A stretch of DNA of 64,000 nt from the NCBI GenBank assembly GCA_049322615.1, contig JBMORX010000009.1, positions 57,120 through 121,119 on the forward strand. Reading direction: 5' to 3'. Shown here one piece after another: positions 1-64,000 of this stretch. A program made the translations under genes and the position numbers. The notes under the pieces were generated by a model. The model had not been told where the DNA came from, ran no database searches, and saw only the letters and a program-made list of their open reading frames with translations. This DNA comes from Patescibacteria group bacterium (GTDB taxonomy: Bacteria > Patescibacteriota > Microgenomatia > CAYGWK01). Numbering within the stretch: the first letter of the stretch is position 1; the number at the start of each line of letters is the position of its first letter.

Positions 1-245
1 GCCAGAGCCATGGGTAGGTTCGGCATAACAACCGCTAAAGTGAGAAAACTCCCCGCAGCCAGAAGATAAAGAATCTCTTTGACATATGGATAACGTTCGT
101 TAAGCCTCTGGAGTTTTTTCTCAAGTGAGTCTTTGTCCTGTTGGAAAATTTTTGCTGCTTTCTCCCAATCTACTTTGGAAAAATCTTCTTTCGCTTCTGA
201 TGACTTTGCCTTCTTAATTTTCCTTATTATCTTAATTTTCTTCAC
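1..245 (-). CDS. partial ORF running off the left edge (hypothetical, hydrophobic C-terminal region; GTG start near 245)
   Basis: open minus-strand frame from ~245 to the window edge; absent from the ORF track because it is incomplete. Confidence 0.25.
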   Translation of the reverse strand, partial: MKKIKIIRKIKKAKSSEAKEDFSKVDWEKAAKIFQQDKDSLEKKLQRLNERYPYVKEILYLLAAGSFLTLAVVMPNLPMAL

Positions 246-466
246 TGTTTCAAATTAGTAAATTTATTTATAATTAATTTGGTTTATTTAAAGCTTAATC
301 TGGATTTAGCTTATTCTATTCTGGTCGCAAAGTCAAGCGACCGCATAGTTTTGCGGCCGGGGGGTAAACGTAAGAGGGAAACCTTGGTTTTTGATTAATA
401 GCGGATAAATCCTAAAACATCAAGCATTCTTAAACGGCCAACCATTCCTCAGGGATCAGGAGCTGA

Positions 467-772
467 CTAGTCAATGATTCTGGTATCATATATAAATGGA
501 CATTGGTGCTCAGGATCGACGTGAACTATTTGTCTTTCAAAGTGTGTTATCCTAAAAGGACTTTCGGGCTTAAATAATCTGTCTGAACCAAATGTTACTT
601 TGTAGCAGATATTCCAGGGTTCCTCTGGATTAGTCTTAATTTTTGAGTCTATGCCAATGGATTCATTAATTTTACCTCTTAAATTGGCTGAGAATGAAAC
701 TTCATCTTCTTCCATGGGCGTCTTTCGGTTAATCAGCAAAACTACTTCATCGTCACTTCCGTAAACACTCAA
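467..772 (-). CDS. hypothetical protein; the open frame continues upstream to ~1070 with no canonical start
   Basis: ORF track; upstream in-frame translation reads like protein. Confidence 0.4.
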   Translation of the reverse strand: MSVYGSDDEVVLLINRKTPMEEDEVSFSANLRGKINESIGIDSKIKTNPEEPWNICYKVTFGSDRLFKPESPFRITHFERQIVHVDPEHQCPFIYDTRIID

Positions 773-1121
773 GTGAGAAACAGTTAAACTTTCCTTATCG
801 GTAAGGAATGGTTGGCCTTCCCGTACCTTTCCCTCTGTCTGAGCTTTCCTATAAGCAACAATTTTATTCTGCCAATATTTGATTAATTTTTCTGAGTATT
901 CTGCGCGAAGTTGGAGAAGTCTTCCGGTATTGCCATTGGTATCGAGTTCACGGGTAAGCGCCTCAAAAGCTTCTGCCAGTAACGCAGAATGCGGAATTTC
1001 AGAAAGTTCCTGTGCTTCCCGGTCAGTGATTTGAAGAGGAAAGAATTCCTCTGGTAATCAGGCCATACTGGTTAAGGAGGCAGTGTTAATACGATACTCT
1101 CTTAAAAGTTGTCTGTCAAGT

Positions 1122-3170
1122 TTAATTTGGTTCGATGGGTTTGAGGGTGAATCTTTTGAGTTTTTCTTGCAGAGCAGGGAACTGGTTTAATTTGTCGATA
1201 ACCGACTCGGCGGCTTGGCGGGTTTGCTTAATAAGCCCCAGGTCAGTAAACGAGGCGACTCTTAAATCGGGAAATCCGTGTTGGGCGGTGCCATAGATTT
1301 CTCCAGGACCGCGAAGTTTTAAATCGAGTTCTGCCAGCTCTGCCCCAATGTACATTTTTTCCATAGCTTTAAGACGCTGAATTGCCCTTCCTTCGGTCAC
1401 CTCGGTGAAAAGGAGACAGAAAGACTGTTTGACGCTCCGGCCTACCCTGCCCCGAAGTTGGTGAAGCTGAGCCAAACCAAATCTGTCCGCAGCCTCAATC
1501 ATCATAATCGTCGCCTGGGGAATATCGATTCCGACCTCAACCACCGGAGTTGAAACAAGAACATCAAGAGTGCCCTGGCGAAATCTGTCAATTACTTCAT
1601 CTTTTTCTTTGCTTTTTAGTCTACCGTGTAAAAGTCCAAGTTTAAGGTCCGGAAAGATTTTTTTTGAAAGATTCTCAAACTCTACCGTTGCCGCTTTAAT
1701 AGACTTTAATGTTTCGCTTTCCTCAATTAAAGGACAAATAATAAAAGCCTGCTCGCTTGTCCCTTTTACCCTTTGTCTGATCCAGTTGTAGGCAGGCTGC
1801 CTTTTTATTGGCGGCACGACCCAGGTTTTTATTCTTTGTCTTCCCGGAGGCATCTCATCAAGAACTGAAAGGTCTAAATCTCCATACAAGGTAAGAGCAA
1901 TAGTTCTCGGGATTGGGGTGGCGGTCATGGTTAAAATGTGAGGGCTGGAGCCTTTCTTGATTAGCTCTCCTCTCTGTTCTACTCCAAAGCGGTGTTGTTC
2001 ATCAATGATGACAAGCCCAAGATTTTCAAATTTAATCCCTTTTTGGATTAGGGCATGGGTGCCGATATAAACATTGGGTGGGAAGTGGGAAGTGGGAAGT
2101 GGGAAGTGTTTTTTGCTTCCAGTCAAGAGAGCGATCTTTATTCCAAAGGGAGAAAGAAGTTGGTTTAAGGTCTGGTAGTGCTGGTTTGCCAAAATTTCTG
2201 TTGGCGCCATCAGAACAGACCGGAAGCCATTAAGATAAGCAATGTAGACAGCAATAGCGGCAACCACGGTTTTTCCTGAGCCAACATCGCCTTCTAAAAG
2301 TCGATTCATGGGTTTATCAAAAGCTAGATTGGCGAGGATCTCCCGGAGAGAGCGTTTTTGAGCACCGGTTAATTCGAATGGAAGGCTGTGAATAAAATCT
2401 AAAACTTTTTCCTGATCAATAAAAAATTTATTGGAGAGGGTTTTCTTTTGCCAATCTTGTTTTCTCTTCAAGCCTGCCAGTTGGATTAAGAAAAGTTCGT
2501 CAAAGGCGAGACGATTCCTTGCCTGTTCTGCCTGGATTTTATTTTCAGGAAAGTGGATCCAGCGTAAAGCAGGTGGCAAATTGAGTAAATTATATGTTTG
2601 AGTAATCTCTTTCGGCAAAAAATCATTTATGGATGGTAATATCTGTTCGAGTAATGGAGCAATTCGGGAACGAAGCCATTTTGAGGAAACGCCATAAGTT
2701 TCTGGATATATTGGGACTAGTCGACCTGTGTGGATAGCTTTCTGTTGTCTGTCTTCTGTTATCTGTTTTCTGAGTAGTTCATACTCTGGGGAAACCATGA
2801 CAATATTTCTACCAAACCAGTCTACTTTACCCGAGAGATTATACCACTCCCCTACTTTGATAGTTTTAACTAAAAACGGCTGGTTAAACCAAACGATTTC
2901 AATTTTGTCTGTGCTGTCCGCTACTTCCGCTTTTTGAATTTTTTTGCCAGATCGGGTGTATTCGTTTTTAATTGAAAGAACCTGACCTTTAATGGTGAGC
3001 GTTTCTCCAGGCTGGACTCTTGAAATGTCGGAGACCAAAGAGAAATCTTCGTAGCGGTGAGGGAAATGATAAATTAAATCTTCAACCGTTTTTATGCCAA
3101 GCTTTGAAAGTCTTTTGGCAAAAATCGGTCCAACCATATAGAGTTTAGAAACTGGGGTAGATAAGTCCAT
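1122..3170 (-). CDS. recG: ATP-dependent DNA helicase RecG
   Basis: Walker A GDVGSGKT and DEQHRFG helicase motifs; 682 aa. Confidence 0.9.
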   Translation of the reverse strand: MDLSTPVSKLYMVGPIFAKRLSKLGIKTVEDLIYHFPHRYEDFSLVSDISRVQPGETLTIKGQVLSIKNEYTRSGKKIQKAEVADSTDKIEIVWFNQPFLVKTIKVGEWYNLSGKVDWFGRNIVMVSPEYELLRKQITEDRQQKAIHTGRLVPIYPETYGVSSKWLRSRIAPLLEQILPSINDFLPKEITQTYNLLNLPPALRWIHFPENKIQAEQARNRLAFDELFLIQLAGLKRKQDWQKKTLSNKFFIDQEKVLDFIHSLPFELTGAQKRSLREILANLAFDKPMNRLLEGDVGSGKTVVAAIAVYIAYLNGFRSVLMAPTEILANQHYQTLNQLLSPFGIKIALLTGSKKHFPLPTSHFPPNVYIGTHALIQKGIKFENLGLVIIDEQHRFGVEQRGELIKKGSSPHILTMTATPIPRTIALTLYGDLDLSVLDEMPPGRQRIKTWVVPPIKRQPAYNWIRQRVKGTSEQAFIICPLIEESETLKSIKAATVEFENLSKKIFPDLKLGLLHGRLKSKEKDEVIDRFRQGTLDVLVSTPVVEVGIDIPQATIMMIEAADRFGLAQLHQLRGRVGRSVKQSFCLLFTEVTEGRAIQRLKAMEKMYIGAELAELDLKLRGPGEIYGTAQHGFPDLRVASFTDLGLIKQTRQAAESVIDKLNQFPALQEKLKRFTLKPIEPN

Positions 3171-3354
3171 TAAACTAATTATACCACCCAGCTGAGCTGG
3201 GTATTAACCCCGCTTAGCGGGGTCAGCGAAAGATTGTGGAGAGGAACGGAAGAAATGAAGTTAGAATAAGCGCCAAAGAGGCAACAACGACAATTATCGT
3301 CCAGAGTTTTTGTTGTTTTTTAGAAATCTTCATGAATCGCTGATTAGCGCTGAT

Positions 3355-4635
3355 TTATTGCTGATTAGCGCTGATTTTCAAGAATTTTCTTTTTCCAACT
3401 TTTATAATCATTCCGTCTTTAATAGTAATTGGTAATTGGTAATTGGTAATTGGATTGCCATCTATTTCCACTGCTTTCTGTCCGACCAGCCTTTTTGCTT
3501 CGGATCTACTTGTCGCCATGCCTGTACTAACCAGAAGCCCTATTACGTTAACAGAGGATTCTGACATATTGACTACTGGGATGTTGTCAGGTATTTCTTT
3601 TCGTTGAATTTGTCTCTCAAATTTTTTTTCTGCCTGGTGGACTTCGTCTGCGGAATGATAGAGAACCGTGATGTTTCTTGCTAGAATTTTTTTAAGGTCC
3701 ATTGGATGAATATCTCCTGTTTTCCATCGACTAATGAGAGACTTAACTTGTTCAAGAGGCAAGTCTGTTGCTAATTCAAAGAAAATTGGCATCAATTCAT
3801 CAGGGATAGACATTATTTTAAAAAACATGTTTGCTGAGGAATCTAATAAGTCAACAGTATTACCAAGGCTCTTACTCATTTTTTCTTGACCATCAATTCC
3901 TGGAAGATATTTTGTTAAAATGACTTCTTCTGGACGCTGACCAAACGATTTTTGTAAGTCTCGAGTCAGGACGAAATTGAAACGTTGATCAATTCCCCCC
4001 AGCTCCACGTCTGCCTTTACAGCCACTGAGTCATACGCTTGTAAAACAGGATAGAGCATTTCATGGAAAGCCAATACTTTCCCATCCTTCACTCTTTTAG
4101 AAAAAGTTTCATGAGACATTAATTGTCCATAAGTAACTTTTGACATTAATCTAATCAATTTTTCAAGATCAAATTGGCCATACCATTCGGATTGAAGACG
4201 AATCTCGGTTTTGTCGCGATCTAAAATCTTATAAACCTGCTGGAAATATTTTTCTGCATTTCGTTGGACCTCTTCTGCGCTTAATACTTTTCTTGTTGCG
4301 CTCATACCAGAAGGGTCACCTATTCTAGCGGTGTAATCACCGATTATAAAAACGGCTACATGTCCTAATTCCTGAAATTGTTTTAATTTTCTGATTGGAA
4401 CTGCATGTCCAATATGGGCAGACCGCATAGTGGGATCAATGCCGTATTTAACTCTAAGAGGTTTTTTTTCTAGAAGACGGTCTTTTAACCCTTGTTCTGT
4501 AATTATGTCTGCAACGCCTCGTTTTAGAATTTCATTTTCTAAATCTCGCTTTTCATCTTCTTGAAAACTATTCAAACCTAATGGCTGAGTCTCTTTATTA
4601 TTGTGGGTCATTTTTTTCTTTTTGTGTTTTAACAT
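3355..4635 (-). CDS. tyrS: tyrosine--tRNA ligase with C-terminal S4-like domain
   Basis: class I HIGH (AHIGHAVP) and KMSKS (KMSKSLGN) motifs; 426 aa. Confidence 0.88.
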   Translation of the reverse strand: MLKHKKKKMTHNNKETQPLGLNSFQEDEKRDLENEILKRGVADIITEQGLKDRLLEKKPLRVKYGIDPTMRSAHIGHAVPIRKLKQFQELGHVAVFIIGDYTARIGDPSGMSATRKVLSAEEVQRNAEKYFQQVYKILDRDKTEIRLQSEWYGQFDLEKLIRLMSKVTYGQLMSHETFSKRVKDGKVLAFHEMLYPVLQAYDSVAVKADVELGGIDQRFNFVLTRDLQKSFGQRPEEVILTKYLPGIDGQEKMSKSLGNTVDLLDSSANMFFKIMSIPDELMPIFFELATDLPLEQVKSLISRWKTGDIHPMDLKKILARNITVLYHSADEVHQAEKKFERQIQRKEIPDNIPVVNMSESSVNVIGLLVSTGMATSRSEAKRLVGQKAVEIDGNPITNYQLPITIKDGMIIKVGKRKFLKISANQQ

Positions 4636-4893
4636 TTTTAACCCCCACCTATTATTATATCATTATGGGGAGGGACATTCTTCCAGCGGTAGCATTTTTG
4701 TCTCATCTCCCTGTGTTTCTACAAACTTATCTTCATAAGTTTGAATTTTCCGCAAGGATTCGAGTAATATTTTCCGTAGGCCATCTTGTATCTTTTTTTC
4801 TTTTTCCGTCTATAAGGCGATTAACATATAGTTGGAGTTTTGCATGAAGTTAATTTTTGTCTTATTTAACTTGCACTATTTCTTTCGTCTCCT

Positions 4894-5814
4894 TTATTTT
4901 GTAGCTCTTTCGATAATAGCCTCAACTTTTTCTTCGAAAGTAATGCGACCAAGAGAGCCAAATAGCTTTTCGTAGAGCCTAACTATACCCATTAAATGGC
5001 GTCTAGCTCCACCTAAAGATTTATCGCCCATAATACTTTTTGCTTGCATCAATTTTCTTGCGGCATCTTCTCCACGCCTTAACAAAATTCTATTTTCTCC
5101 AGCAACGTGAATGTACGGGGAGGCCTTTGGTCTAGTTTTGTCAAGAGTTCTTCCGGCTTCTAGATAAACAAAAGATAAATCACCACCTATCTTGTCTTTG
5201 TACTCTCTATCAAAAACTCTTTCATCAAAACCCAAATTAGTTTCGGAGGCTTGGATTATCCAACCCATCTTTACAGTCACTCCTTTATATTCTCGATACC
5301 ATTCCATATCGGCCATTTCTCTCTTCACATACTCGTGTTTATCTGTCTCAATGTTATTATAGATATGAGTGTATTCAGGGGATTGAGCAAATTCGGAAGC
5401 AAGAATTATCTCGAGATTTTCAAGACCAAAGTTTTCTCTCATTCTTGTAAGAATTTCCCTGACAGAGGCAGTTTGTCTATCAATCTCAGAATCTCTAAAA
5501 AGCTTATTGCTTTTTGCATGTGTATCAGCAATATGGTGATAAATCATTTTCATTCCCATTGTTCTTCTTATTCTTTCTGCTACAAATACCATCGCCAAAA
5601 CATCAAACGGTAAGGCTAAAGATAGTTCTCTGGCCGTACAAAGACCTGTTCCATAATAAATAGATCCACTCTCTTGTTTTACAGCCTTAGGGTTAATCCC
5701 CGCCAACGATGGAGCAACTTCAATCAATGGTTCGTTCCGGATGAGATTTTGAAAAATTTGTAACCGATCTTTTTCCTCTTGTTCGACCATAGATTGGTTT
5801 AATTCTTTTTCCAT
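4894..5814 (-). CDS. hypothetical protein, last gene of the ligase/enolase/GATase operon
   Basis: 306-aa ORF, co-directional and tightly spaced with the upstream genes; no motif recognised. Confidence 0.55.
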   Translation of the reverse strand: MEKELNQSMVEQEEKDRLQIFQNLIRNEPLIEVAPSLAGINPKAVKQESGSIYYGTGLCTARELSLALPFDVLAMVFVAERIRRTMGMKMIYHHIADTHAKSNKLFRDSEIDRQTASVREILTRMRENFGLENLEIILASEFAQSPEYTHIYNNIETDKHEYVKREMADMEWYREYKGVTVKMGWIIQASETNLGFDERVFDREYKDKIGGDLSFVYLEAGRTLDKTRPKASPYIHVAGENRILLRRGEDAARKLMQAKSIMGDKSLGGARRHLMGIVRLYEKLFGSLGRITFEEKVEAIIERATK

Positions 5815-5843
5815 TATATACTATTACTCAATTTTAATCTAAT

Positions 5844-6563
5844 TTACCTTAAGGCATTTATAAAATTAAAAAAAATCTGTTTTCTTGGTCCGTGAGAAAC
5901 GGAGAAACCTTGTCTTATTGCCAAAAAAATATCTACCCCTCGTTTTTCTAACTCTTCCCTTCTACTCTCTAAAATTTTTCTGGCTTTCTCTGGTGAAATT
6001 TCTGGATGGAACTGGATTCCCCACACAGGGTTAGTGGAGTAACGGAACGCTTGTACCTCGCAAAGCGGAGATTGTGCTAGATTTATTGCATTTTTTGGAA
6101 GAAGTGTAACCTGATCTTTATGGTATTGAAACGACCAAAATTCATCAGGCATGTTAGAGAAAAGTGGGTCAGCTTTACCATTGCTATTAAGAACAATTTT
6201 TGACCATCCTATCTCCGAATTTTCGGCTGACAACTTAACCTCACCACCTAGGATATGTGCTAAAAGTTGATGCCCTAGGCAGATCCCTAATACTGCTTTG
6301 TCTTTGGCTATCATATCGGCTATAAAATCAGCTTCTTTTTTAAGATAGTCATATTGTGGTAAGTGCATTTCGTACACACCCATCGACCCACCACTTATAA
6401 TTACCGCCTCAAAGTCAGAATTCGAAGGCACTTCTTCGCCAAGATGTACTCTTGAAATTTCCCCTCTTCCTCCGGCTGGTTTAATTAGCTCTTTTATGCC
6501 TTCTGCGCGTCTTTCAGCATTCTCAATAATTAGAGTTCGTATTTGCTCTTTCATAAGTTCCAA
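5844..6563 (-). CDS. class I glutamine amidotransferase-like protein (peptidase C26 / gamma-glutamyl hydrolase-like)
   Basis: GICLGHQLL catalytic Cys motif; stand-alone 239-aa GATase1. Confidence 0.75.
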   Translation of the reverse strand: MELMKEQIRTLIIENAERRAEGIKELIKPAGGRGEISRVHLGEEVPSNSDFEAVIISGGSMGVYEMHLPQYDYLKKEADFIADMIAKDKAVLGICLGHQLLAHILGGEVKLSAENSEIGWSKIVLNSNGKADPLFSNMPDEFWSFQYHKDQVTLLPKNAINLAQSPLCEVQAFRYSTNPVWGIQFHPEISPEKARKILESRREELEKRGVDIFLAIRQGFSVSHGPRKQIFFNFINALR

Positions 6564-7852
6564 TCAGGTTTTCGACCTGTTCTTCGCAAATAACTGGCAG
6601 GATAATTTTCATTAGGCTTAAGATGAATCTTCAAAAATTTGCCATCTTTTCCTAGGCGAATCCGCCGGTATTCTTCTTGAGGATTTCGAATAGTAAACTT
6701 TTCAATTTTTTTCCAATCCGGGCGGATACCAAGACCTTTTCCTCGTATAGGTAGAAAATTTTTAGTCTGCGGATCGAAAAGAAATTTCTCTTTAATCAGA
6801 TGTTTCTCATCACGAAACCAATCTGTTGAGGGTTCCCAACCATCACCCGGTAGAGTAGTTGTTGCTAAAGTAGCGGCTGCTTGTTGGTCATAGGCCCGAC
6901 CGATAGCTGTAGGAAAAGTCCCCCCCACCATATTTTTAGTTTTTTCCTGAGTCATCGGAAGAATAGCTTTTTCAATCTCTTGGGCATGATAAAGCCCCCC
7001 CACTTTATGTATCTTAAAATTTAAAGAAAGATTAGCTTTTGTGCACTCAACTGCATTTTTTAAGGTGACAAATGATTCATCTGCCATTACCGGTGTTTCA
7101 TATCCGTATTGTCTTAGTGCTTCTTTGGCAAAAACAAGCCCTTCAATATTGCTCTCTTCTTTTGTGGGTTGTTCCATGAAAAGGAGAGAAGAAAGATTGA
7201 CCCCCATTTTTTTTAAAATCAAAACCAATTCTTTAAATTCTTCCGGTTCGTATCGAGCATTGAAATCAAGAACGAAAGGAATTTGTTTCTCACAAGATAA
7301 CAATGCTACAGCTTTAATTGTTGCAGTATCTTCCTCTTTTGTTTTACCAACTTTAGGTTTAGGAATAAAACCATGTTGAAATTTTCCTTCAACTTCAGCA
7401 ATTAGTAATGCTGTCTCGCTTTGAAAAGAAATACTGGCAAGCGCTTGCCCCCCCAGCCTTTTCTGTCCATACATTTCTAAAATTGACTTTTCATCCATTT
7501 GACCATAAAGGTCATCTAAGGCCATATTTAAAGCAGTGAAAGCAGCTGGAAATCGTTCAAGCAAAGCCCTTCTTAGAGCCTTATCAGTTAGTATACTTTC
7601 TCTTTCTTCAACATTTCTCCCCTCAATTTCTAGTCGTGATAAGGCCCAATATATATCCCAAGCGTCGTAGGTGGAGAAGGGGAAGTCAATACTGGCTTCG
7701 CCGATTCCCTCCATCATTCCAGATTCATCTAAGGCCTTGATTATGAACAATACCCGTGGTAGTTTTTCTAATGCCCCGAATCCTAAAGGGAATGGCCGTT
7801 CCAGATCAATTCCAAGAAGGTATGGTTTAGTTTCTAAAATTTCGTAGCGCAT
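6551..7852 (-). CDS. enolase-superfamily enzyme (mandelate racemase / muconate lactonizing / dipeptide epimerase-like)
   Basis: KPKVGK, LDFNARY, FMEQP, PVMADES and KIHKVGG blocks match MR/MLE metal-ligand regions; 13-nt overlap with the next gene. Confidence 0.75.
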   Translation of the reverse strand: MRYEILETKPYLLGIDLERPFPLGFGALEKLPRVLFIIKALDESGMMEGIGEASIDFPFSTYDAWDIYWALSRLEIEGRNVEERESILTDKALRRALLERFPAAFTALNMALDDLYGQMDEKSILEMYGQKRLGGQALASISFQSETALLIAEVEGKFQHGFIPKPKVGKTKEEDTATIKAVALLSCEKQIPFVLDFNARYEPEEFKELVLILKKMGVNLSSLLFMEQPTKEESNIEGLVFAKEALRQYGYETPVMADESFVTLKNAVECTKANLSLNFKIHKVGGLYHAQEIEKAILPMTQEKTKNMVGGTFPTAIGRAYDQQAAATLATTTLPGDGWEPSTDWFRDEKHLIKEKFLFDPQTKNFLPIRGKGLGIRPDWKKIEKFTIRNPQEEYRRIRLGKDGKFLKIHLKPNENYPASYLRRTGRKPDWNL

Positions 7853-9316
7853 TTATTGGTATAATCCCTTTATCTCTTCTAACGCCAACGCTAATGATTT
7901 TTTTCTGGGGAGACCTTTTTTTTGGAAGCGATAAAACTTTTCTGCTAATTGATCAGACAGTGATCCTGTCATAAGTCTTTTTTCTAAAGTAGTAAGATAC
8001 TCTTCATATTGTTCTTCAGGGATTTCAAGCCAAGCGAGACCTTCTCTTGCCCTGTTTATTTGTCTTGCTAAGATATCTCTGGTTGTTTCTTTTTTTAGCT
8101 CGTTATCGACAAAATCCCACATTTCTCCCCAAAGCCCATGAATCATTACTGAATTTCTATTTTCTTCAATTAAAGATAGGTTAAGTAGCGACTCATTTTC
8201 CTTTTGTGACCAGGCAAGCCTTCCTACATAAAACAGAATCATCCCAATATTTTCAAAAACTGTTGATTGCATCGATGTTGGTCTAAACTCAATTACAGCA
8301 GAATTATCTTTAAACTTAACCCTAACATCTCTCCAATTGAGACCGGTAGCGATGGCTAAAGAATTTTCAGGGGAATAAAGAATAAAAGGATATGCTGCCA
8401 TTCTCTGAAAGTAATCTCTTAGGTCCTTATAGTAGATCCCAGGGAGTCCAATCCTTGTAATTGCTCCTTTTTCGGCTTCTTCAATGGTTCGCGTATCGTG
8501 ACTTATCTCCCAAACCATCATTCTAAGCTCTGATAATCCGGTGTCCTTATTACTCAAAAATCTAGCATTGCCTCCTAATGCCATAGCGAATGGAACTATG
8601 ATGAACGATCTATTAAGTTTATCTACCGCGTCTTCAAAATTTTTTGCTTCTAAGTTAACCTGCATAGCATTGCAAACTGCAACCACAGCAGCGTCTCGCA
8701 CGTCTACCTGCTCTTTTGTGCCAATTATAGTATTAAGACCCCATCTTTTATTTTCGTTATGAAAGTTGGGAACAAGGACATATTTTTCCCTAGTTGACCT
8801 TTTAATTTTGTGGATCTCAACAAAAGGATTCGTACCACAGCTTATAGTTAAAAGGTTTCTCTTACGAGTAGCTGCTAGCATGAGGTTTACCCGCGAGCCT
8901 AGTTCATCCTCGAGTACGTTCACACCGCTACCTAAAATATCTATCGGGTCAGTCCGTAGTTCCATCTGGAAAGCCCCTAATTCTACATCCGCAAGTTTAT
9001 ATTTATCAGATCTTCCCTCGTTTAATTCATTCATAATTACATCTCTTGCGCTTTCAGGAGCCTGGCTTAGGTCTTCTTGTAAGAAGGAGTACTCCATTTC
9101 CAACCCTATTTTTACAACCTTCTCCGTTTTTCTATATTTATCTGGATTATTGAGTATTTCTTGGTATTGATCGTAATAAGCCCGACGCATCTCATCTTCT
9201 CTCTTTTCTCTTTCAGTCAATTTAGACATAAGTGGTAAGACCCATTTATCTTTATCTTTTTCTATCATATTTCTTCTTTTCAAAATATCCGCCTTATACT
9301 TATAGCGGATAGTCAA
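7853..9316 (-). CDS. glutamate--cysteine ligase family 2-like carboxylate-amine ligase
   Basis: IGLEMEYSF block typical of the GCS2/YbdK family; its start codon abuts the stop of the next gene. Confidence 0.6.
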   Translation of the reverse strand: MTIRYKYKADILKRRNMIEKDKDKWVLPLMSKLTEREKREDEMRRAYYDQYQEILNNPDKYRKTEKVVKIGLEMEYSFLQEDLSQAPESARDVIMNELNEGRSDKYKLADVELGAFQMELRTDPIDILGSGVNVLEDELGSRVNLMLAATRKRNLLTISCGTNPFVEIHKIKRSTREKYVLVPNFHNENKRWGLNTIIGTKEQVDVRDAAVVAVCNAMQVNLEAKNFEDAVDKLNRSFIIVPFAMALGGNARFLSNKDTGLSELRMMVWEISHDTRTIEEAEKGAITRIGLPGIYYKDLRDYFQRMAAYPFILYSPENSLAIATGLNWRDVRVKFKDNSAVIEFRPTSMQSTVFENIGMILFYVGRLAWSQKENESLLNLSLIEENRNSVMIHGLWGEMWDFVDNELKKETTRDILARQINRAREGLAWLEIPEEQYEEYLTTLEKRLMTGSLSDQLAEKFYRFQKKGLPRKKSLALALEEIKGLYQ

Positions 9317-9412
9317 TGTAGATATTATTATAACTTACAATGTCAATTTTTTCACAATTGACATTGAGCCGACCACAACGAGAAAGCTAGCCAGCCCCAG
9401 ACTAGGTTGAAC

Positions 9413-9784
9413 TCAATCGCGTCTAGTTTTCTCAATTCTTCTATAAAAATTTAACATATCGGGCTTACTATTTCGAAGATGAGGAGGCGCTGTTTCTTCG
9501 CTCCCAAAATATGGAGGGTAGTTTTCCACCCCTACTCCGTCGTACAGAAGGTTTTTTTCGTCTCTTATAATTATCCTTATGAAGGTGTGTGTTAATCCTG
9601 GAGATATCTCGGCTTCTCTCGCCTCACATTTAATAGGTAGATTTTGCTCTGAGATAAGTCTCTCAATTTCGTTAATTGTAATTGAGGTCCAAACTCTACA
9701 AAACCCTTTCCGACATGCCTCAGAAACTGATTTGTTTTGCGAAAGGTATTCCGGTAAGGAAGACATAAGTCTCTCAGAAATCAT
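9413..9784 (-). CDS. hypothetical protein
   Basis: ORF track only. Confidence 0.35.
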   Translation of the reverse strand: MISERLMSSLPEYLSQNKSVSEACRKGFCRVWTSITINEIERLISEQNLPIKCEAREAEISPGLTHTFIRIIIRDEKNLLYDGVGVENYPPYFGSEETAPPHLRNSKPDMLNFYRRIEKTRRD

Positions 9785-10174
9785 TTACTTTTAATTTGAA
9801 AGACAAAAGAGTCAAATTTGCTCATTTCTTGAGTTATCCAGCTGAGTTCTGGGCACAAAATGGCTACATGATTTCTGGAGACTTGGTTTAGATGATACTG
9901 AACATATTCTACCTTCAACTAAAGAGGGAGGACCTTCAATGGCTCCAGGGGCGTCTATTTTAGCGATTAAAGACTTTGAAGGAGCACCTTTTGATATAAG
10001 GCAAAGACCCCACGACTCACTATGGCAACCAGGAACAATCTGACTTTCTACGTTTGTAGCCATGTTGGCTCATATTATAGTGTTTCTCTTAAGAAATGTC
10101 AAATCAATCAATCAAAGAATTATTTTGACCTTGCTTGTTTTACACTAGGACTAACTCTATTATATAATTCAAGT

Positions 10175-12775
10175 ATGTCTTGGAAAAGGATTTGGAAAAG
10201 AAGAATTTCCCAACTTGGGGCTTATGCTTCACCTTCTCCTTACCGGCGGATTTCTGGGATCAGATTTATCTCAAATCTTTCCCTTTTAGGCTTTCTGGCA
10301 ATTGTTATCCTGACTTTTATCACCGCTTTTCTCTTTATTTGGTACGCCAAGGATTTACCAAGACCAGATAAGATTGTCCGCCGAGAAGGATTTTCCACCA
10401 AGATTTATGATCGCCAGGAGAATCTTCTATATGATGTTTTCAGTACCCAACGCCGGACGCCGGTTGAACTTTCCGAAGTTCCTTTATATCTGAGGGAGGC
10501 GACAATTGCCATTGAAGATAAAGATTTCTATAAACATCAAGGCTTTGATCCTAAAGGTTGGCTTAGGGCAGTCTACAACATCTTTATCCATCGCAAACTT
10601 CAAGGAGGTTCAACTTTAACTCAGCAATTGGTGAAAAATGTTTTACTTTCCTCTGAACGGACCCTGACCCGGAAAATTAAAGAATTTATTTTAGCAGTCC
10701 AGATTGAGAGAAAATATACTAAAGATCAAATTTTACAAATGTATTTAAATGAAGCCCCCTATGGTGGGACAGCCTGGGGGGTTGAGGCTGCCGCCGAGGT
10801 TTATTTTGGAAAGAAAGTTTCCCAACTAACGCTTGTTGAGTCAGCTATTTTAGCCGGTCTACCGCAGCGACCATCGCTTTATTCTCCCTTTGGTCAGGAT
10901 AAAGAAAGCTATAAATGGCGAACCGAGCAGGTTTTGCGCCGAATGAGAGAAGATGGATATATCTCCCGTGAACTTGAAATTGCTGCCAAAAAAGAGATCG
11001 CTAAAGTTGAGTTTGCCCCAAAAGGAACAAGTTTTAAGGCTCCCCATTTTGTCATGTATGTTAAAAAATTACTTGAAGAACGCTACGGCGAGAGGATGGT
11101 TGAACAGGGAGGACTTAAAGTGGTGACTACTTTGGACCTCGATCTTCAAGAAAAAGCCCAAGTTGCGGTATCAGAAGAGATTACTAAAGTGGAAAAACTC
11201 CATATAACAAATGGAGCAGCCTTGGTTTTAGACCCCAAAACCGGAGAGATTCTCGCCATGGTAGGCTCAAAAAACTATGATGATCCAAATTATGATGGCA
11301 AAGTTAATGTCACTTTATCTTTGCGTCAACCTGGTTCAGCCATAAAGCCAGTTACTTATGCGACTGCTTTTAAAAAAGGCTATACTCCTTCAGCCCTTCT
11401 TATGGATGTTAAGACTTCATTTCCTGGAGGAGATAAGCCGGAGTATATTCCGGAAAATTATGATGGTAAATTTCATGGTCAGCTTCAGGTTAGATATGCT
11501 CTTGGTAGTTCAATTAATGTCCCGGCAGTTAAAATGCTGGCTCGGGTTGGACTTCGAGATATGCTTGAGCAAGCCTATGATATGGGATTTACCACTCTTG
11601 AGCCTTCCCAGGAGAACCTTTCTCGTTTAGGTTTATCGGTAACGCTGGGAGGGGGAGAAGTCAGGCTTTTGGATATGGTCTCTGCATACTCTGCTTTTGC
11701 TAATGGAGGATTGAAGGTGATGCCAACGGCGATTTTGAAGGTAACAGATCATTCGGGTAAAGTTTTAGAAGAAGGCAAACCCATTCAAGGTCGAAAGGTC
11801 TTGACCCCAGAGCAGGCATATCTTATCTCAAACATTCTTTCCGATAATGAAGCAAGATTAATTACTTTTGGTTCAAGGTCTTCTCTTTATTTTGAGAATA
11901 GACAAGTAGCGGTTAAGACCGGAACCACTAATGATAAAAAGGATAACTGGACGGTAGGTTGGACCCCAAGTGTTATTGTTGGCGTCTGGGTTGGTAATAA
12001 TGATAATTCTCAAATGAAAGAGGTTGCCTCTGGAGTCTCGGGTGCCTCGCCAATTTGGCGAAGAATTTTATCTACTGCTTTAGAAGGAAAGCCGAAAGAA
12101 GATTTTCCAGTCCCCCAAGGGATCGTCAGTGCCGAGGTAGATAGTGTTTCTGGCTACCGAGCCCATGATGGTTTTCCTTCCCGAGTCGAATATTTTATCA
12201 AAGGCACCGAGCCAACAGGCGAGGATCCGGTGCATGTCAAACTTAAGGTTTGTAAAGCTTCGGGAAAGTTGGCAACTCCAGTTGATATTGCCCGAGGTGA
12301 TTATGAGGAAAAGGAATATTTCGTCTTTAAAGAGGATGATCCGACTGTTGCTCCTGGCGGGGAAAATAAGTGGCAAAAAGGAATTGATGAGTGGTTGGCG
12401 ACTCAATCTGATTCTCGCTACCACCCACCAACTGACTATTGCGAATCGCAAAATCAGATTGAGGTAAGAATAAAAGAGCCAGAAGACCACGCTCAAGTTG
12501 GTTCAAGTTTTAGAGTTAAAGTTGAGCCAGTTTCCTTAAACGAGATTGTTTTGGTTGAGATTTATGTCAACGGAGAAAATAAAGCAAGCATGACCAGTAT
12601 CCCTTATGAGCGCGATTTTACCCTGCCTGACGGAATTTACACCATTAAAGCTCGGGTTCGTGATAGCAAAGGAAACGAAGGCGAAAGAGAAATAAAAATT
12701 GGGGTCAATGTTCCCTGGGATTGGTCTCCTTCGCCCACGCCTACTCCAACCCTTTCCCCCACCCCAACTCCGTAA
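10175..12775 (+). CDS. mrcA: class A penicillin-binding protein (transglycosylase + transpeptidase) with a C-terminal Ig-like extension and PT-rich tail
   Basis: GT51 motifs EDKDFYKHQGFD and GGSTLTQQ; TP motifs SGSAIKP, SIN and KTGTT. Start moved to ATG 10175 (MSWKRIW, TM helix follows); SPSPTPTPTLSPTPTP tail. Confidence 0.88.
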   Translation: MSWKRIWKRRISQLGAYASPSPYRRISGIRFISNLSLLGFLAIVILTFITAFLFIWYAKDLPRPDKIVRREGFSTKIYDRQENLLYDVFSTQRRTPVELSEVPLYLREATIAIEDKDFYKHQGFDPKGWLRAVYNIFIHRKLQGGSTLTQQLVKNVLLSSERTLTRKIKEFILAVQIERKYTKDQILQMYLNEAPYGGTAWGVEAAAEVYFGKKVSQLTLVESAILAGLPQRPSLYSPFGQDKESYKWRTEQVLRRMREDGYISRELEIAAKKEIAKVEFAPKGTSFKAPHFVMYVKKLLEERYGERMVEQGGLKVVTTLDLDLQEKAQVAVSEEITKVEKLHITNGAALVLDPKTGEILAMVGSKNYDDPNYDGKVNVTLSLRQPGSAIKPVTYATAFKKGYTPSALLMDVKTSFPGGDKPEYIPENYDGKFHGQLQVRYALGSSINVPAVKMLARVGLRDMLEQAYDMGFTTLEPSQENLSRLGLSVTLGGGEVRLLDMVSAYSAFANGGLKVMPTAILKVTDHSGKVLEEGKPIQGRKVLTPEQAYLISNILSDNEARLITFGSRSSLYFENRQVAVKTGTTNDKKDNWTVGWTPSVIVGVWVGNNDNSQMKEVASGVSGASPIWRRILSTALEGKPKEDFPVPQGIVSAEVDSVSGYRAHDGFPSRVEYFIKGTEPTGEDPVHVKLKVCKASGKLATPVDIARGDYEEKEYFVFKEDDPTVAPGGENKWQKGIDEWLATQSDSRYHPPTDYCESQNQIEVRIKEPEDHAQVGSSFRVKVEPVSLNEIVLVEIYVNGENKASMTSIPYERDFTLPDGIYTIKARVRDSKGNEGEREIKIGVNVPWDWSPSPTPTPTLSPTPTP

Positions 12776-12805
12776 TAGTTTGTATTAGTCTGATGTCTTG
12801 ATTTT

Positions 12806-13219
12806 TTGAGGGAAAATGGTACAATTTTTCGGCAAATATTTTATTTTAATAGAATGAGTATAAGCAAAGAACGCCTCCCAAGGTTGCCAAAAGGATTGCG
12901 TGTCTACATCCGGCAGGTTAAAGCCGGGGCACGAAAAACAGGGGAAGACTGGGGAGACAAGGCTCTTCCAGAACTTTGTCTTTCGGATCTTTTAACACTT
13001 GTCCGACGAAGTGGTCAGGGAACTCAACGTTTCAAAGAGGCGATTGCAGCTGTTTTCACTGATACCGATAATTTGGATTCATTGATGAGGCTCCTTGAGG
13101 TTTCTCAAGAATTTGGTTTTCCGACCAGCTCAAACAATCATGCTCTTTTTGAAGCCACCCAGCGGGCGGTGATAAGGCAAATAGGTGAGCTTAGGAAGAA
13201 AAAGCCTCAAGAAGCCTAA
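12806..13219 (+). CDS. hypothetical protein
   Basis: ORF track; start may be the internal Met at 12854. Confidence 0.35.
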   Translation: MRENGTIFRQIFYFNRMSISKERLPRLPKGLRVYIRQVKAGARKTGEDWGDKALPELCLSDLLTLVRRSGQGTQRFKEAIAAVFTDTDNLDSLMRLLEVSQEFGFPTSSNNHALFEATQRAVIRQIGELRKKKPQEA

Positions 13220-15330
13220 AGAGTTTTAAGAATAGCGCCAAATTTGCTTTTTACTGCGGAAATTATTTTTTCTCTTATTTTCTCTACCTCTTTATCGGTC
13301 AAAGTTTTCTTAGGGTGCTGATAGATAATTCTGAAAGTTCGAGTGTCTCCATGAATATCGATTAATTCAACACTTTGAATAATTGAACTAGACACTTTAA
13401 TTAATTGAAGTAGATCTCCAATTAAAGTCTTTGGTGGAACAACAAAAGCCAAATCCTCAACAATAGCAGGATATTTGGGAATGGGGGTAAAGGTTTTAGT
13501 TTTTTTGGCAAGTAAAATTAAAGCTTCAAAATCAAGGTCAAGAACAACCGTTTTGTTTAAAATTTCGAAATTTGCCAAAACCCGAGGGTTGACTTCACCA
13601 ATTGTTCCTAAGACATTATTGGTCGTTTCCATAACCGCTGCTTTTCCCTGGCTAAAATAGGGCTCTCTTCCTACCCAAGGCTTAAAATGGATATCCTCAA
13701 TTCCCAAATGCTCGAAAATAATCTCCGAGATGCCCTTTAAGTAGGAAAAGTCTTCCCCAGTTACCAAACAAGTAAGTCTGGTTTTTTCCAGAGGGAGATT
13801 TCCTTTTTGGGGAAGATAAACATTAGCCATCTCAAAAATTTTCACTTTGGGAAAATTGGCTTGGTTTTGGGCGACTGTTTTAAGCAGACTCTCAAGAAGG
13901 GAAATCCTTAAGTATTCAAGATCGCTGGTGAGCGGGTTTTTGAGTTTAAGATGGTCTTCGGTCTTTAGTCCAGTTTTTTGAATTGAGTCTTTTCCGATGA
14001 AGGAATAATTGTAAACTTCGGAGAAGCCTTTGCCAACAAGCACCTCTTTAATTTTATTCTCATATTCAAAGAACATCCCTATTTTTCCTTTTTGAGGTTG
14101 AGGTTGGGGTAAAAGACCGAACAAAGGATGAAGCGGAGGAATATTGCCGGGAAGTCTAAAGTAGCCATAGATTCTGGCGATTTCCTCAATTAAGTCTTCT
14201 TCGTGAGATATGTCTTGGGCGCGAAAGCTTGGAACGGAGAAAGTGAGAAGTGCCGTGCGTCGCCAGAGGCTACTCGCCGTTGCGTAGCCACGCTTTGGCG
14301 GAGCGCGGTGCCGGCGGCGCGAGAAATGAGAAGTGAGAAGTGAGAAGCCAAGAGATTCAAGGATACTGATGATTTTATTCTTTGGAATTTCGATGCCGAT
14401 GATTTTATTGACTAAATCAAGATCCAGTTTGATTTTTTTGCTTTTTTGGGGATTAGGATAAATATCTATTAATTTACTGGCGACCCTTCCTTGGCAGAGG
14501 TCTTCCATTAGCTTTACTCCTTGAGAAATGACAGGAATAATTCCTTCTAAATCAATCCCTCTTTCAAATCTCACCGCTGCCTCGGTCCGGTGAGCCAGAG
14601 CCATCGACGTCTGTCTGATTCTGACGGGATTATAAGCCTGAACGAAGAAAAGGACTCTTTTAGTGTTTTCGTCTATTTGGCTATTTTCCGCACCCATGAT
14701 ACCGCAAAGATCAATTAATCTTTCTTTTCCATCCTCGATAACGATATCTCCACCTGGAAGGGTCCGGGTAGCCCCATCGAGAGTGGTAATTTTTTCTCCT
14801 GGTCGTGACAGCCTCATAATCATTTTTGCCCCAAGAATTTTGTCGTAATCAAAAGTATGGATTGGTTGTCCGGTTTCGATCATTAAATAATTGGAAATAT
14901 CAACCACATTGGAAAGTGGTCTGATGCCAACTTTTTCTAATCTCTCAGCCATCCATTTTGGAGAAGGGGCAACCTTTACCTGGTCGATAACGACAGCAGA
15001 AAACCGAGGACAGAGAGTCTCATCTTTGATTTCTACGGAAAGATTAAATTTTGGATTTTTCATCTCTAGAGGAAGAATCTTGGGTGATGCAAATTCCGCT
15101 TTTATACCGTATCCTGAAAGAGCCGCCGCCGCTTCCCGGGCGATGCCGCGAACCGATAAACAATCATAGCGATTGACAGTTATCTCGATTTCCAAAATCT
15201 GGTCATCTTTTTCCGAATGGATTTTTTCCACTGATTGGCTACAAAGAGAAAGAACTTCAGCCACCTTCTCTGGGCTTGCTTCAGTTTTAAGAAAGTCTTT
15301 CAACCAAGAAAAAGGAATAAGAATATTCAT
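13216..15330 (-). CDS. pheT: phenylalanine--tRNA ligase beta subunit carrying an in-frame 37-aa insertion encoded by a GC-rich repeat
   Basis: B3/B4, B5 and FDX-ACB-like blocks; lies downstream of pheS; insertion at 14237-14348. Confidence 0.88.
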   Translation of the reverse strand: MNILIPFSWLKDFLKTEASPEKVAEVLSLCSQSVEKIHSEKDDQILEIEITVNRYDCLSVRGIAREAAAALSGYGIKAEFASPKILPLEMKNPKFNLSVEIKDETLCPRFSAVVIDQVKVAPSPKWMAERLEKVGIRPLSNVVDISNYLMIETGQPIHTFDYDKILGAKMIMRLSRPGEKITTLDGATRTLPGGDIVIEDGKERLIDLCGIMGAENSQIDENTKRVLFFVQAYNPVRIRQTSMALAHRTEAAVRFERGIDLEGIIPVISQGVKLMEDLCQGRVASKLIDIYPNPQKSKKIKLDLDLVNKIIGIEIPKNKIISILESLGFSLLTSHFSRRRHRAPPKRGYATASSLWRRTALLTFSVPSFRAQDISHEEDLIEEIARIYGYFRLPGNIPPLHPLFGLLPQPQPQKGKIGMFFEYENKIKEVLVGKGFSEVYNYSFIGKDSIQKTGLKTEDHLKLKNPLTSDLEYLRISLLESLLKTVAQNQANFPKVKIFEMANVYLPQKGNLPLEKTRLTCLVTGEDFSYLKGISEIIFEHLGIEDIHFKPWVGREPYFSQGKAAVMETTNNVLGTIGEVNPRVLANFEILNKTVVLDLDFEALILLAKKTKTFTPIPKYPAIVEDLAFVVPPKTLIGDLLQLIKVSSSIIQSVELIDIHGDTRTFRIIYQHPKKTLTDKEVEKIREKIISAVKSKFGAILKTL
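14237..14348. repeat. GC-rich 74-nt hairpin core flanked by GAGAAGT/GGGAAGT heptamers, in frame in pheT
   Basis: core gtgccgtgcgtcgccagaggctactcgccgttgcgtagccacgctttggcggagcgcggtgccggcggcgcgag matches 56210-56312 exactly by eye; nested palindrome GGCTAC..GTAGCC. Confidence 0.85.
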
Positions 15331-15331
15331 T

Positions 15332-16366
15332 TTAAAATTGGTTAATAAATCTTAAATCAGGTTCATACAGGGGTCTTATGTCCGAAAGATTAAGTCCTGA
15401 TTTCATGAAATATGTTCTTTCCACCCCCCAGCCAAAGGCAAACCCAGAGTATTTTTTAGGATCGATACCGCCGTTTTTGAGAACTTCGGGATGAACCATA
15501 CCCGAACCCCCTAGCTCATGCCAACCACTTTTGCAAACTTTGCAGCCTCTTCCCAAGCAAAGAGGACAGTTGATATCTACCTCAAACGATGGCTCGGTAA
15601 ATTGAAAATGGAAGGGTCTAAGTCTTATTTTCCTTTTAGGACCGAAGAAATTTATGGCGAAGTAGTCAAAGACCCCTTTTAAATGAGTAATATTAATTCC
15701 CTCATCGATGACTAACCCTTCAAACTGATGAAAGGTTGGGGTATGGGTAGCATCCCAATTAGGACGACCACAGCGACCAATATTAATCATTCTTATCGGA
15801 GGTTTAACTCTTTGCATCTCTCTAAGTTGTCCCGAAGAAGTATGGGGAGTAATCACCATTTGTCCGTATTTGGGACTGGCTTTTTCTTCAATGAAAAAAC
15901 TTTCATAGTCGTCTCTAGCGGGATGGGTTTTGGGCATATTGAGACCATCGAAAGCGTACCATTCCCATTCAACCTCTGGATAACTGACTCGAACAAAACC
16001 GATTTTCTCCAAAACAGCGGAAATTTCTCTGATGGCTTGGGTGAGAAGGTGAAGGTGTCCTTGATCTAGTTTTTCTCCTGGTGCGGTGACGTCAAGCCAT
16101 TCCCTTTCAAACTCTCCCATTTTTTCTTGGAGTTTACCCTGAGCTTGCCGAAGGGTTTCTTCGATCGCTTTTTTGGCATCATTGGCCAGCCTGCCAACGT
16201 CAACCCTTTTTTCTAAGGGAATTCTGGGAATTTCTTTAATTATTAAAGTGAGTTTTCCTTTTCTGCCGAGATAAGCCTGACGAAGTCTTTCTAATTCTTC
16301 TTGATTTTTAGCGGAAACTATTTGAGCCAAGGCTTCATTTTTAAGATTTAAAATCTTTTCTTCCAT
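15332..16366 (-). CDS. pheS: phenylalanine--tRNA ligase alpha subunit
   Basis: class II motifs including GFAFGWGVER; 344 aa. Confidence 0.9.
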   Translation of the reverse strand: MEEKILNLKNEALAQIVSAKNQEELERLRQAYLGRKGKLTLIIKEIPRIPLEKRVDVGRLANDAKKAIEETLRQAQGKLQEKMGEFEREWLDVTAPGEKLDQGHLHLLTQAIREISAVLEKIGFVRVSYPEVEWEWYAFDGLNMPKTHPARDDYESFFIEEKASPKYGQMVITPHTSSGQLREMQRVKPPIRMINIGRCGRPNWDATHTPTFHQFEGLVIDEGINITHLKGVFDYFAINFFGPKRKIRLRPFHFQFTEPSFEVDINCPLCLGRGCKVCKSGWHELGGSGMVHPEVLKNGGIDPKKYSGFAFGWGVERTYFMKSGLNLSDIRPLYEPDLRFINQF

Positions 16367-16550
16367 AAGGCTATTATATACTAAAAACCTCCCTTTTAGG
16401 GAGATTCTTTTTGCGTTTTTGCGGTCCTAAAAATGCCAAAACCAACCTCCCCTTGGGCTTAAAGTGTCCTAAAGAAAAATGACACTTTGTCGGGGTTGGT
16501 TGGTCTTCGCATTGGAAATTATTATAGCAGACTATTTGAGCCTGTCAAGA
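16367..16550 (-). promoter_or_regulatory. pheST promoter plus leader-peptide transcription attenuator
   Basis: on the minus strand: TTGACA, 16 nt, TATAAT; leaderless ORF; long hairpin with FFF codons in its loop; a second hairpin CTCCCTAAAAGGGAG followed by TTTTT just before pheS. Confidence 0.7.
16459..16512 (-). CDS. Phe-rich leader peptide MRRPTNPDKVSFFFRTL (pheM-like)
   Basis: 17 codons plus stop, three consecutive Phe codons TTT TTC TTT, sits inside the attenuator. Confidence 0.6.
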   Translation of the reverse strand: MRRPTNPDKVSFFFRTL

Positions 16551-16575
16551 GGCAATTTACTCGGCGAATCCAGGA

Positions 16576-16618
16576 TAGTCCTGGAATCCTACTTGACACA
16601 GGATAATCCTGGGTTTTA
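16576..16618. repeat. REP-like element family A (paired hairpins CCAGGATAGTCCTGG), left flank of transposase 1
   Basis: palindromic units; the same family recurs at 17278, 24046, 26245 and 57032. Confidence 0.8.
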
Positions 16619-16629
16619 GAGTAGAGTTA

Positions 16630-17286
16630 GTGGTGCAGTATTATCATCTTTATAACCGCGGTGTAGACAAACGGGTTATTTTTCTTGACGATACTGATAG
16701 ACAGCGATTTCTTGATGCTGTTAGGTTAGCAAGACTTTCGAATTCGCCCAGGCTTTCTTGGTTAAAAAGACAAATTAAAATTGGTAACATTTCTCCAACA
16801 CACCTTGAAAAATTGGAAGAAAAATATGGACCACCTCTTTTAGATATCGTTACCTACTCTCTAATGCCTAATCACTTCCACTTTCAAGTTAAGGAACTGA
16901 TAGAAGATGGAGTGAGTCAGTTTTTTCGAAAACTGGGAACAAGCTATGTAATGTATTTTAATATTAAACACGAAAGAACAGGACGATTGTTTGAATCCCA
17001 ATATAGGTCTGTGTTAATAGGAACTGACGAGCAATTAATTCACCTTTCTCGTTATATCCATACCAATCCTTACAATTCTTCCAAGAGAGACATTTCTCTT
17101 GAACAACTAAAAACTTATTCTTGGACGAGTCTCCCTGATTATCTAGGTACTCGTAAGCAGCCATTTTGTGACCCTACGGAAGTTATGTCATTTTTTAACT
17201 CACCTGAAGATTATTGGGAATTTTTAAAGGGAAATATTGATAAAGAAGAAGTTTTGCCCCCCGAGCTACTACTCGATCCAGGATAG
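16630..17286 (+). mobile_element. IS200/IS605-type HUH Y1 transposase, REP-associated (RayT-like)
   Basis: HUH motif LMPNHFHF and a downstream Tyr (RYIHTNPY); 218 aa; REP-A copies on both sides. Confidence 0.8.
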
Positions 17287-17326
17287 CCCTGGATTCGTGC
17301 CTAGTCCAGGATAGTCCTGGATTTTT
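17278..17326. repeat. REP-like element family A, right flank of transposase 1
   Basis: ccaggatagccctggattcgtgcctagtccaggatagtcctgg. Confidence 0.8.
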
Positions 17327-17654
17327 GGGTGATGGCTTTGAAGGTCTCTGGATCGGAGATTGCCAAGTCGGCGAGGATCTTACGGTCAAGGTCAATTTTT
17401 GCTTTTTTGAGACCCGAAATAAAACGACTATAAGAAATTCCTGATTCCGAAAGTCTGGCGGAAATTCTTGTTATCCAAAGTCTTCGGAAATCTCTTTTCC
17501 TTAATTTTCTGCCAGCAAAAGCATATTCACCCGCATGAAGGACCGCCTCTGAAGCCGGCTTTAAGAGTCTATGCCGAGTCATTCTATAGCCACGAGCTCG
17601 ATGTAAAATCTCTCTGTGTTTTCGGTGGCGGTATGGTCCAGTTTTAACGCGCAT
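17301..17654 (-). CDS. rplT: 50S ribosomal protein L20
   Basis: MRVKTGPYRHRKHREIL... typical L20 sequence. Confidence 0.93.
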   Translation of the reverse strand: MRVKTGPYRHRKHREILHRARGYRMTRHRLLKPASEAVLHAGEYAFAGRKLRKRDFRRLWITRISARLSESGISYSRFISGLKKAKIDLDRKILADLAISDPETFKAITQKSRTILD

Positions 17655-17655
17655 A

Positions 17656-17856
17656 TTACCTCCCGAGTAATTTCTTTATTTTCTTGGCAGTCTTTCCTTT
17701 AAAAATCTTTGTTCTTTTTAGTCTTCTTAGTCTTGATTTTTTCTTTTTTGAGCGAAGATGGCGGGCAAAAGAGGAGCCACGTAAAACCTTGCCGGTTTTG
17801 GTGACCTTAAACCGGCGACTTATCGACTTTCTTATTTTCATTTTTTTCTTTGGCAT
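17656..17856 (-). CDS. rpmI: 50S ribosomal protein L35
   Basis: MPKKKMKIRKSISRRFKVTKTGKV... Confidence 0.9.
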   Translation of the reverse strand: MPKKKMKIRKSISRRFKVTKTGKVLRGSSFARHLRSKKKKSRLRRLKRTKIFKGKTAKKIKKLLGR

Positions 17857-18397
17857 TTTTTCCTCCCTGCCTGTCGGCAGGCAGACCTTTAACTGGAGAA
17901 AAAGTCAAAACCAAATCTTTCCCAAGCCATTTTGGTTCTCCCTCGGTTTGGCAAAACCTGGAGAGTGCCTCTGTAAATTTCTTTATTAGATTATATCCGA
18001 ATTCTTTTTTCCCAAGCTGTCTCCTTGTGAATCTGACGACAACCCGAACCTTATTCCCCTCTTTCAAAAATTCTTCGGCTCTTCTTACCCTAAAGTCAAA
18101 GTCTCCCTGGGCGATAAAGGGAGTAAGCCTAATTCCTTTTATTTCTCCTCCCTTAATTCCTCTTTTTGCTTTTCTTTCTTTCTTTTCCTCAAGGTAGCGG
18201 AATTTCTTAAAATCTATTATTTTGGCAACCGGAGGCTGAGCCGTCGGAGCAATCTCAACCAGATCAACCTGTTTCTCTTTTGCTTTCTCCAGCGCTTCCG
18301 AAAGAGTTAAAATTCCAACTTGCTTTCCATTCTCATCAATTACTCTTAATTTCGGAGCCCTGATGTACTGATTAATTCTATAAAACTTTCCCGCCAC
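17807..18397 (-). CDS. infC: translation initiation factor IF-3; the start codon is uncertain and the 3' end overlaps rpmI by 50 nt
   Basis: IF3 N- and C-domain blocks (RVIDENGKQVGI, DFDFRVRRAEEFL). Confidence 0.85.
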   Translation of the reverse strand: MAGKFYRINQYIRAPKLRVIDENGKQVGILTLSEALEKAKEKQVDLVEIAPTAQPPVAKIIDFKKFRYLEEKKERKAKRGIKGGEIKGIRLTPFIAQGDFDFRVRRAEEFLKEGNKVRVVVRFTRRQLGKKEFGYNLIKKFTEALSRFCQTEGEPKWLGKDLVLTFSPVKGLPADRQGGKNAKEKNENKKVDKSPV

Positions 18398-18421
18398 CTT
18401 GTTTTTTAAATAATATCAGAG

Positions 18422-20158
18422 TTAAATCTTTTTTTCAATCTCCAAAGTAATTTTACCTAGGAATTTCTCCAGCATCATTTTCCCAAGATCTTTTTCGCCT
18501 CGAGCCCGAACAGAGATATTTTTCGCTTTCACCTCTTTTTCGCCAACAATTACCATGTACGGTACTTTTTGAAGCTCAGCATCACGAATTTTTGCCGAAG
18601 TTGTCTCATTTCGGTTATCCAACTCAACTCTTTCTCCAGCCTCCTTGAGTTTATCAGCAATTTCTTGTCCATATTTTATTTGTTTATCGGTAATGGGAAT
18701 AACCACCACTTGAACTGGTGCAAGCCAAATCGGAAAAGCCCCAGCGTAGTGCTCAATCAAAAGTCCCACCCATCTCTCTAGGGAACCAAGAGGAGCACGA
18801 TGAATTAAAACTGGTCTTTTAGTTTTACCGTCTTTATCAATATACTCAAGTTTAAATCTTTCTGGAAGCATAAAGTCAACCTGGATTGTTCCGCACTGCC
18901 ACTCCCGTCCCAAGACGTCTTTTATCATGACGTCAAGTTTTGGTCCATAGAAAGCGGCTTCGCCTTCTGCTTTTTTGGGTGTTAATCCGGCTTTCTTAAG
19001 CGCCTCTTCAATTTTTATCTCCGCCTCTTCCCAGGTTTTATCGTCTCCAAGGTATTTATCTTTATTTTTTGGGTCTCTGACGGAGAAGCGAAGATAAAAG
19101 TCTCCAATCCTGAATGCCTTAAGGAGAAACATGGTGTAATCAATTACGCCGATGAACTCCTCTACCACCTGGTCCTCCCGACAAAAGATATGGGAATCAT
19201 CTTGGGTAATGTAGCGAACCCTAATCATCCCTGATAATTCTCCAGTTTGTTCATAGCGGTAAACAGTGGCATTTTCGGCAATTCGCAATGGCAAATCCCG
19301 GTAGCTTCGAAGCTCGCTTTTATAAATCATCATATGCATTGGGCAGTTCATTGGTTTAATAAGATAATCTTCTTTATCAATCTTCATTGGTGAGTACATT
19401 TTGTCCTGGTATAAATCCCAATGACCTGAAGTAACCCAAAGAGATTTTCTCCCAATATGGGGAGAATAAACATGTTGGTATCCCCTTTTTGCCTGTTCAT
19501 CAACAATAAACTTTTCAATTTCTCGCCTGATGATTGCTCCCCTAGGAGTCCAAATTAAAAGACCAGGTCCGACCTCGTCGGGGATAATAAACAAGCCTAA
19601 TTCTTTACCTAGTTTTCGATGGTCCCTTTTTTTTGCTTCCTCAAGTTGCCAAAGATATTGGTCTAACTCTTTCTGGGTCTCAAAACAAGTCCCATAAATT
19701 CGGGTTAACATCTTATTTTTTTCCTCCCCTCGCCAGTAGGCGCCGGCCAAAGACAAAAGTTTAAGGGGGCCAATTTTTCCAGTGTTAGAAACATGAGGTC
19801 CAGCGCAAAGGTCGAGAAAATCACCAGTCTCATAGAGACTGACCTGTTTACTGTCTTCTTTTTCTAGTTCATTGATTAATTCCAGCTTATAAGGCTGATT
19901 CTTAAAAAGTTTTCTCGCTTCGGAAATCGAAATCATTCTCTTTTTGAATGGGACTCTTGATACAGCGATATGTACCATTGCATCAACGATTTTCTCTAAA
20001 TCTTTTTCCGTAATTGGTTTTTCAAAATCGAAATCATAGTAGAAACCATCCTCAATTGCCGGGCCAATGCCTAGTTTTGTCCCAGGATAAAGTTTAAGAA
20101 CCGCCGCCGCCAAAACATGGCTTGCCGAATGACGCATGGTTTCTAGGTTTTTATTCAT
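18422..20158 (-). CDS. thrS: threonine--tRNA ligase
   Basis: class II ThrRS blocks (RDHRKLGKELGLF, catalytic core, anticodon-binding domain). Start moved to ATG 20158 (MNKNLET), which leaves room for the leader. Confidence 0.88.
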   Translation of the reverse strand: MNKNLETMRHSASHVLAAAVLKLYPGTKLGIGPAIEDGFYYDFDFEKPITEKDLEKIVDAMVHIAVSRVPFKKRMISISEARKLFKNQPYKLELINELEKEDSKQVSLYETGDFLDLCAGPHVSNTGKIGPLKLLSLAGAYWRGEEKNKMLTRIYGTCFETQKELDQYLWQLEEAKKRDHRKLGKELGLFIIPDEVGPGLLIWTPRGAIIRREIEKFIVDEQAKRGYQHVYSPHIGRKSLWVTSGHWDLYQDKMYSPMKIDKEDYLIKPMNCPMHMMIYKSELRSYRDLPLRIAENATVYRYEQTGELSGMIRVRYITQDDSHIFCREDQVVEEFIGVIDYTMFLLKAFRIGDFYLRFSVRDPKNKDKYLGDDKTWEEAEIKIEEALKKAGLTPKKAEGEAAFYGPKLDVMIKDVLGREWQCGTIQVDFMLPERFKLEYIDKDGKTKRPVLIHRAPLGSLERWVGLLIEHYAGAFPIWLAPVQVVVIPITDKQIKYGQEIADKLKEAGERVELDNRNETTSAKIRDAELQKVPYMVIVGEKEVKAKNISVRARGEKDLGKMMLEKFLGKITLEIEKKI

Positions 20159-20335
20159 GGTTTGATTATAGCACCAATAACAATTAAAAAACCAACCTTT
20201 CGGCTGGTTGTCGATTAGTTTTAACCCCACTAACAAACCAGCCGTTTTAGACGCTGGTAGTTGTAGTTACAGTTAAAACCGCAATCATTATTTTGAATTA
20301 TACTAATAAAAATTTTATTGTCAAGTGGATGGCAT
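20159..20335 (-). promoter_or_regulatory. thrS promoter plus leader-peptide transcription attenuator
   Basis: minus strand: TTGACA, 16 nt, TATAAT. Hairpin ACCAGC/GCTGGT versus a perfect 8-bp alternative GGCTGGTT/AACCAGCC versus a terminator CAACC..GGTTG followed by TTTTTT. Confidence 0.7.
20247..20288 (-). CDS. Thr-rich leader peptide MIAVLTVTTTTSV
   Basis: 5 Thr codons among 13; the ORF ends inside the first attenuator hairpin. Confidence 0.6.
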   Translation of the reverse strand: MIAVLTVTTTTSV

Positions 20336-20379
20336 AGGACTCGAACCTATGACCTTTTCGATGTCAACGAAGCGCTCTT
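20326..20379 (-). pseudogene. tRNA 3' fragment (anticodon arm GAC, T arm, acceptor 3' strand plus CCA); 3' half of a tRNA split by an insertion
   Basis: T arm ATAGG-TTCGAGT-CCTAT, anticodon loop TTGACAT, no matching 5' acceptor strand adjacent. Confidence 0.6.
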
Positions 20380-20508
20380 CACCCGACTAACTTTTGCAGG
20401 TTGATTTTAGAAAGCCCAATTTAAACAAATAAAAATTTGTTGTTTTAGAGCTTCTTCTTAATTAACTCATTGGCAAAAGTTTGACGGGTAAACCAACTGA
20501 GCTCTTAG

Positions 20509-20582
20509 TGGGCGCATCAGGACTTGAACCTGAGACCTTTACTATGTCAAAGTAACGCTCTAGCCACCTGAGCTATGCGCCC
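20509..20582 (-). tRNA. tRNA-Val(GAC), no CCA encoded
   Basis: manual cloverleaf: acceptor GGGCGCA/TGCGCCC, anticodon loop TTGACAT, T loop TTCAAGT. Confidence 0.85.
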
Positions 20583-20826
20583 AGTAATTCTTTAAGACCT
20601 TTTTTAAATGAGTTCTCCCCCAGCCTGTTTTAAAATATTTTTCTCTGCTAGTTGCGTCTTGTTGATTTAAATACGCTTCGTAATAAATTAATCTAAATGG
20701 TTTTCTATATTTTGTTATTGCAACCTCACCAGAATTATGTTCTTCAAATCTTCGTTTTAGATTATCCGTATAACCTACGTACAATTTTCTATCTTTCAAA
20801 CTTTCTAGTACATAGACATGATACAT
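20560..20826 (-). CDS. GIY-YIG domain protein (small URI-type nuclease); its 3' end overlaps tRNA-Val
   Basis: YVYVLES...KLYVGYTDNLKRRFEEHN... GIY-YIG block; 88 aa. Confidence 0.8.
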   Translation of the reverse strand: MYHVYVLESLKDRKLYVGYTDNLKRRFEEHNSGEVAITKYRKPFRLIYYEAYLNQQDATSREKYFKTGWGRTHLKKVLKNYWAHSSGG

Positions 20827-20945
20827 AGACGCTCTTTACCCGTCAAACTTTCGCCCAATAATTAAGAAAGCCTTTATTAATAAATAAGTCTCATTTCTTA
20901 AGTTAGTATTTTAAAACAAACCGCGAAAGTTAGTCGGGTAAACCA

Positions 20946-20968
20946 ACTGAGCTATCCGCCCGTAGGCT
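20946..20968 (-). pseudogene. tRNA 5' fragment (acceptor plus D-arm 5' part) broken in the D-loop by the element TIR
   Basis: GGGCGGA-TA-GCTC-AGTTGGTT followed directly by TACCCGACTAACTTT. Confidence 0.55.
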
Positions 20969-21011
20969 TATTTTACAAGAAAGAAAAGGTGATTTCAATT
21001 GGAGAAAGCAT

Positions 21012-21584
21012 TTACCCCGCCTGGGTGGCCATGTAGCGTTCTTGGGAAAGCATGAATTTGGTGCCTGATTTTTGAACTTGAGCCCAATAGAAGGGTCTCT
21101 TTTTGGCCCGAGCATTCCAAGCCGCCAGCCAAACCGAAGCATCTTCAATTTTGCGAGTTAAAGATTTAATAAATGAAATTAATTTTTCAAAGAAAGTCTC
21201 ATGATAGACCCCAGGTTCAACTGGGGTTTGAACGGCGGCAATTTTAACTTCCTTGGCTAAATTTTGCGTTGCCGAGGCTAATTTTTTGACTTCTTCTTGA
21301 AGAGCGGCAACTTTGGTTTTGCTCTCTTGGTCTTTGGCAGAAAAAACGATTCTTTCTTGTTTCCTGACAATCTCTGCCTGGCAAAACCGCCGCTCAAATA
21401 TTTCTTGAAGCTCTGGTTTTTGGTTTTCCGGAAGGACTGTTTCAGATATTTTTCTTGGCCGAAGCCCAGTTTGGTCCTGAATGTCAGAACCAATGCCTCC
21501 TCCTAAATCACGCAAGGCTTCAAGGAGATCTCTTGGCAGGGTTTTTGATTTTGGCTTCTGTCCTTTTGGAGCCATTGGCAACAA
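21012..21584 (-). CDS. hypothetical protein
   Basis: ORF track; charged, helix-rich sequence. Confidence 0.45.
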   Translation of the reverse strand: MLPMAPKGQKPKSKTLPRDLLEALRDLGGGIGSDIQDQTGLRPRKISETVLPENQKPELQEIFERRFCQAEIVRKQERIVFSAKDQESKTKVAALQEEVKKLASATQNLAKEVKIAAVQTPVEPGVYHETFFEKLISFIKSLTRKIEDASVWLAAWNARAKKRPFYWAQVQKSGTKFMLSQERYMATQAG

Positions 21585-21604
21585 AATATCAGAGTCTTGC
21601 TAAA

Positions 21605-21790
21605 AAGTCAAGCCCCGCACCAAGCTTACCTCGCGCCGCGAATTGCGACCCGTCAGACGGGTCTGGCACGTTCGACGTGCCGTTTGCGCTCGCGAGGGGG
21701 CGCTGGTGCGGGGCGCAGACCCCGCATACACGCCCTTGCGACGCGAACACGAAGTATTCGGGAGCAAGTAAGTGTTGTGCGGGGTCAAAC
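21605..21790. repeat. GC-rich structured intergenic element (family E) with terminal inverted repeats and several internal hairpins
   Basis: GC-rich island in an AT-rich genome; ends CCCCGCAC..GTGCGGGG; hairpins GACCCGTCAGACGGGTC, GCACGTTCGACGTGC and TGCGGGGCGCAGACCCCGCA; shares CCCGCAGACCCCG and CGGGGTCAA with 37125-37245. Confidence 0.6.
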
Positions 21791-21793
21791 ACC

Positions 21794-22666
21794 TTAAAGT
21801 TTCGTTAGGAATTCCAGAGATCTTCTTCTTAGCAAAATTCCTTTAAGATAAGCACGCTGAAGGGGTGTATTTAAGTTTTCTTTTAAATTTTTGTCTCCGG
21901 TTGAGGAAATTAAATCGTCTATTTCTTTATCAGAAACCTGAATCTTTTCTTCTTCAGCCACCTTATCAAGAGAGAATTGAAGCTTAAGGTCATTTACAAT
22001 TCTTTCTCGGTATTCTGCTCGTAACTGCTCGGCACTTTTATTAATTGAATTAAGATATTGGTCAATTGTTAAGCCTAAAGTGTTAGTTTGATTAATTAAA
22101 TTAGAAAGGGCACGCTTAACTTCGTCCTCCATTAACATCTCTGGTAAATCTACTTTGACAATTTCTAATAATTTTTGGATTACCTTTTGGGTCTTTTCGT
22201 CTTCCGTGCCTTCCTGAGAATTCCGTGTTTCCGTGGTTGCGGGCTTTTTATGCGGGACCCATATCTTCGTTGGGGCAAGCGCTTTTCTTATCTCTTCTTT
22301 ATACCTTCCCAAGTGCACCTCCGGTGTTTCGCAGGTTGTGGCTCTAATTTCCCAATCTTCACCTTCTTTTGCTTTTAAAAGTTCAACTTTAGGGGTAAGG
22401 ATTGGTTTTAAATTATGCTCTTTGACTGCCTCTATATACACTTTGGGAACCAGACGCTGGAGCACCTTCTCGTAAACTTTTGATTTATCAATTTTTTCCT
22501 CGACTAATTTCTTTGGGGCTTTTCCTTTTCTAAATCCAGGAATTTCTGTTTCTTTAACAATTTCCTCCAAAGCCTGCTCATAAGACTTTTTTACCTCATC
22601 GGTGGCAATCGTAATCGTTAATTGAATTTCACCGGTTCCGGTTTTTGCCAGGATTGATTTTGCCAT
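21794..22666 (-). CDS. tig: trigger factor (short form)
   Basis: N-terminal ribosome-binding block IPGFRKGKAP; 290 aa. Confidence 0.8.
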   Translation of the reverse strand: MAKSILAKTGTGEIQLTITIATDEVKKSYEQALEEIVKETEIPGFRKGKAPKKLVEEKIDKSKVYEKVLQRLVPKVYIEAVKEHNLKPILTPKVELLKAKEGEDWEIRATTCETPEVHLGRYKEEIRKALAPTKIWVPHKKPATTETRNSQEGTEDEKTQKVIQKLLEIVKVDLPEMLMEDEVKRALSNLINQTNTLGLTIDQYLNSINKSAEQLRAEYRERIVNDLKLQFSLDKVAEEEKIQVSDKEIDDLISSTGDKNLKENLNTPLQRAYLKGILLRRRSLEFLTKL

Positions 22667-22832
22667 AATTAACCTTTGTGTTGGGTATAGCGGACCCGCC
22701 TGCCGGCGAGGCAGGCTTTTTGAACCCGGATAGGAATTTTGGGGACAGGAAATTTACTCCGGAAATGCTCAGGAGTTCGAAATCCAAGTTTTTCTCTGTC
22801 TTTTTGAAATCTAGCCATCTTGAGAGTATATT

Positions 22833-23894
22833 TTAACACAACCGACGTAAACAGTGAAGTTTTTCGTAGTAACCGAGTCTGGCTTTTTTAATTGCCTCAC
22901 TCAAGAAAGAGATTGATTGCTCATAGGTTTTCTGATCAACTGGATAAGGGGTGCCATCTTTTCCGCCATGGGCAAAGGAATAAGTCGCCGGATCGCGGAT
23001 AGAATATGGAGTTTTGTAAATTAATTCGGAAATTAAAGCCAAAGCCCGAATTGTTTTTGGTCCAACCCCTTCCATTCCAAGAAGTTTTTCAAAATTTTCT
23101 GGCTTTCTTTCATAGGTGGAAAGAAGGATTTTTTTAAGATTTTCTGGGTTAATATCGGAAACGAGAACCTCATGGTGTCTGTCTAATTTCAAGTTTCTTA
23201 ACTTCTTAATTTCTTTAATATTTTTTTCCGGTTTCTCCGAGGCAAGTTGGGCAGTAATTTTTCTTGCTTTATCTGATTCCCGAGCAACCAGGTTCATCAC
23301 TGTCCCTCTGGCTTCTGAGACAATGCCAGAATGAGGTTCGCAAACAAAATCGGAAACGTTTTCCGAAAGCCAATGGTATCTGCGCGCCCAGCAATTTTTG
23401 GAATTCATTCCCTGCTGGACGACTGCCCACTTGCCTTTGGGAGTAAAGAAAAATGTATGATGATAAAGCTGGTATCCATCTTGAAGGGCATTATTGTCAA
23501 CCTTGGCAGCAATTTTTGAAGAATAGATAAGCGATTGAGCAATTGAGCTATTAAGCAATCGAGAATAATTTTTAATTTCCTCTGGAGTTTTTCGAGAGGT
23601 TTTGCCTTTGCCGCCGGCGATGAAAAGACCGAGATCTCTCTGGACAGGTTTTAGTCCCTCTTTTAAGGCGCCACAGGTGGTGGTAGTTAATCCCGAAGAA
23701 TGCCAGTCAAAGCCTAAAACAGCGCCAAAAGACTGGAACCACAAAGGATCGGAAAGTTTGCTTAAAAACTGGTCTACTCCCTTAAGGCTTACGATGGCCA
23801 GAGTTATTTCCCTTGCCAGTTTTGTCATCATTTCAAAAAGCCAAGGAGGGGTTGAGCCGTAGTGAAGTGGTAGGTTGGCAGTTCCAGTTTTCAT
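22833..23894 (-). CDS. hypothetical protein (conserved-looking, 353 aa)
   Basis: ORF track; no motif recognised. Confidence 0.45.
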   Translation of the reverse strand: MKTGTANLPLHYGSTPPWLFEMMTKLAREITLAIVSLKGVDQFLSKLSDPLWFQSFGAVLGFDWHSSGLTTTTCGALKEGLKPVQRDLGLFIAGGKGKTSRKTPEEIKNYSRLLNSSIAQSLIYSSKIAAKVDNNALQDGYQLYHHTFFFTPKGKWAVVQQGMNSKNCWARRYHWLSENVSDFVCEPHSGIVSEARGTVMNLVARESDKARKITAQLASEKPEKNIKEIKKLRNLKLDRHHEVLVSDINPENLKKILLSTYERKPENFEKLLGMEGVGPKTIRALALISELIYKTPYSIRDPATYSFAHGGKDGTPYPVDQKTYEQSISFLSEAIKKARLGYYEKLHCLRRLC

Positions 23895-23935
23895 ATTCTA
23901 TTTTGGGTTTTCTTCGGATATAGTATAATAAAATA

Positions 23936-24853
23936 ATGAGACTGTCAAGAAAAGAATTAAGAAAGAGAGCACAGAAAGCTTGGAAACTTCTAAATCCTTG
24001 TCGGGTTTGTCCGAGGATTTGCGGGATCAACCGTCAGAGGCCAAATTCCAGGATAGTCCTGGAATCGTGCCTAGCCCAGGATAGTCCTGGATTTTGTCGG
24101 ATGGGGGTAAAACCACGGATAAGTTCCTATCATGCCCATTTTGGCGAAGAATCTTGCCTTGTCGGTACAAATGGTTCAGGAACAATTTTCTTTTCCTCTT
24201 GCAATCTTGCCTGTGTTTTTTGTCAAAATTGGGAAATTTCCCAATTGAGAGAAGGAGAGGAAGTGGAAACTGAGGATTTAGCTGAGATGATGGTTTTTCT
24301 TCAAGAGCGTGGTTGTCATAATATAAATCTTGTCTCCCCTACTATTTGGGTGCCCCAGATTCTGAAGGCTTTGGTGGTTGCAATTGATCAAGGATTACAC
24401 CTCCCATTGGTTTATAACACTGGTGGATACGATTCAGTTGAGACCCTAAAACTTCTTGATGGGGTTATCGATATTTATATGCCAGATATTAAATATTCAG
24501 ATTCAAAAATCGCCCTGAAATATTCCCTGGTTCCAAACTATTGGAAGGTGGTTCAGAAAGCAGTTGCCGAAATGCATCGCCAGATTGGAGATTTGGTGAT
24601 TAGTGACCAGGGACTAGCGACTAGGGGTTTGTTAATCAGGCATTTGGTTTTACCAGAAGGTTTAGGGGGAACAGAAAAAGTGATGAAATTTATCGCCTCT
24701 CTCTCCAAAAATTCTTATGTCAATATTATGGACCAATACTATCCAACCAATAAAGCCCATCTTTATCCGGAAATCAATCGAAAAATTACTCCCGAAGAAT
24801 ATCATAAAGCGGTTGAAACAGCTAAAGGGTATGGTCTGCACCGATTTAATTAA
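23936..24853 (+). CDS. radical SAM enzyme (PflX / AmmeMemoRadiSam-like) with an in-frame REP-A insertion near the N-terminus
   Basis: CNLACVFCQNW CxxxCxxC motif; N-terminal CxxCPRxC..GFC pattern interrupted by 15 aa (NSRIVLESCLAQDSP) encoded by REP-A at 24046-24092. Confidence 0.75.
   Translation: MRLSRKELRKRAQKAWKLLNPCRVCPRICGINRQRPNSRIVLESCLAQDSPGFCRMGVKPRISSYHAHFGEESCLVGTNGSGTIFFSSCNLACVFCQNWEISQLREGEEVETEDLAEMMVFLQERGCHNINLVSPTIWVPQILKALVVAIDQGLHLPLVYNTGGYDSVETLKLLDGVIDIYMPDIKYSDSKIALKYSLVPNYWKVVQKAVAEMHRQIGDLVISDQGLATRGLLIRHLVLPEGLGGTEKVMKFIASLSKNSYVNIMDQYYPTNKAHLYPEINRKITPEEYHKAVETAKGYGLHRFN
24046..24092. repeat. REP-like element family A copy in frame inside the radical SAM CDS
   Basis: ccaggatagtcctggaatcgtgcctagcccaggatagtcctgg. 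Confidence 0.8.
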
Positions 24854-24872
24854 ACAATACTACTTTAAATAT

Positions 24873-25388
24873 TTAAACTATCTTTGAAATCTCTTTTAGA
24901 GAACGTCTGGGTGGTGGGGTTGGCGATTCAGCCGGATAGCCGATGGACAAGATGACAATTGGATAAAGGCCCTTTTTGAGATTTAAAATCTGAGCCACTT
25001 TCTTCTCATCAAAGGCGGCGAGAAAAGATGCCCCCAGTCCCATTGCAGTAGCCGCTAACCAAATGTTTTGCGTTGCAATAGCTGTGTCTTGGATGGTGTA
25101 GCGAGTTCCTCGTTCACCATAGCGCCAGGTTGTTCGCTCTGGTTCGGAACAGACCACAATCACCACCGGGGCTTCTAAAATAAGTTCTTGAACCCAGGCC
25201 TCGGAAACAAATCTTTCTTTAATTTTTTTATCTCTGACAACTACAAAAAACCAACTCTGTAAATTTCCAGCCGAAGGCGCCCAGCGGGCGGCCTCAAGAA
25301 GTTTTTCAACTTGCTCATCGGAAACTCTTCTGCTGGAATCGAAACTCCTGATTGACCGACGTTTTTTAATCGCCTCAAAAACTTCCAT
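24873..25388 (-). CDS. nitroreductase family protein
   Basis: RRSIRSF...APSAGNLQSW nitroreductase N-terminal signature; 171 aa. Confidence 0.8.
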   Translation of the reverse strand: MEVFEAIKKRRSIRSFDSSRRVSDEQVEKLLEAARWAPSAGNLQSWFFVVVRDKKIKERFVSEAWVQELILEAPVVIVVCSEPERTTWRYGERGTRYTIQDTAIATQNIWLAATAMGLGASFLAAFDEKKVAQILNLKKGLYPIVILSIGYPAESPTPPPRRSLKEISKIV

Positions 25389-25393
25389 GCGTT

Positions 25394-26209
25394 TTAAGGG
25401 TGACGAATTATTTTTTTAGTTTTGAATTTTATTTTAGACAAGACCTGGTTTAATAATTTATCAAGTTTCTCTTGATATTTTGGTTCTTCTGCCATTTTAA
25501 ATTTCTTAAGTTCTTTGGGAAGATTTTTCAAAATGAAAAGATAAAGGCGTTTCTTAATATATGGAGAAAGATTAATATGTTCAACCCAAATATCCTCAAC
25601 CCCAGCCTGCTTTAGAGTTTTAAATAATTTTTCTAATTCTTTTGGTTTTTCTGCCAGGTGCGGTAAGAGTGGACCGACAAAGGTATAAGTTTTTATTCCC
25701 GCTTGGTGGAGGTCTTTTAGGGCTCTAATTCTTGCCTGGTGCGGTGGAGCGTGGGTTTCCAGCAATCTGGTAATCGGATCGCCCATTGAGGTAACCGTCA
25801 AACCAACTTCGCCATCTAATTTTTTAAACAAATCAATATCTCGAGTGACAAGTGGTGATTTAGTTAGAATAGAAATTGGAGCTTGGTATCTGGCGTTAGC
25901 AAGAATTTCCAGACATTTTCTGGTCAACTGATATTTTGTCTCAAGTCCCTGATAAGGATCGGTTACTGAACTAAAAAAGATTGAGCCAGGTTTTTTATAC
26001 CTTAAATCACGAATTAAAAGTGCTGGGGCATTAATCTTTATATCAACCCATTCTCCCCAATTTTCATTCTGGTGTCCCTGACGTGACATAAAAATGGCAT
26101 AACAGTAGGCACAACCAAAAGCACAACCATTATAAGGATTAATGGCATAATCGCAACCCAGTTTTGAGGGATTAAGAATAGATTTCGCTTGGATTTCCCG
26201 AATTTTCAT
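25394..26209 (-). CDS. radical SAM protein of the SplB / DNA-repair-photolyase-like family
   Basis: ILNPSKLGCDYAINPYNGCAFGCAYCYA block. Confidence 0.75.
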   Translation of the reverse strand: MKIREIQAKSILNPSKLGCDYAINPYNGCAFGCAYCYAIFMSRQGHQNENWGEWVDIKINAPALLIRDLRYKKPGSIFFSSVTDPYQGLETKYQLTRKCLEILANARYQAPISILTKSPLVTRDIDLFKKLDGEVGLTVTSMGDPITRLLETHAPPHQARIRALKDLHQAGIKTYTFVGPLLPHLAEKPKELEKLFKTLKQAGVEDIWVEHINLSPYIKKRLYLFILKNLPKELKKFKMAEEPKYQEKLDKLLNQVLSKIKFKTKKIIRHP

Positions 26210-26244
26210 TACTATGTAGCGATGAAAAAATGATTCCAGTAATT

Positions 26245-26287
26245 CCAGGATAGTCCTGGAATCGTGCCTAACCCAGGATAGTCCTGG
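26245..26287. repeat. REP-like element family A copy, followed by 3 tandem copies of CTGGATTTGCA
   Basis: ccaggatagtcctggaatcgtgcctaacccaggatagtcctgg. Confidence 0.8.
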
Positions 26288-26344
26288 ATTTGCACTGGAT
26301 TTGCATACTGGATTTGTAAGGTGGCGTTGGTGCGGGGTAAAGCC

Positions 26345-26638
26345 TTAAAATTTGACTTCCATGTCCAAAACTGGAGGAAGAAGCTGGAGTTCTCTCAAAT
26401 CCACACTTTCTAAATCTTTTTCTAAATTTAAAACATTTGATTCTATGCTTAAAACTTCTTCGTCCCCTGCCCATTTTGAGGGGACAAAAATCTCTGGTGT
26501 TGGGGTTGGGGTGGGAGAAGGCACACCAGTGGTAGTGGTTATTTGCTGTCCCTTTATTTTGCCAAATAAAAATATTACCAGGATCAAAATTAAAACTGGC
26601 AGTAAATACATTAAGATTTTAGGTAAAAGTTTACTCAC
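26345..26638 (-). CDS. small membrane-anchored protein with a PT-rich segment
   Basis: N-terminal TM helix; SPTPTPTP. Confidence 0.4.
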   Translation of the reverse strand: MSKLLPKILMYLLPVLILILVIFLFGKIKGQQITTTTGVPSPTPTPTPEIFVPSKWAGDEEVLSIESNVLNLEKDLESVDLRELQLLPPVLDMEVKF

Positions 26639-27443
26639 TTTTAATCTCCCTAATTATCTCTTTTAAGAAGGAAACTGCCTCTTTCAAGTATTGATTTTCT
26701 TCTTCAAAGGCTTTTTGGGCTTTATTCCAGGATTCTTGCTTGCTTGTGTCAGTTGGTTTTAAGCCAGAAAGTAAATCTTGCCCCTCTTTCTCTTTTTCCT
26801 CGCTCCTTTTTATTTTTTCTTTAGCCTGGATTAGCCAACGCTCCAGGATAGTTGTATCTTCGCCGGTTTCTTTTATTTGATTAATTTTGTCTTGCGTTTT
26901 CGAGATTTGTTCATTGATTTTTTCTCGTAATGAATTTTCTTTTCCTAGCAAAACCTGCCCTAATGTTTGATAGGCTAAGATTTCAATGCTAGGATAGCGA
27001 TTTTCTGCTTCTTGAGAAATTTTGACTAAATCTTCAAGAGTTCCGGCTGAAGGAAGACTGTTTTTATGAGTGGCAAGCCAGGAAACTTCGTTATCAAGTT
27101 TAAGATAATATATATTTTGTTGATAATTTAAAATCCCAGTTGTTTCTTTAAGTTTCATTCGGAGGGCAGTCAGGTAAGTTTTTAGAGTTTCGGCGCGGTT
27201 AAGGAGCATATTTTTTGTTTTCTCCAAAGCCTTTGTTTGAGCGGTTAAAGTTTTATAAGTGAGGTATTCGCTTTTGGCGGAAATATATTCAAGATGAGCA
27301 GAACGATAGAGATTGTAATTATAGGTATAGTCCTGAAAGGCGCGGTTAAAGTCGAAATCTTGAGCATATGTAGCAATGTAGGAATTTAGCAATATAGCAA
27401 TTGAGAAGAGAGTGACTCCAAAAATGGGCAGAGAACGCTTCAT
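26631..27443 (-). CDS. secreted coiled-coil protein (hypothetical)
   Basis: signal peptide, then K/E-rich helical sequence. Confidence 0.45.
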   Translation of the reverse strand: MKRSLPIFGVTLFSIAILLNSYIATYAQDFDFNRAFQDYTYNYNLYRSAHLEYISAKSEYLTYKTLTAQTKALEKTKNMLLNRAETLKTYLTALRMKLKETTGILNYQQNIYYLKLDNEVSWLATHKNSLPSAGTLEDLVKISQEAENRYPSIEILAYQTLGQVLLGKENSLREKINEQISKTQDKINQIKETGEDTTILERWLIQAKEKIKRSEEKEKEGQDLLSGLKPTDTSKQESWNKAQKAFEEENQYLKEAVSFLKEIIREIKSE

Positions 27444-27484
27444 ATTTTTAAGTTTAGCAGATTAAATTTCCAGTTCAAGTCCAT

Positions 27485-28006
27485 TTGTTGTATGATTTAA
27501 GTCTATTCAAAACAAGGAGGAAATTGCAAGAAGGAGACTATAAAGAGAGACGAGAAGGCTCTCCTGAGAGATTTCTTGAGACATTTTCAAGCCTTTCTGG
27601 AATGATGCCAGAGGCGGTGGTAGTCTCCAGAAATTTTGAGATCCCTAGAGAAGCCAAACAGGGACAGGTAGTTGGAGCAATTATCGTTGGGTCTTGCACA
27701 AATCCTTTAAGTCAACCCAAGGATTTAGATGTAATGATTGTCCTGGATGAGAGTCCAAACCCCAAGGCTTCAAGTCTTATTGAAGATTTAAAGCAACGTT
27801 TTGATGAGATGGTTAGTTCTTTGACAGGACGTTTAGAGATGGGAAGATTTGATTTTTTGGGGTTCGTTTTCGGTGATTTACCAAAACTTCACTCTGCTCA
27901 AATTCGGACATTGAGGGAGACAGAAAAACCATTGATCTATGCCTATGATAGAGAGGGTGTTCAAAAGATATCAGCTTTAATAAAGGCAGTTAAAGGGTCT
28001 TCTTAG
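27485..28006 (+). CDS. hypothetical protein (possible minimal nucleotidyltransferase fold)
   Basis: GS..D.D-like segment GSCTNPLSQPKDLDVMIV; weak. Confidence 0.35.
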   Translation: MLYDLSLFKTRRKLQEGDYKERREGSPERFLETFSSLSGMMPEAVVVSRNFEIPREAKQGQVVGAIIVGSCTNPLSQPKDLDVMIVLDESPNPKASSLIEDLKQRFDEMVSSLTGRLEMGRFDFLGFVFGDLPKLHSAQIRTLRETEKPLIYAYDREGVQKISALIKAVKGSS

Positions 28007-28767
28007 AGATTAAGTTCTAATCCGTCGTAAGCAATGTGGAAGCTTTTGCCGCCTTTTTCCTGAACAAATTTCTCTAGATCCTGGTGTTTTCCGGTTTTAT
28101 GACCAATATGGGTAAAGTAAACTTGTCGTGCTTTCAGTTTTTTGCCAAGAACCAATCCCTCAATAATACTTTCGTGAATTCTGGTTTGTCCGGCTTTTCC
28201 TAAAGAGGAGCCATCCAAAATTAAAAGATGGACATCTCTGCAAGTTTTTTCTTGGGATTTAGGGAGCGACCTTATATCTGGAAGATAGCAAACGAGTTTA
28301 TCCCCTTTCATCTTAAGTCCCCAAGTTGGAAAATGGTCATGTTCAATGGGAATAAAGGTAAATTTAACTTTGTCTATTTCAAAAACTTCAGGCGGACGAA
28401 TGGTCTCAGGTAAAAATGGGTCAAGGGGGTATTTGTGAATCTGCCGTAGTCCAACCAACGTTTCTTGAGTGGCATAAAGTTTAAGCTCTGGTTGGTGATT
28501 GTAAAGATGAGTTAGGTCGTAAAATCCCAAGATATGGTCAGGGTGGGCATGGGTAAGAATTAGAGCCTTTAGATTTGTAATTTGTAATTTGTAATTTGTA
28601 ATTTGGGAGTAGATATCTGGTCCGGCGTCGATTAAAACAGTGTCATTAACCAAAATTACTGGCCTGGTTCTTCTATCTTTGGGGTCTTTGGAAGTACAAA
28701 TTTCACAAGTACAGCCAATCCGTGGTAGCGGCCAGCCAGCAGAAGTTCCCAAGAAAAGAATTTTCAT
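28003..28767 (-). CDS. MBL-fold metallo-hydrolase
   Basis: THAHPDH motif; contains an in-frame ATTTGTA x4 repeat (28573-28600). Confidence 0.8.
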   Translation of the reverse strand: MKILFLGTSAGWPLPRIGCTCEICTSKDPKDRRTRPVILVNDTVLIDAGPDIYSQITNYKLQITNLKALILTHAHPDHILGFYDLTHLYNHQPELKLYATQETLVGLRQIHKYPLDPFLPETIRPPEVFEIDKVKFTFIPIEHDHFPTWGLKMKGDKLVCYLPDIRSLPKSQEKTCRDVHLLILDGSSLGKAGQTRIHESIIEGLVLGKKLKARQVYFTHIGHKTGKHQDLEKFVQEKGGKSFHIAYDGLELNL

Positions 28768-30038
28768 ACAAAGATTTCCCTTAAGAGTTCAGGTTCGTAT
28801 TTTTTGACAATTTTCTCTGTTATTCCGTTCGCCAAAATTATCTCTTTATACATTTTAGCACTTTTACGAGGAGTGCGTTTTAAAGTCTCATAATTGGTTT
28901 GGCAAAGACCAAACCTCATCGACAAACCTTGCGCCCATTCGAAATTATCCATTAAGGTCCAATGAAGATAACTTCGGACATCTGCTCCTTCTTGAATTGC
29001 CCGATGAACCCATCTTAGGCAGCGAAGAATAAAAGATGGACGAAGATGATCGTCGCGATCAGCTACCCCATTTTCCATGATATAAATTGGCAATTTGTAT
29101 TTTTTGAGGTCCAAAAGAACTTTATAAATTCCTTTGGGGTAAATTACCCAGCCAAAATCGGACTTTTCTGCCCCTTCCTGGGCTAAATCGAAAAAGAAAG
29201 TATTAAAAGAAGTTGAGTTGAATCGCAATTTAGTGTAATGATAATAATCCAGACCAATAAAATCTAGATAATTTTTCGCTTGATGCAAAAACCAATGATT
29301 TTGAAGATAATCAGCGATTTTGGTGGCTAAAATTTCTGGCAAAAACCAGCCTCTTGCCGGTTCAAATAAATTTTGGAGCGTTGTAAAACTCACTTTAGCC
29401 TTGGGTTTAATTTTATGAATTTCTTGATAAGCCAAGCGGTGGGCTTTCATTAAATTTTTAGCCACTTTTACAGCTGGAAAAACATTATGCTTTTCTGGAG
29501 GGAAATACCCTCGAATAAAACCTCCTTCAGCCACTACCTGAGGCTCGTTTATTGTTAGCCAAAAATCAACCAAATCAGAAAAATTTTGAACACAAAACTT
29601 AACATAGCGAGCGAAAATTTCTGGACTTTTTGGATTTTCCCAACCACCGATTTTGGCAAACCATAAAGGATTGGTGAAATGATGAAGGGTTACAAATGAG
29701 GTTAGTTTGTGTTTTTTTAATGAAAGTAATACCTGGCGGTAATGTTCAGTTTCTTGTTCGTCCCAGACATGAGGTTGGGGCTGGATCCTTGACCACTCTA
29801 AAGAAAGCCGGTGGGCATTATGTCCTAATTTTTGGGCAAGGCTAAAATCTTTTTCAAATAAATGATAGTGGTCGCAAGCAATTTTAGCTGAGGAGCCGTC
29901 TTTAATCTTTCCTTTTTGTTCAAATTCCCACCAATCATTGTTAAAATTTCCTCCCTCAACTTGATGGCTGGCAGTTGAGGCACCCCACAAAAATCCTTTC
30001 GGGAAAAGAAGTACTTTATTTATCTTCCTAATTTCCAT
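28764..30038 (-). CDS. glycoside hydrolase family 1 beta-glucosidase
   Basis: TLHHFTNPLWF, LTINEP and IMENG catalytic blocks. Confidence 0.85.
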   Translation of the reverse strand: MEIRKINKVLLFPKGFLWGASTASHQVEGGNFNNDWWEFEQKGKIKDGSSAKIACDHYHLFEKDFSLAQKLGHNAHRLSLEWSRIQPQPHVWDEQETEHYRQVLLSLKKHKLTSFVTLHHFTNPLWFAKIGGWENPKSPEIFARYVKFCVQNFSDLVDFWLTINEPQVVAEGGFIRGYFPPEKHNVFPAVKVAKNLMKAHRLAYQEIHKIKPKAKVSFTTLQNLFEPARGWFLPEILATKIADYLQNHWFLHQAKNYLDFIGLDYYHYTKLRFNSTSFNTFFFDLAQEGAEKSDFGWVIYPKGIYKVLLDLKKYKLPIYIMENGVADRDDHLRPSFILRCLRWVHRAIQEGADVRSYLHWTLMDNFEWAQGLSMRFGLCQTNYETLKRTPRKSAKMYKEIILANGITEKIVKKYEPELLREIFV

Positions 30039-30418
30039 TTTGGTTGAATTTCTGAATTGAACGGCTTTCGACGGGCTTTATCAGCCGGGGCGCCAAATTT
30101 TTCTCCAGCCCTAACGGTCCAGTAGTTTTGACGAGGTTCAGGTTTGACACCGCGATAGCAAACAAAATTCTCCAACGCTTCAAAACCAGTATAACCGTGG
30201 ATTCTAATCGCTTTGCCTCCCTCTTCGGCTCTGGTGGCGACGATTTGGCTTTGAGAGTAGCTAAAGCGTTTTCTTTCTGGCCACACTGGGGTACCTTGAG
30301 GAAAATAAACGATTTTCTTTCCCCTCTCAATGATCTCTTCTAGTTTTGTTTTAGGTTCCGGAGGAGGCTCAAACCCCTCAAGTGGTTTTTGGAGAGCTTC
30401 TTGAGAAGACTCAGTCAT
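30020..30418 (-). CDS. hypothetical protein
   Basis: ORF track. Confidence 0.4.
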   Translation of the reverse strand: MTESSQEALQKPLEGFEPPPEPKTKLEEIIERGKKIVYFPQGTPVWPERKRFSYSQSQIVATRAEEGGKAIRIHGYTGFEALENFVCYRGVKPEPRQNYWTVRAGEKFGAPADKARRKPFNSEIQPKWKLGR

Positions 30419-30541
30419 CTTAAGATAATTGTAACCAAAAGGTCAGCGCTTGACAACTTTATTCGTATCTTAGGGCATCAATGGGATTAAGTCTTGAGGA
30501 ATTATTTCAAAAGCCTGGAGGATTTAAAAAGAAATGGTCAG

Positions 30542-30628
30542 TGCCAGAGGGGAGATTCGAACTCCCATCCCGATTTAATCGGGACACGGTCCTAAGCCGT
30601 GCCTGTCTACCAGTTCCAGCACTCTGGC
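30542..30628 (-). tRNA. tRNA-Leu(TAG), type II, no CCA
   Basis: manual fold: acceptor GCCAGAG/CTCTGGC, anticodon loop CTTAGGA, long variable arm, T loop TTCGAAT. Confidence 0.85.
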
Positions 30629-30648
30629 ATACAGGTTATTATATCATT

Positions 30649-31170
30649 TTAGAGGTCGAGAGTGAAACTGGAAGTCATTTCAATTTTAGCCATAAAAGAG
30701 CTTACCTTGCCTGGCCAAAAAGGCGAAGGAGGAGCATAAATTCGACCAATTTGAGAAACGGAGACTGCTCCCCGATCAAGATATCTGGTTCGCAGTTGTG
30801 AGGTGACATACCAAATAGAATCTTCCCAAGAGGAAAATCTAAAATCTCCGTTATTCCAGCCATAGGCGTTATATGAGCCAAAGGGAATTTGTTTACCAAA
30901 AGTTGACTCAACTCCGGTTATCGCTGGAACAAGTTTCCAATCAACCCCATAGCTATCGGCGGCAGCGACAAACTCTTGAGCATAAGGAGCAAGGGGAGAA
31001 TTATATTTCCCAAGGAAGTTTCTTAAGATTTCTCCACGATTATCTTGATTTATAGATGAGTTTTTAAGCACAGCCGAAGCCCCGATTGAATCGGGGTGCC
31101 CAAAAACTGGAGTTGCCATAAGCGAATAAATGGCAACAGCCAAAATTAAAATAGTGAAAATTTTTCTCAT
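30649..31170 (-). CDS. secreted lysozyme-like / peptidoglycan hydrolase-like protein, paralog of 32735..33439
   Basis: signal peptide; shared blocks KYNSPL.PYA, VESTFGK / CESNVCKK, YNAYGW / YNCWGF and KYAPPS with 32735..33439. Confidence 0.5.
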   Translation of the reverse strand: MRKIFTILILAVAIYSLMATPVFGHPDSIGASAVLKNSSINQDNRGEILRNFLGKYNSPLAPYAQEFVAAADSYGVDWKLVPAITGVESTFGKQIPFGSYNAYGWNNGDFRFSSWEDSIWYVTSQLRTRYLDRGAVSVSQIGRIYAPPSPFWPGKVSSFMAKIEMTSSFTLDL

Positions 31171-31293
31171 AAAAAAATCCTAAAGTATGCCCTGTCCGAG
31201 CATACCTCAGGATCTATGAGGAGTATAACACAAAACTTATAGCATGTCAAGTATTGGTGAATAAATTATAATTCTGATATACTGGTTTTAAAT

Positions 31294-31482
31294 ATGTCTA
31301 GCATAAAGTTAATAATTAAAAAAGCCCAAAAGTTTTATTTTGAAGAGTGGAGAGGACACGAGAAAATATGTCCTGCTTTTGGCGAAAAAGTTTATGTAAC
31401 TAAAATAGGATGGCGTCATATTGCCAAACATCCCAGGCGTAAATTGGTGGACAAAATTATTCGTCTAAAAAACTTCCTTTAG
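31294..31482 (+). pseudogene. small gene apparently disrupted by a -1 frameshift: the ORF continues in another frame to ~31735
   Basis: a second open frame (AKEILETSTTYQTIQRKGPYYLYGFQAIKG...) starts overlapping the stop codon. Confidence 0.35.
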
Positions 31483-31963
31483 CAAAAGAAATCCTTGAGA
31501 CATCAACTACGTATCAAACCATTCAAAGAAAAGGACCATATTATCTTTATGGATTTCAGGCTATCAAGGGAGACACAAGAATCAAAGTTGTTGTTTTGTC
31601 TAAAGGTGAAGGGAGCAAGAAAATACTTTATTCAGTAATGTTTCAAAATATCAAACGCCAAGAACAACGTAAGATTGAACGACATAATGCAAGACTAATT
31701 GCTGAATTCAGAAAAAATATCCGAGAAGAAAGTTAAGATATAAAAAGTAGGCTGTCTCCGCTTTCTAACCGTTTTTCGGTGTTTAGCGCATGGACCTCAA
31801 GGGTCTCAGCCTACTATATCGAATCTTACTCTACTCTACTCATTTTGTCAAGTCCCAAATGCAGTTTAATATTAAACCCCTGGCGCCCTTCGGCTAGCGA
31901 AATCAATTAATACCGAATTGCAGGTTCAAAACGATCCGGTATCGTTAGGTGCCTGCAATCTGG

Positions 31964-32719
31964 TCAAGTTTTTTGGCAGAGGACAAAAATTGAGGGACCA
32001 AAAAAAGGTGAGAAGTGGGAAGAAAGAAGTGAGAAGTATTTCTCAAGAAATAGGAGGATTGGCAGAGGAATAATTTTTTTGACTAGAGGGTGGCGGAAGT
32101 TTGAGACTGAAAGAGAAGAGGAAACCTTAAAACCTGCTTTTTCCAACTCTCGATAAATAAATTGAGGATGATGGTTGAGAAAGGGAATGGTTGAAGCGGC
32201 GATGGATTCGAGTGAGCGCTGGTCTGAAGGTTCTAGATTTGAAGTGAAGCCAAAATCACCTCTTATCCAGGCACGAAGACGAGCCCGGAAATGAATTTTG
32301 TTAGCAAATTCCAAGATTAAAAAACCATTTGGTTTTAGGACCCTGGAAGCCTCAAGGAACACTTTTTGGGGGTTTTGAAGGTGATGGACCACCCGAATCA
32401 TTAAAGCAACATCAAAACTGCCATCTTGCCCTGGAAGCCTCTCCCCTCTCCCCTTTCTAAATTCAATATTTTTAAACTTTTTTAGATTTTTTTGAGCAAT
32501 GTTTAATAATTTTTCTGAAGGATCAACTAAAAGAGAGTGTTTAAAAACTGGAGCATAAACTTCGGCAAGCCTGCCAAATCCCCCACCAATGTCTATTAAA
32601 CTGTCCTTTTTGGGAATTTTTAAAAAAAATTTCTTTAAGGCAATTTTTTCTGCCTCATCCTCATACTCTCTTCCCTGCCAAAACTTGGGGTAGTTGTAAA
32701 AATCGTATGGTACAGCCAC
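31964..32719 (-). CDS. class I SAM-dependent methyltransferase
   Basis: motif I LIDIGGGFGRLAE; GAGAAGT/GGGAAGT heptamer stretch in frame near the C-terminus (32005-32040). Confidence 0.8.
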   Translation of the reverse strand: MAVPYDFYNYPKFWQGREYEDEAEKIALKKFFLKIPKKDSLIDIGGGFGRLAEVYAPVFKHSLLVDPSEKLLNIAQKNLKKFKNIEFRKGRGERLPGQDGSFDVALMIRVVHHLQNPQKVFLEASRVLKPNGFLILEFANKIHFRARLRAWIRGDFGFTSNLEPSDQRSLESIAASTIPFLNHHPQFIYRELEKAGFKVSSSLSVSNFRHPLVKKIIPLPILLFLEKYFSLLSSHFSPFFGPSIFVLCQKT

Positions 32720-32734
32720 AGAAGTATTATACCA

Positions 32735-33439
32735 CTAGCGGAGTTCTTGGAGGAATTGGTCAACACAGCGAGCCCACGGTCCACCTTTTTCCACCGAAGG
32801 CGGAGCATATTTTGGCATAATCTGTTCCGGCGTTAGCAAACCCTTATCATAATAGTCTTCTTTTAGGGTTTGGGCTACCCTTTCAATTGCATGTTCCCAA
32901 GAGTAAAATTTCGTCTCGCCGTTCTCAAATCCCCAGCAGTTATACGAACCTTCAGGGATTTTTTTGCAAACATTCGATTCGCATTGGGCAATAGCGACAA
33001 TTAAACCGTAATCTAAACCATATTTTTCTGAAACCGCAAAAATAAAATCAGCGTAAGGAAGAAGGGGCGAATTATATTTCTGCAAATATTTTCTTATTAA
33101 AACTGGTCTGGCATCGGCGGTTGAAATTGCTTGACTGATTGAACCAATCGCCGGAGGAACGCTTAAATAAAGCTCAAGAGGAGTTTTTGAACCCAAAACG
33201 GCGCCTGTTTCGTAAGAGACAAGGGTTGAGAGGTTTTTTGTTTGCCCAATTTGCCAAAGACCAAAGAGGGAAATGGACAAAGTTAAAGGAGCAAAAATTA
33301 AAAAAAGGGCAGTTAAAAATATTTTTCTCATTAAGCAGATCCCGCTCAGCGGGACAGGCTGGTTAAAACGCTTACCTGTAATAAGCAAAGCTTGTTGCTT
33401 CGCAATAACAATACTGACAAAAAAGAAAGGCTTTGTCAA
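32735..33439 (-). CDS. secreted lysozyme-like / peptidoglycan hydrolase-like protein, paralog of 30649..31170
   Basis: see 30649..31170. Confidence 0.5.
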   Translation of the reverse strand: MTKPFFFVSIVIAKQQALLITGKRFNQPVPLSGICLMRKIFLTALFLIFAPLTLSISLFGLWQIGQTKNLSTLVSYETGAVLGSKTPLELYLSVPPAIGSISQAISTADARPVLIRKYLQKYNSPLLPYADFIFAVSEKYGLDYGLIVAIAQCESNVCKKIPEGSYNCWGFENGETKFYSWEHAIERVAQTLKEDYYDKGLLTPEQIMPKYAPPSVEKGGPWARCVDQFLQELR

Positions 33440-33471
33440 GTAAGGTGCTTTTTGGTATAATTAAGATGCTC

Positions 33472-33497
33472 GCGTCCATAGCTCAATTGGATAGAGC
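33472..33497 (+). pseudogene. tRNA 5' fragment (acceptor plus complete D arm)
   Basis: GCGTCCA-TA-GCTC-AATTGGAT-AGAGC, then 4 nt, then the next tRNA. Confidence 0.5.
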
Positions 33498-33501
33498 CGA
33501 A

Positions 33502-33573
33502 GCCTCTGTAGCTTAACGGATAAAGCCCTGGTCTTCGGAACCAGTAATGGGGGTTCGATTCCCTCCAGAGGCA
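33502..33573 (+). tRNA. tRNA-Arg(TCG), no CCA
   Basis: acceptor GCCTCTG/CAGAGGC, anticodon loop CTTCGGA, T loop TTCGATT. Confidence 0.85.
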
Positions 33574-33605
33574 CTAGAAAATTTCTAAAAGAAATTTCAA
33601 GCGCA

Positions 33606-33878
33606 ATGCACCAAAAATATTATTTATATATTTTAAGAAGTAAGCTTGATAAAAATTTATATATTGGTGTCACTACAAACTTATATAAAAGAGTTCAAGA
33701 ACATAATTTTGGTAATCAGCAATCAACTAAAAATAGAGGAAATTTTGAATTGATTTATTATGAAGTATTTTTCAATAAATTAGATGTTTATTTGCGAGAA
33801 AAATATTTTAAAACTGGTTGGGGAAGAAAACATTTAAGACATGCCTTATCTAATACGCTAAGTACACTAAGAACATAG
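33606..33878 (+). CDS. GIY-YIG domain protein (small URI-type nuclease)
   Basis: YYLYILRS...NLYIGVTTNLYKRVQEHN; flanked by the near-palindromes CTAGAAAATTTCT (33578) and AAAAATTTCTAG (33912). Confidence 0.8.
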   Translation: MHQKYYLYILRSKLDKNLYIGVTTNLYKRVQEHNFGNQQSTKNRGNFELIYYEVFFNKLDVYLREKYFKTGWGRKHLRHALSNTLSTLRT

Positions 33879-33921
33879 AGTATAGGGCAGTGTCCTTGAA
33901 TTTTTCAAAGAAAAATTTCTA

Positions 33922-33994
33922 GGGCCACTAGCTCAACTGGTAGAGCAGCTCCCTCTTAAGGAGTAGGTTCGGAGTTCGAGTCTCCGGTGGCTCA
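33922..33994 (+). tRNA. tRNA-Lys(CTT), no CCA
   Basis: acceptor GGGCCAC/GTGGCTC, anticodon loop CTCTTAA, T loop TTCGAGT. Confidence 0.85.
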
Positions 33995-35292
33995 CCGATA
34001 CCAAAAACCAAGGATTCTTTGAAGCAAGCGGTTGAAAAATGAGGTTTTTTGATTAATTAATTTCCAGGTTTCAAAAACTTTAATCTTGCCTTCGGGTAGC
34101 CCTTCCCAAGAAAAATCAAAGTCTCCAGCAATGCTTGATGTTTCCAAAGTGTAATCAAATGTCCACGTTTCTCCTGGTTTAACTAGAACTCCTTCTGGCA
34201 GTTTCAAATCCGATAATTGCAAACCAGAGGTTTGAGATTTTAGTTTAAATTCTTTTTCTCCCCAAATAGACTGTCCAGTATTTTTTAAAGTAATTTTTCC
34301 CTGATATTGAAAATTTGTCGGTAAAAATGGAAGAAAGAAAAACTCAACAATTTCGTATCTTTCTTCCTGGGCTGGTTCACCTCTGACCTTGCTTAAATTT
34401 TTCACTGCCTCAAACTGCGGATAGGGATTCCCCTCTTTATCAAGCCAAGAAAAGTTTTCAAAAGGAGGAAAAGGATAATTTAAAATAAACGGAGTAACCG
34501 CTACCACCTTTTCATCTTTTAACCAAACATTTTCAAACGCTTGTTTGATAAATTGAGCTGTTACCTCTTTGTTATAAAATTTTTCATTTTTAATTTTTAA
34601 TTTTTCATTTTTGTACGGCCAGCCGGTTTCCGTGATAAAAACCGGTAGATTGAGTTTTAAAACCGAAAGCTCCCATTCATAACCTCTAATCGTGGCTCTT
34701 CCCTTTTGCCAGGGCTTACCGACAAAACCATGATTTGGATAAGAGTGAGAGACCCAACCATCAAGCCGCAAGAATATGCCTGGAACCTCAAAATTTACTT
34801 CTCTAAGAAATTTTGCCTCGTCCATAGTTGAATTTGAATTAGGGGCGGCTTGGTCGAAACCAGCGTTGAGGAGAAAAAAGTCTTCACTTTTTTGCTTAAA
34901 AATGGTAATGGCATTGTCTAAAATCTTGGCGTATTCTTTAGGATTTCTCTCGCTTCCCCATTCTTTGTCATGGTTTGGTTCATTAAAGACAATGAGGTAG
35001 CGATTCTTGACTGGCCAATTAAGACCGTCTAAAAAATTCGCCATTTGGATAATTGTCTCCTCCGTTGGTTTTTTCCAGACCCCTTTTCTTGGTTTCGGTC
35101 ATCTTCTTGAATAACCACGGTTACATATCCCCAATCACCGCTACTTGAATTTACCAGCTCTGCGGCCAGAGGAAGATCTTCTGCTTGAGTGATATGAATA
35201 CCAAATTTGTTGTTTGGGGAAGCCCAGGCTGGTTGAGCAAACCTGGAAAATGATAAAATTAGAAGAATAGTTAATAATTTTTTCATTCGCAA
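33992..35292 (-). pseudogene. secreted glycoside-hydrolase-like protein (GH5-like NEP motif) split into two ORFs by a frameshift at a homopolymer run
   Basis: signal peptide in ORF 35029..35292; VFNEPNH in ORF 33992..35044; frames differ by 1 nt around the A/T run at 35063-35068. Confidence 0.5.
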
Positions 35293-35302
35293 GGATTATA
35301 CC

Positions 35303-36430
35303 ATGGATGATCTCGAAGAAAAAATTCTCCAAATTGAAAAAGAAATTCGGGAGACGCCATATCATAAAGGAACCGAACATCATCTTGGCAGGCTTAAAGC
35401 CAGGCTGGCTCGCCTTAAAGATGAACTTTTAGAAAAATCGGTTAAAAGCGCCTCTGGGGCGGGTTTTGCCATTAAAAAATCAGGAGACGCCACTTGTGTT
35501 TTGGTTGGCTTTCCTTCGGTTGGTAAATCAACCCTTTTAAATTCCCTAACTTCAGCCCACTCCCGAATTGCTCCCTACTCTTTTACGACCTTAACCGTCA
35601 TTCCGGGGATGATGGACTACAAAGGAGCCAAAATTCAAATTTTAGATGTTCCGGGACTTCTTGGCGGGGCTGCCCAAGGCAAAGGACATGGAAAAAAGGT
35701 TTTGGCGGTCTCAAGAACTGCAGACTTACTCCTTCTAATGATTGATTCTCGAGAGCCAGAGCAGCTGCAAGTTATTAAAAAAGAGCTTGGAGAAGCTGGA
35801 GTAAGAATCAATCAAAACCCACCCAACATTAAAATTTCCAAAACCCAGAGAGGGGGGATAAAAGTGAAACTTGGAGTGGCGGGAATTAGGCTTTCCCTTT
35901 CCCAGATTAAAGAAATTTGTCAGGAATTTCGTTTGGTTAATGCCGAGATAACGATTGAAGATGATATAAAAGTTGAAGATTTAATAGATAGCATTTTGGG
36001 AAATCGAGTTTATCTGCCGACTTTGGTGGTCGCCTCAAAAATTGACATTTTGTCTTTAAGAGAACTGGAAAAGTTGCAAAAAACTGATTTGAGCCTGGTC
36101 TCGGCCGAGAAAAAAATTGGACTTGAGGATTTAAAAGAAAAAATCTGGCAAAAACTTTCTTTGATTCGGGTTTACTTAAAATCCGGTAGCAACGTAGATT
36201 TTGAAAAACCCCTGATTTTGAAAGAAGGACAAACAGTTAAAGAGGCAATTGAGAAAATTCATGGTGAGCTTGGCGAATCCGTAAAAGAAGCAAAAGTTTG
36301 GGGTAAATCTGCTAAATTTGAAGGTCAATCCGTTGGTCTTTCCCACAAACTCGCGGATGAGGATATTTTATCTTTTAAGAAAAGTATAGCAGATAATCTT
36401 TCTCCAAAATTGCCAGAAAAACTTCTTTAG
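35303..36430 (+). CDS. DRG-family (Obg/HflX-like) GTPase with a C-terminal TGS domain
   Basis: G1 [13 protein letters not shown]3 DVPGL; N-terminal [16 protein letters not shown] matches the DRG N-helix; C-terminal TGS-like block. Confidence 0.75.
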
Positions 36431-36445
36431 GATAAAATCAAGAAA

Positions 36446-44767: not shown

Positions 44768-44851
44768 TGGCGGAATCGGTATACGCGCAACACTTAAAAT
44801 GTTGTGGGTGTAAAATCACCCATGAGGGTTCGAGTCCCTCCTGGCCCACCA
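44761..44851 (+). tRNA. tRNA-Leu(TAA) with encoded CCA
   Basis: acceptor GGGCTAG/CTGGCCC, anticodon loop CTTAAAA, long variable arm, T loop TTCGAGT. Confidence 0.8.
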
Positions 44852-44852
44852 T

Positions 44853-44926
44853 CGGGGAGTAGCTCAGTTGGTTTAGAGTGCGCGCTTTGGGAGCGTGAGG
44901 CCGGCGGTTCGAATCCGCCCTCCCCG
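44853..44926 (+). tRNA. tRNA-Pro(TGG)
   Basis: acceptor CGGGGAG/CTCCCCG, anticodon loop TTTGGGA, T loop TTCGAAT. Confidence 0.8.
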
Positions 44927-44991
44927 ACCCTTCGGCTTCGCCTCAGGGCAAGCTGAAAAATGTTTACACCGAACCCGCTAAGGCGGGTGAG

Positions 44992-45204
44992 GTGCGGGTG
45001 TAGTTCAGTTAGTAGAACGTCTCCCTTCCAGCCCGAAAAATCGCCTTCGGTGATTAACGGGCTAGGCACGTTAATTTGTGCGGGAGTAGCTCAGTTGGGA
45101 GAGCGTCTCCCTTCCAAGGAGAAGGTCGCGAGTTCAAATCTCGTCTCCCGCTCACAAATTTTACGTGCCAAGGAGAAGGTCGTGGGAGCAAGGCCCATCA
45201 CCCG
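44992..45204 (+). pseudogene. decayed tRNA-Gly(TCC) split in its anticodon loop (5' half 44992-45028, 3' half 45166-45204) with an intact tRNA-Gly(TCC) embedded between the halves
   Basis: outer acceptor GCGGGTG/CACCCGC perfect and anticodon stems intact; outer T loop degenerate (AGCAAGG); CCA duplicated at both junctions; inner gene bounded by the inverted repeats GCACGTTAATTTGTG / CACAAATTTTACGTGC. Confidence 0.65.
45078..45150 (+). tRNA. tRNA-Gly(TCC)
   Basis: acceptor GCGGGAG/CTCCCGC, anticodon loop CTTCCAA, T loop TTCAAAT. Confidence 0.85.
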
Positions 45205-45232
45205 CTCAAGTTTACTCCGAACGAATGTGAGG

Positions 45233-45333
45233 AGCCCCTGTAGCTCAATGGATAAGCTGGCTTTTCAAGCCATCTTAATCCGCAAGGCGGATTAAGCGAG
45301 CTTGACCATTTCGCACAGTGGCTCGCGATGCTC
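45233..45333 (+). pseudogene. tRNA 5' fragment duplicating the first 25 nt of tRNA-Arg(TCT), followed by the hairpins TTAATCCGCAAGGCGGATTAA and GCGAGC..GCTCGC
   Basis: GCCCCTGTAGCTCAATGGATAAGC versus the intact GCCCCTGTAGCTCAATGGATAGAGC; anticodon region non-canonical. Confidence 0.55.
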
Positions 45334-45406
45334 GCCCCTGTAGCTCAATGGATAGAGCGGGTCGGTTCTAACGACTAGGTTGGGGGTTCGACTCCCTCCA
45401 GGGGCA
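45334..45406 (+). tRNA. tRNA-Arg(TCT)
   Basis: acceptor GCCCCTG/CAGGGGC, anticodon loop GTTCTAA, T loop TTCGACT. Confidence 0.8.
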
Positions 45407-45422
45407 CCCTTCGATAAACCAT

Positions 45423-45498
45423 GGTGGTGTTAGCTCAAAGGTAGAGCGTCGGCCTGTGGAGCCGAATGTTGCGGGTTCGAATCCCGTACACCACCCCA
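45423..45498 (+). tRNA. tRNA-His(GTG) with encoded G-1 and CCA
   Basis: G-1 pairs with C73; acceptor GTGGTGT/ACACCAC; anticodon loop CTGTGGA. Confidence 0.85.
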
Positions 45499-45500
45499 AG

Positions 45501-46829
45501 TTATTTTCTTGAAATTTCGTAGGTGGTGGGGTGATAGAGAAAAATGACCGGAACCTCTTCAACTAAAAATCTTTGAAAATCAAAGTAAATTTTTTCCCTC
45601 TCTTCCCTATTTTGGGTTTTCCGACCATCCTCAAGAAGCTTGTCAATCCTTGGATTCTTAAACTGAGTGATGTTTCCCGTTTGGGTTGAATGCCAAAGAC
45701 TGTATTGATCAGGATCTTTGGGAATTTCTTGGGTAGCCAAAAGAATATCAAAATCCTCTCCGAGTTGGGTAAAAGCGCCAATTTCCACTTTCACTCCCAA
45801 ATCCTGCCAGGAATTTTTAATTTTTTCTGCCTCGGAAAGAAGTGAGGGAACAGTTGAAAGCCTAATGGTAATTTCCTTTTTTTCTTTTTTCTCCAAAACC
45901 TTATTCAGGAGTCTTTTAGCATTTTCTAAATCATAGTTATAGGCTTTAACATCTTCGCTATAAGCCCAAGAGAGAGGCGAAAGCGGACCATAAGCCCTTG
46001 TCTTTCCTTGCTCTTTTTTGGTAGTATAAGCCAGGGCTTGACGAAAGTTTTTCTCTTCAAGATATGGCTTTTGGGTGTTTAAAAATATACCGACAAAGCG
46101 ATCCTGGCGAACACGCGAGAAAACCTTAATATTTTTCCAATTTGTAAATCCGTTCGGGTTAGTCAAATCCACAAGTTTTCTAACCTCACCTAATTTTAGG
46201 GCAATTTTTCCAGTCTCCTCTGTTGGATAAAAACGATATTTAAGGTTTGGTTTTTCCCGAGAGAGAGAGTCAAGAGAAATTGCCTCCACAAACTGCCCGG
46301 TTTTGGTTATTTTTTTAACTTTATAAGGTCCAACTCCAACTAATCCCTTTTTAAAAACAGGCCGCGAGACAACTTCTGGTAGGGGTGAAAATGGTTCTTT
46401 GAGACGGAAACGGATAGTTTTTGGGTCTAAAATCTCAACTGAAACGTCTTGAAAATTATAATTTATATCAGAAGCAGTCACTTTTGAGCCGTCGTGCCAG
46501 AAAAGATTATCCCTTAAAAAAAATGTGTAAACTTTGCTTCCTTCCTCAACTTTCCAATCATTAGCAATTCCTGGTGTCGACGTTCCATCTTGGTCAAGTT
46601 TAGTTAAGCCAAAGGAAATTAAGTTTTGAATTTCTAAGGGAATCTCTGAAGGCCGAAACCTACCAACAATTCCAATTGTTTCAGTTGGTTTTCTTTTAGG
46701 TATAAACCCGCTTAATTGAGGCAAGAAAAAGAAAAAGAAAATTCCTAGCAAAAATCCTAAAATTACCAAAAATCTGTAGCGAATAAGAAATAAACTCAAA
46801 AGTCTTATAGTAAAGCGAATTTTTTTCAT
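45501..46829 (-). CDS. ABC transporter substrate-binding protein, family 5 (peptide/nickel type)
   Basis: N-terminal TM/signal; overall resemblance to SBP_bac_5; 442 aa. Confidence 0.5.
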   Translation of the reverse strand: MKKIRFTIRLLSLFLIRYRFLVILGFLLGIFFFFFLPQLSGFIPKRKPTETIGIVGRFRPSEIPLEIQNLISFGLTKLDQDGTSTPGIANDWKVEEGSKVYTFFLRDNLFWHDGSKVTASDINYNFQDVSVEILDPKTIRFRLKEPFSPLPEVVSRPVFKKGLVGVGPYKVKKITKTGQFVEAISLDSLSREKPNLKYRFYPTEETGKIALKLGEVRKLVDLTNPNGFTNWKNIKVFSRVRQDRFVGIFLNTQKPYLEEKNFRQALAYTTKKEQGKTRAYGPLSPLSWAYSEDVKAYNYDLENAKRLLNKVLEKKEKKEITIRLSTVPSLLSEAEKIKNSWQDLGVKVEIGAFTQLGEDFDILLATQEIPKDPDQYSLWHSTQTGNITQFKNPRIDKLLEDGRKTQNREEREKIYFDFQRFLVEEVPVIFLYHPTTYEISRK

Positions 46830-46833
46830 CTTT

Positions 46834-47049
46834 TTAGAATATGGCAGAAATTATTGAGGTGATGAAGAAGCAAACTGCCAAAACAATTGTCAGCCTGAAA
46901 AGAATTTTTTCCACTCCCCTTTTAGAGCGATAAAACTCACCACCTCCTCCCCAGGCTCTGCCTAGGCCTGTTCCCTTGGCTTGAAGAAGAATGGCTGCCA
47001 TAAAAAGGATAGAGATAATTATTTGAATAATAAAAATTACTTGCCTCAT
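46834..47049 (-). CDS. secG: preprotein translocase subunit SecG
   Basis: two TM helices flanking LLQAKGTGLG...GGGG. Confidence 0.7.
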   Translation of the reverse strand: MRQVIFIIQIIISILFMAAILLQAKGTGLGRAWGGGGEFYRSKRGVEKILFRLTIVLAVCFFITSIISAIF

Positions 47050-47052
47050 GCC

Positions 47053-47472
47053 TTATTTTGCTAACCAAAAAAGAAAACTAGAGCAAAGACTTAAAATAAA
47101 AGAGGTTAAAACTAAAGCCAAAAACCCGGTGGTTGAAAAAGCAGGAATGGAAAAACCATTATAGGCAAAACCAGAAAAGGAAAATCCAATAATCTTAAAA
47201 TCGGAAACCAAAAGAGTGACTAAATATAAAGTGGCGACATTAACCAACCAGCGCAGTGTTCCTAAGGTTAAAAGATTTATGGGCAGAAGGAGAATGTTAA
47301 TTAAAGGCTTGACAAAAAGATTAACCAAGCCCAAAACCGCCGCCGTCAAAAGCAATGTTTCATAACCCTTGGCAAAATAAATTCCAGAAACAAGCTGTCC
47401 GACAAGCCAAAGCGAGGCAGCGTTAAATAAAAAAGACCGAATTAAAGACTTCATTCTCTTAAATGTTAACAA
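47053..47472 (-). CDS. small polytopic membrane protein (phage-holin-4-like family)
   Basis: 4 TM segments; MK.LIR...NA..LWLV N-terminus. Confidence 0.4.
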   Translation of the reverse strand: MLTFKRMKSLIRSFLFNAASLWLVGQLVSGIYFAKGYETLLLTAAVLGLVNLFVKPLINILLLPINLLTLGTLRWLVNVATLYLVTLLVSDFKIIGFSFSGFAYNGFSIPAFSTTGFLALVLTSFILSLCSSFLFWLAK

Positions 47473-47487
47473 ATGAAAATTGGGGTG

Positions 47488-48741
47488 TCAAACAAACTTT
47501 CTTAATTTCAAATGATAGGCTCGGGCGAAACGGTGGGATTCGTCGCGGATTCTTTTTAAAAGATTTAAGGCAGGCGAATCTTCCGGCAATCTTATCTCCG
47601 AATATTTGATATTTGATATTTGATATTTGATATTAGGCGCAATGAGAATCTCCAGTTTCTTTGCCAAACCAACTACGGGAATTTTCAGACCAAGCTGATT
47701 TAAGACATCGATTGCGCCACTTATCTGTCCCTTTCCTCCATCAATCAAGATTAAATCCGGAAATTCCCATTCAGGATGTTTAAATCGTCTCAAAATCATT
47801 TCTTTAATCATCGCCACATCATCAGGAGTCCCCTTGGTTTTTATTCTAAATCGGCGATATTGAGACTTATCCGCCTCACCATCTACAAAAACAACCATTC
47901 CCCCTGTTCCTTTGGTTCCGGAAATATTTGAGATATCAAATCCCTCTATCCTTGAGAGATGTTCCATTTCCAAAAGTCTTCGAAGTTCAGAAACCTCTTC
48001 CTGGCGAATATTTTGTAAAAGAAAAGGGTTTTCTAGATATTCGTCTGCCAGATGCCTTTTTTGGATAAGCCATTCGATTTTTTGAATTTTGTCTCGTAGC
48101 TCTTTGGCTTTTAAAAAATCCTCAAGTTTTGCCGCCATTTCCATGTCTTTTTTTAGATTGTTTACTACCTTGTTACTTTTTCGCTCAAGCAGATTTTTGA
48201 GTTGAGAAATGGTCTTTTTATAAGTTTTTCTATCTTCTTCTGACTGATTGACACAAGTTCCAGGACAAAGTTTTAAATCAAAATAAAGACAGGGTTTTTT
48301 GGGCAGTTTTCGACAAGATCGATAAGGGAAAATCCGTCGCAAGAGTTTCAAAACAGTTCGAACTGTTTTTGCTTGAGGATATGGTCCATATCCTCCTTCA
48401 GTCTTTCTCGCAGGGTAAACTCTAGGAAAAGGTTCTTGGGTTATTTTTATGTAAAGCGGGCTTTTATCGTCTTTGAGTCTAGTGTTATACTTTGGTTGAT
48501 GTTTTTTGATTAAGGCAGCCTCAAGTAAAAGTGCCTCAAATTCTGATTCAGCCAATATGTGGTCTATTTTGGAGATTTTTGGACCAAAAAAAGACTGGGA
48601 GACAAAATATGACTTAACTCTTCTTCGAAGATTGGTTGCCTTGCCGATATAAAGAATCTCTCTCCTGGCGTTTTTGAATATATAGACGCCTGATTTTTCT
48701 GGCAATGATAAGTAAAGTGGCTGCTCCAAGAAGACCTCCAA
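47488..48741 (-). CDS. uvrC: excinuclease ABC subunit C (short form)
   Basis: N-terminal GIY-YIG (GVYIFKN...ILYIGKATNLRRRV), Cys-rich block and UvrC central domain; in-frame ATATTTG x4 repeat at 47602-47631. Confidence 0.8.
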   Translation of the reverse strand: MEVFLEQPLYLSLPEKSGVYIFKNARREILYIGKATNLRRRVKSYFVSQSFFGPKISKIDHILAESEFEALLLEAALIKKHQPKYNTRLKDDKSPLYIKITQEPFPRVYPARKTEGGYGPYPQAKTVRTVLKLLRRIFPYRSCRKLPKKPCLYFDLKLCPGTCVNQSEEDRKTYKKTISQLKNLLERKSNKVVNNLKKDMEMAAKLEDFLKAKELRDKIQKIEWLIQKRHLADEYLENPFLLQNIRQEEVSELRRLLEMEHLSRIEGFDISNISGTKGTGGMVVFVDGEADKSQYRRFRIKTKGTPDDVAMIKEMILRRFKHPEWEFPDLILIDGGKGQISGAIDVLNQLGLKIPVVGLAKKLEILIAPNIKYQISNIKYSEIRLPEDSPALNLLKRIRDESHRFARAYHLKLRKFV

Positions 48742-50503
48742 AAATTGGCAAGAAATAATTAAGAATCAGGGAATTTATGAAAAAATTATACTCTATTTTT
48801 TTGTCATTTAAAAGAGCAGTAAGTTTTCCTTGCCCCTGATAGGTTATCTTTTCTGAGGAAATTTTAACTGGAACGAGTCTTTTTGAGAATGGGGGAAGTA
48901 TCTCAAAATAGGTTTCCCCGTAAGGTCTGACTTTAATATTTGTTCCGGAAAGAGCAAGATTTAAATCATAAATTGCCTCAGTCCCGGAATTTTCTAGAAC
49001 AATTGTTCCACTTTCGCCCTTTTCACTAAAAATTTCTTTCGGCAATAAAAATTCAAGTTCGGGCAAAGTTGGCTTTCCCTCTTTCGGTTTGCCAAAGGAA
49101 ACCTGGACATCTTTCTGGGGCAGACCAGACTTTTTATAGGCTCCAGCCGGCGGGGGAGAATTGCTTTCTTTACCATGAATAGCAAAAACAAAATGTCCAA
49201 GGTCAAGCTTATCAAAATAATTTATTCCCCCGGTTGTATCTTGCCAAGTTGGGTCAATTTGAATCCAAGTTTTCTTTGCCTCATCCCAGTATTCAGGCCA
49301 AGAATGCAAAACATCTTGAGCCAAGCTTAAAGGTCGAAGGTAAGGATTAGTGGTGTAGGCAAAACCATTAAGTTCTCTGGAGGGAAATCCTGCTGCCCGG
49401 GCTAAAGCAATAAAAAGATCAGTGTATTCGGTACAGATTGCCCTTTGGGGATTATCTAGGGCAAGTTTGGCACCAAGTCTCTTGGCTCCAATTCTGGCTC
49501 GACTAAAATCATAATCCAAAGTTTTAACAATATATTCATGAATTGCTTTTGGGGTTTTCAGCTTTTTCCCTAAATTGGAGATTTCTGGATCATTGATTTC
49601 CCAATAATTTTTTTCTTCAAGAAAACTTTCGAGATTATCTTCGGTTTCTTCAACTTTAAGAGTTGGATTGGCAAAAATTTTTACCTGCCCCTCGACTTGA
49701 ATTTCTAACTCTTCTTTCGGCTTTAATTTAAAAATGGCTAGCCAATTTCCATCACTGTCTGTCTCCACATTTTCAGGTTCTGGCTTAATTTCCCAATAAC
49801 TCATTTTTTGATATGAGGTATCTGGGGGGAGGGCGATTTTCTGCCAAACTTGCCCATCTTTAGGGTTTTCAAGATGATATTTCAGGGAAAAATCAAAGAT
49901 TTGAAACTCGCCAAAAGCGGCAATCACCCCGGATGATACCAGATGATTTTTGTTAAAGAAGAAAAATTGGTAATCTCCTTCAATCCGCTGTGTTTGAGGA
50001 TTTGGCGAAACATAAGCAGGTTTGCCAAAGGCAAGAGGAATCTTGAGGGTAAGATTATACACATCAATATCTTCAGGACTTGCCAGTTTAGGAATAGTCA
50101 ATTCCCAAACCTGTCCAGTGCGACGCAAGAGTTCTGGAGCATCATATGAAAGAGTGAATTTTAAGGTTTTATTGATACCTACTACTTTCTCATTAAAATC
50201 AACTTTGATGGTTGTTTCCTCATTTGTGGTCTCAACAGACGTTTTTGCTAGTCCAAGACTGTCCTCTGCCTTGACATTTTCTGGCTCCCCTCGTTCAAGT
50301 TTCAAAGAATACGAGGTGGCATAAATATTGGATAGTTTATTAGTTAAAGAAATATTCTGGATTATATGGAGTCTGCCATCTAAACTTGCCTCGTAAGAAA
50401 CGTCGTAAGAAGTAGAAAACTCTTGAGAAGCAAAAACGGGCTTAAAAGAAAGTAAAAAGTAAAAAGTAAAAAGTAAAAACAGAATTTTCGAGAGAAATCT
50501 CAT
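48614..50503 (-). CDS. secreted, membrane-anchored transglutaminase-like (Cys-His-Asp) domain protein
   Basis: AICTEYTDLFIALARAAGFPSR...HSWPEYWD core; signal peptide encoded partly by an AGTAAAA tandem repeat; C-terminal TM helix; 128-nt overlap with uvrC. Confidence 0.55.
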   Translation of the reverse strand: MRFLSKILFLLFTFYFLLSFKPVFASQEFSTSYDVSYEASLDGRLHIIQNISLTNKLSNIYATSYSLKLERGEPENVKAEDSLGLAKTSVETTNEETTIKVDFNEKVVGINKTLKFTLSYDAPELLRRTGQVWELTIPKLASPEDIDVYNLTLKIPLAFGKPAYVSPNPQTQRIEGDYQFFFFNKNHLVSSGVIAAFGEFQIFDFSLKYHLENPKDGQVWQKIALPPDTSYQKMSYWEIKPEPENVETDSDGNWLAIFKLKPKEELEIQVEGQVKIFANPTLKVEETEDNLESFLEEKNYWEINDPEISNLGKKLKTPKAIHEYIVKTLDYDFSRARIGAKRLGAKLALDNPQRAICTEYTDLFIALARAAGFPSRELNGFAYTTNPYLRPLSLAQDVLHSWPEYWDEAKKTWIQIDPTWQDTTGGINYFDKLDLGHFVFAIHGKESNSPPPAGAYKKSGLPQKDVQVSFGKPKEGKPTLPELEFLLPKEIFSEKGESGTIVLENSGTEAIYDLNLALSGTNIKVRPYGETYFEILPPFSKRLVPVKISSEKITYQGQGKLTALLNDKKIEYNFFINSLILNYFLPIFGGLLGAATLLIIARKIRRLYIQKRQERDSLYRQGNQSSKKS

Positions 50504-50507
50504 ATTT

Positions 50508-53456
50508 TTATCTTAGAATTTCTCTTAAAAATTGTCCAGTGTAGGAGTTTTTAGCCCTCGCCACATCCAATGGTGTTCCGCTGGCGACAATATAGCCTCC
50601 TTTGTCTCCTCCTTCAGGACCAAGATCAATTATCCAGTCGGCGTTTTTAATTACATCAAGATTGTGTTCGATAATGACGACCGTATTGCCTAAACTAACC
50701 AGTCTTCGCAAAACATTTAAAAGTTTCTCCAAATCAGCAAAATGAAGCCCGGTCGTTGGCTCATCCAAAATATAAAAAGTTTGACCAGTGGCTCTTTTCC
50801 CAAGTTCTGCGGCAATTTTGACTCTTTGCGCCTCACCTCCAGAAAGTGTCGGCGCCGGTTGACCAAGATGAATATATCCTAAACCGACGTCAGAGAGAGT
50901 TTTTAGTTTTTCGAAAAGACCAGGAATATTTTTGAAAAATTCTAAAGCCTCCTCTACTGTCATCTCCAGGACTTCAGCAATATTTTTACCCTTAAAGGCG
51001 ACTTCAAGAGTTTCCGAGTTATATCTTTTTCCTTGGCAAACTTCGCAATTAACATAAACATCAGGTAAAAACTGCATTTCTATTTTAATCTGCCCCTCGC
51101 CTTGGCAGGCTTCACACCGACCATTTTGGACATTAAAAGAAAACCTTCCAGGCTTATACCCCCTTATCTTTGCCTCAGGTAGCTGGCTGAAGAGGTCACG
51201 AATGTAGGTAAAAACACCGGTATAAGTGGCTGGATTTGACCTTGGAGTTCTACCAATTGGTGATTGGTCAATCAAAATGACCTTATTGATAAATTCTCCC
51301 CCCTTAAGACCCCCAAATTTACCTGGTTTTTCTTTATGAAAGGGGTGAAGTTGCTGCGCTAGAGCATGATAAAGAGTCTCAACTACCAAAGTTGACTTCC
51401 CTGAACCTGAAACTCCAGTGATACAAATAAATTTCCCCAAAGGAAAGGTAACGTCGATATTTTTAAGATTAAACTGGGAACACCCTAACAAAATCAGGTT
51501 TTCCTTCTTGCACCCCTGGGGTGAAACAGCCTCACACCTGCGGAAATTGTTATTCTCAATTTCAATTCTTTTTCTTCCCGCCAAATAGTCTCCTGTTAAG
51601 GAATAGTGGTTGGTCTTTATTTGCTGAACAGTTCCTTCTGCCACGATCTCGCCCCCATGATCACCAGCCCCAGGACCGAAATCCAAAATCCAGTCGGCTG
51701 ATTCCATCATTTCTCGGTCGTGTTCAACGACAATCACCGTATTTCCTAAATCGCGAAGTCTTTTTAAAGTCTGGATTAATTTTTTATTATCCCGCTGATG
51801 GAGTCCAACCGATGGTTCATCTAAAACATATAAAACTCCAGATAAACCCGAACCTATTTGGGAGGCAAGCCTGATTCTTTGACCCTCACCGCCAGCCAAA
51901 GTAGCCGAAGGTCTATCCAAAGTTAAATATTCAAGCCCAACGGATTTCAAAAACGAAAGTCTTTCTCTTATTTCTTTTAAAATTGGATTGGCAATTTTTA
52001 ATTCTTTTTCGGAGAGTAATTTTTGAGTTTCCAAAAGCTCAATCCACCCCAAGGCTTTGTCAATAGAGAATTGAACAACATCGACAATCGACTTTCCTTC
52101 AATGGTTATTCCTTGTGATTCTCTCTTAAGGCGACTACCTTGGCAGGTTGGACAAATTTCCTGCCTCATATATTTTTCAATTTCTTGCCGGACAAAGTCC
52201 GATTCAGTTTCGGAAAATTTTCTCTCAAGTTCAGGGATTACTCCAGGATAAACTTCATAAATTGAGGTCATTCTGCCATAACGGTTTTCTCCCTCAACTC
52301 GCCAAACTTCGTCACCTGTTCCATAAAGTAAAACTTTCTTTTGTTCCAAAGATAAATTTCCCAGAGGCGCATCAAGCCTTATTCCATATTTTTGGCAGAC
52401 AGTTTTTGCAATCCTTGAGAACCAGGTGTCGTGAAAAAACATTCTGGCAAAAGGCAAAATTCCCCCTTCATTTATGGTTAGCCGGGGATTAAGCAAAAGT
52501 TCGGGGTCAACCTTCAAAAGCGCCCCTATTCCTGAACAAGTTGGACAGGCGCCGTAAGGAGAATTAAAAGAAAAAGTTCTTGGTTCAATTTCCGGTAAAG
52601 AGAGATTGCAGGTTGGACAAGCAAATTTTTGGGAAAAAAGATGGTCTTCCATTTTCTTTGGTTTTTCCGGGAATTCAAAAGAGGCATCCTTAACTTGAGA
52701 AAGAATCACCAAACCATCAGATAATTTTAAGGCTTGTTCAACCGCATCAGTAATTCTCGTTTTGAGATTTGAAAAAGAGACAGGGTCTTTTATTTGACTT
52801 TTCTCAAGAGAAATTCGGTCAATCACAACTTCAATTGTATGTTTATTGGTCTTAATTAAAACCAAATCTTCCGAGAGTCCAAAAACTTGACCATCAATTC
52901 TGGCTCGGGTAAATCCTTTAGACTGAAGATTTGTGAAAAGTTGGCTAAATTCGCCTTTTCTGGATCGAACAACCGGAGAAAGAATCAGAAATTTAACCAC
53001 TTTAAATGATTGAAGTGCCACTTTAATTAATTGAAGTACCTGATCGACTATTTGTTGAGAACTCTGCTGACTGATTTCCTGACCGCAAGAAGGACAATGG
53101 GGATGACCCACTCTGGCAAAAAGAAGTCTTAAATAATCATAGATTTCCGTAACCGTGCCGACAGTTGAACGCGGGTTATGAGAAACGCCTTTTTGATCAA
53201 TGGAAATTGCTGGCGAAAGTCCTTCGATTAAGTCAACATCTGGTTTATCCATTACCCCCAAAAACTGGCGAGCATAGGCAGAAAGGCTTTCAACGTATCT
53301 TCTTTGCCCTTCAGCATAAATAGTGTCAAAAGCCAAAGAAGATTTTCCACTGCCGGAAATTCCCGTAAAAACCACCAGTTTATTCTTGGGAATCTCAACA
53401 TTGATGTTTTTAAGATTGTGTTCTCGGGCTCCTTGGATGACAATTTTTTCGTTCAC
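50508..53456 (-). CDS. uvrA: excinuclease ABC subunit A with a ~15-aa in-frame REP-B insertion
   Basis: two ABC ATPase modules ([10 protein letters not shown]; [10 protein letters not shown]) and zinc-finger Cys clusters; insertion [15 protein letters not shown] at 51507-51546. Confidence 0.9.
51507..51546. repeat. REP-like element family B (TTGCACCCCNGGGGTGA...ACACCTGCGGA), in frame inside uvrA
   Basis: same family as 54147-54186 and 54861-54902. Confidence 0.8.
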
Positions 53457-53508
53457 GGCAAATCATTTATTTTACGCCTTTTTTCAACTTTTATCAAGAG
53501 GCAAGGAG

Positions 53509-54084
53509 TTACTTTGTTCGAGTTTCTTCTAATGAAGCATCCACGACACTGCTTGAGATATAGACAGTTTTCGTTACTTTCTTACCTTTCTCATCGGGAA
53601 CTTTGATTTGAACCTCAAACCAATCGCTTTGGGGCATTTCTTTGCCAGCCCGATCACCCCAAGCACTTAAATCTATAGTTCTTGATTTTTCGGCACCATT
53701 TATCCACGATCCCCAGACTCTTTTGGCTCCAGTAAAAATCTTTCCCTTAAGAGCCTTTCCCACGAGATATTGATCTGGGTTATCAGGATTATATTCTGGC
53801 TTAGATCGCAAATTTGCCTCATTGGCAGCAACGACGATCTTGAATGTTTTTCCTTTATCTTCAGCCACAGGTTCTCCCATGGGAGAGTCAGGAGCTCTTC
53901 TTCTCTCTTCCCCCAAAAGAAGTCCTACTCCCCGTGCGGTTAGCAAAATCCCAGTTCCAACAGCAGCCGCAGTCTTTATTAATTCTCCTGCTTTAATAGC
54001 ACCTACAGTCCCTGCTGCCTTTTCCACTAACTCGCGGCGACTAAGTGGCTTTTCCCAAAAGTTCTCTGGTCTATCTTCTGGCAT
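53509..54084 (-). CDS. hypothetical protein with an SH3b-like segment
   Basis: ANLRSKPEY...[12 protein letters not shown]...WGSWI. Confidence 0.35.
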
Positions 54085-54146
54085 ATCTTTAAAATATCAT
54101 ACAACTTGACTCTTGGTCAATATTTCCGTAATCTTGTCCCTTACCC

Positions 54147-54186
54147 TTGCACCCCCGGGGTGATATGGCTTCACACCTGCGGATAA
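54147..54186. repeat. REP-like element family B copy, flank of transposase 2
   Basis: cttgcacccccggggtgatatggcttcacacctgcggataatcg. Confidence 0.8.
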
Positions 54187-54821
54187 TCGATTAATTGATG
54201 CTTGATTACCTCTAGCTGTTTTCCATAGTCCTCTTGATCATAAACAAATTTTTTATATTCATCTACCGATTTAAACTGGCTTAACACTATTTCTTTATGG
54301 CAAAGATTTTTATTGGTAGCTCCTAAATATTCCTTGAAAGAGGAAAAATCATACGATTCTAAAGACTTCACAATATATCCAACAAGTGGATTAAGATGAA
54401 TATATCGAGATAAATGAACAAGTTGCTCGTTGGTCTCGATATGTACTGCTTTAAACTCTCCTTGAAAAATTGGCCCATTCCTCTTGTACTTAGTGTTAAA
54501 GTATTTTGTGTAACTGTTACTTAGTTTACTAATAAATTCGGTTATTCCACCCTCTCTTACTTGTTGAAGAAGAAAATGAAAATGGTTAGGCATTAAGCAG
54601 TAGCAAACAAAATAGATTATTTTCTTTGTTGAGTTAATAAGCTTGGTGGATGGACTAAAAAAAGAAAATCTCGGTTTTGGATCTTCTATTTGGTAATAAA
54701 GCATTGTTTTTATAAATCGCTGGTGATCTCTATACCGAGTAAAAATAGGCATTTGAGCTATACCACGATTTAAAATATGATAGTATTCTCCATCGACAAA
54801 AGGCATTATCCTTGAAGGCAT
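54171..54821 (-). mobile_element. IS200/IS605-type HUH Y1 transposase, REP-associated (RayT-like), second copy
   Basis: YCLMPNHFHFLLQQ HUH motif and the Tyr region LSRYIHLNP; flanked on both sides by REP-B. Confidence 0.8.
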
Positions 54822-54860
54822 ATATCTATTAAATCACAAATAACCGAGGGTGTAAAGCTA

Positions 54861-54902
54861 TTGCACCCCAGGGGTGAAATACGAACACACCTGCGGATTA
54901 AG
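54861..54902. repeat. REP-like element family B copy, flank of transposase 2
   Basis: ttgcaccccaggggtgaaatacgaacacacctgcggattaag. Confidence 0.8.
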
Positions 54903-54906
54903 AGAC

Positions 54907-57003
54907 TTAACTAGCCGTAATTTCCTTAATCTTGTCCCTAATTTTGGCTGCGAGTTCAAAGTTTAGATCGCGAGCTGCTTCTTTCATTTCTTTGGTTAAG
55001 CGCTTGACTAGCCTTAGGCGATCTTCAGGTGTCAGTTGTCCAGAATCAAGATGTTTAAGTTCTGACAAAGCAGATTGATAACTTCTGATTCCGAAAATAA
55101 ATGGGTCTATTCTTTCTTCGCGGACTACCAGTTTTTCCCTAATTGGCTTTTGAATACTCCGAGGAGTAATTTTGTGTTTTTTATTGTATTCAAGTTGAAT
55201 GTTTCTTCTCCGGGAAACTTCAGCGATTGCCCGCTTCATTGAACCAGTCAGATTATCAGCATACATAATTACCTGTCCATTTATATGCCTAGCTGCCCGA
55301 CCCATGACCTGAATCAAAGAGGTTTCTGAGCGCAAAAACCCCTCTTTATCCGCATCTAAAATTGCCACCAAAGAAACTTCGGGCAAATCAAGTCCTTCTC
55401 GTAAAAGATTAATCCCCACCACCACATCATATTTTCCCAAACGCAAATCATCTAAAATATCAGACCGGTCAAGAGTCTGGATCTCTGAATGAAGGTAATG
55501 AACTTTTACCCCTTTTTCCTGAAGATATAAAGCCAAATCTTCAGCCATTCTTTTAGTTAAAGTCGTTACCAGAACCCTTTCTCTCGCTTTGACCCTTTTG
55601 TCTATTTCTAAAATCAAGTTATCAATCTGTCCCTCAGTTTTCTTAATGGAAATCTCTGGGTCGGGAATTCCAGTTGGGCGAATAAGTTGTTCCACGGGCT
55701 TGCCAGTTTTTTCAAGTTCCCAGTCTGCTGGGGTGGCTGAAGTATAAATTGTTTGGGGAATCCTCCTTAAAAATTCTGCAAATTTCAGAGGTCGGTTATC
55801 TAAAGCCGCCGGCAGTCTAAACCCAAATTTGACCAAGGTTTCCTTTCTTGAGCGGTCGCCATTATACATCCCTTCAATTTGGGGAATGCTCATGTGCGAC
55901 TCGTCAATAAATAAAAGCCAATTATTCTGGTAAGGCTCTTTAAAATAATCAAGTAAAGTGTAGGGTGGCTCGCCAGGTTTTCGACCATCAAAATAGCGAG
56001 AATAATTTTCAACCCCATTGACATATCCAGTTTCTTCAATCATCTCCAAATCATAATTCACTCTTTGTTCTAAGCGGTGAGCCTCAAGTATCTTTCCTTG
56101 GGAACGGAGTTCTCTAAGTCTTTCTTCCAGATCTTTCCTTATTTCCACAAAAACATCTGAAAGACTGGCTGGATCAGTCATATAGTGTTTGGCAGGATAG
56201 ATTAAGACAGAAGTGGGAAGGGCGAAGTGCCGTGCGTCGCCAGAGGCTACTCGCCGTTGCGTAGCCACGCTTTGGCGGAGCGCGGTGCCGGCGGCGCGAG
56301 AAGTGGGAAGAATTTTGCCATTTAGGGGATCTATTTTGGCGATTTTCGTAATCCTCTCTCCCTCCATTTCAATTCTGACAGCCACATCTTCGTAGGCTGG
56401 GAAAATGTCAATCGTGTCTCCTCTGACTCGGAAAGTGCCTCGGTGAAAACCATAGTCTGCCCGATCGTATTGAAGACGGGTAAGCCTTCTTAATATTTCC
56501 TGGCGATCAATTTTTTGTCCAATTTCTACTTCTAAAACAAAATGTCCATATTCTCTGGGCGAACCAAGGTTATAAATACAAGAAACTGAAGCAACAATGA
56601 TGGTATCTGGTCTGGTTAAAATATTGGTCGTAGACTCCAGTCTTAATTTGTCAATTAATTCATTTATTTCTGTTTCTTTTTCAATATAAGTGTCGGTTTG
56701 GGGAATATAAGCCTCGGGTTGATAATAATCATAATAAGAAACAAAGAAACAAACCGCGTTCTCGGGAAAGAAATCGCGAAATTCTTGATAAAGCTGGGCG
56801 GCTAGGGTTTTGTTATGAGAAATAACCAAAGTCGGTCGTTGCAGTTTGGCAATGACATTAGCCATGGTAAAAGTTTTTCCCGAACCAGTTACCCCAAGTA
56901 AAACTTGATGTTTTTCCCCAGCCCGAATTCCGGTCACCAATTTCTCAATCGCCTCCGGCTGGTCTCCGGTGGGTTTAAAAGTTGAATGGAGTTTAAATTC
57001 CAT
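54907..57003 (-). CDS. uvrB: excinuclease ABC subunit B carrying an in-frame ~34-aa insertion encoded by the GC-rich 74-nt core
   Basis: [10 protein letters not shown] Walker A, helicase motifs, C-terminal UvrB/UvrC interaction helix; insertion at 56210-56312. Confidence 0.9.
56210..56312. repeat. GC-rich 74-nt hairpin core flanked by GGGAAGT heptamers, in frame in uvrB
   Basis: core identical to 14250-14323; the frame of insertion differs from the pheT copy. Confidence 0.85.
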
Positions 57004-57031
57004 AGCGGGTTACATTATATCATCTTTTGAT

Positions 57032-57090
57032 TCCAGGACTCTGATTCCAGGACTATCCTGGAACAGGCACGAATCCAGGACTATCCTGGA
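57032..57090. repeat. three REP-A hairpin units (inverted orientation) in the divergent uvrB-lexA promoter region
   Basis: ccaggactctga / ttccaggactatcctggaa / tccaggactatcctgga. Confidence 0.8.
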
Positions 57091-57183
57091 TCACCCCCAG
57101 CTTTGCCAAGGCTTCGGCGAGGTCTGCGTCCCGATAAAAATCGGGACTTGACATTTGGGTTTTCTTCGTATTATGATTAAACC

Positions 57184-57798
57184 ATGCCAGTTACTCTTTA
57201 TCGTCGCCAAAAACAAATTTTAGATTTCTTGAGCCTTTATATTCAAAAACATGGCTATTCTCCAACTTTACAGCAAATTGCTGATGCTTTAGGGGTCCGC
57301 TCATTGGCGACAGTTCACGAACATTTAGCCGCCATGGTTAAAAAAGGAATAATCCATCGTTTTGAAGGGGCGGTCCGGGGAATTGAAATTGTTGACAAAA
57401 AACTTGGAGAGTTAACCGCCGGCGTTGAACTACCAATTTTAGGCTATATTGCCGCCGGCTCGCCCATTGAACCCTACACTGACCCAAATGCCACAATTTC
57501 TGTCGCTCCCGGACTTTTATCTGGTAAAAAACCTGCTTTTGTACTTCAGGTTAAAGGGGAGTCAATGATTGAAGATGGCATTCTGCCTGATGACTATGTC
57601 GTTGTTGAACAGCAAGAAGAGGTAAGAAATGGCGATATTGTTGTCGCTTTGCTTGAAAATGGCTTGGCGACTTTAAAACGCTATTTTCGTGAAGCCTCGC
57701 GAATTAGACTTGAACCAGCAAATTCAAAAATGTCGCCAATTTTTACCACTAAAGTTAAAATTCAAGGAAAAGTGGTGGGAGTAATTAGAAGATATTAA
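57184..57798 (+). CDS. lexA: LexA repressor (S24 peptidase)
   Basis: N-terminal winged HTH; catalytic GESM Ser and a downstream Lys region; 204 aa; divergent from uvrB. Confidence 0.85.
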   Translation: MPVTLYRRQKQILDFLSLYIQKHGYSPTLQQIADALGVRSLATVHEHLAAMVKKGIIHRFEGAVRGIEIVDKKLGELTAGVELPILGYIAAGSPIEPYTDPNATISVAPGLLSGKKPAFVLQVKGESMIEDGILPDDYVVVEQQEEVRNGDIVVALLENGLATLKRYFREASRIRLEPANSKMSPIFTTKVKIQGKVVGVIRRY

Positions 57799-59089
57799 TA
57801 ATCATCAACGTCGAGGCAAGTCCAACAAAGACAAAAGTCACCCAGGCAACCATTCTGTTTAATCTTGTGGTTTTAAAATTACCGACAACCCTTTGATCAT
57901 CCGCCAGTTTAATAATAATGGCAATTAAGGGAACGGCGATTACCCCATTGATGATTGCCGCATAATACAAAGCCTTGATTGGGTTTATCCCCAGCAGATT
58001 GATGATGGCGCCAACTAAAGTTGCTAAACCCAAAACAAGATAAAAAGCTTTTGCCTCACTTAATTTTTTACTCAATCCTTCTTTAAAGCCAAAAACCTCG
58101 GAAAAGGCATAAGCAACTCCTCCGGCTAAAATAGGGACAGATTGAAGACCAATGCCGATAATGCCAAAAGTGAAAAGAATAAAGGCAAAGTCACCGACTA
58201 AAGGTTTTAAAGCCAAAGCAGCCTGTTGGGGAGTCTCAATATCAGTGATGCCACTTGCATGTAAGGTTTGGGCGGTGGTTAAAACGATAAAAGCGGCGAC
58301 CAAATTAGAAAAAATCATCCCAATCATTGTATCTCGTCGCATATAAACAATTTCTTTTTTGGCGATGTGTGGTTTTCTTTCAAATTCCTTAATTTTTCCT
58401 TCCTCAATTTCTTCTTCGACCTCTTCTGCCGCCTGCCAGAAGAAAAGATAAGGAGAAATCGTTGTCCCGATAAAACCCACCATGGTCATGAGGTAGACCA
58501 GGGAGAAATCAATATGAGGAATCAGGGTATGCTTTAAGACTGAAAGCCAATCCTGTTTGATGATTACCGCGGTTGCCCCGTAAACCAAAAGCGTTAGCCC
58601 CATGAACTTAAGATAAGAAGAATATTTACGGTAAGAAACGAAGATCTCAAGCATAAGGCTAAACAGAGTTACCGCCGCTAACCAGAACAAAAATGGTAAT
58701 CCTAAAACCATCACCAGGCTTGCGGCCATAATTCCCAGGTCAGCGCTAATGTTTATGGTGTTGGCAACAATCAAAAGAACAACCGCAAAACCTAGTAATT
58801 GTTTAGAATAAAATTTCTTAATTACTCCTGCCAGACCCATTCCCGAGACCATGCCAATTCTTCCGCACATTTCCTGAACTGAAATCATCATCGGCACTAA
58901 AAAGAGTGACAGCCAGTTAAGTCGATATCCGAATCGGGCGCCGGCAATCGAATAGGTCGCCACCCCTGAAGGATCGTCGTCAGCCGCGCCAGTAATAAAC
59001 CCCGGTCCGACGGATTTAAGAAGTTCTTTTAATTTTTTGAACCTTGCGGTAAACATAAGAAGCAAAAAGGAAAATACCCCCAAGAACAA
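57785..59089 (-). CDS. mntH: NRAMP-family divalent metal transporter
   Basis: GPGFITGAADDDPSGVATYS motif; 11-12 TM segments. Confidence 0.7.
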   Translation of the reverse strand: MFLGVFSFLLLMFTARFKKLKELLKSVGPGFITGAADDDPSGVATYSIAGARFGYRLNWLSLFLVPMMISVQEMCGRIGMVSGMGLAGVIKKFYSKQLLGFAVVLLIVANTINISADLGIMAASLVMVLGLPFLFWLAAVTLFSLMLEIFVSYRKYSSYLKFMGLTLLVYGATAVIIKQDWLSVLKHTLIPHIDFSLVYLMTMVGFIGTTISPYLFFWQAAEEVEEEIEEGKIKEFERKPHIAKKEIVYMRRDTMIGMIFSNLVAAFIVLTTAQTLHASGITDIETPQQAALALKPLVGDFAFILFTFGIIGIGLQSVPILAGGVAYAFSEVFGFKEGLSKKLSEAKAFYLVLGLATLVGAIINLLGINPIKALYYAAIINGVIAVPLIAIIIKLADDQRVVGNFKTTRLNRMVAWVTFVFVGLASTLMIINIF

Positions 59090-59639
59090 TCAAAATCTCA
59101 AATTTCCGAAAGTAAACCTCTAAAATATTCCAATTCTGACCCAAAGCCACTCCCAATCGGGTAAGAAAAGCCGACCAAATTAAAGAACCGGTTAAGGTAT
59201 AAAGGGAAAACTTAATAACATTCATTTTGGCAATTCCCGCCGGCAAAGAGATAAAAGTCCTAACAATAGGTAAAAGACGAGAGAAAAAGGCAATTTTTCC
59301 TCCGTGAGCCCTAAACCACCGCTCTGCCTGGTCAACCTCCTCAAGGTTTATAAGCAGATATTTTCCATAAGACCTAACTGCCCTGCGGACAACTTTCTCT
59401 TGACCCCAAAAGCCTAAAGCATAGACAGCCAAAGACCCAACCAAGTTTCCCAAACCGCCAACTAAGACAACTGCCAGAAAATTCATCTTCCCCAAACCCA
59501 CCAAAAATCCAGCAAAAGGCATGGTCACTTCTGAAGGAATAGGAATTAAAGCCGATTCTAAAGTCATTAAAATAAAAATGGCTGGATAGCCGATGGTAGA
59601 GACAGAACTGGTAATCCAAGAGGCAATCTGTTCAATCAT
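59016..59639 (-). CDS. DedA/VTT-family membrane protein
   Basis: DedA core (GYPAIFILM...PIPSEVTMPFAGFLVG...RLLPIVRTFISLPAG). Confidence 0.7.
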   Translation of the reverse strand: MIEQIASWITSSVSTIGYPAIFILMTLESALIPIPSEVTMPFAGFLVGLGKMNFLAVVLVGGLGNLVGSLAVYALGFWGQEKVVRRAVRSYGKYLLINLEEVDQAERWFRAHGGKIAFFSRLLPIVRTFISLPAGIAKMNVIKFSLYTLTGSLIWSAFLTRLGVALGQNWNILEVYFRKFEILIVLGGIFLFASYVYRKVQKIKRTS

Positions 59640-59875
59640 TTTTCGACTTTAATCGCAGAGTCTGGACAAAAAATTTCACAAATCCCACAAAGATTACATT
59701 TTAGCGGGTCAACGCAAGGCACAGGGGTGCTATAGACACCTAAGTCTTTGCTAAAAATTAAGGCTTTAAAGGGACACTTTTCAAGACAAATTCCACAACC
59801 CTTACAAAGTCCTAAAAAGACCGTCCAGGAGCCTTTCTTAACTTTTGTTGTTTTCCCTCTGAAATTATTTTCCAT
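59636..59875 (-). CDS. porD: 4Fe-4S ferredoxin, delta subunit of 2-oxoacid:ferredoxin oxidoreductase
   Basis: two CxxCxxCxxxCP clusters; 79 aa; follows por gamma. Confidence 0.7.
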   Translation of the reverse strand: MENNFRGKTTKVKKGSWTVFLGLCKGCGICLEKCPFKALIFSKDLGVYSTPVPCVDPLKCNLCGICEIFCPDSAIKVEK

Positions 59876-59927
59876 CGCTATTTCGAGATTTATCGAGAAA
59901 CAAGCTTTGCTTATGTAGTAATGAAAT

Positions 59928-60422
59928 TTATCCCAATGCTTTTAAATTTATTTCTCGCAACTTTGGATCTTCTTTGAACTTTTCCGCCAGTTTCTCTTCG
60001 AGGGCACGCCTGACGCTTTCCTTATCGACTACCCCAGATTCTTCAATTATCTTTCCCAAAATAATTATATTCCAAACTTTAGCCGGCAACTTCACACCTC
60101 TAAGGTGTGCGGCTATTGACACCTCGGGAATTTTGTCCGAAACGACCGCTGGTCCTAAAATTACTTGAGTATTTTTACCAATATAGCCTTTTACCCGCTC
60201 AATTGCCCGGTCGCAAAAAATTGCTACCAAATCTCCCTTCTCAAACTTTGGATAGTCGCAATCACTAATTTTGACAAAAGCCAAGGAGACCCCTCCACGC
60301 TGCTCGACCCCAAAGTTTGGAATTATTGAGGCTTTTTTTTCTTCCAAAAAGGCTGAATAAGCCAAAATTTCTGCCGCCAGCTGAACTCCCTGACCTCCTT
60401 CTCCGGCAAATAAAATTTTCAT
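59928..60422 (-). CDS. porC: pyruvate/2-oxoacid:ferredoxin oxidoreductase gamma subunit
   Basis: MKILFAGEGGQGVQ N-terminus. Confidence 0.8.
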   Translation of the reverse strand: MKILFAGEGGQGVQLAAEILAYSAFLEEKKASIIPNFGVEQRGGVSLAFVKISDCDYPKFEKGDLVAIFCDRAIERVKGYIGKNTQVILGPAVVSDKIPEVSIAAHLRGVKLPAKVWNIIILGKIIEESGVVDKESVRRALEEKLAEKFKEDPKLREINLKALG

Positions 60423-61135
60423 TTTAGTTCTCCTTGAGGAAAGTATTTTTCCAGCTCTTTTACTCTTTCAATGGTTTGGGGAGCATTCGTTTTCCAATTT
60501 AAGGGACAGGCAGAGACAACTTCGACAAAAGAAAAATTACCTGCTCTTTGAGTTTCTAAAGCGGCTTTAAAGAAATTTTTTAATTCTCCAGGTTTTTCAC
60601 TGGAGGTTCTGGCAATATAAGCTTTCTCCCAGGAGAGATGCTGGAGCAGTTCTGGTCCCATAAAAGTTTTTCCCTCGATTTTTGGGTCTTTACCTGAGGG
60701 AGTTGAGTCAGTCACTTGTCCCGCAAGAGTGGTTGGGGCTAGCTGCCCACCGGTCATTCCATAATTGGTGTTATTAACCAAAATTATGGTGATTGGATTA
60801 TTCCGCAAACAGGCATGAATTAAATTCTGAAGCCCGATGGCATAACCTCCACCATCACCAATCAAACAAATAACATTTTTTTCAGGATCCGCCATCTTAA
60901 ACCCAACGGCGGTCGCCACTGTTCTTCCGTGGTGAGTCTGGGAGGTTGGTAAATCATAAAAATCCCAGGCGAGGAGATTGCAGCCAATATCAGTTAAAAA
61001 CACCGTGTTTTCCTGGATACCCAGCTCATCGACAACCAAACCCAGGTTTTTTAAGATAATTCCGTATCCGCACCCCGGACAAAACTTATGGGGTTTAGAG
61101 GAAACCTTGTAACATTTCGGGAAATTAGGCTCCAT
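60419..61135 (-). CDS. porB: pyruvate/2-oxoacid:ferredoxin oxidoreductase beta subunit (TPP-binding)
   Basis: GDGG...TPP-binding block; N-terminal Cys cluster. Confidence 0.8.
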   Translation of the reverse strand: MEPNFPKCYKVSSKPHKFCPGCGYGIILKNLGLVVDELGIQENTVFLTDIGCNLLAWDFYDLPTSQTHHGRTVATAVGFKMADPEKNVICLIGDGGGYAIGLQNLIHACLRNNPITIILVNNTNYGMTGGQLAPTTLAGQVTDSTPSGKDPKIEGKTFMGPELLQHLSWEKAYIARTSSEKPGELKNFFKAALETQRAGNFSFVEVVSACPLNWKTNAPQTIERVKELEKYFPQGELK

Positions 61136-62120
61136 ATATTTCTAAAATTTCCTCTGGGGTAAAACCCAAAGCAGGCTTACCAATACTTTCAATCTCTCCC
61201 TGCCAGCCTTGGAGTTTATCACGAACTAGTTTTGATAACTGTCCAAGCGAAGACTCGACAATGGTTATTTTTTTGACAGTTTTGCTAATCTTTTTAAGAC
61301 CTTCATCAGGGAAAGGCCAGAGGGTTTTCGGTCTAAAAAGAAAAACTCCGGCATCTTTGGCTGCTAAAGCCACTGTTCCATAGGCAATGATAATTTTTTC
61401 CGCTGGTTTACCACTGACTTCATATTCACAAATTTCATCTGCCATTTTTTGCCAGTCAGAAAAATTTCTCATATTAAGCTCATAAACTTCCTCTTCTAAG
61501 TTATAGCAATTCCTCATATTCGTGGTTAAAATCGGCTCAATTTTTTCATTTTTCATTTTTAATTTTTCATTGATGTTAACTTCCCCCTTCATCTTCCCCA
61601 AATATCCATCATAGAGAATAAAAGTCGGAAATCGATACTTCCAGGCATTGGCAAAGGTTTTAAGGGTCAAATCGTATAATTCTTGGAGAGACGATGGTGC
61701 GTAAACTAATCTTAATCCTTCGCCATTGCCACCGAAAGCGGTCAAATAAAGCTCTTGCTGGGAATAGATGACCTGTCCGGTTGAAGGACCACCCCGTTGA
61801 CCAATCAGACAAACTGTCGGTAGCCTCATCCCTTCTGCCATTGAGATTGCATCCTGCATCAAAACAGTTCCCGGACCAGCGGTGGCCGTAAAAGCCGGAA
61901 CTCCGGCTAAAACACTTCCGCAAACCCCAAATCCGGCTGCCATCTCATCTTCAGTCTGAAGATACTTTCTCTTATTTTTCTCGGCTAATCTAACCCAGGT
62001 GGAGAAGACTTCAGTTGTTGGTGTAATTGGATAGCCAAACATAATCTGGGCCCCGGCGTCAAACGCCGCCTGAGCCAAAACTTCATTTCCCATTAAAAAA
62101 GATCGCATGTTATAATTCAT
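61125..62120 (-). CDS. porA: pyruvate/2-oxoacid:ferredoxin oxidoreductase alpha subunit
   Basis: domain I/II blocks; 331 aa; first gene of the por operon. Confidence 0.8.
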   Translation of the reverse strand: MNYNMRSFLMGNEVLAQAAFDAGAQIMFGYPITPTTEVFSTWVRLAEKNKRKYLQTEDEMAAGFGVCGSVLAGVPAFTATAGPGTVLMQDAISMAEGMRLPTVCLIGQRGGPSTGQVIYSQQELYLTAFGGNGEGLRLVYAPSSLQELYDLTLKTFANAWKYRFPTFILYDGYLGKMKGEVNINEKLKMKNEKIEPILTTNMRNCYNLEEEVYELNMRNFSDWQKMADEICEYEVSGKPAEKIIIAYGTVALAAKDAGVFLFRPKTLWPFPDEGLKKISKTVKKITIVESSLGQLSKLVRDKLQGWQGEIESIGKPALGFTPEEILEIYGA

Positions 62121-62123
62121 TGT

Positions 62124-62822
62124 ATGGCTAAACTCTATCTTGTGTCAACCCCAATTGGAAATCTGGGAGATTTGACTCTTCGGGCAAAAAGAATTTTATC
62201 AGAAGTTGAAGTTATTGCTTGCGAAGATACCAGAAAAACTGGATTGCTCCTTCAAGCCTTGCGTAAGGAGAGGGCAAAACTGATTTCTTATTACGAAGAA
62301 AACGAATTAATAAGAATTCCAGAAATTATTAATCTTCTAAAACAAGGCAAAAATGTCGCTTTAGTTTCAAACGCCGGTACGCCCACTATCTCTGACCCAG
62401 GATATAAACTTGTTCGAGAATGCATAAACCAGAGTATTCAAGTCGAAGCGATTCCAGGCGCCTCAGCGATTCTCACCGCCTTAGTCTCTTCTGGTCTACC
62501 AACCGATAAATTTTTATTCTTGGGATATCTCCCCAAAAAAGCCGGCAAGCGCCAAAAACTCCTAAATGACCTGTATCACTGTACTAGTACAATAGTACAA
62601 ATGCAACCGACAATTATTCTTTTTGAATCTCCATACCGCTTACTTGAAACACTTCAAGACCTAAAAGAAATGTTTGGTGATATCAAAATCGTTATCTGTC
62701 GGGAATTAACAAAAATTCATGAAGAAATAAGAAGAGAAAAGATTTCCGATTCAATCAAACATTTTGAACAAGTCAAACCTAAAGGAGAATTTGTTATTCT
62801 TTTTAATATTCCTCTAAAGTAG
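62124..62822 (+). CDS. rsmI: 16S rRNA (cytidine1402-2'-O)-methyltransferase
   Basis: tetrapyrrole-methylase fold N-terminus [18 protein letters not shown]...ACEDTR. Confidence 0.85.
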
Positions 62823-64000
62823 AGACATCGCCGATTGGTAAACCCAATTCTTTTGCCTTCAGAAGTCTTCTGACAATTTTTCCTGAACGAGTTTTTGGGA
62901 GTTTGTCGATAAACTCAATTTCTCGCGGATAAGCATGACCAGCCAAATGGGTTTTGACATGCTCCTGTAATTTCTCAACTAGGGTTTTTGAGGGCCTCCA
63001 GGAAGGCTTTAAAGCCACAAAAGCCTTGATTATCTCTCCTCGAATTGGGTCTGGTTTACCAATTACTCCTGCTTCAGCCACGGCTGGATGCTCCAAGAGG
63101 CTTGATTCAACCTCAAACGGTCCAACTCGTTCACCTCCAGTTTTAATCACGTCGTCTGCTCTTCCCACAAACCAAAAATAGCCATCGCGATCTTTATAGG
63201 CTAAATCTCCGGTGATATACCAACCTCCTACGAAGTAGCTTTTGTATTTTGAAGGACGACGCCAGATAGTTTTCATCATTGATGGCCAGGGAGGTTTTAT
63301 CGCCAAATTCCCTACTCTGCCAGGGGAGAGCCTTTTGCCCTTATCATCAACTATTTCCGCGGAAATTCCAGGAATTGGTTTTCCCATTGAGCCTGGCTTA
63401 ATATCCATACAGGGATAGTTGGCGATTAAGATCCCACCAGTTTCTGTTTGCCACCAATTATCATGAAAGGGTAAACCAAAAGCTTTAAGTCCCCAATAAA
63501 CTGCCTCTGGATTTAAAGGCTCGCCTACTGAAGCCAAATGCCGAAGAGATGACAAATCATATTTTTTAACTAAACCAGAATCCGAAGCCGCCAACATTCT
63601 AATAGCAGTTGGCGCGGTGTACCAAACATTAACTTTATAGTCTTGGATTAGTTGATACCATTTTTCTGGACTAAATCTGCCTTCATAAACCAGGGAAGAA
63701 GCCCCATTTGACCAGGAGCCCAAGATTTCATAAGCAATTCCGGTAACCCAACCTGGATCAGCCGTGCAGTTATGAACAACCATATTGCTAAGAACATATG
63801 AACCAACTTCTGTTTCTAAATTGAAAACTTCTCCTTTATAAGGAATTTTTTTGATGGAGCGAATTGGTACCCAGATGAAATTTGGAGAAACATGGGCATG
63901 TTGATAAACGCTCGAGCGTTTATTTAAAAAAGGATGAGTTTTACCTAACACCTTGCTTAATTTCTTCAAAGATTTTCCACCGCTGGTTAAATAATAACAA
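62803..64000 (-). CDS. acs: acetyl-CoA synthetase (AMP-forming), partial with the 5' end beyond the window, containing the C-terminal part of an intein
   Basis: [11 protein letters not shown] and the C-terminal AMP-binding domain; ...[21 protein letters not shown]|CTADPGW shows intein blocks F/G with a +1 Cys; the frame stays open to the window edge. Confidence 0.7.

Follow-up and report, generated by a model that had tools for sequence, protein, structure and literature searches.

A resident tRNA-Val(GAC) gene of an ultra-small bacterium (Patescibacteria) appears to have been replaced by a free-standing, homing-type cassette made up of a nuclease gene and a tRNA gene, with the locus being the layered scar of this selfish cassette; we put the probability of this reading at roughly 0.55. 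The locus lies in a 64 kb metagenome-derived stretch of DNA (the window), and every result given here rests on metagenome-assembled sequence. A GIY-YIG homing endonuclease targeting tRNA genes is known; a cellular module with a minimal nuclease, as well as the hairpin family that accompanies it, are apparently undescribed, since no description of either was found in the literature searched in full text.

Layout of the tRNA-Val locus

Read on the minus strand, the locus proceeds from a tRNA 5′ fragment through a first palindromic copy (hairpin A) into a GIY-YIG ORF that overlaps an intact tRNA-Val(GAC), followed by a second D-arm fragment, a second palindromic copy (hairpin B) and a tRNA 3′ fragment (Table 1). 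It is neighboured by DUF5660 on one side and thrS on the other. Hairpin A is inserted at D-loop position 20a/21. The ORF shares its final 7 codons and the TAG stop with the intact tRNA, which takes its G1 and G2 from TGG, the codon of a conserved C-terminal Trp, and has the stop codon within its D arm.

Table 1. Features of the tRNA-Val(GAC) locus in window coordinates.
Feature	Position	Strand	Evidence
Promoter-like site TTGAAA-17-TAAAAT, 5′ of the resident tRNA fragment	20970..20998	-	motif read
Resident tRNA-Val(GAC) 5′ fragment GGGCGGATAGCTCAGTTGGTT, positions 1 to about 20a	20941..20961	-	sequence read
Hairpin A, mini-element copy, core ACCCG...CGGGT at 20939-20838	20835..20942	-	fold and alignment
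Hairpin A arm TACCCGACTAACTTT	20940-20926	-	arm-motif search
Hairpin A arm AAAGTTTGACGGGTA	20851-20837	-	arm-motif search
AAGAGCG, remnant of the D-stem 3′ side, flanked by hairpin A and the ORF start	20830..20836	-	sequence read
GIY-YIG nuclease ORF, 88 aa	20560..20826	-	ORF list, Pfam PF01541
Intact cassette tRNA-Val(GAC)	20508..20582	-	ARAGORN; Rfam 66.8 bits
Second D-arm fragment AGCTCAGTTGGTT, 5′-truncated, upstream of hairpin B	20491..20503	-	motif search
Hairpin B, second mini-element copy, core 20489-20381	20378..20492	-	fold and alignment
Hairpin B arm TACCCGTCAAACTTT	20490-20476	-	arm-motif search
Hairpin B arm AAAGTTAGTCGGGTG	20394-20380	-	arm-motif search
tRNA-Val(GAC) 3′ fragment, D-stem 3′ side to discriminator, slightly decayed	20326..20379	-	Rfam
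Extra segment of ~165 nt before thrS	20159..20324	-	comparison with L055, L059 and L056

An earlier note on this DNA had described tRNA fragments and repeats at this place. The features are real, but the 5′ fragment was found about 7 nt away from the positions 20968-20946 assigned to it, and the CCA ascribed to the 3′ fragment is not encoded, the three letters being C71, C72 and the discriminator A73. The intact tRNA-Val beside the GIY-YIG gene, with the same anticodon GAC as the interrupted gene, was recovered by both tRNA searches; in covariance scoring the intact copy was well supported, whereas the 3′ fragment reached 24.9 bits, which is below the gathering score of 29. The extra D-arm fragment reported beside the inner repeat was likewise found, its motif having 3 matches in the window versus 0.09 expected.

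The promoter-side flank is near-identical to the flank 5′ of an uninterrupted tRNA in the related locus L055, and the TTGAAA-17-TAAAAT site is the probable promoter of a single transcript running from the 5′ fragment through the ORF to the intact tRNA. A second candidate promoter, TTGACG-17-TATCAT at 20846-20818, in which the 3′ arm of the hairpin would supply the -35 box of the ORF, was rejected, because its -10 box overlaps the start codon of the ORF and the pattern is not a general one. AAGAG as a Shine-Dalgarno sequence was also discarded, being weak and without support. In the ~165-nt segment, thrS is preceded by a terminator-like hairpin and by a promoter with the perfect sequence TTGACA-16-TATAAT; the segment probably arrived with the invading DNA or through an earlier rearrangement.

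Within the 640 bp of the locus, the 88-aa nuclease is the sole ORF, and no integrase was found. The duplicated tRNA portion is the 5′ end and not the 3′ end, which, together with the lack of an integrase, sets the locus apart from a tRNA-integrating genomic island.

An assembly artefact, or chance tRNA-like debris in a metagenome-assembled genome (MAG), is a very improbable explanation. The metagenomic origin of the sequence makes mis-assembly of repeats conceivable, but the identical 1.7-kb arrangement is present in a contig of an independent Logan assembly (L001), the architecture recurs across different studies in independent MAGs and metagenomes, dozens in all, and the motifs far exceed chance.

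Uninterrupted relatives and tRNA alleles

In three relatives (L055, L059 and L056), a plain tRNA-Val(GAC) was found at the orthologous place between DUF5660 and thrS, with thrS starting 8-13 nt past the tRNA and the ~165-nt segment being absent. Empty sites of the kind the earlier note had asked for thus exist, and the arrangement in the window is to be regarded as an invasion. The first 20 nt of the 5′ fragment are identical to the intact tRNA of L059 and match that of L055 at 19/20 nt, in both cases at the orthologous position, which bears out the disruption of a resident tRNA-Val(GAC). The 3′ fragment is of the GGATGGC/GCCATCC type and is identical to the tRNA of L056 at 53/54 nt, as determined by reading the sequences. 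As judged from these comparisons, the 5′ fragment is of the resident allele (L055/L059 type) and the 3′ fragment of a different, L056-type allele. The earlier view of the fragments as halves of one tRNA has to be given up, given that their acceptor strands pair at 5/7 positions and that they correspond to different alleles in the relatives. The 3′ part of the resident tRNA is missing from the locus. Taken together, the different alleles, the lost resident 3′ part and the ~165 extra nt argue for replacement and layering instead of a clean single-gene insertion.

At this one conserved locus, the tRNA-Val genes of L055 and L056 are identical at 56/76 positions. Nucleotide identity of DUF5660 and thrS between the window and L055, L056 and L059 is about 60-80%, and the relatives with empty sites share only 70-80% of their nucleotides with it; relatives this distant do not allow co-conversion tracts to be mapped or a recent donor to be identified, and no close donor/recipient pair for co-conversion was found among these comparisons. 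By comparison with L031 and L016, the tRNA-Val(TAC) site in the window is likewise an empty one.

The GIY-YIG nuclease

The 88-aa protein matches Pfam PF01541 with E=1.9e-15 (57.4 bits; cut-off 22.6). An alignment of 31 homologues revealed 17 invariant columns, with Y16, G18, R26, H30 and E62 among the invariant residues. The AF2 model (pLDDT 93) shows strands at 2-9, 15-20 and 44-52 plus helices, conforming with a GIY-YIG fold, and only GIY-YIG structures were found at the top of the Foldseek list, where Slx1 (TMq 0.61-0.70) scored higher than I-TevI (0.50). By sequence, the nearest structures are the UPF0213 proteins 1zg2 (E=5.5e-7) and 1ywl (E=1.4e-5). By sequence and model, the protein is a minimal UPF0213/Slx1-like GIY-YIG domain; no DNA-binding domain is recognisable in the 88 aa, which comprise the catalytic domain only, unlike characterised homing endonucleases. 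The sole NCBIfam match, to a group-I-intron-endonuclease, was sub-threshold and was not accepted as an assignment. Neither of the two GIY-YIG proteins of the window had a PHROGs family at E<=0.001.

Purifying selection acts on the ORF: dN/dS was 0.03-0.28 among the ORF pairs where it was computable, i.e., for about a third of the comparisons, since dS was saturated in most pairs.

The ORF-tRNA module in Patescibacteria

The ORF together with a tRNA forms a recurrent module in Patescibacteria, chiefly in MAGs of the Microgenomates group. A same-strand tRNA within -40 to +120 nt downstream was present for 49/68 distinct homologous ORFs (Val 32, Ile 6, Lys 4, Asp 3, Thr 2, Glu 1 and Phe 1), and a hairpin ending 10-30 nt (median 15) 5′ of the start codon for 33/68. 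In most related loci, AAGAGCG plus 0-15 nt of the anticodon arm precedes the ORF. At the loci examined, the anticodon of the incoming tRNA was always that of the interrupted one, and the logic proposed earlier, namely a disrupted gene with a working copy supplied, holds at many loci.

The cassette tRNA is identical to the tRNA behind the homologous ORF at 72/75 positions in L002 and 67/75 in L005; its identity with the resident tRNA of L055, the closest relative, is only 58/76. The cassette tRNA is shared by loci with distinct resident 5′ fragments, namely GGGCGGA (window), GGACTCG (L002) and GGGCGGT (L005). At L012, L013, L014, L017, L021 and L022, the intact tRNA retains the resident 5′ strand; donor-type tRNA at some loci and a resident 5′ strand at others are both expected from variable co-conversion. 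Chimeras were also found, as evident from the T arm of the L026 tRNA and from the 5′ fragment of L002, which is resident-type in 1-20 and cassette-type in 21-38. A 5′-truncated, hairpin-bearing tRNA copy directly follows the cassette tRNA in L003, L009, L011, L017, L019, L025, L026, L031, L032 and L033 as well. The cassette tRNA itself retains an ordinary D arm and anticodon arm.

Two further nuclease-tRNA modules are located within the window. The architecture of 5′ tRNA fragment, ORF and intact tRNA is also adopted by an unrelated HNH nuclease ORF in the window, there without a hairpin.

The palindromic mini-element

The mini-element is an imperfect palindrome of 33-110 nt with the ends TTTACCCG and CGGGTGAA. 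It is widespread in Patescibacteria, where 143 distinct copies were found, the majority without an ORF nearby; conservation of the repeats elsewhere, on which the earlier note had made its case depend, is thereby given. At more than 100 other places the palindrome occurs alone, at many of them with neither ORF nor tRNA nearby, and the hairpin is an element independent of the ORF. Sites outside tRNA genes include glmS, a cobalamin riboswitch and loops of 23S rRNA. In glmS, the hairpin lies inside an 85-nt stretch for which the model has 10 nt, and at a 23S helix tip it gives 38 nt where the model has 4. RNase P RNA, initially considered as the context of some hairpins, was rejected, as Rfam shows cobalamin riboswitches and glmS there.

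Within the 64 kb, all four copies of the arm motif (exact or with 1 mismatch) are at this locus. Folding as DNA gave -21.6 kcal/mol for hairpin A (z = -6.25 versus shuffles), and hairpin B had a z of -3.0. A conserved 2x2 mismatch lies 5 bp into the core stem ACCCG/CGGGT, or 8 bp if a TTT/GAA extension is included; by reading, the junctions consist of the base of an 8-bp helix and then a symmetric 2x2 internal loop. The core pattern had 0 matches in viral contigs, and Rfam searched at E<=10 over the locus contained no known motif matching the hairpin.

The 15-nt repeats had been interpreted as nested terminal inverted repeats (TIRs), which would make the locus a cut-and-paste or nested transposon that inserted twice into one tRNA-Val D loop and brought along the GIY-YIG gene together with an additional tRNA. 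We consider this improbable; the repeats are instead arms of two complete hairpins (a+b′ and b+a′) in inverted orientation. Arguing for TIRs, complementarity at the two mismatched positions is better in the outer pair (30 nt, 83%) and in the inner pair (36 nt, 81%) than in the local hairpins. Moreover, L130 and L103 hold a complete foreign tRNA-Val between short inverted repeats in the anticodon loop of another tRNA-Val, so cargo between inverted repeats exists in this system. Against it, the imperfect arm combination b+a′ makes single stand-alone hairpins in L012, L016, L021 and L010, with arms in L012 and L016 of the type seen in hairpin B, and the opposite orientation is found in L017 and L026. 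Hairpin A can be aligned from end to end with hairpin B read as its reverse complement, so that two inverted copies of one unit account for the cross-complementarity of the repeats. Some related loci show a single hairpin and others, such as L003, L026 and L031, two in direct orientation, and in the window the flanking fragments are of different alleles, with the resident 3′ part gone. While conserved ends are present, a 2-nt direct duplication was seen at 11/143 hairpins only and no transposase gene was found in or beside the unit; lacking a constant target duplication and a transposase, the hairpin does not qualify as a TIR transposon or MITE.

Alternatively, the hairpins and the larger inserts might be intervening sequences that are tolerated in RNA as extensions of a helix or excised, e.g., by RNase III or another activity, with functional outer tRNAs and the ORF and inner tRNA being intron-like. 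In the rRNA of these bacteria, short uncharacterised inserts, together with intervening sequences of the RNase III type, have already been suspected (PMC11270868). In line with this, the hairpin occupies terminal loops of presumably functional RNAs (glmS, 23S rRNA, cobalamin riboswitch), stems are perfect (7/7 acceptor pairs) in the outer tRNAs of L130, L103 and L003, ARAGORN calls every reconstructed outer tRNA a tRNA-Val, and a hand tally of the D-loop copies gave about 32 versus 5 for T.G versus C.A at the base on the sense strand. We nevertheless regard this explanation as unlikely. In the window, the fragments belong to different alleles and show 2/7 acceptor mismatches plus one anticodon-stem mismatch. 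Many hairpin-bearing copies are 5′-truncated or decayed (L011, L025, L032, L140) and, wherever the contig could be checked, the examined tRNAs of this kind adjoin an intact tRNA with the same anticodon, except for decayed pseudogenes like L140. A helix at 20a/21 would, furthermore, upset the elbow formed by D loop and T loop. There is no group I intron signal: Rfam gave no Intron_gpI match at E<=10 in 19900-21400, where only tRNA matches were obtained, and none at the gathering threshold across the whole window. The bulge-helix-bulge geometry of archaeal-type tRNA introns (3-nt bulges around a 4-bp helix) is absent from the hairpin junctions, and we know of no bacterial tRNA-splicing endonuclease, which also speaks against intron-like removal.

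A third alternative unites the GIY-YIG gene and the palindromes in one system analogous to REP/RAYT; REP elements and MITEs (e.g., Correia elements) are likewise short imperfect palindromes with conserved ends and mismatches, dispersed in many copies. Here, an Slx1-like nuclease would cut DNA stem-loops or cruciforms extruded where structured-RNA genes encode loops and would disperse the palindromes to these places, with the ORF-tRNA unit, between elements of its own, as its 'home'. The nearest folds, Slx1 and UPF0213, are branched-DNA nucleases, and the protein is without a sequence-specific binding domain; hairpins, ORF starts and inner tRNAs are all at loop-coding positions (D, anticodon and T loops; tips in glmS and 23S rRNA); the 2x2 mismatch in the core stem is conserved; and the window ORF lies between two inverted copies, as RAYT genes do between REPs. 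However, in an unbiased hairpin sample, 0 of ~55 non-tRNA hairpins had a GIY-YIG ORF within 300 nt, the HNH module has the same tRNA architecture without hairpins and, to our knowledge, no GIY-YIG enzyme acts as a transposase. The hairpins further differ from REPs and MITEs in lacking an HUH/Y1 transposase and a consistent target duplication and in being inside structured-RNA genes, not intergenic; their link to the GIY-YIG gene is putative. This dispersal by the nuclease is accordingly rated as a doubtful explanation.

Proposed mechanism

In the favoured replacement of the resident gene by a nuclease-plus-tRNA cassette, the mobile unit would consist of the 88-aa GIY-YIG ORF and, joined to it in a fixed register, a complete tRNA-Val(GAC). 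Both the cleavage specificity of the nuclease and the role of the hairpin are what we infer. The nuclease would break tRNA-Val genes within or close to a stretch that encodes a loop (D loop or anticodon loop), and repair would copy the cassette-bearing donor, with universally conserved tRNA segments serving as homology arms. The product in the recipient would be the resident 5′ fragment followed by the ORF and an intact tRNA, with a donor-type share of the tRNA that differs by locus. The tRNA promoter would transcribe the ORF, and RNase P would free the tRNA. Repeated rounds would stack fragments of different alleles, as at the window locus. The palindrome, a separate entity, occupies 20a/21 of the disabled tRNA copies and, elsewhere in Patescibacteria, terminal loops of other structured-RNA genes. 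We propose that a cassette tRNA with the same anticodon makes destruction of the resident copy survivable and, afterwards, the cassette impossible to lose.

Some observations are not accounted for by this mechanism. Simple homing gives no explanation for the near-constant position of the hairpin at exactly 20a/21 of the 5′ fragment, nor does the cassette explain why the hairpins are inverted here and direct in L003, L026 and L031. With ordinary D and anticodon arms in the cassette tRNA, the escape of an invaded allele from re-cutting is unexplained, which argues against homing.

A natural form of cleave-and-rescue is a possible, if less probable, alternative. A minimal, structure-specific GIY-YIG nuclease would hit loop-coding stretches of essential structured-RNA genes, palindromes would be planted at the breaks, and fusion to a replacement tRNA with the same anticodon would ensure retention of the nuclease gene. 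As a corollary, the palindromes would represent a novel kind of intervening element in bacteria, either tolerated or removed in RNA (glmS, riboswitches, rRNA and possibly tRNA). The engineered counterpart, ClvR, is a Cas9 gene drive in diploid animals, in which the nuclease that destroys an essential gene is coupled to a working version of that gene. The logic of destruction and rescue, which favours carriers and yields an element that cannot be lost, is the same; the difference is that cleavage of the resident gene is inferred here and that the rescue copy shows no evident resistance to cutting.

Comparison with known systems

The closest precedent, SegB of phage T4, is a homing endonuclease of the GIY-YIG type; it recognises a conserved motif in the T arm of tRNAs and drives both the inheritance of tRNA genes and their segmental amplification (PMC2330249, PMC13096335). 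Given this precedent, the earlier statement that the locus is not a described element class was too strong. SegB (phage T4/T6) resembles the present case in being a free-standing GIY-YIG gene among tRNA genes; it promotes its own inheritance along with that of the neighbouring tRNA genes, as the cassette would. By analogy, the cassette would be functionally like SegB, yet cellular and unrelated by sequence. SegB is about 2.5 times longer than the 88-aa protein and possesses DNA-binding parts. It is from a phage, whereas here an 88-aa catalytic domain without a PHROGs match is found in a cellular genome, with UPF0213 and Slx1 as the nearest relatives. Moreover, the window ORF is fused to one tRNA and lies within a disrupted gene for that isoacceptor, and palindromic inserts are present at the junctions of the module.

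In Allomyces mitochondria, a mobile GIY-YIG ORF in atp6 reportedly brings a replacement 3′ gene segment, as Paquin, Laforest and Lang (1994, 2000) are said to have described; the displaced resident part is said to persist as a pseudogene, and mobile double-hairpin elements reportedly occur in the same genomes. Common to both cases are an endonuclease ORF that moves with a piece of its target gene and the co-existence of small hairpin elements; the Allomyces case differs in concerning an organellar protein-coding gene and only its terminal segment, as opposed to a whole tRNA gene in a bacterial host.

For Patescibacteria, group I introns with homing endonucleases in tRNA and rRNA genes have been described, as have GIY-YIG ORFs in rRNA inserts that are neither group I nor group II (PMC13011429, PMC11270868). 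These introns likewise invade tRNA and rRNA genes of the same organisms at loop positions, but there is no ribozyme in the present locus, and rescue would be by a second gene copy, not by splicing.

Implications

For annotation, the palindrome conceals tRNA copies from tRNA finders and breaks up riboswitch and rRNA models. It also represents a testable substrate for the many uncharacterised GIY-YIG proteins of the UPF0213/YhbQ type. If the replacement reading is true, the wide divergence of tRNA-Val alleles at one conserved locus in close relatives, as between L055 and L056, would be explained, and a cellular counterpart of phage SegB would have been found. The cassette would be a natural element made indispensable through the destruction and replacement of an essential gene, and essential tRNA genes of bacteria with reduced genomes would be serially replaced by foreign alleles via a selfish unit of ~340 bp.

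Architecture of the locus and fate of the resident tRNA gene

The description of the locus in the earlier note proved essentially right, although the tRNA 5′ fragment lies about 7 nt from where it had been placed, and the CCA read at the end of the 3′ fragment is not encoded. The hairpin that follows the 5′ fragment sits at position 20a/21, as hairpins of 5′ fragments regularly do, and the GIY-YIG ORF runs into the intact tRNA-Val(GAC), which contains its final seven codons and its stop. The two palindromic hairpins, A and B, fold far better than shuffled sequences, and their arm motif, exact or with one mismatch, is confined to this locus within the 64 kb. The same arrangement was present in an independent Logan contig.

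Features of the locus, of other tRNA loci in the window and of related loci (L-numbers)
Feature	Position	Strand	Remarks
Promoter-like site	20998-20970	minus
tRNA 5′ fragment GGGCGGATAGCTCAGTTGGTT	20961-20941	minus
Hairpin A core, 102 nt	20939-20838	minus
AAGAGCG	20836-20830	minus
GIY-YIG ORF, 88 aa	20826-20560	minus	Pfam E=1.9e-15
Intact tRNA-Val(GAC)	20582-20508	minus
Second D-arm fragment AGCTCAGTTGGTT	20503-20491	minus
Hairpin B core, 109 nt	20489-20381	minus
tRNA 3′ fragment	20379-20326	minus	Rfam 24.9 bits, under threshold
thrS leader segment, ~165 nt	20159-20324	minus	TTGACA-16-TATAAT promoter, terminator-like hairpin
Second GIY-YIG ORF, 90 aa	33606-33878	plus	PF01541 E=1.8e-15; 53% identical to first
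tRNA-Leu(GAG), 4 nt, tRNA-Val(TAC)	43662-43827	plus
tRNA 3′ fragment before HNH ORF	44171-44218	plus
5′ tRNA-Leu fragment, other allele, before HNH ORF	44219-44242	plus
HNH endonuclease ORF, 158 aa	44291-44767	plus	PF01844 E=4e-7
tRNA inside tRNA	L130 5037-5250; L103 4335-4635
Element in glmS ribozyme / cobalamin riboswitch / 23S helix tip / 5′ of 23S	L061-L140, e.g. L073 7557-7590, L112 184-216, L124 1361-1393, L072 7350-7385
T-loop/D-stem hairpin inserts	L011 ~2990-3060; L005 ~1535-1551; L002 ~2848-2920; L012 2395-2433; L016 2392-2425

Relatives were found by a search with the upstream DUF5660 protein, and the contigs of the closest homologues were fetched. The empty site that the earlier note would seek in relatives was found in L055 (81% amino acid identity) and L059 (75%), where trigger factor, DUF5660, one plain tRNA-Val(GAC) and thrS follow in this order, with 8-13 nt between tRNA end and thrS start. 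The window 5′ fragment is the resident gene's own 5′ end, since window 21010-20962 is nearly identical to the L055 flank 5′ of the tRNA and the fragment is identical to nt 1-20 of the tRNA in L059. The 3′ fragment, in contrast, is very unlike the L055 type and matches at 53/54 positions a different tRNA-Val(GAC) allele (GGATGGC...GCCATCC), which occupies the same place in L056 (73%). The fragments, whose acceptor strands pair at only 5/7 positions, are therefore not the halves of one gene, as had been proposed.

The resident 3′ part of the tRNA is missing from the window, and the segment of about 165 nt ahead of thrS is absent from the relatives. Its promoter is a perfect sigma-70 consensus (12/12), Rfam gave no matching family for 20159-20324, and the segment could act as an attenuator. 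The window locus is thus an invasion, in the form of replacement and layering, with no clean insertion. In L056, an intact tRNA-Val(GAC) (2841-2915) has an unusual D loop, AGAGGAAGAGC, which retains the GAAGAGC normally found 3′ of the hairpin and may be the footprint of a lost hairpin.

Recurrence of the nuclease-tRNA module

At least 438 homologues of the nuclease were found, most of them from Patescibacteria. Several of these proteins end in W(A/N/T)(H/R/S)SS(A/V/G)G, a tRNA 5′ end read as protein. From 53 genome loci and 80 metagenome loci, 68 distinct ORFs were obtained, 49 of them followed by a same-strand tRNA within -40 to +120 nt (Val-CAC 15, Val-GAC 14, Val-TAC 3, Ile 6, Lys 4, Asp 3, Thr 2, Glu 1, Phe 1). 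The typical order is tRNA 1-20a, hairpin, AAGAGCG with at most ~15 nt of the anticodon arm, ORF and intact tRNA, often followed by a 5′-truncated, hairpin-bearing copy with the remainder of a tRNA. Purifying selection acts on the ORF (dN/dS 0.03-0.28 for pairs with unsaturated dS).

The window cassette tRNA is identical at 72/75 positions to the tRNA behind the L002 ORF (80% identical) and at 67/75 to the L005 cassette tRNA, versus only 58/76 for the resident-type allele of L055. Since the 5′ fragments of the window, L002 and L005 loci differ, ORF and tRNA move together. In L012, L013, L014, L017, L021 and L022, fragment and intact tRNA agree in their 5′ strand, which leaves only the ORF side as new; L002 and L026 hold chimeric tRNA copies. 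Donor-type and resident-type intact tRNAs together with chimeras would be expected if breaks were repaired with variable co-conversion. The anticodon is always common to the interrupted and the incoming tRNA, which fits survival only where the lost function is replaced.

The tRNA-Leu(GAG)/tRNA-Val(TAC) pair in the window represents the empty state of a further site, as the same tRNA cluster has a GIY-YIG cassette inserted here in L031, and one lies directly upstream of Val(TAC) in L016. The HNH locus, whose nuclease is unrelated and which lacks the ACCCG hairpin, shows the same order of fragment, nuclease and intact tRNA; there, the ORF end overlaps an intact tRNA-Leu(TAA) (window 44171-44851, plus strand). 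The second GIY-YIG ORF lies between tRNA-Arg(TCG), immediately preceded by a 5′ tRNA fragment GCGTCCATAGCTCAATTGGATAGAGCCGAA, and tRNA-Lys(CTT) (33473-33996, plus strand), as in L009, and is flanked on both sides by small AAATTTC-type hairpins (~33583-33599 and 33909-33930).

The hairpin element

The 15-nt terminal inverted repeats of the earlier note did not hold up, each hairpin being self-contained and occurring singly at other loci. The perfect outer and inner pairs, considered as the ends of nested transposons, simply result from the presence of one imperfect palindrome in two inverted copies, because hairpin A aligns over its full length better with the reverse complement of B than with B itself and single units occur elsewhere. 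The arm combination of hairpin B, GTCAAAC/GTTAGTC with two mismatches, was found in single hairpins of L012, L016, L021 and L010, and the orientation of hairpin A in L017 and L026; both copies are in direct orientation in L003, L026 and L031.

Across all loci, the unit has the ends TTTACCCG...CGGGTGAA on either side of a loop that varies, and measures 33-110 nt in total. A 2 × 2 mismatch is conserved after 5 bp of the ACCCG/CGGGT core stem (8 bp with the TTT/GAA extension). Of the arm combinations possible in the GAAC/GTTC/GCGC family, the three that would pair perfectly were never seen; perfect pairing does occur in a few stems that have other tetranucleotides. Among 143 distinct copies, TTT|GAA was the commonest flank (69), and a 2-nt duplication was seen at just 11.

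An unbiased scan of metagenome contigs by the hairpin core alone gave 88 hairpins, about a quarter to a third of them in tRNA loops and 23 with the ORF at most 300 nt away; viral contigs gave no core matches. Other sites were a glmS ribozyme and a 23S rRNA helix tip near the 3′ end, both at terminal-loop positions, the large variable region of a cobalamin riboswitch, and positions 75-110 nt 5′ of 23S. Through such inserts, covariance-model matches may fall below threshold. A double-hairpin locus, L114, resembles the cobalamin-riboswitch context and had no Rfam match at gathering score. Further hairpin-type inserts lie at T-loop and D-stem sites of disabled tRNAs, e.g. GGTT[TCCCGCTTAAGCGGGA...]CAAATCC, and a second palindrome type, CCTGCCTGCC|GGCAGGCAGG, was seen in the anticodon loop of tRNA-Val copies that are disabled (L140 224-243; L130; L027). 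It is empty in L140, and in L130 the inner tRNA is flanked by similar arms.

In L130 and L103, a pristine outer tRNA-Val (7/7 acceptor pairs) has a hairpin in its D loop, and its anticodon loop holds a complete tRNA-Val of a different allele with the same anticodon, surrounded by short inverted repeats; no ORF separates outer and inner tRNA in L130. The perfect stems of the outer tRNAs in L130, L103 and L003, and the placement of hairpins in functional RNAs, would suit RNA-level intervening sequences within functional outer tRNAs. We consider this unlikely, as the window's alleles are mismatched, hairpin-bearing tRNAs are frequently truncated and the checkable copies adjoin an intact tRNA of the same anticodon. 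Likewise improbable is a REP/RAYT-like partnership between an Slx1-like nuclease and the palindromes, to which the loop-coding positions would conform, but the hairpins outside tRNAs have no ORF nearby.

Relation to known systems and proposed mechanism

The AlphaFold model of the 88-aa protein showed a confident GIY-YIG fold (pLDDT 93), best matched by the Slx1 nuclease domain and by BH0048 and EF2693, which are UPF0213 proteins, and more weakly by the I-TevI catalytic domain; it leaves no room for a DNA-binding domain. With no PHROGs family match and Slx1/UPF0213 closest, the protein falls outside the phage seg family; it belongs to a GIY-YIG branch in which the characterised enzymes cleave branched DNA.

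Among known systems, the closest in function is SegB of phages T4/T6, a GIY-YIG homing endonuclease that recognises a T-arm motif of tRNA genes and carries along and amplifies neighbouring tRNA genes (PMC2330249, PMC13096335). Unlike SegB, the present module has a minimal Slx1/UPF0213-type domain, resides in cellular, reduced genomes, is fused to one tRNA within a disabled copy of the same isoacceptor, and is accompanied by a palindromic element family of which no description was found in the literature searched. Numerous short rRNA inserts of uncharacterised type have been reported, as have GIY-YIG ORFs within rRNA inserts that belong to neither the group I nor the group II introns (Tsurumaki et al., PMC11270868). 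The parts most likely to be new are the hairpin family and the tRNA-inside-tRNA loci.

The evidence best supports a free-standing nuclease gene of the homing type that is physically fused to a tRNA and displaces the same isoacceptor. This reading is based on presence/absence polymorphism at one site, co-travel of ORF and tRNA, chimeric and stacked remnants, the purifying selection on the ORF, and the recurrence of the architecture with the unrelated HNH nuclease of the window. The nuclease, presumably expressed from the tRNA promoter, would cut tRNA genes, and repair may use conserved tRNA segments as homology; the linked tRNA would then make the cassette indispensable.

Follow-up and report, generated by a model that had tools for sequence, protein, structure and literature searches.

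Within the window (the whole 64-kb stretch of DNA that was analyzed), the threonine--tRNA ligase gene thrS is preceded by a set of putative attenuator elements that all read on the minus strand and lie inside positions 20159 to 20335 (Table 1). The thrS product comprises 578 amino acids (aa) and lacks the N-terminal TGS domain. A TTG codon at 20236, which would give a 604-aa open reading frame (ORF), was rejected as the thrS start because the homologs align from the ATG at 20158. No terminator was detected by the terminator scan between thrS and the downstream genes infC, rpmI, and rplT.

Table 1. Features in and around the thrS upstream region
Feature	Coordinates	Strand	Basis
Intact tRNA-Val(GAC)	20508..20582	-	ARAGORN; Rfam tRNA, 66.8 bits
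Degenerate tRNA-Val(GAC) remnant	20326..20384	-	Rfam tRNA, 24.9 bits, E = 0.0066; alignment to L094 tRNA-Val
Promoter P1	20297..20324	-	TTGACA, 16 nt, TATAAT; 12/12 consensus match
Leader ORF MIAVLTVTTTTSV with TAA stop	20247..20288	-	Sequence; homologous ORFs; Thr-run statistics
Region 1, 5' arm of helix 1:2	20253..20286	-	MFE folds; spans nearly the whole ORF
Region 2, 3' arm of helix 1:2	20213..20243	-	MFE folds
Region 3, AACCAGCC	20202..20209	-	Exact complementarity and folds
Region 4, GGTTGGTT, with T-tract	20186..20197	-	Terminator scan; fold
P2, extended -10 box TGcTATAAT	20165..20173	-	Sequence; counterparts in relatives
thrS, threonine--tRNA ligase	18422..20158	-	TIGR00418, E = 1e-217; Pfam domains

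In P1, the -35 box (20324 to 20319) and the -10 box (20302 to 20297) both match the consensus perfectly, and only two such 12/12 matches occur in 5.5 kb, namely, P1 and the promoter preceding the pheS leader. The ATG of the leader ORF (20288 to 20286) lies 8 nt 3' of the -10 box. The ORF, MIAVLTVTTTTSV, is encoded by ATG ATT GCG GTT TTA ACT GTA ACT ACA ACT ACC AGC GTC TAA, and 5 of its 13 codons specify Thr, four of them at codons 8 to 11 (Thr codons at 20273 to 20271 and 20267 to 20256). These results bear out a sequence-only reading of this DNA, which had described a strong promoter (TTGACA, 16 nt, TATAAT) followed within ~9 nt by a leaderless ORF with 5 Thr in 13 codons. The label "leaderless" is a reasonable one, since 8 nt separate the -10 box from the ATG and several genes of this genome are laid out alike; the 5' untranslated region of the ORF would thus be absent or only 1 to 2 nt long.

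The leader RNA, which measures only about 100 nt between ATG and T-tract, is predicted to form three mutually exclusive helices, 1:2, 2:3, and 3:4, with folding energies of -25.7, -18.2 to -18.8, and -11.7 kcal/mol, respectively. The leader fold had a z score of -4.43, and 0 of 200 shuffles were equally stable. In the core of the first hairpin, ACCAGC (20258 to 20253; codons 11 and 12) pairs with GCTGGT (20242 to 20237), so that the hairpin overlaps the last Thr codon and holds the stop codon in its loop, as had been noted earlier. Region 2 contains an inner hairpin (UUAGU/ACUAA), and its first 8 nt, GGCTGGTT (20243 to 20236), double as the 5' arm of the antiterminator, being the exact reverse complement of AACCAGCC (20209 to 20202); the complementarity claimed previously between the 3' strand of the hairpin, with the nucleotides that follow it, and the 5' strand of the terminator is therefore exact over 8 nt. 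According to its exact complementarity and to folds of positions 43 to 88 and 43 to 103, region 3 has two alternative partners: region 2, with which it forms the antiterminator (about -18 kcal/mol), and region 4, with which it forms the terminator. The predicted intrinsic terminator, AACCAGCC-GAAA-GGTTGGTT, forms 8 bp with one G-U pair and is followed by a T run extending to 20186, and its 24-nt sequence is unique in the window. The sequence-only reading had placed a CAACC/GGTTG terminator immediately before thrS. A terminator is present there, but that stem is the weaker alternative to the 8-bp stem (both appeared in the terminator scan), and 27 nt lie between the end of the T-tract and the thrS ATG.

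Counted in leader nucleotides, the Thr codons occupy positions 22 to 33, the region 1 core occupies positions 31 to 36, the stop codon occupies positions 40 to 42, and the region 2 antiterminator arm occupies positions 46 to 53. Given the established size of the ribosome footprint, a ribosome stalled at the Thr codons would cover region 1 alone, and one that has reached the stop codon would cover region 2; this is the classical attenuator geometry. The stop codon is located 0 to 5 nt 5' of region 2 in 10/10 Thr-leader loci. With region 1 masked, the antiterminator was the MFE structure of the RNA made up to the T-tract. When the entire leader of the window, as far as the thrS AUG, was folded at equilibrium under the same masking, the terminator did not open, suggesting that the switch relies on cotranscriptional kinetics.

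A second -10 box, P2, was absent from the sequence-only reading. It lies 6 nt 5' of the thrS ATG, in the gap that follows the T-tract. The same TATAAT-N6-ATG arrangement precedes thrS at loci L094, L173, and L133, and a full promoter is found in L126. In the window, -10 boxes located 5 to 9 nt from gene starts are enriched (7/49 versus a background of 2.7%). P2 is probably the promoter of a basal leaderless thrS transcript that bypasses the attenuator, and because it lies 3' of the terminator and 5' of thrS, expression is probably modulated by attenuation and not fully gated by it. The thrS AUG, like those of most genes here, has no Shine-Dalgarno (SD) sequence; SD-like motifs were found at 9 of 49 starts, and SD-independent initiation is the norm. 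Should translation of thrS require a leaderless mRNA, little would be gained from read-through transcripts.

The cassette is situated between a decayed tRNA-Val gene and thrS, a context that had not been recognized earlier. The tRNA-Val remnant retains the anticodon arm, the T arm, and the 3' acceptor strand, the 5' acceptor strand being gone, and its 3' end adjoins the -35 box of P1. Its score is below the Rfam gathering score of 29, and it was missed by ARAGORN. In L094 and L173, an intact tRNA-Val occupies the corresponding place 5' of the cassette.

Homologous promoter/leader ORF/attenuator cassettes were identified before thrS in three relatives, L094, L173, and L176, with the leader peptides MILVLTTTTTTSA, MILSLTTTTITST, and MKSGFLTITTSIN. 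A lack of leader-peptide conservation in relatives had been named in advance as a finding that would speak against an attenuator, and these homologs show that this refutation fails. In these homologs, the Thr codons vary synonymously (ACT/ACA/ACC/ACG), and the reading frame and the position of the stop codon are retained. The TTGACA and the -10 region of P1 are conserved in L094 and L173. The overall levels of DNA identity of the cassettes are 77, 73, and 90%, and those of the thrS coding DNA for the same pairs are 71, 69, and 82%; the cassette is at least as conserved as the thrS DNA. The elements GGCTGGTTT (which lies in region 2), CCAGCC, and GGTTGG are invariant in all four homologs, and the terminator 24-mer is identical in L094 and has one change in L173. 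The lower part of helix 1:2 is retained by different sequences, CACUACGA/UCGUAGUG in L094 and CCAUCACAA/UUGUGGUGG in L176. RNAalifold recovered the top of helix 1:2 and the terminator from the four homologs, with one compensatory pair, a pair count that understates the conservation because MAFFT misplaced a 3-nt indel in L176. The homologs are few (four), and their core stems do not vary, which leaves little strict covariation and makes formal covariation analysis uninformative. No relatives closer than 75% ThrRS identity were present in the protein collection.

Sequence-unrelated Thr-run leaders with the same three-helix logic were found before thrS in at least five more lineages (L099, L059, L126, L133, and L138), and the independent Thr-leader lineages number about seven. 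Their peptides, MKSILSNSTTTTTFE, MYIKNIITTTTTTTTSS, MLEKALFTTTTFSW, MIYSDIITTTIIL, and MKIVRCIITTTQFTA, show no conservation between lineages outside the Thr run, and each leader has alternative arms of the X/X'/X type and a T-tract terminator. When a stalled ribosome was simulated, the antiterminator appeared in L094, L099, L126, and L138. TTGACA or TTGAAA with a -10 box is located 5' of the leader ATG in 8 of the 10 Thr-leader loci, and a -10-like box occurs close to the thrS ATG in most of them.

Among 61 unique short-type (CPR-like) thrS loci, 9 have an upstream ORF with at least three consecutive Thr codons, and a terminator is present in 8 of these 9. For runs of this length, the next amino acid, Leu, gave 2 loci, the antisense strand gave 1, and shuffles gave a mean of 0.145 (maximum, 2). 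For runs of at least four, the count was 6 for Thr and 0 for every other amino acid, and Thr is the only amino acid enriched in ORFs upstream of thrS in the 61 loci. As a negative control, no Thr-run ORF was found upstream of long-type thrS in 98 loci among the matches listed, which were obtained with the universal search motifs AFYGPKLD and VRYITQDD and are mostly from Bacteroidota and Firmicutes (50 to 55% identity).

The thrS leader had also been said to mirror the pheST arrangement, and a parallel leader with an FFF run is indeed present at pheS; this leader is real and is conserved as well, with Phe leaders of this type found in the window and in relatives. On both strands of the window, the combination of an amino acid run, a downstream terminator, and a strong upstream -10 box occurs only at the thrS and pheS leaders, and in each case the amino acid of the run matches the synthetase (Thr at thrS and Phe at pheS).

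The locus thus combines an ORF rich in cognate codons, an intrinsic terminator, an antiterminator with the competing helix 1:2, the appropriate geometry, and conservation, i.e., the features by which a leader-peptide attenuator is recognized. We consider it likely, from the sequence, that the element is a ribosome-mediated leader-peptide transcription attenuator that senses the supply of charged tRNA-Thr. The proposal of a thr-leader-type attenuator on a synthetase gene is supported by the relatives, the Thr enrichment, the helix energies, and the codon/stop geometry, and the recurrence of the same design in distant relatives makes a classical ribosome-sensing attenuator very likely. Such an attenuator would set the share of transcripts from P1, a strong constitutive promoter, that enter thrS and probably also infC-rpmI-rplT.

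A mechanism can be proposed from anatomy and comparison. RNA polymerase would start at P1, giving an mRNA whose 5' end is at or 1 to 2 nt before the leader AUG, and a 70S ribosome would load directly on this AUG. When Thr-tRNA is plentiful, the ribosome would reach the UAA, and its footprint would cover region 2, which begins 3 nt past the stop codon; region 3 would then pair with region 4, and transcription would end at the T-tract. When Thr-tRNA is scarce, the ribosome would stall at codons 8 to 11 (ACU ACA ACU ACC), with region 1 masked and region 2 free, so that helix 2:3 could form before region 4 is made, no terminator would arise, and the polymerase would proceed into thrS. Untranslated RNA, such as that arising by read-through of the upstream tRNA gene, would adopt the very stable helix 1:2 and then 3:4, transcription would again end, and the element could therefore double as the tRNA-Val terminator. 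Because the thrS AUG has no SD sequence, the read-through mRNA would need SD-independent internal initiation. P2 probably gives a basal leaderless thrS transcript, to which the attenuator would add inducible expression.

The hairpin and T-tract could also be a mere terminator of the tRNA-Val unit, with thrS transcribed only as a leaderless mRNA from TGcTATAAT and the Thr ORF incidental. The distance of 6 nt between P2 and the ATG, which resembles that at other leaderless genes, accords with this, as do L084 to L086, in which tRNA-Val is followed by a plain hairpin (ACCAGC-atctaaa-GCTGG) with a T-tract and by TAAAAT-ATG without any Thr ORF, and L089 to L091, in which pheS has a terminator and TATAAT-N6-ATG without a leader ORF. 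Such a terminator explains neither a perfect P1 exactly 8 nt before the ORF nor the conserved frame and Thr codons, the Thr-specific enrichment in unrelated leaders, the region 2 copy complementary to a terminator arm, and the Phe leader at pheS, and we regard this explanation as unlikely. A regulation of opposite sign by promoter interference appears to us very unlikely; here, Thr limitation would cause P1 read-through that occludes P2, the SD-less AUG would be translated poorly, and thrS expression would fall or be buffered. Most Thr-leader loci do retain a -10-like box near the thrS ATG, and many relatives start thrS (nearly) leaderless, from a -10 box or right after a tRNA, suggesting that 5'-terminal initiation is normal. 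However, SD-like motifs and proximal -10 boxes are both missing from most genes of the window, pheT and other genes inside operons among them, so internal SD-independent initiation must work, and the characterized regulators of synthetase genes that we know of (T-box and pheST attenuator) all respond to a shortage of charged tRNA with higher expression.

That the short P1 transcript or the 13-aa product acts by itself, as a trans-acting small RNA or a micropeptide, with cis control of thrS being secondary, is highly improbable. The cassette does have a promoter and a terminator of its own, which make it a complete transcription unit, and attenuator-derived trans-acting small RNAs are known, e.g., rnTrpL of Sinorhizobium (PMC6614838). 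Against this, the peptide is unconserved between lineages outside the Thr run, and the element always directly precedes thrS and has no second copy in the window. Least probable of all, to the point of being nearly negligible, is sensing by tRNA-Thr (T-box-like) or by ThrRS (an Escherichia coli-type anticodon-arm mimic) without a translating ribosome. Control of thrS is established to work in these two ways, in Firmicutes and E. coli, respectively, and the loop of the inner hairpin in the window, GGGGUUAAA, contains GGU, a Thr anticodon; this loop is unconserved, however, being GAGCUAA in L094 and L173. No T-box (RF00230) and no Rfam leader family, including Thr_leader (RF00506), was matched in the window at the gathering threshold or in positions 20100 to 20620 at E values of ≤10, the only matches being tRNAs, and the MFE fold contained no hairpin abutting the thrS AUG as in an E. 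coli-type operator. The leader is also far shorter than a T-box, and sensing of this kind leaves the Thr-codon runs unexplained.

The distribution of the putative ribosome-sensing attenuator is patchy. Close relatives differ in whether they carry the cassette, which is missing from most of the closest ones (L081 to L092, L174, L175, L177, and L178) and is thus dispensable; even lineages with 96% identical ThrRS differ in its presence. In the cassette-less relatives, tRNA-Val ends 2 to 8 nt before the thrS ATG, and the thrS mRNA would therefore be tRNA punctuated and nearly leaderless. It is conceivable, and we offer it as a tentative idea, that the ~160-nt unit of promoter, leaderless Thr ORF, attenuator, and P2 is a self-contained module that is gained and lost as a block at one exact tRNA-Val(GAC)/thrS site. 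The near-identical hairpins ACCAGC...GCTGG and AACCAGCC...GGTTGG, together with the single-hairpin state of L084, suggest that the unit arose when a terminator hairpin was duplicated. If this is true, pairs of lineages with and without the cassette offer a natural before-and-after view of the birth of an attenuator, and a promoter and tRNA processing are interchangeable routes to a leaderless mRNA. The cassette was also considered as a repeated mobile element, which was rejected because the terminator 24-mer is unique in the window and among 178 loci occurs only in L094 and L173.

Patescibacteria (CPR) are uncultivated and have tiny genomes from which most biosynthesis is missing, and to our knowledge, almost nothing is known of their gene regulation. 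The literature, which we covered incompletely, yielded no account of leader peptides in Patescibacteria/CPR, whether for thrS or for other genes, and none of tRNA-abutted leaderless mRNAs in bacteria. The putative Thr attenuator, a system of a known kind, is so far undescribed for thrS in Patescibacteria as judged from this absence of evidence only. Together with its twin at pheS, the thrS element would mean that at least the Microgenomates group monitors tRNA charging by leader-peptide attenuation. Added to the translational operator of E. coli and the T-box of Firmicutes, the thrS element would represent a third, independent type of thrS control, one built on leaderless translation. It also offers a signature for annotation (Thr-run ORF, X/X'/X arms, and T-tract), a compact module for studying coupled transcription and leaderless translation, and, through its presence and absence in close relatives, a tractable case of attenuator gain and loss.

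thrS is controlled by a T-box in Firmicutes and by a translational operator in E. coli, where ThrRS binds an anticodon-arm mimic. These systems act on the same gene and yield more ThrRS at low levels of charged tRNA-Thr or provide ThrRS feedback, but their sensor is uncharged tRNA or ThrRS, and neither signature is seen here. The E. coli pheST (pheM) attenuator resembles the thrS leader in that it belongs to a synthetase operon, within the same conserved thrS-infC-rpmI-rplT-pheST cluster, and has a short ORF rich in cognate codons and alternative hairpins with an intrinsic terminator. However, it senses Phe rather than Thr, and its leader ORF is on a leadered mRNA with a ribosome-binding site, whereas the thrS leader ORF follows the -10 box by 8 nt and a second -10 box lies past the terminator. 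With thrL (RF00506), our leaders share the Thr-codon runs in a short ORF and the control of an intrinsic terminator by helices 1:2, 2:3, and 3:4; enterobacterial thrL mixes Ile with Thr codons, as do some CPR leaders (IITTTII in L133 and IITTT in L138). Nevertheless, thrL regulates threonine biosynthesis genes in another phylum, and the CPR leader, although it works like the curated leader families, belongs to none of them and gave no Rfam match at E values of ≤10.

In Bacillus, His leader peptides were reported upstream of hisS paralogues (Naville and Gautheret 2010, PMC2965389). As in the present case, a leader-peptide attenuator is found there in place of the usual T-box, with a patchy distribution and apparent independent emergence or hopping, but the amino acid, gene, and phylum differ, and no leaderless arrangement was reported (PMC2965389). 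One precedent qualifies the earlier view that a Thr attenuator on a synthetase gene is unusual, which is a fair statement: a leaderless thrL has been proposed upstream of thrS in Streptomyces lividans TK24 and read as a Thr-dependent leader peptide, in a set of synthetase leaders that also includes alaS, trpS, and leuS (PMC8079986). Of the 18 codons of that thrL, only two specify Thr, and a clear Rho-independent terminator was not found by its authors (PMC8079986); the elements described here, in contrast, are supported by comparison, contain 4 to 8 Thr in a run, and have both a terminator and an antiterminator that are unmistakable.

The feature noticed at 20159 to 20335 holds as to location, with the strand corrected to minus, and the promoter, Thr-rich leader ORF, hairpins and terminator before thrS had been described accurately from the window sequence. 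The terminator is present, although an 8-bp stem describes it better than the pairing given in the sequence-only reading, and its T-tract, which had been placed immediately before thrS, is separated from the start codon by 27 nt containing a further -10 box (P2). The leader ORF reads ATG ATT GCG GTT TTA ACT GTA ACT ACA ACT ACC AGC GTC TAA. Downstream of thrS lie infC, rpmI, and rplT, followed by an inserted plus-strand ORF and then by pheS and pheT. The promoter-like site within the thrS 3' end recalls the internal infC promoters of Escherichia coli.

Features of the thrS and pheS leader loci, in window positions
Feature	Position	Strand	Description
pheS attenuator	16370..16548	minus	12/12 promoter 16548..16521; leader MRRPTNPDKVSFFFRTL from 16512
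Inserted ORF	16630..17286	plus	218 aa; inserted between rplT and pheS, an otherwise conserved junction; NF047646 (REP-associated tyrosine transposase) matched weakly (E = 3e-6, below cut-off)
Promoter-like site	18410..18438	minus	TTGAAA, 17 nt, TG-TATTAT; 12 nt before the infC GTG
thrS	18422..20158	minus	578 aa; TIGR00418, E = 1e-217
P2	20173..20165	minus	extended -10 box TGcTATAAT, 6 nt before the thrS ATG
Terminator	20209..20186	minus	AACCAGCC-GAAA-GGTTGGTT + T run; 8-bp stem
Region 2 start	20243..20236	minus	GGCTGGTT, after the leader stop
Leader ORF	20288..20247	minus	ATG 8 nt past the -10 box; peptide MIAVLTVTTTTSV
P1	20324..20297	minus	TTGACA, 16 nt, TATAAT; 12/12 promoter match
Degenerate tRNA-Val(GAC)	20326..20384	minus	Rfam tRNA model 24.9 bits, threshold 29; missed by ARAGORN
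Intact tRNA-Val(GAC)	20508..20582	minus	125 nt upstream of the degenerate copy

The leader folds better than all 200 shuffled sequences (z = -4.43). Its pairing arms, regions 1 to 4, can form a 1:2 helix of -25.7 kcal/mol, in which nearly the whole ORF is paired with the segment 3' of the stop. When region 1 is removed, the RNA ending at region 3 or at the T-tract adopts the 2:3 antiterminator (-18.2 and -18.8 kcal/mol, respectively), which contains an inner UUAGU/ACUAA hairpin, and the 3:4 terminator by itself has -11.7 kcal/mol. The predicted energy order (1:2 > 2:3 > 3:4) is the textbook attenuator hierarchy. Counted from the A of the ATG, Thr codons 8 to 11 occupy nt 22 to 33, the region 1 core nt 31 to 36, the stop nt 40 to 42, and region 2 nt 46 to 53. 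A ribosome footprint extends about 12 to 13 nt beyond the A site, so that a ribosome stalled at the Thr run would cover region 1 and leave region 2 free, and one at the stop would cover region 2.

In a scan of both strands of the 64-kb window, only two small ORFs contain a one-amino-acid run, are closely preceded by a strong -10 box, and are followed by a terminator: the Thr leader before thrS and the Phe leader before pheS. In both, exactly 8 nt separate TATAAT from the ATG. The parallel with pheST drawn in the sequence-only reading was borne out, as pheS carries its own Phe leader attenuator with promoter, CCAACCAACCCC/GGGGAGGTTGGTTTTGG pairing, and terminator CTCCCTAAAAGGGAG with a T-tract. 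This leader is conserved in relatives as MRKPTNPLRNFFSFF and MQMPTKTFRADKEALFFFA (L084/L085, about 5990..6250; L087, about 5850..6005; L-numbers denote thrS loci from other genomes).

Comparison loci were gathered by exact-protein look-ups and one metagenome scan. The ThrRS of the window matches a protein from a 'Patescibacteria group bacterium' MAG at 100% identity. Its relatives carry the names Microgenomates, Woesebacteria, or Roizmanbacteria, the closest being only 75% identical. The ~160-nt cassette, from P1 to P2, has homologues at the same site before thrS in three loci, L094, L173, and L176. In L094, tRNA-Val is followed by TTGACA, a -10 box, leader MILVLTTTTTTSA, the ACCAGC/GCTGGT hairpin as in the window, a 24-nt terminator identical to that of the window, and TTATAAT-N6-ATG; the L173 and L176 peptides are MILSLTTTTITST and MKSGFLTITTSIN. 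Thr codons vary synonymously among these loci, with frame and stop position unchanged. Cassette DNA identities between genomes are 77, 73, and 90%, compared with 71, 69, and 82% for thrS coding DNA of the same pairs; the cassette is thus at least as similar as an essential coding sequence, which argues for purifying selection. Formal covariation is scarce because the core arms are invariant; the lower 1:2 helix is kept by differing sequences (CACUACGA/UCGUAGUG in L094 and CCAUCACAA/UUGUGGUGG in L176).

More telling than the homologous cassettes, in our reading, are leaders of the same design without sequence similarity, which precede thrS in lineages whose ThrRS is 49 to 62% identical to that of the window: MKSILSNSTTTTTFE (L099), MYIKNIITTTTTTTTSS (L059), MLEKALFTTTTFSW (L126), MIYSDIITTTIIL (L133), and MKIVRCIITTTQFTA (L138, whose ThrRS is identical to the one encoded by a Candidatus Roizmanbacteria genome). 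In all of them, the promoter is of the TTGACA/TTGAAA type, its -10 box lies 7 to 14 nt before the ATG, the stop is 0 to 5 nt before region 2, and alternative pairing arms (X/X'/X) and a T-tract terminator are present. In L172 (MFVYGFITTTFTTTP), neither a terminator nor a promoter is clear, which makes it a weaker candidate. Among 61 unique short-type (CPR-like) thrS loci, ATG-ORFs of 6 to 40 codons within 250 nt upstream contained runs of at least three Thr in nine loci. Homology among the window, L094, and L173 reduces these to about seven lineages. Leu came second, with two loci. Runs of at least four numbered six for Thr and zero for every other amino acid. The antisense-strand control gave 1, and 200 dinucleotide shuffles gave a mean of 0.145 (maximum, 2). 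No Thr-run upstream ORF occurred in the 98 long-type loci examined (Bacteroidota, Firmicutes, and others). Every Thr-leader case found is a short-type locus; ThrRS of this clade, in all short-type loci, has no N-terminal TGS domain, the only Pfam domains reported being tRNA_SAD, tRNA-synt_2b, and HGTP_anticodon.

The cassette is missing from most of the closest relatives, whose tRNA-Val(GAC) gene ends 2 to 8 nt before the thrS ATG (12 distinct relatives; L081-L083, L087-L093, L104, L105, L174, L175, L177, and L178), with junctions such as ...gagcccaCCTATG, ...cgtccaCCATG, and ...gagcccaCTATG. In L091 (...tccaCCATG), a CCA encoded by the tRNA gene would share bases with the start codon. Maturation of the tRNA 3' end in these relatives would give thrS an almost leaderless mRNA, comparable to tRNA punctuation in mitochondria; we found no description of such an arrangement in bacteria in the literature searched. 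L094, with the cassette, and L087/L088, without it, have 95.8% identical ThrRS and tRNA-Val genes differing at one base, and L173 likewise differs from L174/L175 by the whole cassette; no flanking direct repeats were seen in either comparison. The cassette is therefore polymorphic for presence or absence at the exact tRNA/ATG junction. The window differs in that the tRNA beside the cassette is decayed, its 3' end directly adjoining the -35 box of P1, and this copy may serve as a processing signal. In L084-L086, the 110 nt between tRNA-Val and thrS hold no Thr ORF and a single hairpin (ACCAGC-atctaaa-GCTGG + CTTTTT, then TAAAAT-t-ATG) that resembles the top of the 1:2 helix and is possibly a relic or precursor of the attenuator. 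The two near-identical hairpins of the cassette hint, speculatively, at its birth by hairpin duplication.

The attenuator interpretation is supported by what was established directly, namely, sequence elements, energies, geometry, conservation, and Thr-specific recurrence before thrS. They are best accounted for by a classical attenuator of the ribosome-mediated kind, which would sense Thr-tRNA and control P1 read-through: P1 would fire, the ORF would be translated as a leaderless mRNA, the T-tract would terminate transcription, and Thr limitation would raise read-through into thrS. Leaderless translation is plausible because a strong -10 box lies 5 to 9 nt upstream of 7 of the 49 predicted gene starts in the window (versus 2.7% of all ATGs) and an SD-like motif precedes only nine, which implies that leaderless mRNAs are probably frequent in this Microgenomates genome.

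The layout of P2 recurs before pheS, after its own attenuator (TATATAAT-N6-ATG), and most Thr-leader loci retain a -10-like box close to the thrS ATG, which in L126 is part of a full promoter (TTGACA-17-TACAAT). Relatives without any leader have -10-N6-8-ATG before thrS, and L089-L091, in which the pheS leader is absent, have a terminator and TATAAT-N6-ATG before pheS. Given the P2 box and its recurrence, a basal leaderless thrS transcript that bypasses the attenuator is most probable, and the attenuator would add an inducible component to it. In a rival reading, read-through from P1 might interfere with P2.

Leader peptides are known before synthetase genes from pheST. They have also been reported upstream of hisS paralogues in bacilli (PMC2965389) and proposed before alaS, thrS, trpS, and leuS in Streptomyces lividans, where the proposed thrL is leaderless but has just two Thr codons and no clear terminator (PMC8079986). 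We found no report of such elements in Patescibacteria in the literature searched; gene regulation in this phylum is essentially uncharted, and the cassette context is modular and polymorphic. An Rfam search placed the leader in none of the curated leader families or the T-box family, and it contains no conserved mimic of an anticodon arm such as the E. coli thrS operator has. The thrS leader would work like both the pheST and the thr operon attenuators of E. coli and, although homologous cassettes are few, is a well-supported addition to that mechanistic class.

What the first reader, a model, noticed from the sequence alone, without database searches (positions are those of the whole stretch)
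21605..21790. GC-rich, hairpin-dense ~185-nt intergenic element with terminal inverted repeats; related copy at 37125-37245
The region is about 65 % GC within AT-rich surroundings. It is closed by CCCCGCAC...GTGCGGGG and contains the perfect hairpins GACCCGTCAGACGGGTC, GCACGTTCGACGTGC and TGCGGGG-CGCAGA-CCCCGCA. It shares the strings CCCGCAGACCCCG and CGGGGTCAA(G/A) with the element at 37125-37245, which also carries ACCCGTTTGACGGGT and TAATCCG..CGGATTA. It is either a structured small RNA (no RNase P, SRP, tmRNA or 6S signature could be recognised by eye) or a MITE-like element of the same broad GC-rich family as the pheT/uvrB core.
Basis: seen in the sequence. Interest (0 to 1): 0.55.

Follow-up and report, generated by a model that had tools for sequence, protein, structure and literature searches.

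The report
Mobile GC-rich double-hairpin insertion element
The GC-rich stretch is a non-coding double-hairpin insertion that belongs to a large, apparently undescribed family of conserved 66-nt hairpin elements in Candidate Phyla Radiation bacteria; these elements land at the ends of genes and promoters and leave a spare copy of the displaced end, so the gene stays intact.

Summary
Positions 21605-21790 are 64.5% GC in a 39.6% GC genome and fold far better than shuffles (z about -8). No Rfam family matches.

It is not a stand-alone RNA gene. At least 15 relatives (Microgenomates/Woesebacteria-type CPR) have trigger factor (tig) followed within 10-60 nt by the DUF5660 gene, with no element. The stretch is therefore an insertion.

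It consists of two inverted units of one hairpin type, "hairpin A". The canonical copy is at 21718-21786 (-). A degenerate copy is at 21613-21713 (+).

The apical 45 nt are nearly invariant, and 18 of 23 base pairs show compensatory changes. A second canonical copy lies at 43459-43523. The 37125 element shares only the framework.

The window copy abuts the -35 box (TTGAC, repeated at both ends) of the DUF5660 promoter. The old tig C-terminus survives as a relic downstream.

Across the family, the 16-50 nt on the 5' side of the hairpin are duplicated on its 3' side. This often regenerates a gene start, a stop, or a tRNA 5' end.

My reading is a new REPIN/MITE-like mobile element. How it moves is unknown.

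The parts
21583..21611 (-). Sigma-70-type promoter of the DUF5660 gene (TTGACT, 17 nt, TATTTT, TG-extended), followed by 7 nt and the ATG at 21584. It is the native promoter and directly abuts the element.
   Evidence: Promoter scan. The stretch from the -10 box to the DUF5660 start codon is 15 of 16 identical to that of element-free relative L027.
21589..21612 (-). Relic of the original tig C-terminal codons (LDFLARL*). It now lies downstream of the element and overlaps the promoter spacer.
   Evidence: Translation. It is 19 of 24 identical to the functional tig 3' ends of L024 and L027 and contiguous with the native -10 box and DUF5660 start.
21607..21611 (-). Promoter-side TTGAC direct repeat, which is also the -35 box.
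   Evidence: Sequence. The same arrangement occurs in 23 family loci, and 17 of the 23 have TAnnnT 16-18 nt downstream, against 11.7% for background TTGAC sites (p = 7e-12).
21613..21713 (+). Hairpin B. This is a degenerate hairpin-A-type unit in inverted orientation (foot CCCCGCACCAAGCTTAC ... GGGGCGCTGGTGCGGGG). Its apex is replaced by two mini-palindromes, 21647-21663 and 21666-21680.
   Evidence: Fold. Both ends are homologous to hairpin B of L052/L061, which the hairpin-A model detects on the opposite strand at 35 bits. The mini-palindrome family SCGTYNRACGS occurs 5 times against 0.23 expected.
21714..21719 (.). Six-nt linker CGCAGA (TCTGCG on the - strand). This is the conserved 3' tail of hairpin A.
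   Evidence: CGGGGTCTGCG is present in both the 21605 and 37125 elements. It is the consensus tail in class (i) loci.
21718..21786 (-). Canonical hairpin A, a member of the widespread CPR hairpin family.
   Evidence: Covariance model R1 scores 87.1 bits, E = 5e-26, over 21715-21788.
21784..21788 (-). tig-side TTGAC direct repeat. Its GAC extends the stem of hairpin A.
   Evidence: Sequence.
21794..21820 (-). Present tig C-terminus (SLEFLTKL*). It is the second copy of the duplicated 24-nt gene end.
   Evidence: Translation. It is 17 of 24 identical to relatives and 15 of 24 identical to the relic (manual count from the two 24-nt sequences printed; relatives compared).
37130..37243 (-). Framework relative. 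The layout is CTTGAC, hairpin A' (37178-37238), TCTGCG, hairpin B' (37136-37172), CTTGACA. The promoter-side TTGACA is the -35 box of an 11/12 promoter match (37134 to 37106), which is followed by a terminator (37090 to 37064).
   Evidence: Sequence and folds. Only the foot matches model R1, at 10.9 bits. Promoter and terminator scan.
43443..43458 (+). Relic of the first 16 nt of a tRNA-Leu gene, directly 5' of the second hairpin A.
   Evidence: It is 13 of 16 identical to the start of tRNA-Leu(cag) at 43539. Relative L151 has tRNA-Leu(cag) with neither relic nor hairpin.
43459..43523 (+). Second canonical hairpin A in the window. It lies about 30 nt downstream of a promoter (43401-43429) and is followed by the tail and linker CAAGCTGGTAAACGC and the complete tRNA-Leu(cag) at 43539-43623.
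   Evidence: R1 scores 78.6 bits. Inverted repeat I3. Promoter scan. tRNA call.
57118..57180 (+). Possible third relative of the promoter-side half only: CGAGGTCTGCG, hairpin TCCCGATAAAAATCGGGA, CTTGACA, 17 nt, TTATGA, 7 nt, ATG.
   Evidence: Pattern hit with one mismatch and sequence. Not followed further.

Best explanation
The region is a small non-coding mobile insertion of REPIN/MITE type, not an RNA gene. It is built from two inverted copies of a 66-nt hairpin unit, hairpin A: CCCC, 8 nt, CUUAC, UUGCUCCCGA, stem with UAC loop, UCGCGUCGCAA, GAGCG, 8 nt, GGGG, plus a short 3' tail.

Shown:
- The pair was inserted into the 36-nt segment that in relatives serves both as the last codons of tig and as the -35 box and spacer of the DUF5660 promoter.
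- The insertion is bracketed by TTGAC repeats.
- The overlapping segment now exists twice. The tig-side copy has kept the coding function. The DUF5660-side copy has kept the promoter function and carries the old codons as a relic.
- Hairpin A belongs to a family present at more than 100 loci in CPR-type metagenome contigs.
- Its structure is maintained by compensatory changes, and its apical sequence is nearly invariant.
- It sits at gene and promoter ends, with the 16-50 nt on its 5' side repeated on its 3' side.

Inferred:
- The unit is moved in trans by an enzyme that recognises the folded single strand. G-T/G-U wobble pairs favour the strand that reads CUUAC...GAGCG. No candidate gene lies next to the copies.
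- Only insertions that regenerate the interrupted end survive.
- As transcribed sequence, the two stems most likely act as a passive 3'-end structure for tig mRNA. That is secondary to its nature as selfish DNA.
For: Insertion status:
- 12 Microgenomates loci have tig followed within 10-60 nt by the DUF5660 gene.
- So do the contigs of the two closest tig homologues, at 79% and 77% identity, with 13-nt spacers.
- Model R1 finds no hairpin A in any of these loci.

Family:
- R1 finds 105 copies in 517 kb.
- There are two canonical copies in the window.

Structure:
- 18 of 23 pairs show double changes, in 276 cells against 86 in shuffles and 14-51 in slid controls. 89% of cells are paired.
- In the well-aligned columns there are about 45 G-U pairs against 8 A-C pairs.

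Mobility:
- The closest relative of the whole A+B composite is in L052/L061, upstream of the hrcA CIRCE promoter.

Target:
- 23 loci have TTGAC on both sides, and in 17 of the 23 the TTGAC on the 3' side of the hairpins is a -35 box (p = 7e-12).
- The promoters are also called by the scan tool.

Flank duplication:
- About 24 of 96 unique loci exceed all shuffles.
- Examples include ychF, a glycosyltransferase, MreB, trxB and others.
- The window itself shows it at tig and at tRNA-Leu.

Non-coding nature:
- The hairpin is read in different frames at different loci.
- Element lengths are not multiples of three.
Against: - No transposase or other recurrent mobility gene was found among 124 neighbouring ORFs, and no parent IS is known.
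- Copy density is modest, roughly one per 5-30 kb of the contigs sampled, and the sampling was biased by the search pattern.
- Hairpin A at orthologous ychF and glycosyltransferase sites is 92-95% identical, while the genes are about 56-60% identical and the linkers cannot be aligned. That degree of conservation fits a host-level or RNA-level function at least as well as selfish DNA.
- The flank duplications vary in length (16-52 nt) and often begin exactly at a start codon, stop codon or tRNA +1. One case has 100% identical copies. Ordinary staggered-cut transposition does not predict this.
- At the tig locus the TTGAC repeats and the 24-nt gene-end duplication are out of register. Either two events or a 34-36-nt duplication with later divergence must be assumed.
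- No expression data were available.
Confidence: 0.7

Rival explanations
1. Hairpin A is a functional cis-acting RNA module that has spread by insertion. Candidate roles are an RNase III-type processing site, a 5' or 3' stabiliser, or a factor-binding site. On this reading the window copy works as the tig 3'-UTR structure and insulates tig from the DUF5660 promoter. This does not exclude a mobile origin.
For: - The apical sequence is nearly invariant, the loops are conserved, and the stems covary.
- Wobble pairs favour one strand.
- Hairpins at orthologous sites are far better conserved than the genes and linkers around them.
- Several copies lie directly after a promoter, at the 5' end of a transcript: hrcA in L035 and L084, and L032/L075.
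- One copy lies just upstream of 23S rRNA, in L118.
- In the window both canonical copies point the same way as their genes.
Against: - Only about 63% of copies point the same way as the nearest gene.
- The element is absent from the tig locus in all relatives, so it is dispensable there.
- There is no U-tract for intrinsic termination.
- The near-invariance of the core is partly an artefact of the exact-match search. Diverged copies exist, for example the second hairpin in L035, L084 and L096.
Confidence: 0.3
2. The region is a stand-alone structured small RNA gene of about 185 nt, for example a divergent 6S-like or other housekeeping RNA that Rfam misses in CPR.
For: It is a GC-rich island in an AT-rich genome with an extreme folding z-score on both strands. 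Its size is typical of 6S RNA (this comparison is from my own knowledge).
Against: - No Rfam hit even at E <= 10.
- Absent from the syntenic site in at least 15 relatives.
- No promoter or terminator of its own.
- Its two halves are separate repeat units found independently elsewhere.
- It occurs in multiple copies at unrelated loci.
Confidence: 0.04
3. There is no dedicated transposition. On this reading the hairpins are stable DNA ends that mark the boundary of foreign or ectopic DNA. That DNA would be integrated by homology on one side and microhomology on the other (homology-facilitated illegitimate recombination), or by homing after a double-strand break. This would explain why one complete gene end always lies on the 3' side of the hairpin and a relic on its 5' side.
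For: - In more than 20 loci the relic abuts the 5' foot of the hairpin and the functional copy lies on its 3' side, whichever way the gene points.
- Similarity between the copies often stops at the ORF or tRNA boundary.
- The same conserved sites are hit in several lineages: ychF P-loop, glycosyltransferase EYGG, trxB GCMAALD, tRNA-Leu D-loop.
- GIY-YIG endonuclease cassettes with the same layout (relic, insert, complete tRNA) occur in this window and in L002.
Against: - At tig both copies are about equally distant from relatives (17 and 19 of 24). That fits a local duplication better than a foreign end.
- The tRNA-Arg relic is 100% identical to the resident gene.
- GIY-YIG genes are not adjacent to hairpin A copies.
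- The same A+B composite occurs at two unrelated loci.
Confidence: 0.2
4. The region is an in-frame coding insertion like the Rickettsia palindromic elements. On this reading the element was inserted into tig and is, or was, translated as a 59-residue insert.
For: The distance between the two TTGAC repeats is 177 nt (59 codons). The frame that ends in the relic LDFLARL* is open across the whole element. The same genome has in-frame GC-rich inserts in pheT and uvrB.
Against: - tig now ends at a TAA before the element, and the open frame is offset by one base.
- All six frames are open, simply because the sequence is GC-rich.
- Family lengths show no multiple-of-three bias: 10, 8 and 5 for remainders 0, 1 and 2.
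- The hairpin is read in different frames at different loci.
Confidence: 0.02

Closest known systems
REP / BIME / REPIN elements mobilised by RAYT (TnpA-REP) transposases
   Same: Both are GC-rich imperfect palindromes in transcribed extragenic DNA. Both occur as single units and as inverted doublets; the window element and L052 are doublets. Both are non-autonomous. In both, the folded single strand appears to be what is conserved.
   Different: The unit here is 66 nt rather than 20-40 nt. There is no GTAG or CGTC tag at the foot (definition taken from the abstract of PMC3733652 as listed). The apical loop and internal loops are conserved across lineages whose genes differ by about 40%, whereas REPs are species-specific (my own knowledge). 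The flanks carry duplications of 5-50 nt. No RAYT gene was seen.
Bacterial MITEs such as Neisseria Correia elements
   Same: Both are short, non-coding, flanked by direct repeats, inserted next to genes and co-transcribed. Correia elements also affect promoters and terminators and are RNase III substrates (my own knowledge).
   Different: No parent IS with matching ends is known. The terminal stem sequence varies while the interior is conserved, which is the reverse of a typical MITE. The target is TTGAC (-35 boxes) or gene ends, with long, variable duplications instead of a fixed short target-site duplication.
Rickettsia palindromic elements; GC clusters and double-hairpin elements of fungal mitochondria
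   Same: These are also GC-rich hairpin elements invading AT-rich compact genomes, including essential genes. The double-hairpin architecture is shared with the fungal elements (my own knowledge).
   Different: Those elements are tolerated by being translated in frame or by lying in variable regions. Here the interrupted gene end is duplicated instead. There is no sequence similarity.
Homing-endonuclease cassettes and integrative elements that carry a replacement gene end (tRNA-targeting islands; the Allomyces atp6 C-terminal duplication with a GIY-YIG ORF)
   Same: The outcome has the same layout: relic gene end, insert, complete gene. The same conserved sites are hit repeatedly. The window has GIY-YIG cassettes with this layout at tRNA-Val.
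   Different: Hairpin A carries no ORF. No endonuclease or integrase gene is linked to it. At tig the new end looks like a local copy rather than a foreign one.

Membership tests
Any Rfam 15 RNA family (6S, SRP, RNase P, tmRNA, ribozymes, cis-regulatory motifs) | Score at or above the family's gathering threshold, or at least a convincing sub-threshold match | tested here: not met
   In the whole window only tRNAs pass gathering thresholds. At E <= 10 on 21500-21900 and 37000-37400 there are only chance miRNA, snoRNA and Streptomyces sRNA hits at 11-20 bits.
REP / REPIN (RAYT-associated) | Short (20-40 nt) palindrome with a conserved GTAG or CGTC tetranucleotide at one end | tested here: not met
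   The unit is 66 nt, its foot begins with CCCC, and there is no terminal GTAG or CGTC. The definition is from the abstract of PMC3733652 as listed.
REP / REPIN (RAYT-associated) | Occurrence as inverted doublets that fold into a larger hairpin | tested here: met
   The window element and L052 consist of canonical hairpin A plus an inverted, degenerate A-type unit.
REP / REPIN (RAYT-associated) | A RAYT (Y1 HUH transposase) gene in the genome, usually flanked by the repeats | tested here: inconclusive
   No Y1 transposase family appears in the 25 families listed (of 112 matched) among 124 ORFs next to hairpin A copies. The list is truncated, and the full genome was not available.
MITE | Terminal inverted repeats | tested here: met
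   The composite ends are CCCCGCAC... and ...GTGCGGGG. Each unit also has a paired foot.
MITE | Target-site duplication of fixed short length | tested here: inconclusive
   TTGAC or CTTGAC lies on both sides in 23 loci. Other copies have duplications of 16-52 nt of variable length.
MITE | A parent insertion sequence with the same ends | not tested
   None was seen near the copies. Finding one needs a search of whole genomes.
Mobile insertion (generic) | Filled and empty sites at the same locus in related genomes | tested here: met
   The tig/DUF5660 site is filled in the window and empty in L002-L013 and L024-L027. The tRNA-Leu(cag) site is filled in the window and empty in L151.
Intrinsic terminator | GC-rich hairpin followed by a U-tract | tested here: not met
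   No terminator-like site in 21400-21950. The hairpins are followed by CTTGAC.
Rickettsia-type in-frame palindromic element | Length a multiple of three and read in one conserved frame within the host ORF | tested here: not met
   Remainders 0, 1 and 2 occur 10, 8 and 5 times. Frames differ between loci. tig stops before the element.
   No BLAST similarity. That element has GAGAAGTG-type flanking repeats and lies in frame inside ORFs.

The most novel reading that the evidence does not exclude
Hairpin A could define a new kind of mobile element whose integration is mechanistically coupled to regenerating the end of the interrupted gene, tRNA or promoter.

The evidence is that the duplicated segment runs from the insertion point to the exact end of the functional RNA or ORF. 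Observed end points are tRNA +1 (including a 100% identical 21-nt copy), start codons of apparently leaderless genes, and stop codons. This suggests an RNA-templated or R-loop-guided step, such as reverse transcription with template switching, or ssDNA insertion into a displaced strand. A blind staggered cut would not produce it.

If so, these would be selfish elements that can colonise essential, highly conserved sites in minimal genomes without killing the host.
Probability: 0.2. Interest if true: 0.85.

Novelty: new variant of a known kind. Interest (0 to 1): 0.66.

Why it matters
CPR/Patescibacteria have tiny, gene-dense genomes and are thought to carry little repetitive DNA. Here a conserved 66-nt hairpin is found at more than 100 loci in environmental contigs. 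It sits inside the ends of essential genes (ychF, mreB, trxB, tig, tRNAs) and on promoter -35 boxes, each time with a spare copy of the displaced end.

If the family is mobile, it is a previously unrecorded way of tolerating insertions in minimal genomes. It would also be a source of annotation errors such as relic starts, pseudo-tRNA halves and broken assemblies; the Logan contig carrying this tig gene ends 35 nt past the stop codon.

If instead the hairpin is a host RNA signal, it would be one of the most conserved non-coding motifs in this radiation.

Either way, the covariance model built here makes a census across CPR genomes and metatranscriptomes directly possible.

Tried and rejected
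- **Rfam.** Searches at gathering thresholds and at E <= 10 gave nothing.
- **Looser framework pattern.** TTGACCCCG-N40-62-CGGGGTCTGCG in IMG/VR gave one chance hit with no hairpin.
- **Core pattern elsewhere.** It gave zero hits in IMG/VR. BLAST of the element against phage and plasmid collections gave none.
- **SRP, 6S, tRNA-like, T-arm and anticodon-arm readings.** I considered these by eye and dropped them, because the conserved positions do not fit and Rfam is silent.
- **In-frame (RPE-like) reading.** Rejected.
- **Linked mobility gene.** A Pfam scan of 124 neighbouring ORFs gave only housekeeping families. phmmer with the window's GIY-YIG protein found such ORFs on several contigs, but none adjacent to a hairpin.
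- **Strict co-orientation with genes.** Not found; only about 63% of copies match.
- **Promoter directly upstream of the hairpin.** Only a modest enrichment: 20 of 90 loci, against 10 of 90 for the mirror control.
- **Fixed-length target-site duplication.** Rejected, because lengths range from 16 to 52 nt.
- **Hairpin B as duplicated target rather than part of the element.** Weakly suggested in L029, L054 and L035. Contradicted by the shared A+B composite of the window and L052.
- **Empty site via the 108-aa ORF upstream of the tRNA array.** Synteny was lost, but L151 supplied an empty tRNA-Leu(cag) site.
- **Literature.** Searches by sequence and by topic found no description of this family.
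Full report
**1. The observation**

Positions 21605-21790 are 64.5% GC. The flanks are 37-43% GC and the window as a whole is 39.6%.

The segment folds at -110.8 kcal/mol on the + strand and -106 kcal/mol on the - strand, with z-scores of about -8. None of 200 shuffles folds as well. As DNA the z-score is -6.4.

The predicted structure is two adjacent long hairpins, 21613-21713 and 21718-21786, joined by CGCAGA. The closing pair CCCCGCAC/GTGCGGGG is an alternative pairing. It exists because both hairpins have the same foot.

The element at 37125-37245 has the same layout and shares CGCAGACCCCG and CGGGGTCAA, but its interior is different.

**2. Surroundings**

The organism is a Microgenomates/Woesebacteria-type CPR bacterium. 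I infer this from the record titles of the loci that encode related trigger factors.

The element lies between trigger factor (tig, 21794-22666, -) and a DUF5660 gene (21012-21584, -). No Rfam family matches it at gathering thresholds or at E <= 10.

**3. It is an insertion**

In 12 related genomes, tig is followed within 10-60 nt by the DUF5660 gene. The same holds on the contigs of the two closest tig homologues, at 79% and 77% identity, where the spacer is 13 nt.

In those relatives the last tig codons (…L-D-F-L-x-K-L-stop, CTTGAC…TGA) are also the -35 box and spacer of the DUF5660 promoter, and the -10 box follows the stop codon.

In the window this native segment is intact on the DUF5660 side of the element (positions 21583-21612):
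- It contains TTGACT, 17 nt, TATTTT, 7 nt, ATG, and the scan tool calls it as a promoter.
- From the -10 box to the DUF5660 start codon it is 15 of 16 identical to L027.
- It still reads GLDFLARL* in the old tig frame.

tig itself now ends before the element, with a second copy of the same seven codons, SLEFLTKL*.

The two copies are about equally distant from relatives, at 17 and 19 of 24 positions. Each has kept what it needs. The tig-side copy has kept the codons and lost the TTGAC. The DUF5660-side copy has kept the promoter and lost the K-L codons. I read this as a local duplication followed by a division of labour. This is an inference.

TTGAC is present at both ends of the element (21784-21788 and 21607-21611).

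**4. What the element is made of**

An inverted repeat links 21721-21774 to 43469-43522 at 81% identity, with compensatory changes.

I scanned metagenome contigs for the motif common to both copies, TTGCTCCCGA-N8-24-TCGCGTCGCAA. Almost all hits came from AT-rich groundwater and sediment contigs.

The conserved unit, which I call hairpin A, is 66 nt plus a short tail. The tail is CAAGC, CAGGC or TCTGCG.

A covariance model (R1) finds 105 copies in 517 kb of these contigs. It finds none in the tig loci of relatives. In the window it finds two: 21715-21788 (-) at 87 bits and 43454-43528 (+) at 79 bits.

On the model-based alignment:
- 89% of cells are paired.
- 18 of 23 pairs show changes on both sides.
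- 276 cells carry such changes, against 86 in shuffles and 14-51 when partners are slid.

The MAFFT alignment gives the same picture. In the well-aligned columns, G-U pairs outnumber A-C pairs by about 45 to 8. This favours the strand that reads CUUAC…GAGCG.

One caveat applies. The invariance of the 21-nt core is partly due to the exact-match search. Diverged copies exist.

**5. The second hairpin of the window element**

The closest relative of the whole element is on L052/L061. It has the same hairpin A, the same TCTGCG, and a hairpin B with the same foot. It sits upstream of the CIRCE-controlled hrcA-grpE promoter, which is a different locus.

R1 detects L052's hairpin B on the opposite strand at 35 bits. 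Hairpin B is therefore a degenerate hairpin A in inverted orientation.

In the window, the apex of B has been replaced by two mini-palindromes of the SCGTYNRACGS type. That type occurs five times in the window against 0.23 expected.

The finding is thus an inverted doublet of one unit. The doublet is found at two unrelated loci, which argues that it moves as a unit.

**6. Where family members sit**

*Class (i): 23 unique loci including the window.* The layout is (C)TTGAC, hairpin A, TCTGCG, a second hairpin of variable sequence, CTTGAC(A/T). In 17 of the 23, the TTGAC on the 3' side of the hairpins is followed by TAnnnT at 16-18 nt. The rate for background TTGAC sites is 11.7% (p = 7e-12). These copies therefore abut the -35 boxes of real promoters, including hrcA in four lineages.

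*Class (ii): hairpin A alone.* In about 24 of 96 unique loci, the 16-52 nt that end exactly at the 5' foot of the hairpin are repeated 4-55 nt on its 3' side. These scores exceed all shuffles. The copy on the 3' side is always the functional one. It gives three patterns:
- Relic N-terminus, hairpin, linker (often with a Shine-Dalgarno sequence), complete gene. Seen for ychF after GLPNVG, a glycosyltransferase after EYG, MreB after IDLG, GalU, topoisomerase I and transketolase.
- For genes on the other strand: complete gene, hairpin, relic C-terminus. Seen for trxB in two lineages (one with two successive rounds) and in three other genes.
- Relic tRNA 5' part, hairpin, complete tRNA. Seen in the window at 43443-43623. 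Relative L151 has the empty site.

Further properties of the family:
- The repeat often starts within 0-4 nt of the start codon, at the stop codon, or at tRNA +1.
- The hairpin is read in different frames at different loci, so it is not coding.
- Element lengths show no multiple-of-three bias.
- Only about 63% of copies point the same way as the nearest gene.
- Neighbouring ORFs are housekeeping genes with no recurrent mobility gene.

**7. Conservation**

At the orthologous ychF and glycosyltransferase sites the hairpins are 92-95% identical between lineages. The adjoining coding sequences are only about 56-60% identical, and the linkers cannot be aligned.

So either the hairpin sequence is under selection (for its own mobility or for a host function), or the same sites are hit again and again.

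**8. Interpretation**

Shown:
- The region is an insertion.
- It is an inverted doublet of a widespread, structurally constrained hairpin unit.
- It abuts a -35 box.
- The displaced gene end is duplicated.

Inferred:
- It is a non-autonomous mobile element of the REPIN/MITE kind, moved in trans by an unidentified enzyme that recognises the folded strand.
- Survival requires regeneration of the interrupted end.
- As part of the tig transcript, it probably acts as a passive 3' structure.

What I cannot explain with ordinary transposition is that the flank duplications vary in length and yet end at gene boundaries. One case involves 100% identical copies, the tRNA-Arg relic at 45234-45254. This leaves room for two alternatives:
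- An RNA-templated or R-loop-guided step.
- Recombination in which the hairpin marks the end of an incoming fragment.

At the tig locus the TTGAC repeats and the 24-nt gene-end copies are out of register. Either two events occurred (a 29-nt tandem duplication, then insertion at TTGAC), or one 34-36-nt duplication was followed by divergence of its last 10 nt. I cannot choose between these.

**9. Comparison with known systems**

The element works most like REP/BIME/REPIN elements and MITEs such as Correia. It fails the REP definition: the unit length is wrong and there is no GTAG or CGTC tag. It also lacks a known parent IS.

It resembles Rickettsia palindromic elements and fungal mitochondrial GC clusters or double-hairpin elements in ecology, but not in how the host tolerates it.

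The layout of relic, insert and complete gene is the one left by homing-endonuclease cassettes and by tRNA-targeting integrative elements. Here there is no linked ORF.

I found no description of the family:
- Not in Rfam.
- Not in IMG/VR, phage or plasmid collections.
- Not in full-text searches by sequence or by topic. The recent survey of tRNA introns in Patescibacteria contains no occurrence of 'hairpin' or 'duplicat'.

**10. Verdict**

- The MITE-like reading is supported.
- The small-RNA-gene reading and the link to the pheT/uvrB core are not supported.
- I rate it a new variant of a known kind, with interest 0.66.
- There is a 0.2 chance that the end-regenerating insertion reflects a new mechanism.

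Noticed in passing
window 20300-20990 (- strand); L002 5880-6284: A tRNA-Val-like gene is split in its D-loop by an insert of about 560 nt. The insert has nested long-range pairings (20378-20407 with 20913-20942; 20457-20492 with 20835-20870). It carries a GIY-YIG ORF (20560-20826) and a complete tRNA-Val(GAC) (20508-20582). Relative L002 has the same layout: relic 5' half with a GC hairpin, GIY-YIG ORF, complete tRNA-Val.
   Followed up: partly
window 33494-33875 (+), next to tRNA-Arg 33502-33574: A second GIY-YIG ORF, homologous to the one at 20560-20826, overlaps another tRNA gene. Small GIY-YIG ORFs recur on related contigs (I1, 89).
   Followed up: partly
window 44058-44218: A complete tRNA-Gly(gcc) (44096-44170) is bracketed by the inverted repeat GCCCCGCACCAAT / GAATATGGTGCGGGG, which has the same foot as hairpin B of the finding. 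The bracketed gene is nested between decayed 5' and 3' halves of another tRNA-Gly (44058-44082 and 44186-44218).
   Followed up: partly
window 44992-45207: A complete tRNA-Gly(tcc) (45080-45153) is bracketed by GGCACGTTAATTT / AAATTTTACGTGCC, the stem of the mini-hairpin inside the finding. It is nested between relic halves of a tRNA-Gly (44992-45029 and 45170-45207), with a further hairpin at 45030-45063 (D11, 107).
   Followed up: partly
window 45234-45408: A 21-nt relic is 100% identical to the first 21 nt of tRNA-Arg(tct). It starts exactly at +1. It is followed by 79 nt of hairpins, including TTAATCCGCAAGGCGGATTAA (similar to the hairpin in the 37125 element), and then by the complete gene. 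This looks like a very young duplication with a gene-precise boundary (D15, 107).
   Followed up: partly
window 14241-14333 (in pheT, 13216-15330) and 56218-56310 (in uvrB, 54907-57003): Two 96% identical GC-rich inserts lie in frame inside essential genes. They are read in different frames and are flanked by GAGAAGTG/GGGAAGTG-type direct repeats. This family is different from the finding (D6/D4, 26, 27, 30, 31).
   Followed up: partly
window 21650, 37203, 43624, 43642, 62056: The mini-palindrome SCGTYNRACGS (for example CCCGTCAGACGGG) occurs 5 times against 0.23 expected. It appears inside both flagged elements and between tRNA-Leu genes. The motif ACCCGTCAAAC also forms the border of the tRNA-Val insert.
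   Followed up: partly
window 16566, 17274, 24044, 26241, 57043: There are five copies of a 51-nt double palindrome, TCCAGGATAGTCCTGGA … CCAGGATAGTCCTGGA, some inside ORFs. A further 38-nt repeat, TTGCACCCCTGGGGTGAAAC…CACACCTGCGGA, occurs at 42809, 51507, 54146 and 54860 (D2 and D5).
   Followed up: no
window 37064-37134 (- strand): An 11/12 promoter match (TTGACA, 17 nt, TATTAT) at the edge of the 37125 element is followed after about 15 nt by a good intrinsic terminator. Together they would give a tiny antisense transcript at the 3' end of the 204-aa ORF.
   Followed up: no
L001 (Logan contig SRR32167786_71065): The only other assembly carrying this exact tig gene ends 35 nt after the stop codon, at the edge of the GC-rich element. 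The hairpins probably break short-read assemblies.
   Followed up: no
L151 4376-4571 (- strand): In a relative, tRNA-Leu(gag) is preceded by a relic GGTGGCGGAAT and a structured insert of about 100 nt with a CCCGCAC…GTTTGCGGGA hairpin. The insert sits at the same D-loop position as the window's tRNA-Leu relic, so the site is hit repeatedly by different hairpins.
   Followed up: partly
L029-L013 relatives and window 21583-21590; L049, L065, L119: Many genes in these genomes have a -10 box 5-7 nt upstream of the ATG and no Shine-Dalgarno sequence. This suggests frequent leaderless mRNAs. In relatives the DUF5660 promoter overlaps the tig stop codon.
   Followed up: no

Follow-up and report, generated by a model that had tools for sequence, protein, structure and literature searches.

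The small region studied here, a tRNA operon of a Microgenomates-type Patescibacterium, is best explained by colonisation of tRNA genes by small selfish cassettes in two overlapping events. It lies in a stretch of 64,000 nucleotides (the window). Such a cassette would encode a nuclease, which in this region is a 90-aa GIY-YIG protein, and the function of the colonised gene would be preserved by a complete tRNA copy. On the comparisons presented below, we give this reading a probability of about 0.6. Elements of this kind appear to be widespread and seem to be new: no published description of such a small tRNA-invading element was found in the literature.

Organization of the tRNA-Arg/tRNA-Lys locus

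All the features of the preliminary description, including the gap of 4 nt between a tRNA fragment and tRNA-Arg, were found where it had placed them. The locus comprises, in order:

33433..33461, + strand: sigma-70-type promoter-like site, TTGTCA-17-TATAAT, TG-extended, 11/12 matches
33472..33497, + strand: stub of the native tRNA-Arg(TCG), GCGTCCATAGCTCAATTGGATAGAGC, 26 nt, acceptor 5' strand and full D arm (positions 1-26)
33498..33501, + strand: 4-nt junction CGAA from the stub to the complete tRNA-Arg, the same in the independent assembly L001
33502..33574, + strand: complete tRNA-Arg(TCG) of another allelic type, acceptor GCCTCTG/CAGAGGC (ARAGORN; Rfam 68.6 bits)
33574..33601, + strand: upstream 28-nt hairpin CTAGAAAATTTCTAAAAGAAATTTCAAG, beginning at the 3' end of tRNA-Arg (z -3.2)
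33574-33586: flanking repeat CTAGAAAATTTCT, part of the upstream 28-nt near-palindromic hairpin
33606..33878, + strand: GIY-YIG ORF, 90 aa, single domain, UPF0213/Slx1-like (Pfam GIY-YIG, E 1.8e-15)
33884..33896, + strand: terminator-like small G+C hairpin and T-run immediately after the stop codon
33895..33922, + strand: downstream 28-nt hairpin CTTGAATTTTTCAAAGAAAAATTTCTAG, whose final base is position 1 of tRNA-Lys
33911-33922: flanking repeat AAAAATTTCTAG, part of the downstream 28-nt near-palindromic hairpin
33922..33996, + strand: complete tRNA-Lys(CTT), directly after the ORF, in the position seen in the wider family (ARAGORN; Rfam 64.6 bits)
33998..34010, - strand: ATACCAAAAACCA, a 13-nt stretch of the promoter region copied in inverted orientation, beside the neighbouring protein gene

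The promoter-like site, which is predicted to drive the stub, tRNA-Arg, the ORF and tRNA-Lys, is homologous to the site preceding tRNA-Arg in the relatives L087, L088 and L092, with which it shares the motif TTTTGGTATAAT. These three relatives keep the tRNA segment in direct orientation, whereas in the window it is inverted relative to its flanks; the ATACCAAAAACCA copy marks one end of the inverted segment. The neighbouring genes encode a methyltransferase, a GTPase and conserved hypothetical proteins. The motifs CTAG...TCAAGCGCA, with the hairpin between them, could at best be the vestige of a tRNA-Lys 5' stub, which is plausible by analogy with L073 and L077.

An overwritten tRNA-Arg gene and a polymorphic ORF

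The 26-nt stub is a remnant of the native tRNA-Arg gene, since its sequence is that of the 5' end of the intact tRNA-Arg(TCG) lying behind the same promoter in the syntenic L092 (positions 1-25 of this gene; 25/25 aligned positions, with one gap). It is thus a genuine 5' part of a tRNA, as had been proposed, and not an end of the GIY-YIG element: it was left when the native gene was overwritten by a complete copy. This copy belongs to another type, as the stub and the adjacent complete tRNA-Arg are identical at just 19/25 positions; the complete gene is 65/73 identical to tRNA-Arg of L088 versus 57/71 to the native type of L092. A random match, the outcome that would have emptied the fragment of meaning, does not account for it: the 26-mer has one match only in the window, shuffles give none, and the junction between stub and tRNA is reproduced exactly in an independent Logan assembly (L001). 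The 3' partner of the GCGTCCA fragment exists as the acceptor strand TGGACGC of the intact L092 ortholog but is absent elsewhere in the window, where looking for a T-arm plus TGGACGC yielded no match beyond the chance level.

The syntenic L088/L089 carry tRNA-Arg(TCG), a 13-nt spacer and tRNA-Lys(CTT), with neither ORF nor stub; the L088 arrangement is the empty site. As the GIY-YIG ORF is missing from L092 as well as from L088/L089, it shows a presence/absence polymorphism at an otherwise conserved site. The tRNA-Lys(CTT) of the window is only about 80% identical to its L088 ortholog, against 92-97% for the unscarred tRNAs of the window. In L092, the spacer between tRNA-Arg and tRNA-Lys is 87 nt long and folds into a hairpin; it was considered as the remnant of an element that had lost its ORF and was rejected, its spliced alignment being no better than those of shuffles.

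The GIY-YIG protein

The 90-aa protein is a minimal UPF0213/Slx1-like member of the GIY-YIG superfamily (PF01541), its Pfam domain spanning residues 4-70 with an E-value of 1.8e-15. An alignment of 20 sequences shows that Y8, Y19, G21, R29, H33, E53, E65 and K69 are invariant, and the catalytic Tyr, Tyr, Gly, Arg, His and Glu are all among the invariant residues. At the level of this sequence alignment, no invariant Asn follows E65; a C-terminal Asn marks the lineage of UvrC and homing endonucleases (PMC1564403). The AF2 model (pLDDT 85) is a single compact domain with the order strand-strand-helix-strand-helix. Its fold is nearest to that of the UPF0213 protein BH0048 and of the Slx1 nuclease domain: profile comparison with the PDB ranks 1zg2 (1.8e-12) and 1ywl (1.6e-9) before Slx1 (about 1e-4) and I-TevI (0.0096), while Foldseek places 1zg2 and Slx1 first (TMq 0.55-0.66, with 0.65 for the Slx1 nuclease domain) and I-TevI and UvrC as weaker matches. 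No further Pfam domain was detected in the protein, and the DNA-binding domain of known GIY-YIG homing endonucleases is absent.

The protein is under purifying selection, with a dN/dS of 0.15 against its L005 homolog and of 0.05-0.22 overall. Furthermore, it belongs to a large UPF0213/Slx1-like family of about 80-90 aa, with 4193 cluster representatives at E <= 1e-3. A phage origin and a role as a defence system were both rejected: tblastn found no relatives in 50,697 phage records, and the GIY-YIG proteins have neither a PHROG match nor a meaningful PADLOC family. A third, weak GIY-YIG match of the window, at 48607-48705, is the N-terminus of uvrC.

Association of the family with tRNA genes

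Of 84 related loci, 52 have a tRNA gene on the same strand within 200 nt downstream of the stop codon, against a background of about 1.3% (P about 3e-75). This tRNA often lies 0-6 nt from the stop codon of the ORF or overlaps it, and none of the 84 loci has it on the opposite strand. In the wider family, the ORF pairs with the downstream tRNA, which is tRNA-Lys at the locus studied here. A copy of the 5' part of the same tRNA lies upstream of the ORF in 38 of the 52 tRNA-linked loci and is interrupted by a stable hairpin in 33 of these 38. The proposal that the small GIY-YIG proteins are good candidates for the nuclease of a tRNA-targeting element family gains from this strong tie to stub-bearing tRNA genes.

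In the protein tree, tRNA identities are interspersed, and one clade lacks an adjacent tRNA. The whole Arg-hairpin-ORF-hairpin-Lys module occurs in two other Patescibacteria, L005 and L002, in unrelated gene contexts; in L002, an old tRNA-Arg is split by a new one. Tandem and duplicated units are also found among the related loci, and the same architecture recurs in dozens of genomes; nearly all of this evidence comes from metagenome-assembled genomes, L060 being the sole isolate. L046 and L047 share a unit that is 97% identical with sharp ends. This pair was set aside as evidence for horizontal transfer, on which it is uninformative because the hosts are close relatives (RecA 95% identical).

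Hairpins around the ORF

The ORF had been described as bracketed by near-palindromic repeats; these belong to the two 28-nt hairpins, the downstream one being an approximate counterpart of the upstream one in both inverted and direct orientation, and both are present in L005 and L002 too. The upstream hairpin is kept in position in these homologous loci, with 10/10 pairs conserved, 3 of them through compensatory changes. The downstream hairpin also folds in all three loci, in a register that differs between them, so that the count of pairs covers the upstream hairpin. This covariation rests on 3 sequences, since a metagenome scan for close relatives gave one relevant locus, a duplicate of L006. 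The small G+C hairpin past the stop codon is likewise retained in L005 and L002, in the form of a short palindrome. Taken by itself, the 11-mer repeat does not exceed what chance would give in a window so rich in A+T (12 matches with at most one mismatch versus 7.8 expected), and the hairpins have no Rfam family at gathering score or at permissive E-values, where only tRNAs matched.

Within the stubs of related loci, the hairpin follows tRNA positions 6-22, at a variable point, and is found in both orientations, which suggests that hairpin and ORF may be separate insertions. One G+C-rich sequence family, CCCGCCCGCC..GCGTTGCGGGCGGG, has 72% G+C in loci of 40% G+C and adjoins ORFs that neighbour different tRNAs; the A+T-rich hairpins of the window and those of the tRNA-Val lineage have no sequence in common with it. 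A type CCTGCC(TGCC)GGCAGGCAGG is carried by Bacteroidota such as Chryseobacterium or Flavobacterium. Hairpins are also seen before and after the ORF, within 3' fragments downstream, and, in L086 and at both tRNA-Gly genes of the window, as stems that surround a complete tRNA. They cluster at the ORF and are rare elsewhere in the 6-kb loci, so that nothing points to a dispersed population of repeats. At the junction between hairpin and ORF start, a 54-nt unit is present in 2 copies in L002 and in 3 copies in L003, and this variation in copy number is a local instability.

Other overwritten tRNA genes in the window

Several other tRNA genes of the window are interrupted or preceded by a partial copy:

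20325..20961, - strand: first GIY-YIG locus (tRNA-Val), with 5' part, hairpin, ORF, complete tRNA, hairpin and 3' part in order
20961-20941, - strand: tRNA-Val 5' part
20938-20923 and 20854-20839, - strand: arms of the first hairpin of the tRNA-Val locus
20826-20560, - strand: 88-aa GIY-YIG ORF, with its stop inside the complete tRNA-Val(GAC)
20582-20508, - strand: complete tRNA-Val(GAC)
20488-20473 and 20397-20382, - strand: arms of the second hairpin of the tRNA-Val locus
20380-20325, - strand: tRNA-Val 3' part
44058..44218, + strand: native tRNA-Gly(GCC) split by a foreign-type complete tRNA-Gly(GCC), 44096-44170; inverted repeats CCCCGCACCA and TGGTGCGGGG bracket the insert
44219..44851, + strand: tRNA-Leu locus, same plan with another nuclease family
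44219-44242, + strand: native-type tRNA-Leu 5' stub, 22/24 to the native gene of L088
44291-44767, + strand: HNH homing-type endonuclease ORF, 158 aa (PADLOC HEase 4e-21, PHROG HNH 1e-40)
44761-44851, + strand: complete tRNA-Leu(TAA), overlapping the HNH stop codon, 65/83 to L088
44994..45208, + strand: native tRNA-Gly(TCC) with a hairpin and a complete tRNA-Gly(TCC), 45080-45153, inserted after position 37
45234..45408, + strand: exact copy of tRNA-Arg(TCT) positions 1-21, 80-nt hairpin-rich insert, complete tRNA-Arg(TCT)

The parallel drawn by the preliminary description between the tRNA-Val and the tRNA-Arg/tRNA-Lys loci holds for the architecture and for the proteins, which are 53% identical and encoded within 13 kb of each other beside different tRNAs, but not for the flanks: no DNA similarity is detectable between the two loci outside the ORFs. 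The tRNA-Leu locus shows the stub-ORF-tRNA plan without one of the hairpins described above. The two tRNA-Gly genes are comparable: relative to L088, the 3' fragment of tRNA-Gly(GCC) is identical at 33/33 positions and its nested complete tRNA at 64/75, while tRNA-Gly(TCC), whose insert lies between the inverted repeats GGCACGTTAATTTG and CAAATTTTACGTGCC, has a 5' fragment at 37/37, a 3' fragment at 36/39 and a complete tRNA at 63/74. More generally, the nested complete tRNAs of this cluster are 78-86% identical to their L088 counterparts against 92-97% for the unscarred ones; the stubs are native and the complete copies foreign. Overwriting of the tRNA-Arg type also happens without any ORF, at these two tRNA-Gly genes.

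Proposed mechanism and alternatives

From the comparison of these loci, we infer both the nuclease activity of the protein and the mobility of the cassette. In a first event, the native tRNA-Arg(TCG) directly behind the promoter was overwritten: a complete tRNA-Arg(TCG) of another type stands after native position 26, and the native gene is lost except for the 26-nt stub. In a second event, a module made of hairpin, 90-aa GIY-YIG ORF and hairpin would have entered the Arg-Lys spacer, which has 13 nt in the uninvaded relative, and would now be read from the tRNA promoter. The entire tRNA segment is also turned round with respect to its flanking DNA. Breaks in or beside tRNA genes may be made by the minimal Slx1-like nuclease, or by an HNH enzyme at other loci, probably through recognition of a generic structure of the tRNA gene or of the hairpin rather than of a long sequence. 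Repair would then copy the element-bearing allele, or a local duplication, with the tRNA halves as homology, and would install the ORF, the hairpins and an intact tRNA copy; spread could be by homing or by transposition. The intact copy would keep the host viable while the disrupted native halves linger as decaying stubs. The presence of an unrelated HNH family in the same slot (44291-44767) argues for colonisation by such cassettes. Several observations fit it less well. The protein is a bare 90-aa catalytic domain lacking a DNA-binding domain that would give specificity, and it would have to spare the adjacent intact tRNA copy. In addition, the tRNA-Lys 5' stub is vestigial at best here and the Arg stub lies one whole tRNA away from the ORF. 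One clade lacks an adjacent tRNA, and hairpin position and orientation vary.

The ORF could instead be a host gene encoding a small structure-specific nuclease expressed from tRNA operons, serving for example in replication-transcription conflicts or at R-loops of highly transcribed tRNA genes, with the stubs arising separately from recombination between divergent tRNA alleles acquired from relatives. The strong purifying selection (dN/dS 0.05-0.22) and an Arg-ORF-Lys order shared by three diverged genomes would be compatible with a host function too, prokaryotic Slx1-like proteins are described as mainly vertically inherited (PMC1564403), and nested tRNA replacements without any ORF occur in the window. 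However, such a gene would hardly be missing from syntenic relatives, present as two diverged copies within 13 kb beside different tRNAs, associated with tRNA identities that are interspersed in the protein tree, tightly fused to tRNA stubs with a stop codon often inside the tRNA, amplified in tandem and duplicated units, and replaced by an HNH homing-type nuclease in the equivalent position; we consider this explanation rather unlikely. A further view, in which the fragment and the repeats match by chance or were produced by misassembly where tRNA sequence is repeated, could draw on the 11-mer repeat and on the predominance of metagenome-assembled genomes. It is effectively refuted by the unique 26-mer that equals the orthologous tRNA 5' end and is not expected in shuffles, by the junction found again in an independent assembly, by the compensatory changes in the hairpin and by the occurrence of the architecture in dozens of genomes including the isolate L060.

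An unlikely alternative of another kind would make the palindromic hairpins the mobile units: MITE- or REP-like, they would insert in tRNA-like DNA with the GIY-YIG protein as a structure-specific nuclease acting in trans, as in the pairing of REP with RAYT, so that stubs and nested tRNAs would arise as side effects when hairpins insert and when breaks at hairpins are repaired, and the ORF would not be cargo. One hairpin sequence family does occur beside different tRNAs, at variable tRNA positions and in both orientations; hairpins lie on both sides of ORFs, in 3' fragments and around complete tRNAs; copy number varies at the hairpin/ORF junction; and the fold resembles that of Slx1, which as Slx1-Slx4 cuts branched and stem-loop DNA. 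Mobile hairpins should nevertheless be found away from the ORF, where they are rare in the 6-kb loci; moreover, neither the hairpins of the window nor those of the tRNA-Val lineage have any sequence in common with the G+C-rich type, and the HNH locus has the same plan without such a hairpin.

Broader significance

Taken more broadly, and only tentatively, since we hold this extension to be somewhat short of an even chance, the UPF0213/Slx1-like family could largely be the nuclease of unrecognised minimal mobile elements, composed of an ORF, one or more hairpins and a complete tRNA, that nest a replacement tRNA in the native gene and compensate for their own damage. The tRNA genes of Patescibacteria, Bacteroidota and other phyla would then be continually overwritten by horizontal exchange, with HNH enzymes in the same niche. 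If so, the tiny nucleases of this very large family, whose function is unknown, would gain a biological role, and a selfish gene would be seen to reside in an essential RNA gene with no need of an intron, thanks to the spare copy that it brings. In bacteria with reduced genomes, tRNA genes would often be replaced by foreign copies, which would affect tRNA-based phylogeny, metagenome assembly at such sites and tRNA annotation, through stubs and hairpin-bearing pseudo-tRNAs. Hairpin and minimal nuclease are small enough for direct in vitro testing, and this pair could reveal the way in which tRNA genes are found by a structure-specific GIY-YIG domain.

Comparison with known systems

The best sequence and fold matches are the UPF0213/COG2827 proteins (BH0048, EF2693) and eukaryotic Slx1, with which the protein shares its size, its single domain and the conserved Tyr/Tyr/Arg/His/Glu. 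Whereas this family is treated as housekeeping, mainly vertical and of unknown role (PMC1564403), the gene is here, and in 52/84 relatives, welded to tRNA genes, stubs and hairpins, and is missing from syntenic relatives.

Phage SegB (T4/T6) is a free-standing GIY-YIG homing endonuclease; it recognises a conserved T-psi-C motif of tRNA genes, lies alongside tRNAs of many isotypes and causes tRNA and segB to be amplified locally in tandem (PMC2330249, PMC13096335). The likeness is that of a GIY-YIG nuclease gene among tRNA genes that spreads with the neighbouring ones; tRNA stubs, palindromic hairpins and a nested complete tRNA are not mentioned in the accessible text of these reports. SegB, a phage protein, combines a nuclease domain with a DNA-binding region, unlike the bare 90-aa catalytic domain encoded here by cellular genomes. 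In the same way, GIY-YIG homing endonucleases such as I-TevI, I-BmoI and the Seg proteins join an N-terminal GIY-YIG domain to a C-terminal DNA-binding domain, the source of their site specificity, that is absent here.

Patescibacteria are rich in group I insertions in tRNA genes, some of them with HNH endonuclease genes (PMC13011429; bioRxiv version). As for group I intron homing endonucleases, a nuclease ORF interrupts a tRNA gene near the D-arm or the anticodon-loop, but here the ORF is followed by a complete tRNA and not by a 3' exon, so that a replacement gene, not splicing, would preserve function. No match to the group I ribozyme (RF00028) was found in the window at gathering score, in 33300-34100 at E up to 10, or in 10 related loci.

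Integrase-borne islands and prophages also target tRNA genes, keep the tRNA functional with a duplicate segment and leave a partial copy at one end. Their integrases are of the tyrosine or serine type, their length runs to kilobases and the tRNA segment that they duplicate is the 3' part, whereas the element described here has about 0.35-0.6 kb, usually displaces the 5' part and supplies a whole tRNA. No integrase is encoded by the neighbouring genes of the locus.

REP/RAYT and IS200/IS605 elements likewise combine short palindromic hairpins with a small nuclease gene and leave hairpin-only copies in either orientation. They rely on transposases of the HUH (Y1) type and have no link with tRNA genes, whereas the nuclease is here a GIY-YIG protein and the hairpins lie inside tRNA stubs or bracket tRNA genes. 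No HUH (Y1) transposase lies between the hairpins of the locus, where the GIY-YIG gene is the sole ORF. A Y1_Tnp gene was seen only in the relative L087, 2.5 kb from the site.

Lastly, archaeal tRNA genes are interrupted at the D-loop and at 37/38 positions by mobile-like insertions (summarised in PMC10714607). A splicing endonuclease keeps these intron-bearing, split or permuted archaeal genes functional, whereas the interrupted genes described here are decaying pseudogenes accompanied by a separate intact tRNA.

Organization of the tRNA-Arg/tRNA-Lys Locus

The locus extends from 33433 to 34010 and consists of a truncated tRNA 5′ part (hereafter stub), two complete tRNA genes and a GIY-YIG ORF held between hairpins. 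Re-examination of the window confirmed every detail of the features that the preliminary description had listed at 33472-33994.

Features of the locus
33433-33461, +, strong promoter-like site, TTGTCA-17-TATAAT
33472-33497, +, tRNA 5′ part GCGTCCATAGCTCAATTGGATAGAGC, 26 nt, acceptor strand and whole D arm
directly 3′ of 33472-33497, +, CGAA, four bases between the stub and tRNA-Arg(TCG)
33502-33574, +, tRNA-Arg(TCG), complete
33574-33601, +, upstream near-palindromic hairpin, 28 nt
33606-33878, +, GIY-YIG ORF, 90 aa
33884-33896, +, small G+C hairpin with T-run
33895-33922, +, second (downstream) 28-nt hairpin
33922-33996, +, tRNA-Lys(CTT), complete

The ORF product matches the Pfam GIY-YIG domain (E 1.8e-15) and aligns with the other GIY-YIG protein of the window (ORF at 20826-20560) with 53% identity. 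Its catalytic residues (Tyr, Tyr, Gly, Arg, His and Glu) show no variation. Profile comparison and an AlphaFold model (pLDDT 85) place it nearest to UPF0213 proteins BH0048/EF2693 and to the Slx1 nuclease domain, I-TevI and UvrC being more distant; no second domain was found in the 90 aa. The dN/dS values of 0.05-0.22 (ten pairs, dS being saturated in several of them) indicate that these GIY-YIG ORFs are maintained. The short flanking repeat quoted in the preliminary description is, taken alone, within chance expectation for the A+T-rich DNA of the window; its weight comes from the comparison with other genomes.

Overwriting of a Native tRNA-Arg, Empty Sites and Inversion

Syntenic relatives were found via the neighbouring conserved protein (33995-35044, - strand). 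One of them, L092, has the GTPase and protein-gene order of the window; there the TTTTGGTATAAT promoter, shared with the window, precedes an intact tRNA-Arg(TCG) with GCGTCCATAGCTCAATGGATAGAGC at its start and TGGACGCA at its end. The 3′ partner of the stub that had been sought is absent from the window, but this intact gene of L092 matches the stub at 25/25 aligned positions, with one gap. The complete tRNA-Arg that follows the stub has an acceptor stem (GCCTCTG) unlike that of the stub; its identity is 19/25 to the stub, 57/71 to the L092 gene and 65/73 to the tRNA-Arg of another syntenic relative, L088. Since the stub is of the L092 type while the following complete gene is nearer to the L088 type, a complete tRNA-Arg that belongs to a different allelic type has overwritten the native gene beyond position 26. 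The junction between them is identical in an independent Logan assembly (L001). The initial proposal, which tied the GIY-YIG nuclease to a family of tRNA-targeting elements, was right in spirit. Its details have to be amended, since the Arg stub is the trace of tRNA overwriting and not an end of the GIY-YIG element.

The syntenic relatives L088 and L089 share the gene order of the window (GTPase, ~470-aa protein, 198-aa protein, methyltransferase, 62-aa ORF), and only 13 nt separate their tRNA-Arg(TCG) from their tRNA-Lys(CTT), without ORF or stub. In L092, this spacer reaches 87 nt and folds; it has no significant similarity to the element. The flanking genes of the window are collinear with those of L088 whereas the tRNA segment (Arg/ORF/Lys) is inverted. 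The segment has 13 nt of the promoter region (33446-33458) at one boundary and their inverted copy (33998-34010), beside the protein gene, at the other. All three syntenic relatives L087, L088 and L092 keep the direct orientation, so the inversion in the window is the derived state.

The neighbouring conserved gene (33992-35292, -), about 465 aa in >100 relatives, is broken here into two ORFs of 350 and 87 aa; a frameshift, pseudogene formation or sequencing error could each account for this. L087, the syntenic relative closest to the window, has a gene for a Y1 (IS200/IS605-type) transposase (710-1315) 2.5 kb from the tRNA site; its contig terminates within the first tRNA.

Other Scarred tRNA Genes of the Window

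In L088, the counterpart of the ten-tRNA cluster of the window (43539-45498) is compact and without scars. The unscarred tRNAs of the window share 92-97% identity with their L088 counterparts. The fragments match L088 (tRNA-Gly(GCC) 3′ piece, 33/33; tRNA-Gly(TCC), 37/37 and 36/39; tRNA-Leu(TAA) stub, 22/24), while the complete tRNAs nested between them reach only 78-86%. Judging from these identities, the stubs are native and the complete copies imported.

Scarred tRNA genes in or near the cluster
43443-43460, tRNA-Leu-like 5′ piece GCCGAGGTGGCGGAATC upstream of tRNA-Leu(CAG)
44058-44218 and 44994-45208, native tRNA-Gly gene (one at each site) interrupted by a complete foreign-type tRNA-Gly, without ORF
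44219-44851, native-type tRNA-Leu 5′ stub, 158-aa HNH homing-type ORF, complete tRNA-Leu(TAA) overlapping the stop codon
45234-45408, exact copy of tRNA-Arg(TCT) positions 1-21, separated from the complete gene downstream by 80 nt of hairpin-rich insert

Of the 14 tRNA genes in the window, about half have scars of such kinds. The 158-aa HNH ORF scores against models of homing endonucleases (Pfam HNH, 4e-7; PADLOC HEase, 4e-21; PHROG, 1e-40), and its locus has the plan of the GIY-YIG loci with a different nuclease family. The same position is therefore taken by nucleases of two unrelated families, a common situation among homing endonuclease genes. The tRNA-Gly inserts have 10-15-nt inverted repeats on both sides, which form a long stem with the new tRNA as its loop. 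The tRNA-Val locus (20325-20961, -) has four hairpin arms of mosaic structure. Inner stem halves pair with each other inside one hairpin, while outer stem halves find their partner in the other hairpin (the 5′ arm that comes first with the 3′ arm that comes last, and vice versa). One crossover inside the stem, between a resident copy and an incoming one, is expected to leave such a pattern. The acceptor strand of the downstream tRNA-Val 3′ part is degenerate.

The Same Module in Other Genomes

Among 5.8 billion sequences, only two close homologs of the 90-aa protein were found (74% identity each). Both lie in the same tRNA-Arg(TCG)/hairpin/ORF/hairpin/tRNA-Lys(CTT) arrangement, with neighbouring protein genes unrelated to those of the window. 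The upstream hairpin begins directly at the tRNA-Arg 3′ end in 3/3 loci, and its 10 pairs are all kept (10/10), 3 of them through two-sided changes; with three sequences compared, these compensatory changes are no more than suggestive. For every hairpin, folding is better than in most of its shuffled versions.

In L002, a locus from another member of the Patescibacteria with this module, an older tRNA-Arg is split by a newer complete one (5′ piece, two hairpins, complete tRNA, 3′ piece), and the acceptor strand of the 3′ piece is complementary to the 5′ piece. The window shows overwriting of the same kind. Furthermore, a 54-nt tandem unit (hairpin 3′ part, linker, first GIY-YIG codons) occurs twice in L002 (7226-7335) and three times in L003 (308-471), which come from different samples.

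The Wider GIY-YIG Family and tRNA Genes

The protein family comprises 4193 representatives at 50% clustering. We surveyed 84 loci, 80 from one-genome-per-species contigs and 4 from this analysis. A same-strand tRNA starts <=200 nt from the stop codon in 52/84 (background 1.3%, P ~3e-75), an opposite-strand tRNA within 200 nt of it in 0/84. The gap is often 0-6 nt, and in seven loci the ORF enters the tRNA by 22-23 nt and stops in the D loop, like that of the tRNA-Val locus of the window. The tRNAs involved have 24 different anticodons.

Upstream of the ORF, the 5′ part of that same tRNA is copied in 38/52 loci, and in 33 of these 38 copies a stable hairpin interrupts the tRNA sequence, the break falling after positions 6-22. 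A single sequence family, CCCGCCCGCC..GCGTTGCGGGCGGG, accounts for many of the hairpins; it is found in either orientation and has 72% G+C versus 40% for the loci. Variants include a hairpin on each side of the ORF, stub and hairpin as direct repeats around it (L042), stub-hairpin-ORF units in tandem (L082), downstream 3′ fragments with hairpin (L011, L056, L060) and, in L086, a complete foreign tRNA-Val enclosed by the D-loop hairpin of a native tRNA-Val(CAC). The protein tree has tRNA identities mixed within the main clade; some clades have a single target and one has no tRNA neighbour.

L060 belongs to an isolate genome (Chryseobacterium sp. R2A-55), so the architecture also exists outside metagenome bins; at 264-400, a tRNA-Arg 3′ part whose anticodon loop contains the CCTGCCTGCCGGCAGGCAGG hairpin comes after the ORF. 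L013 (2904-4142) carries two tandem GIY-YIG ORFs, the first preceded by a complete tRNA-Gly and followed by a 13-nt copy of the tRNA-Gly 3′ end, an arrangement typical of the clade L013, L023, L025 and L033; hairpin-bearing tRNA-Leu stubs lie further downstream. Directly after the tRNA-Val of L007, at 2148-2306, there is a T-box leader match below threshold (39 bits, gathering score 93).

Proposed Mechanism

The insertion is absent from syntenic relatives, native stubs stand beside complete non-native tRNAs, a maintained nuclease ORF is tightly coupled to tRNA genes across phyla, hairpins are conserved and local duplications are polymorphic. The predicted nuclease would break DNA within or beside tRNA genes, probably by recognizing a generic tRNA-gene or hairpin structure, as expected of an Slx1-like domain that lacks a DNA-binding module and has many tRNA targets. 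Repair could then copy the ORF, hairpins and intact tRNA from an invaded allele, or duplicate them locally, with homology supplied by the tRNA halves. An intact copy of the tRNA would make the insertion harmless, and the native halves would decay. At the locus, the native tRNA-Arg was overwritten, the Arg-Lys spacer is filled by the hairpin-ORF-hairpin module and the operon was inverted. Spread may proceed by homing through gene conversion or by hairpin-directed transposition.

Comparison with Known Systems

Group I introns are frequent in Patescibacteria tRNA genes (PMC13011429); a reading of the locus as such an intron was rejected, as were an integrase island and a Y1-transposase hairpin element. 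A full-text literature search found no description of the stub-hairpin-ORF-tRNA architecture; earlier publication elsewhere is possible. The pattern is of high interest since it reaches a very large protein family without assigned function.

The closest functional precedent is phage SegB, a free-standing GIY-YIG homing endonuclease of tRNA clusters that recognizes a tRNA T-psi-C motif (PMC2330249); across phages, it is associated with many tRNA isotypes, and it drives tandem amplification of tRNA and segB (PMC13096335). However, the 90-aa protein is of another type, cellular, without DNA-binding part and from the UPF0213/Slx1-like clade; neither tblastn nor PHROGs gave a phage match. Prokaryotic Slx1-like proteins have been described as minimal, with mostly vertical inheritance (PMC1564403). 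The stub-hairpin-ORF-tRNA arrangement can be regarded as a variant of the free-standing homing-type nuclease cassettes of tRNA genes.
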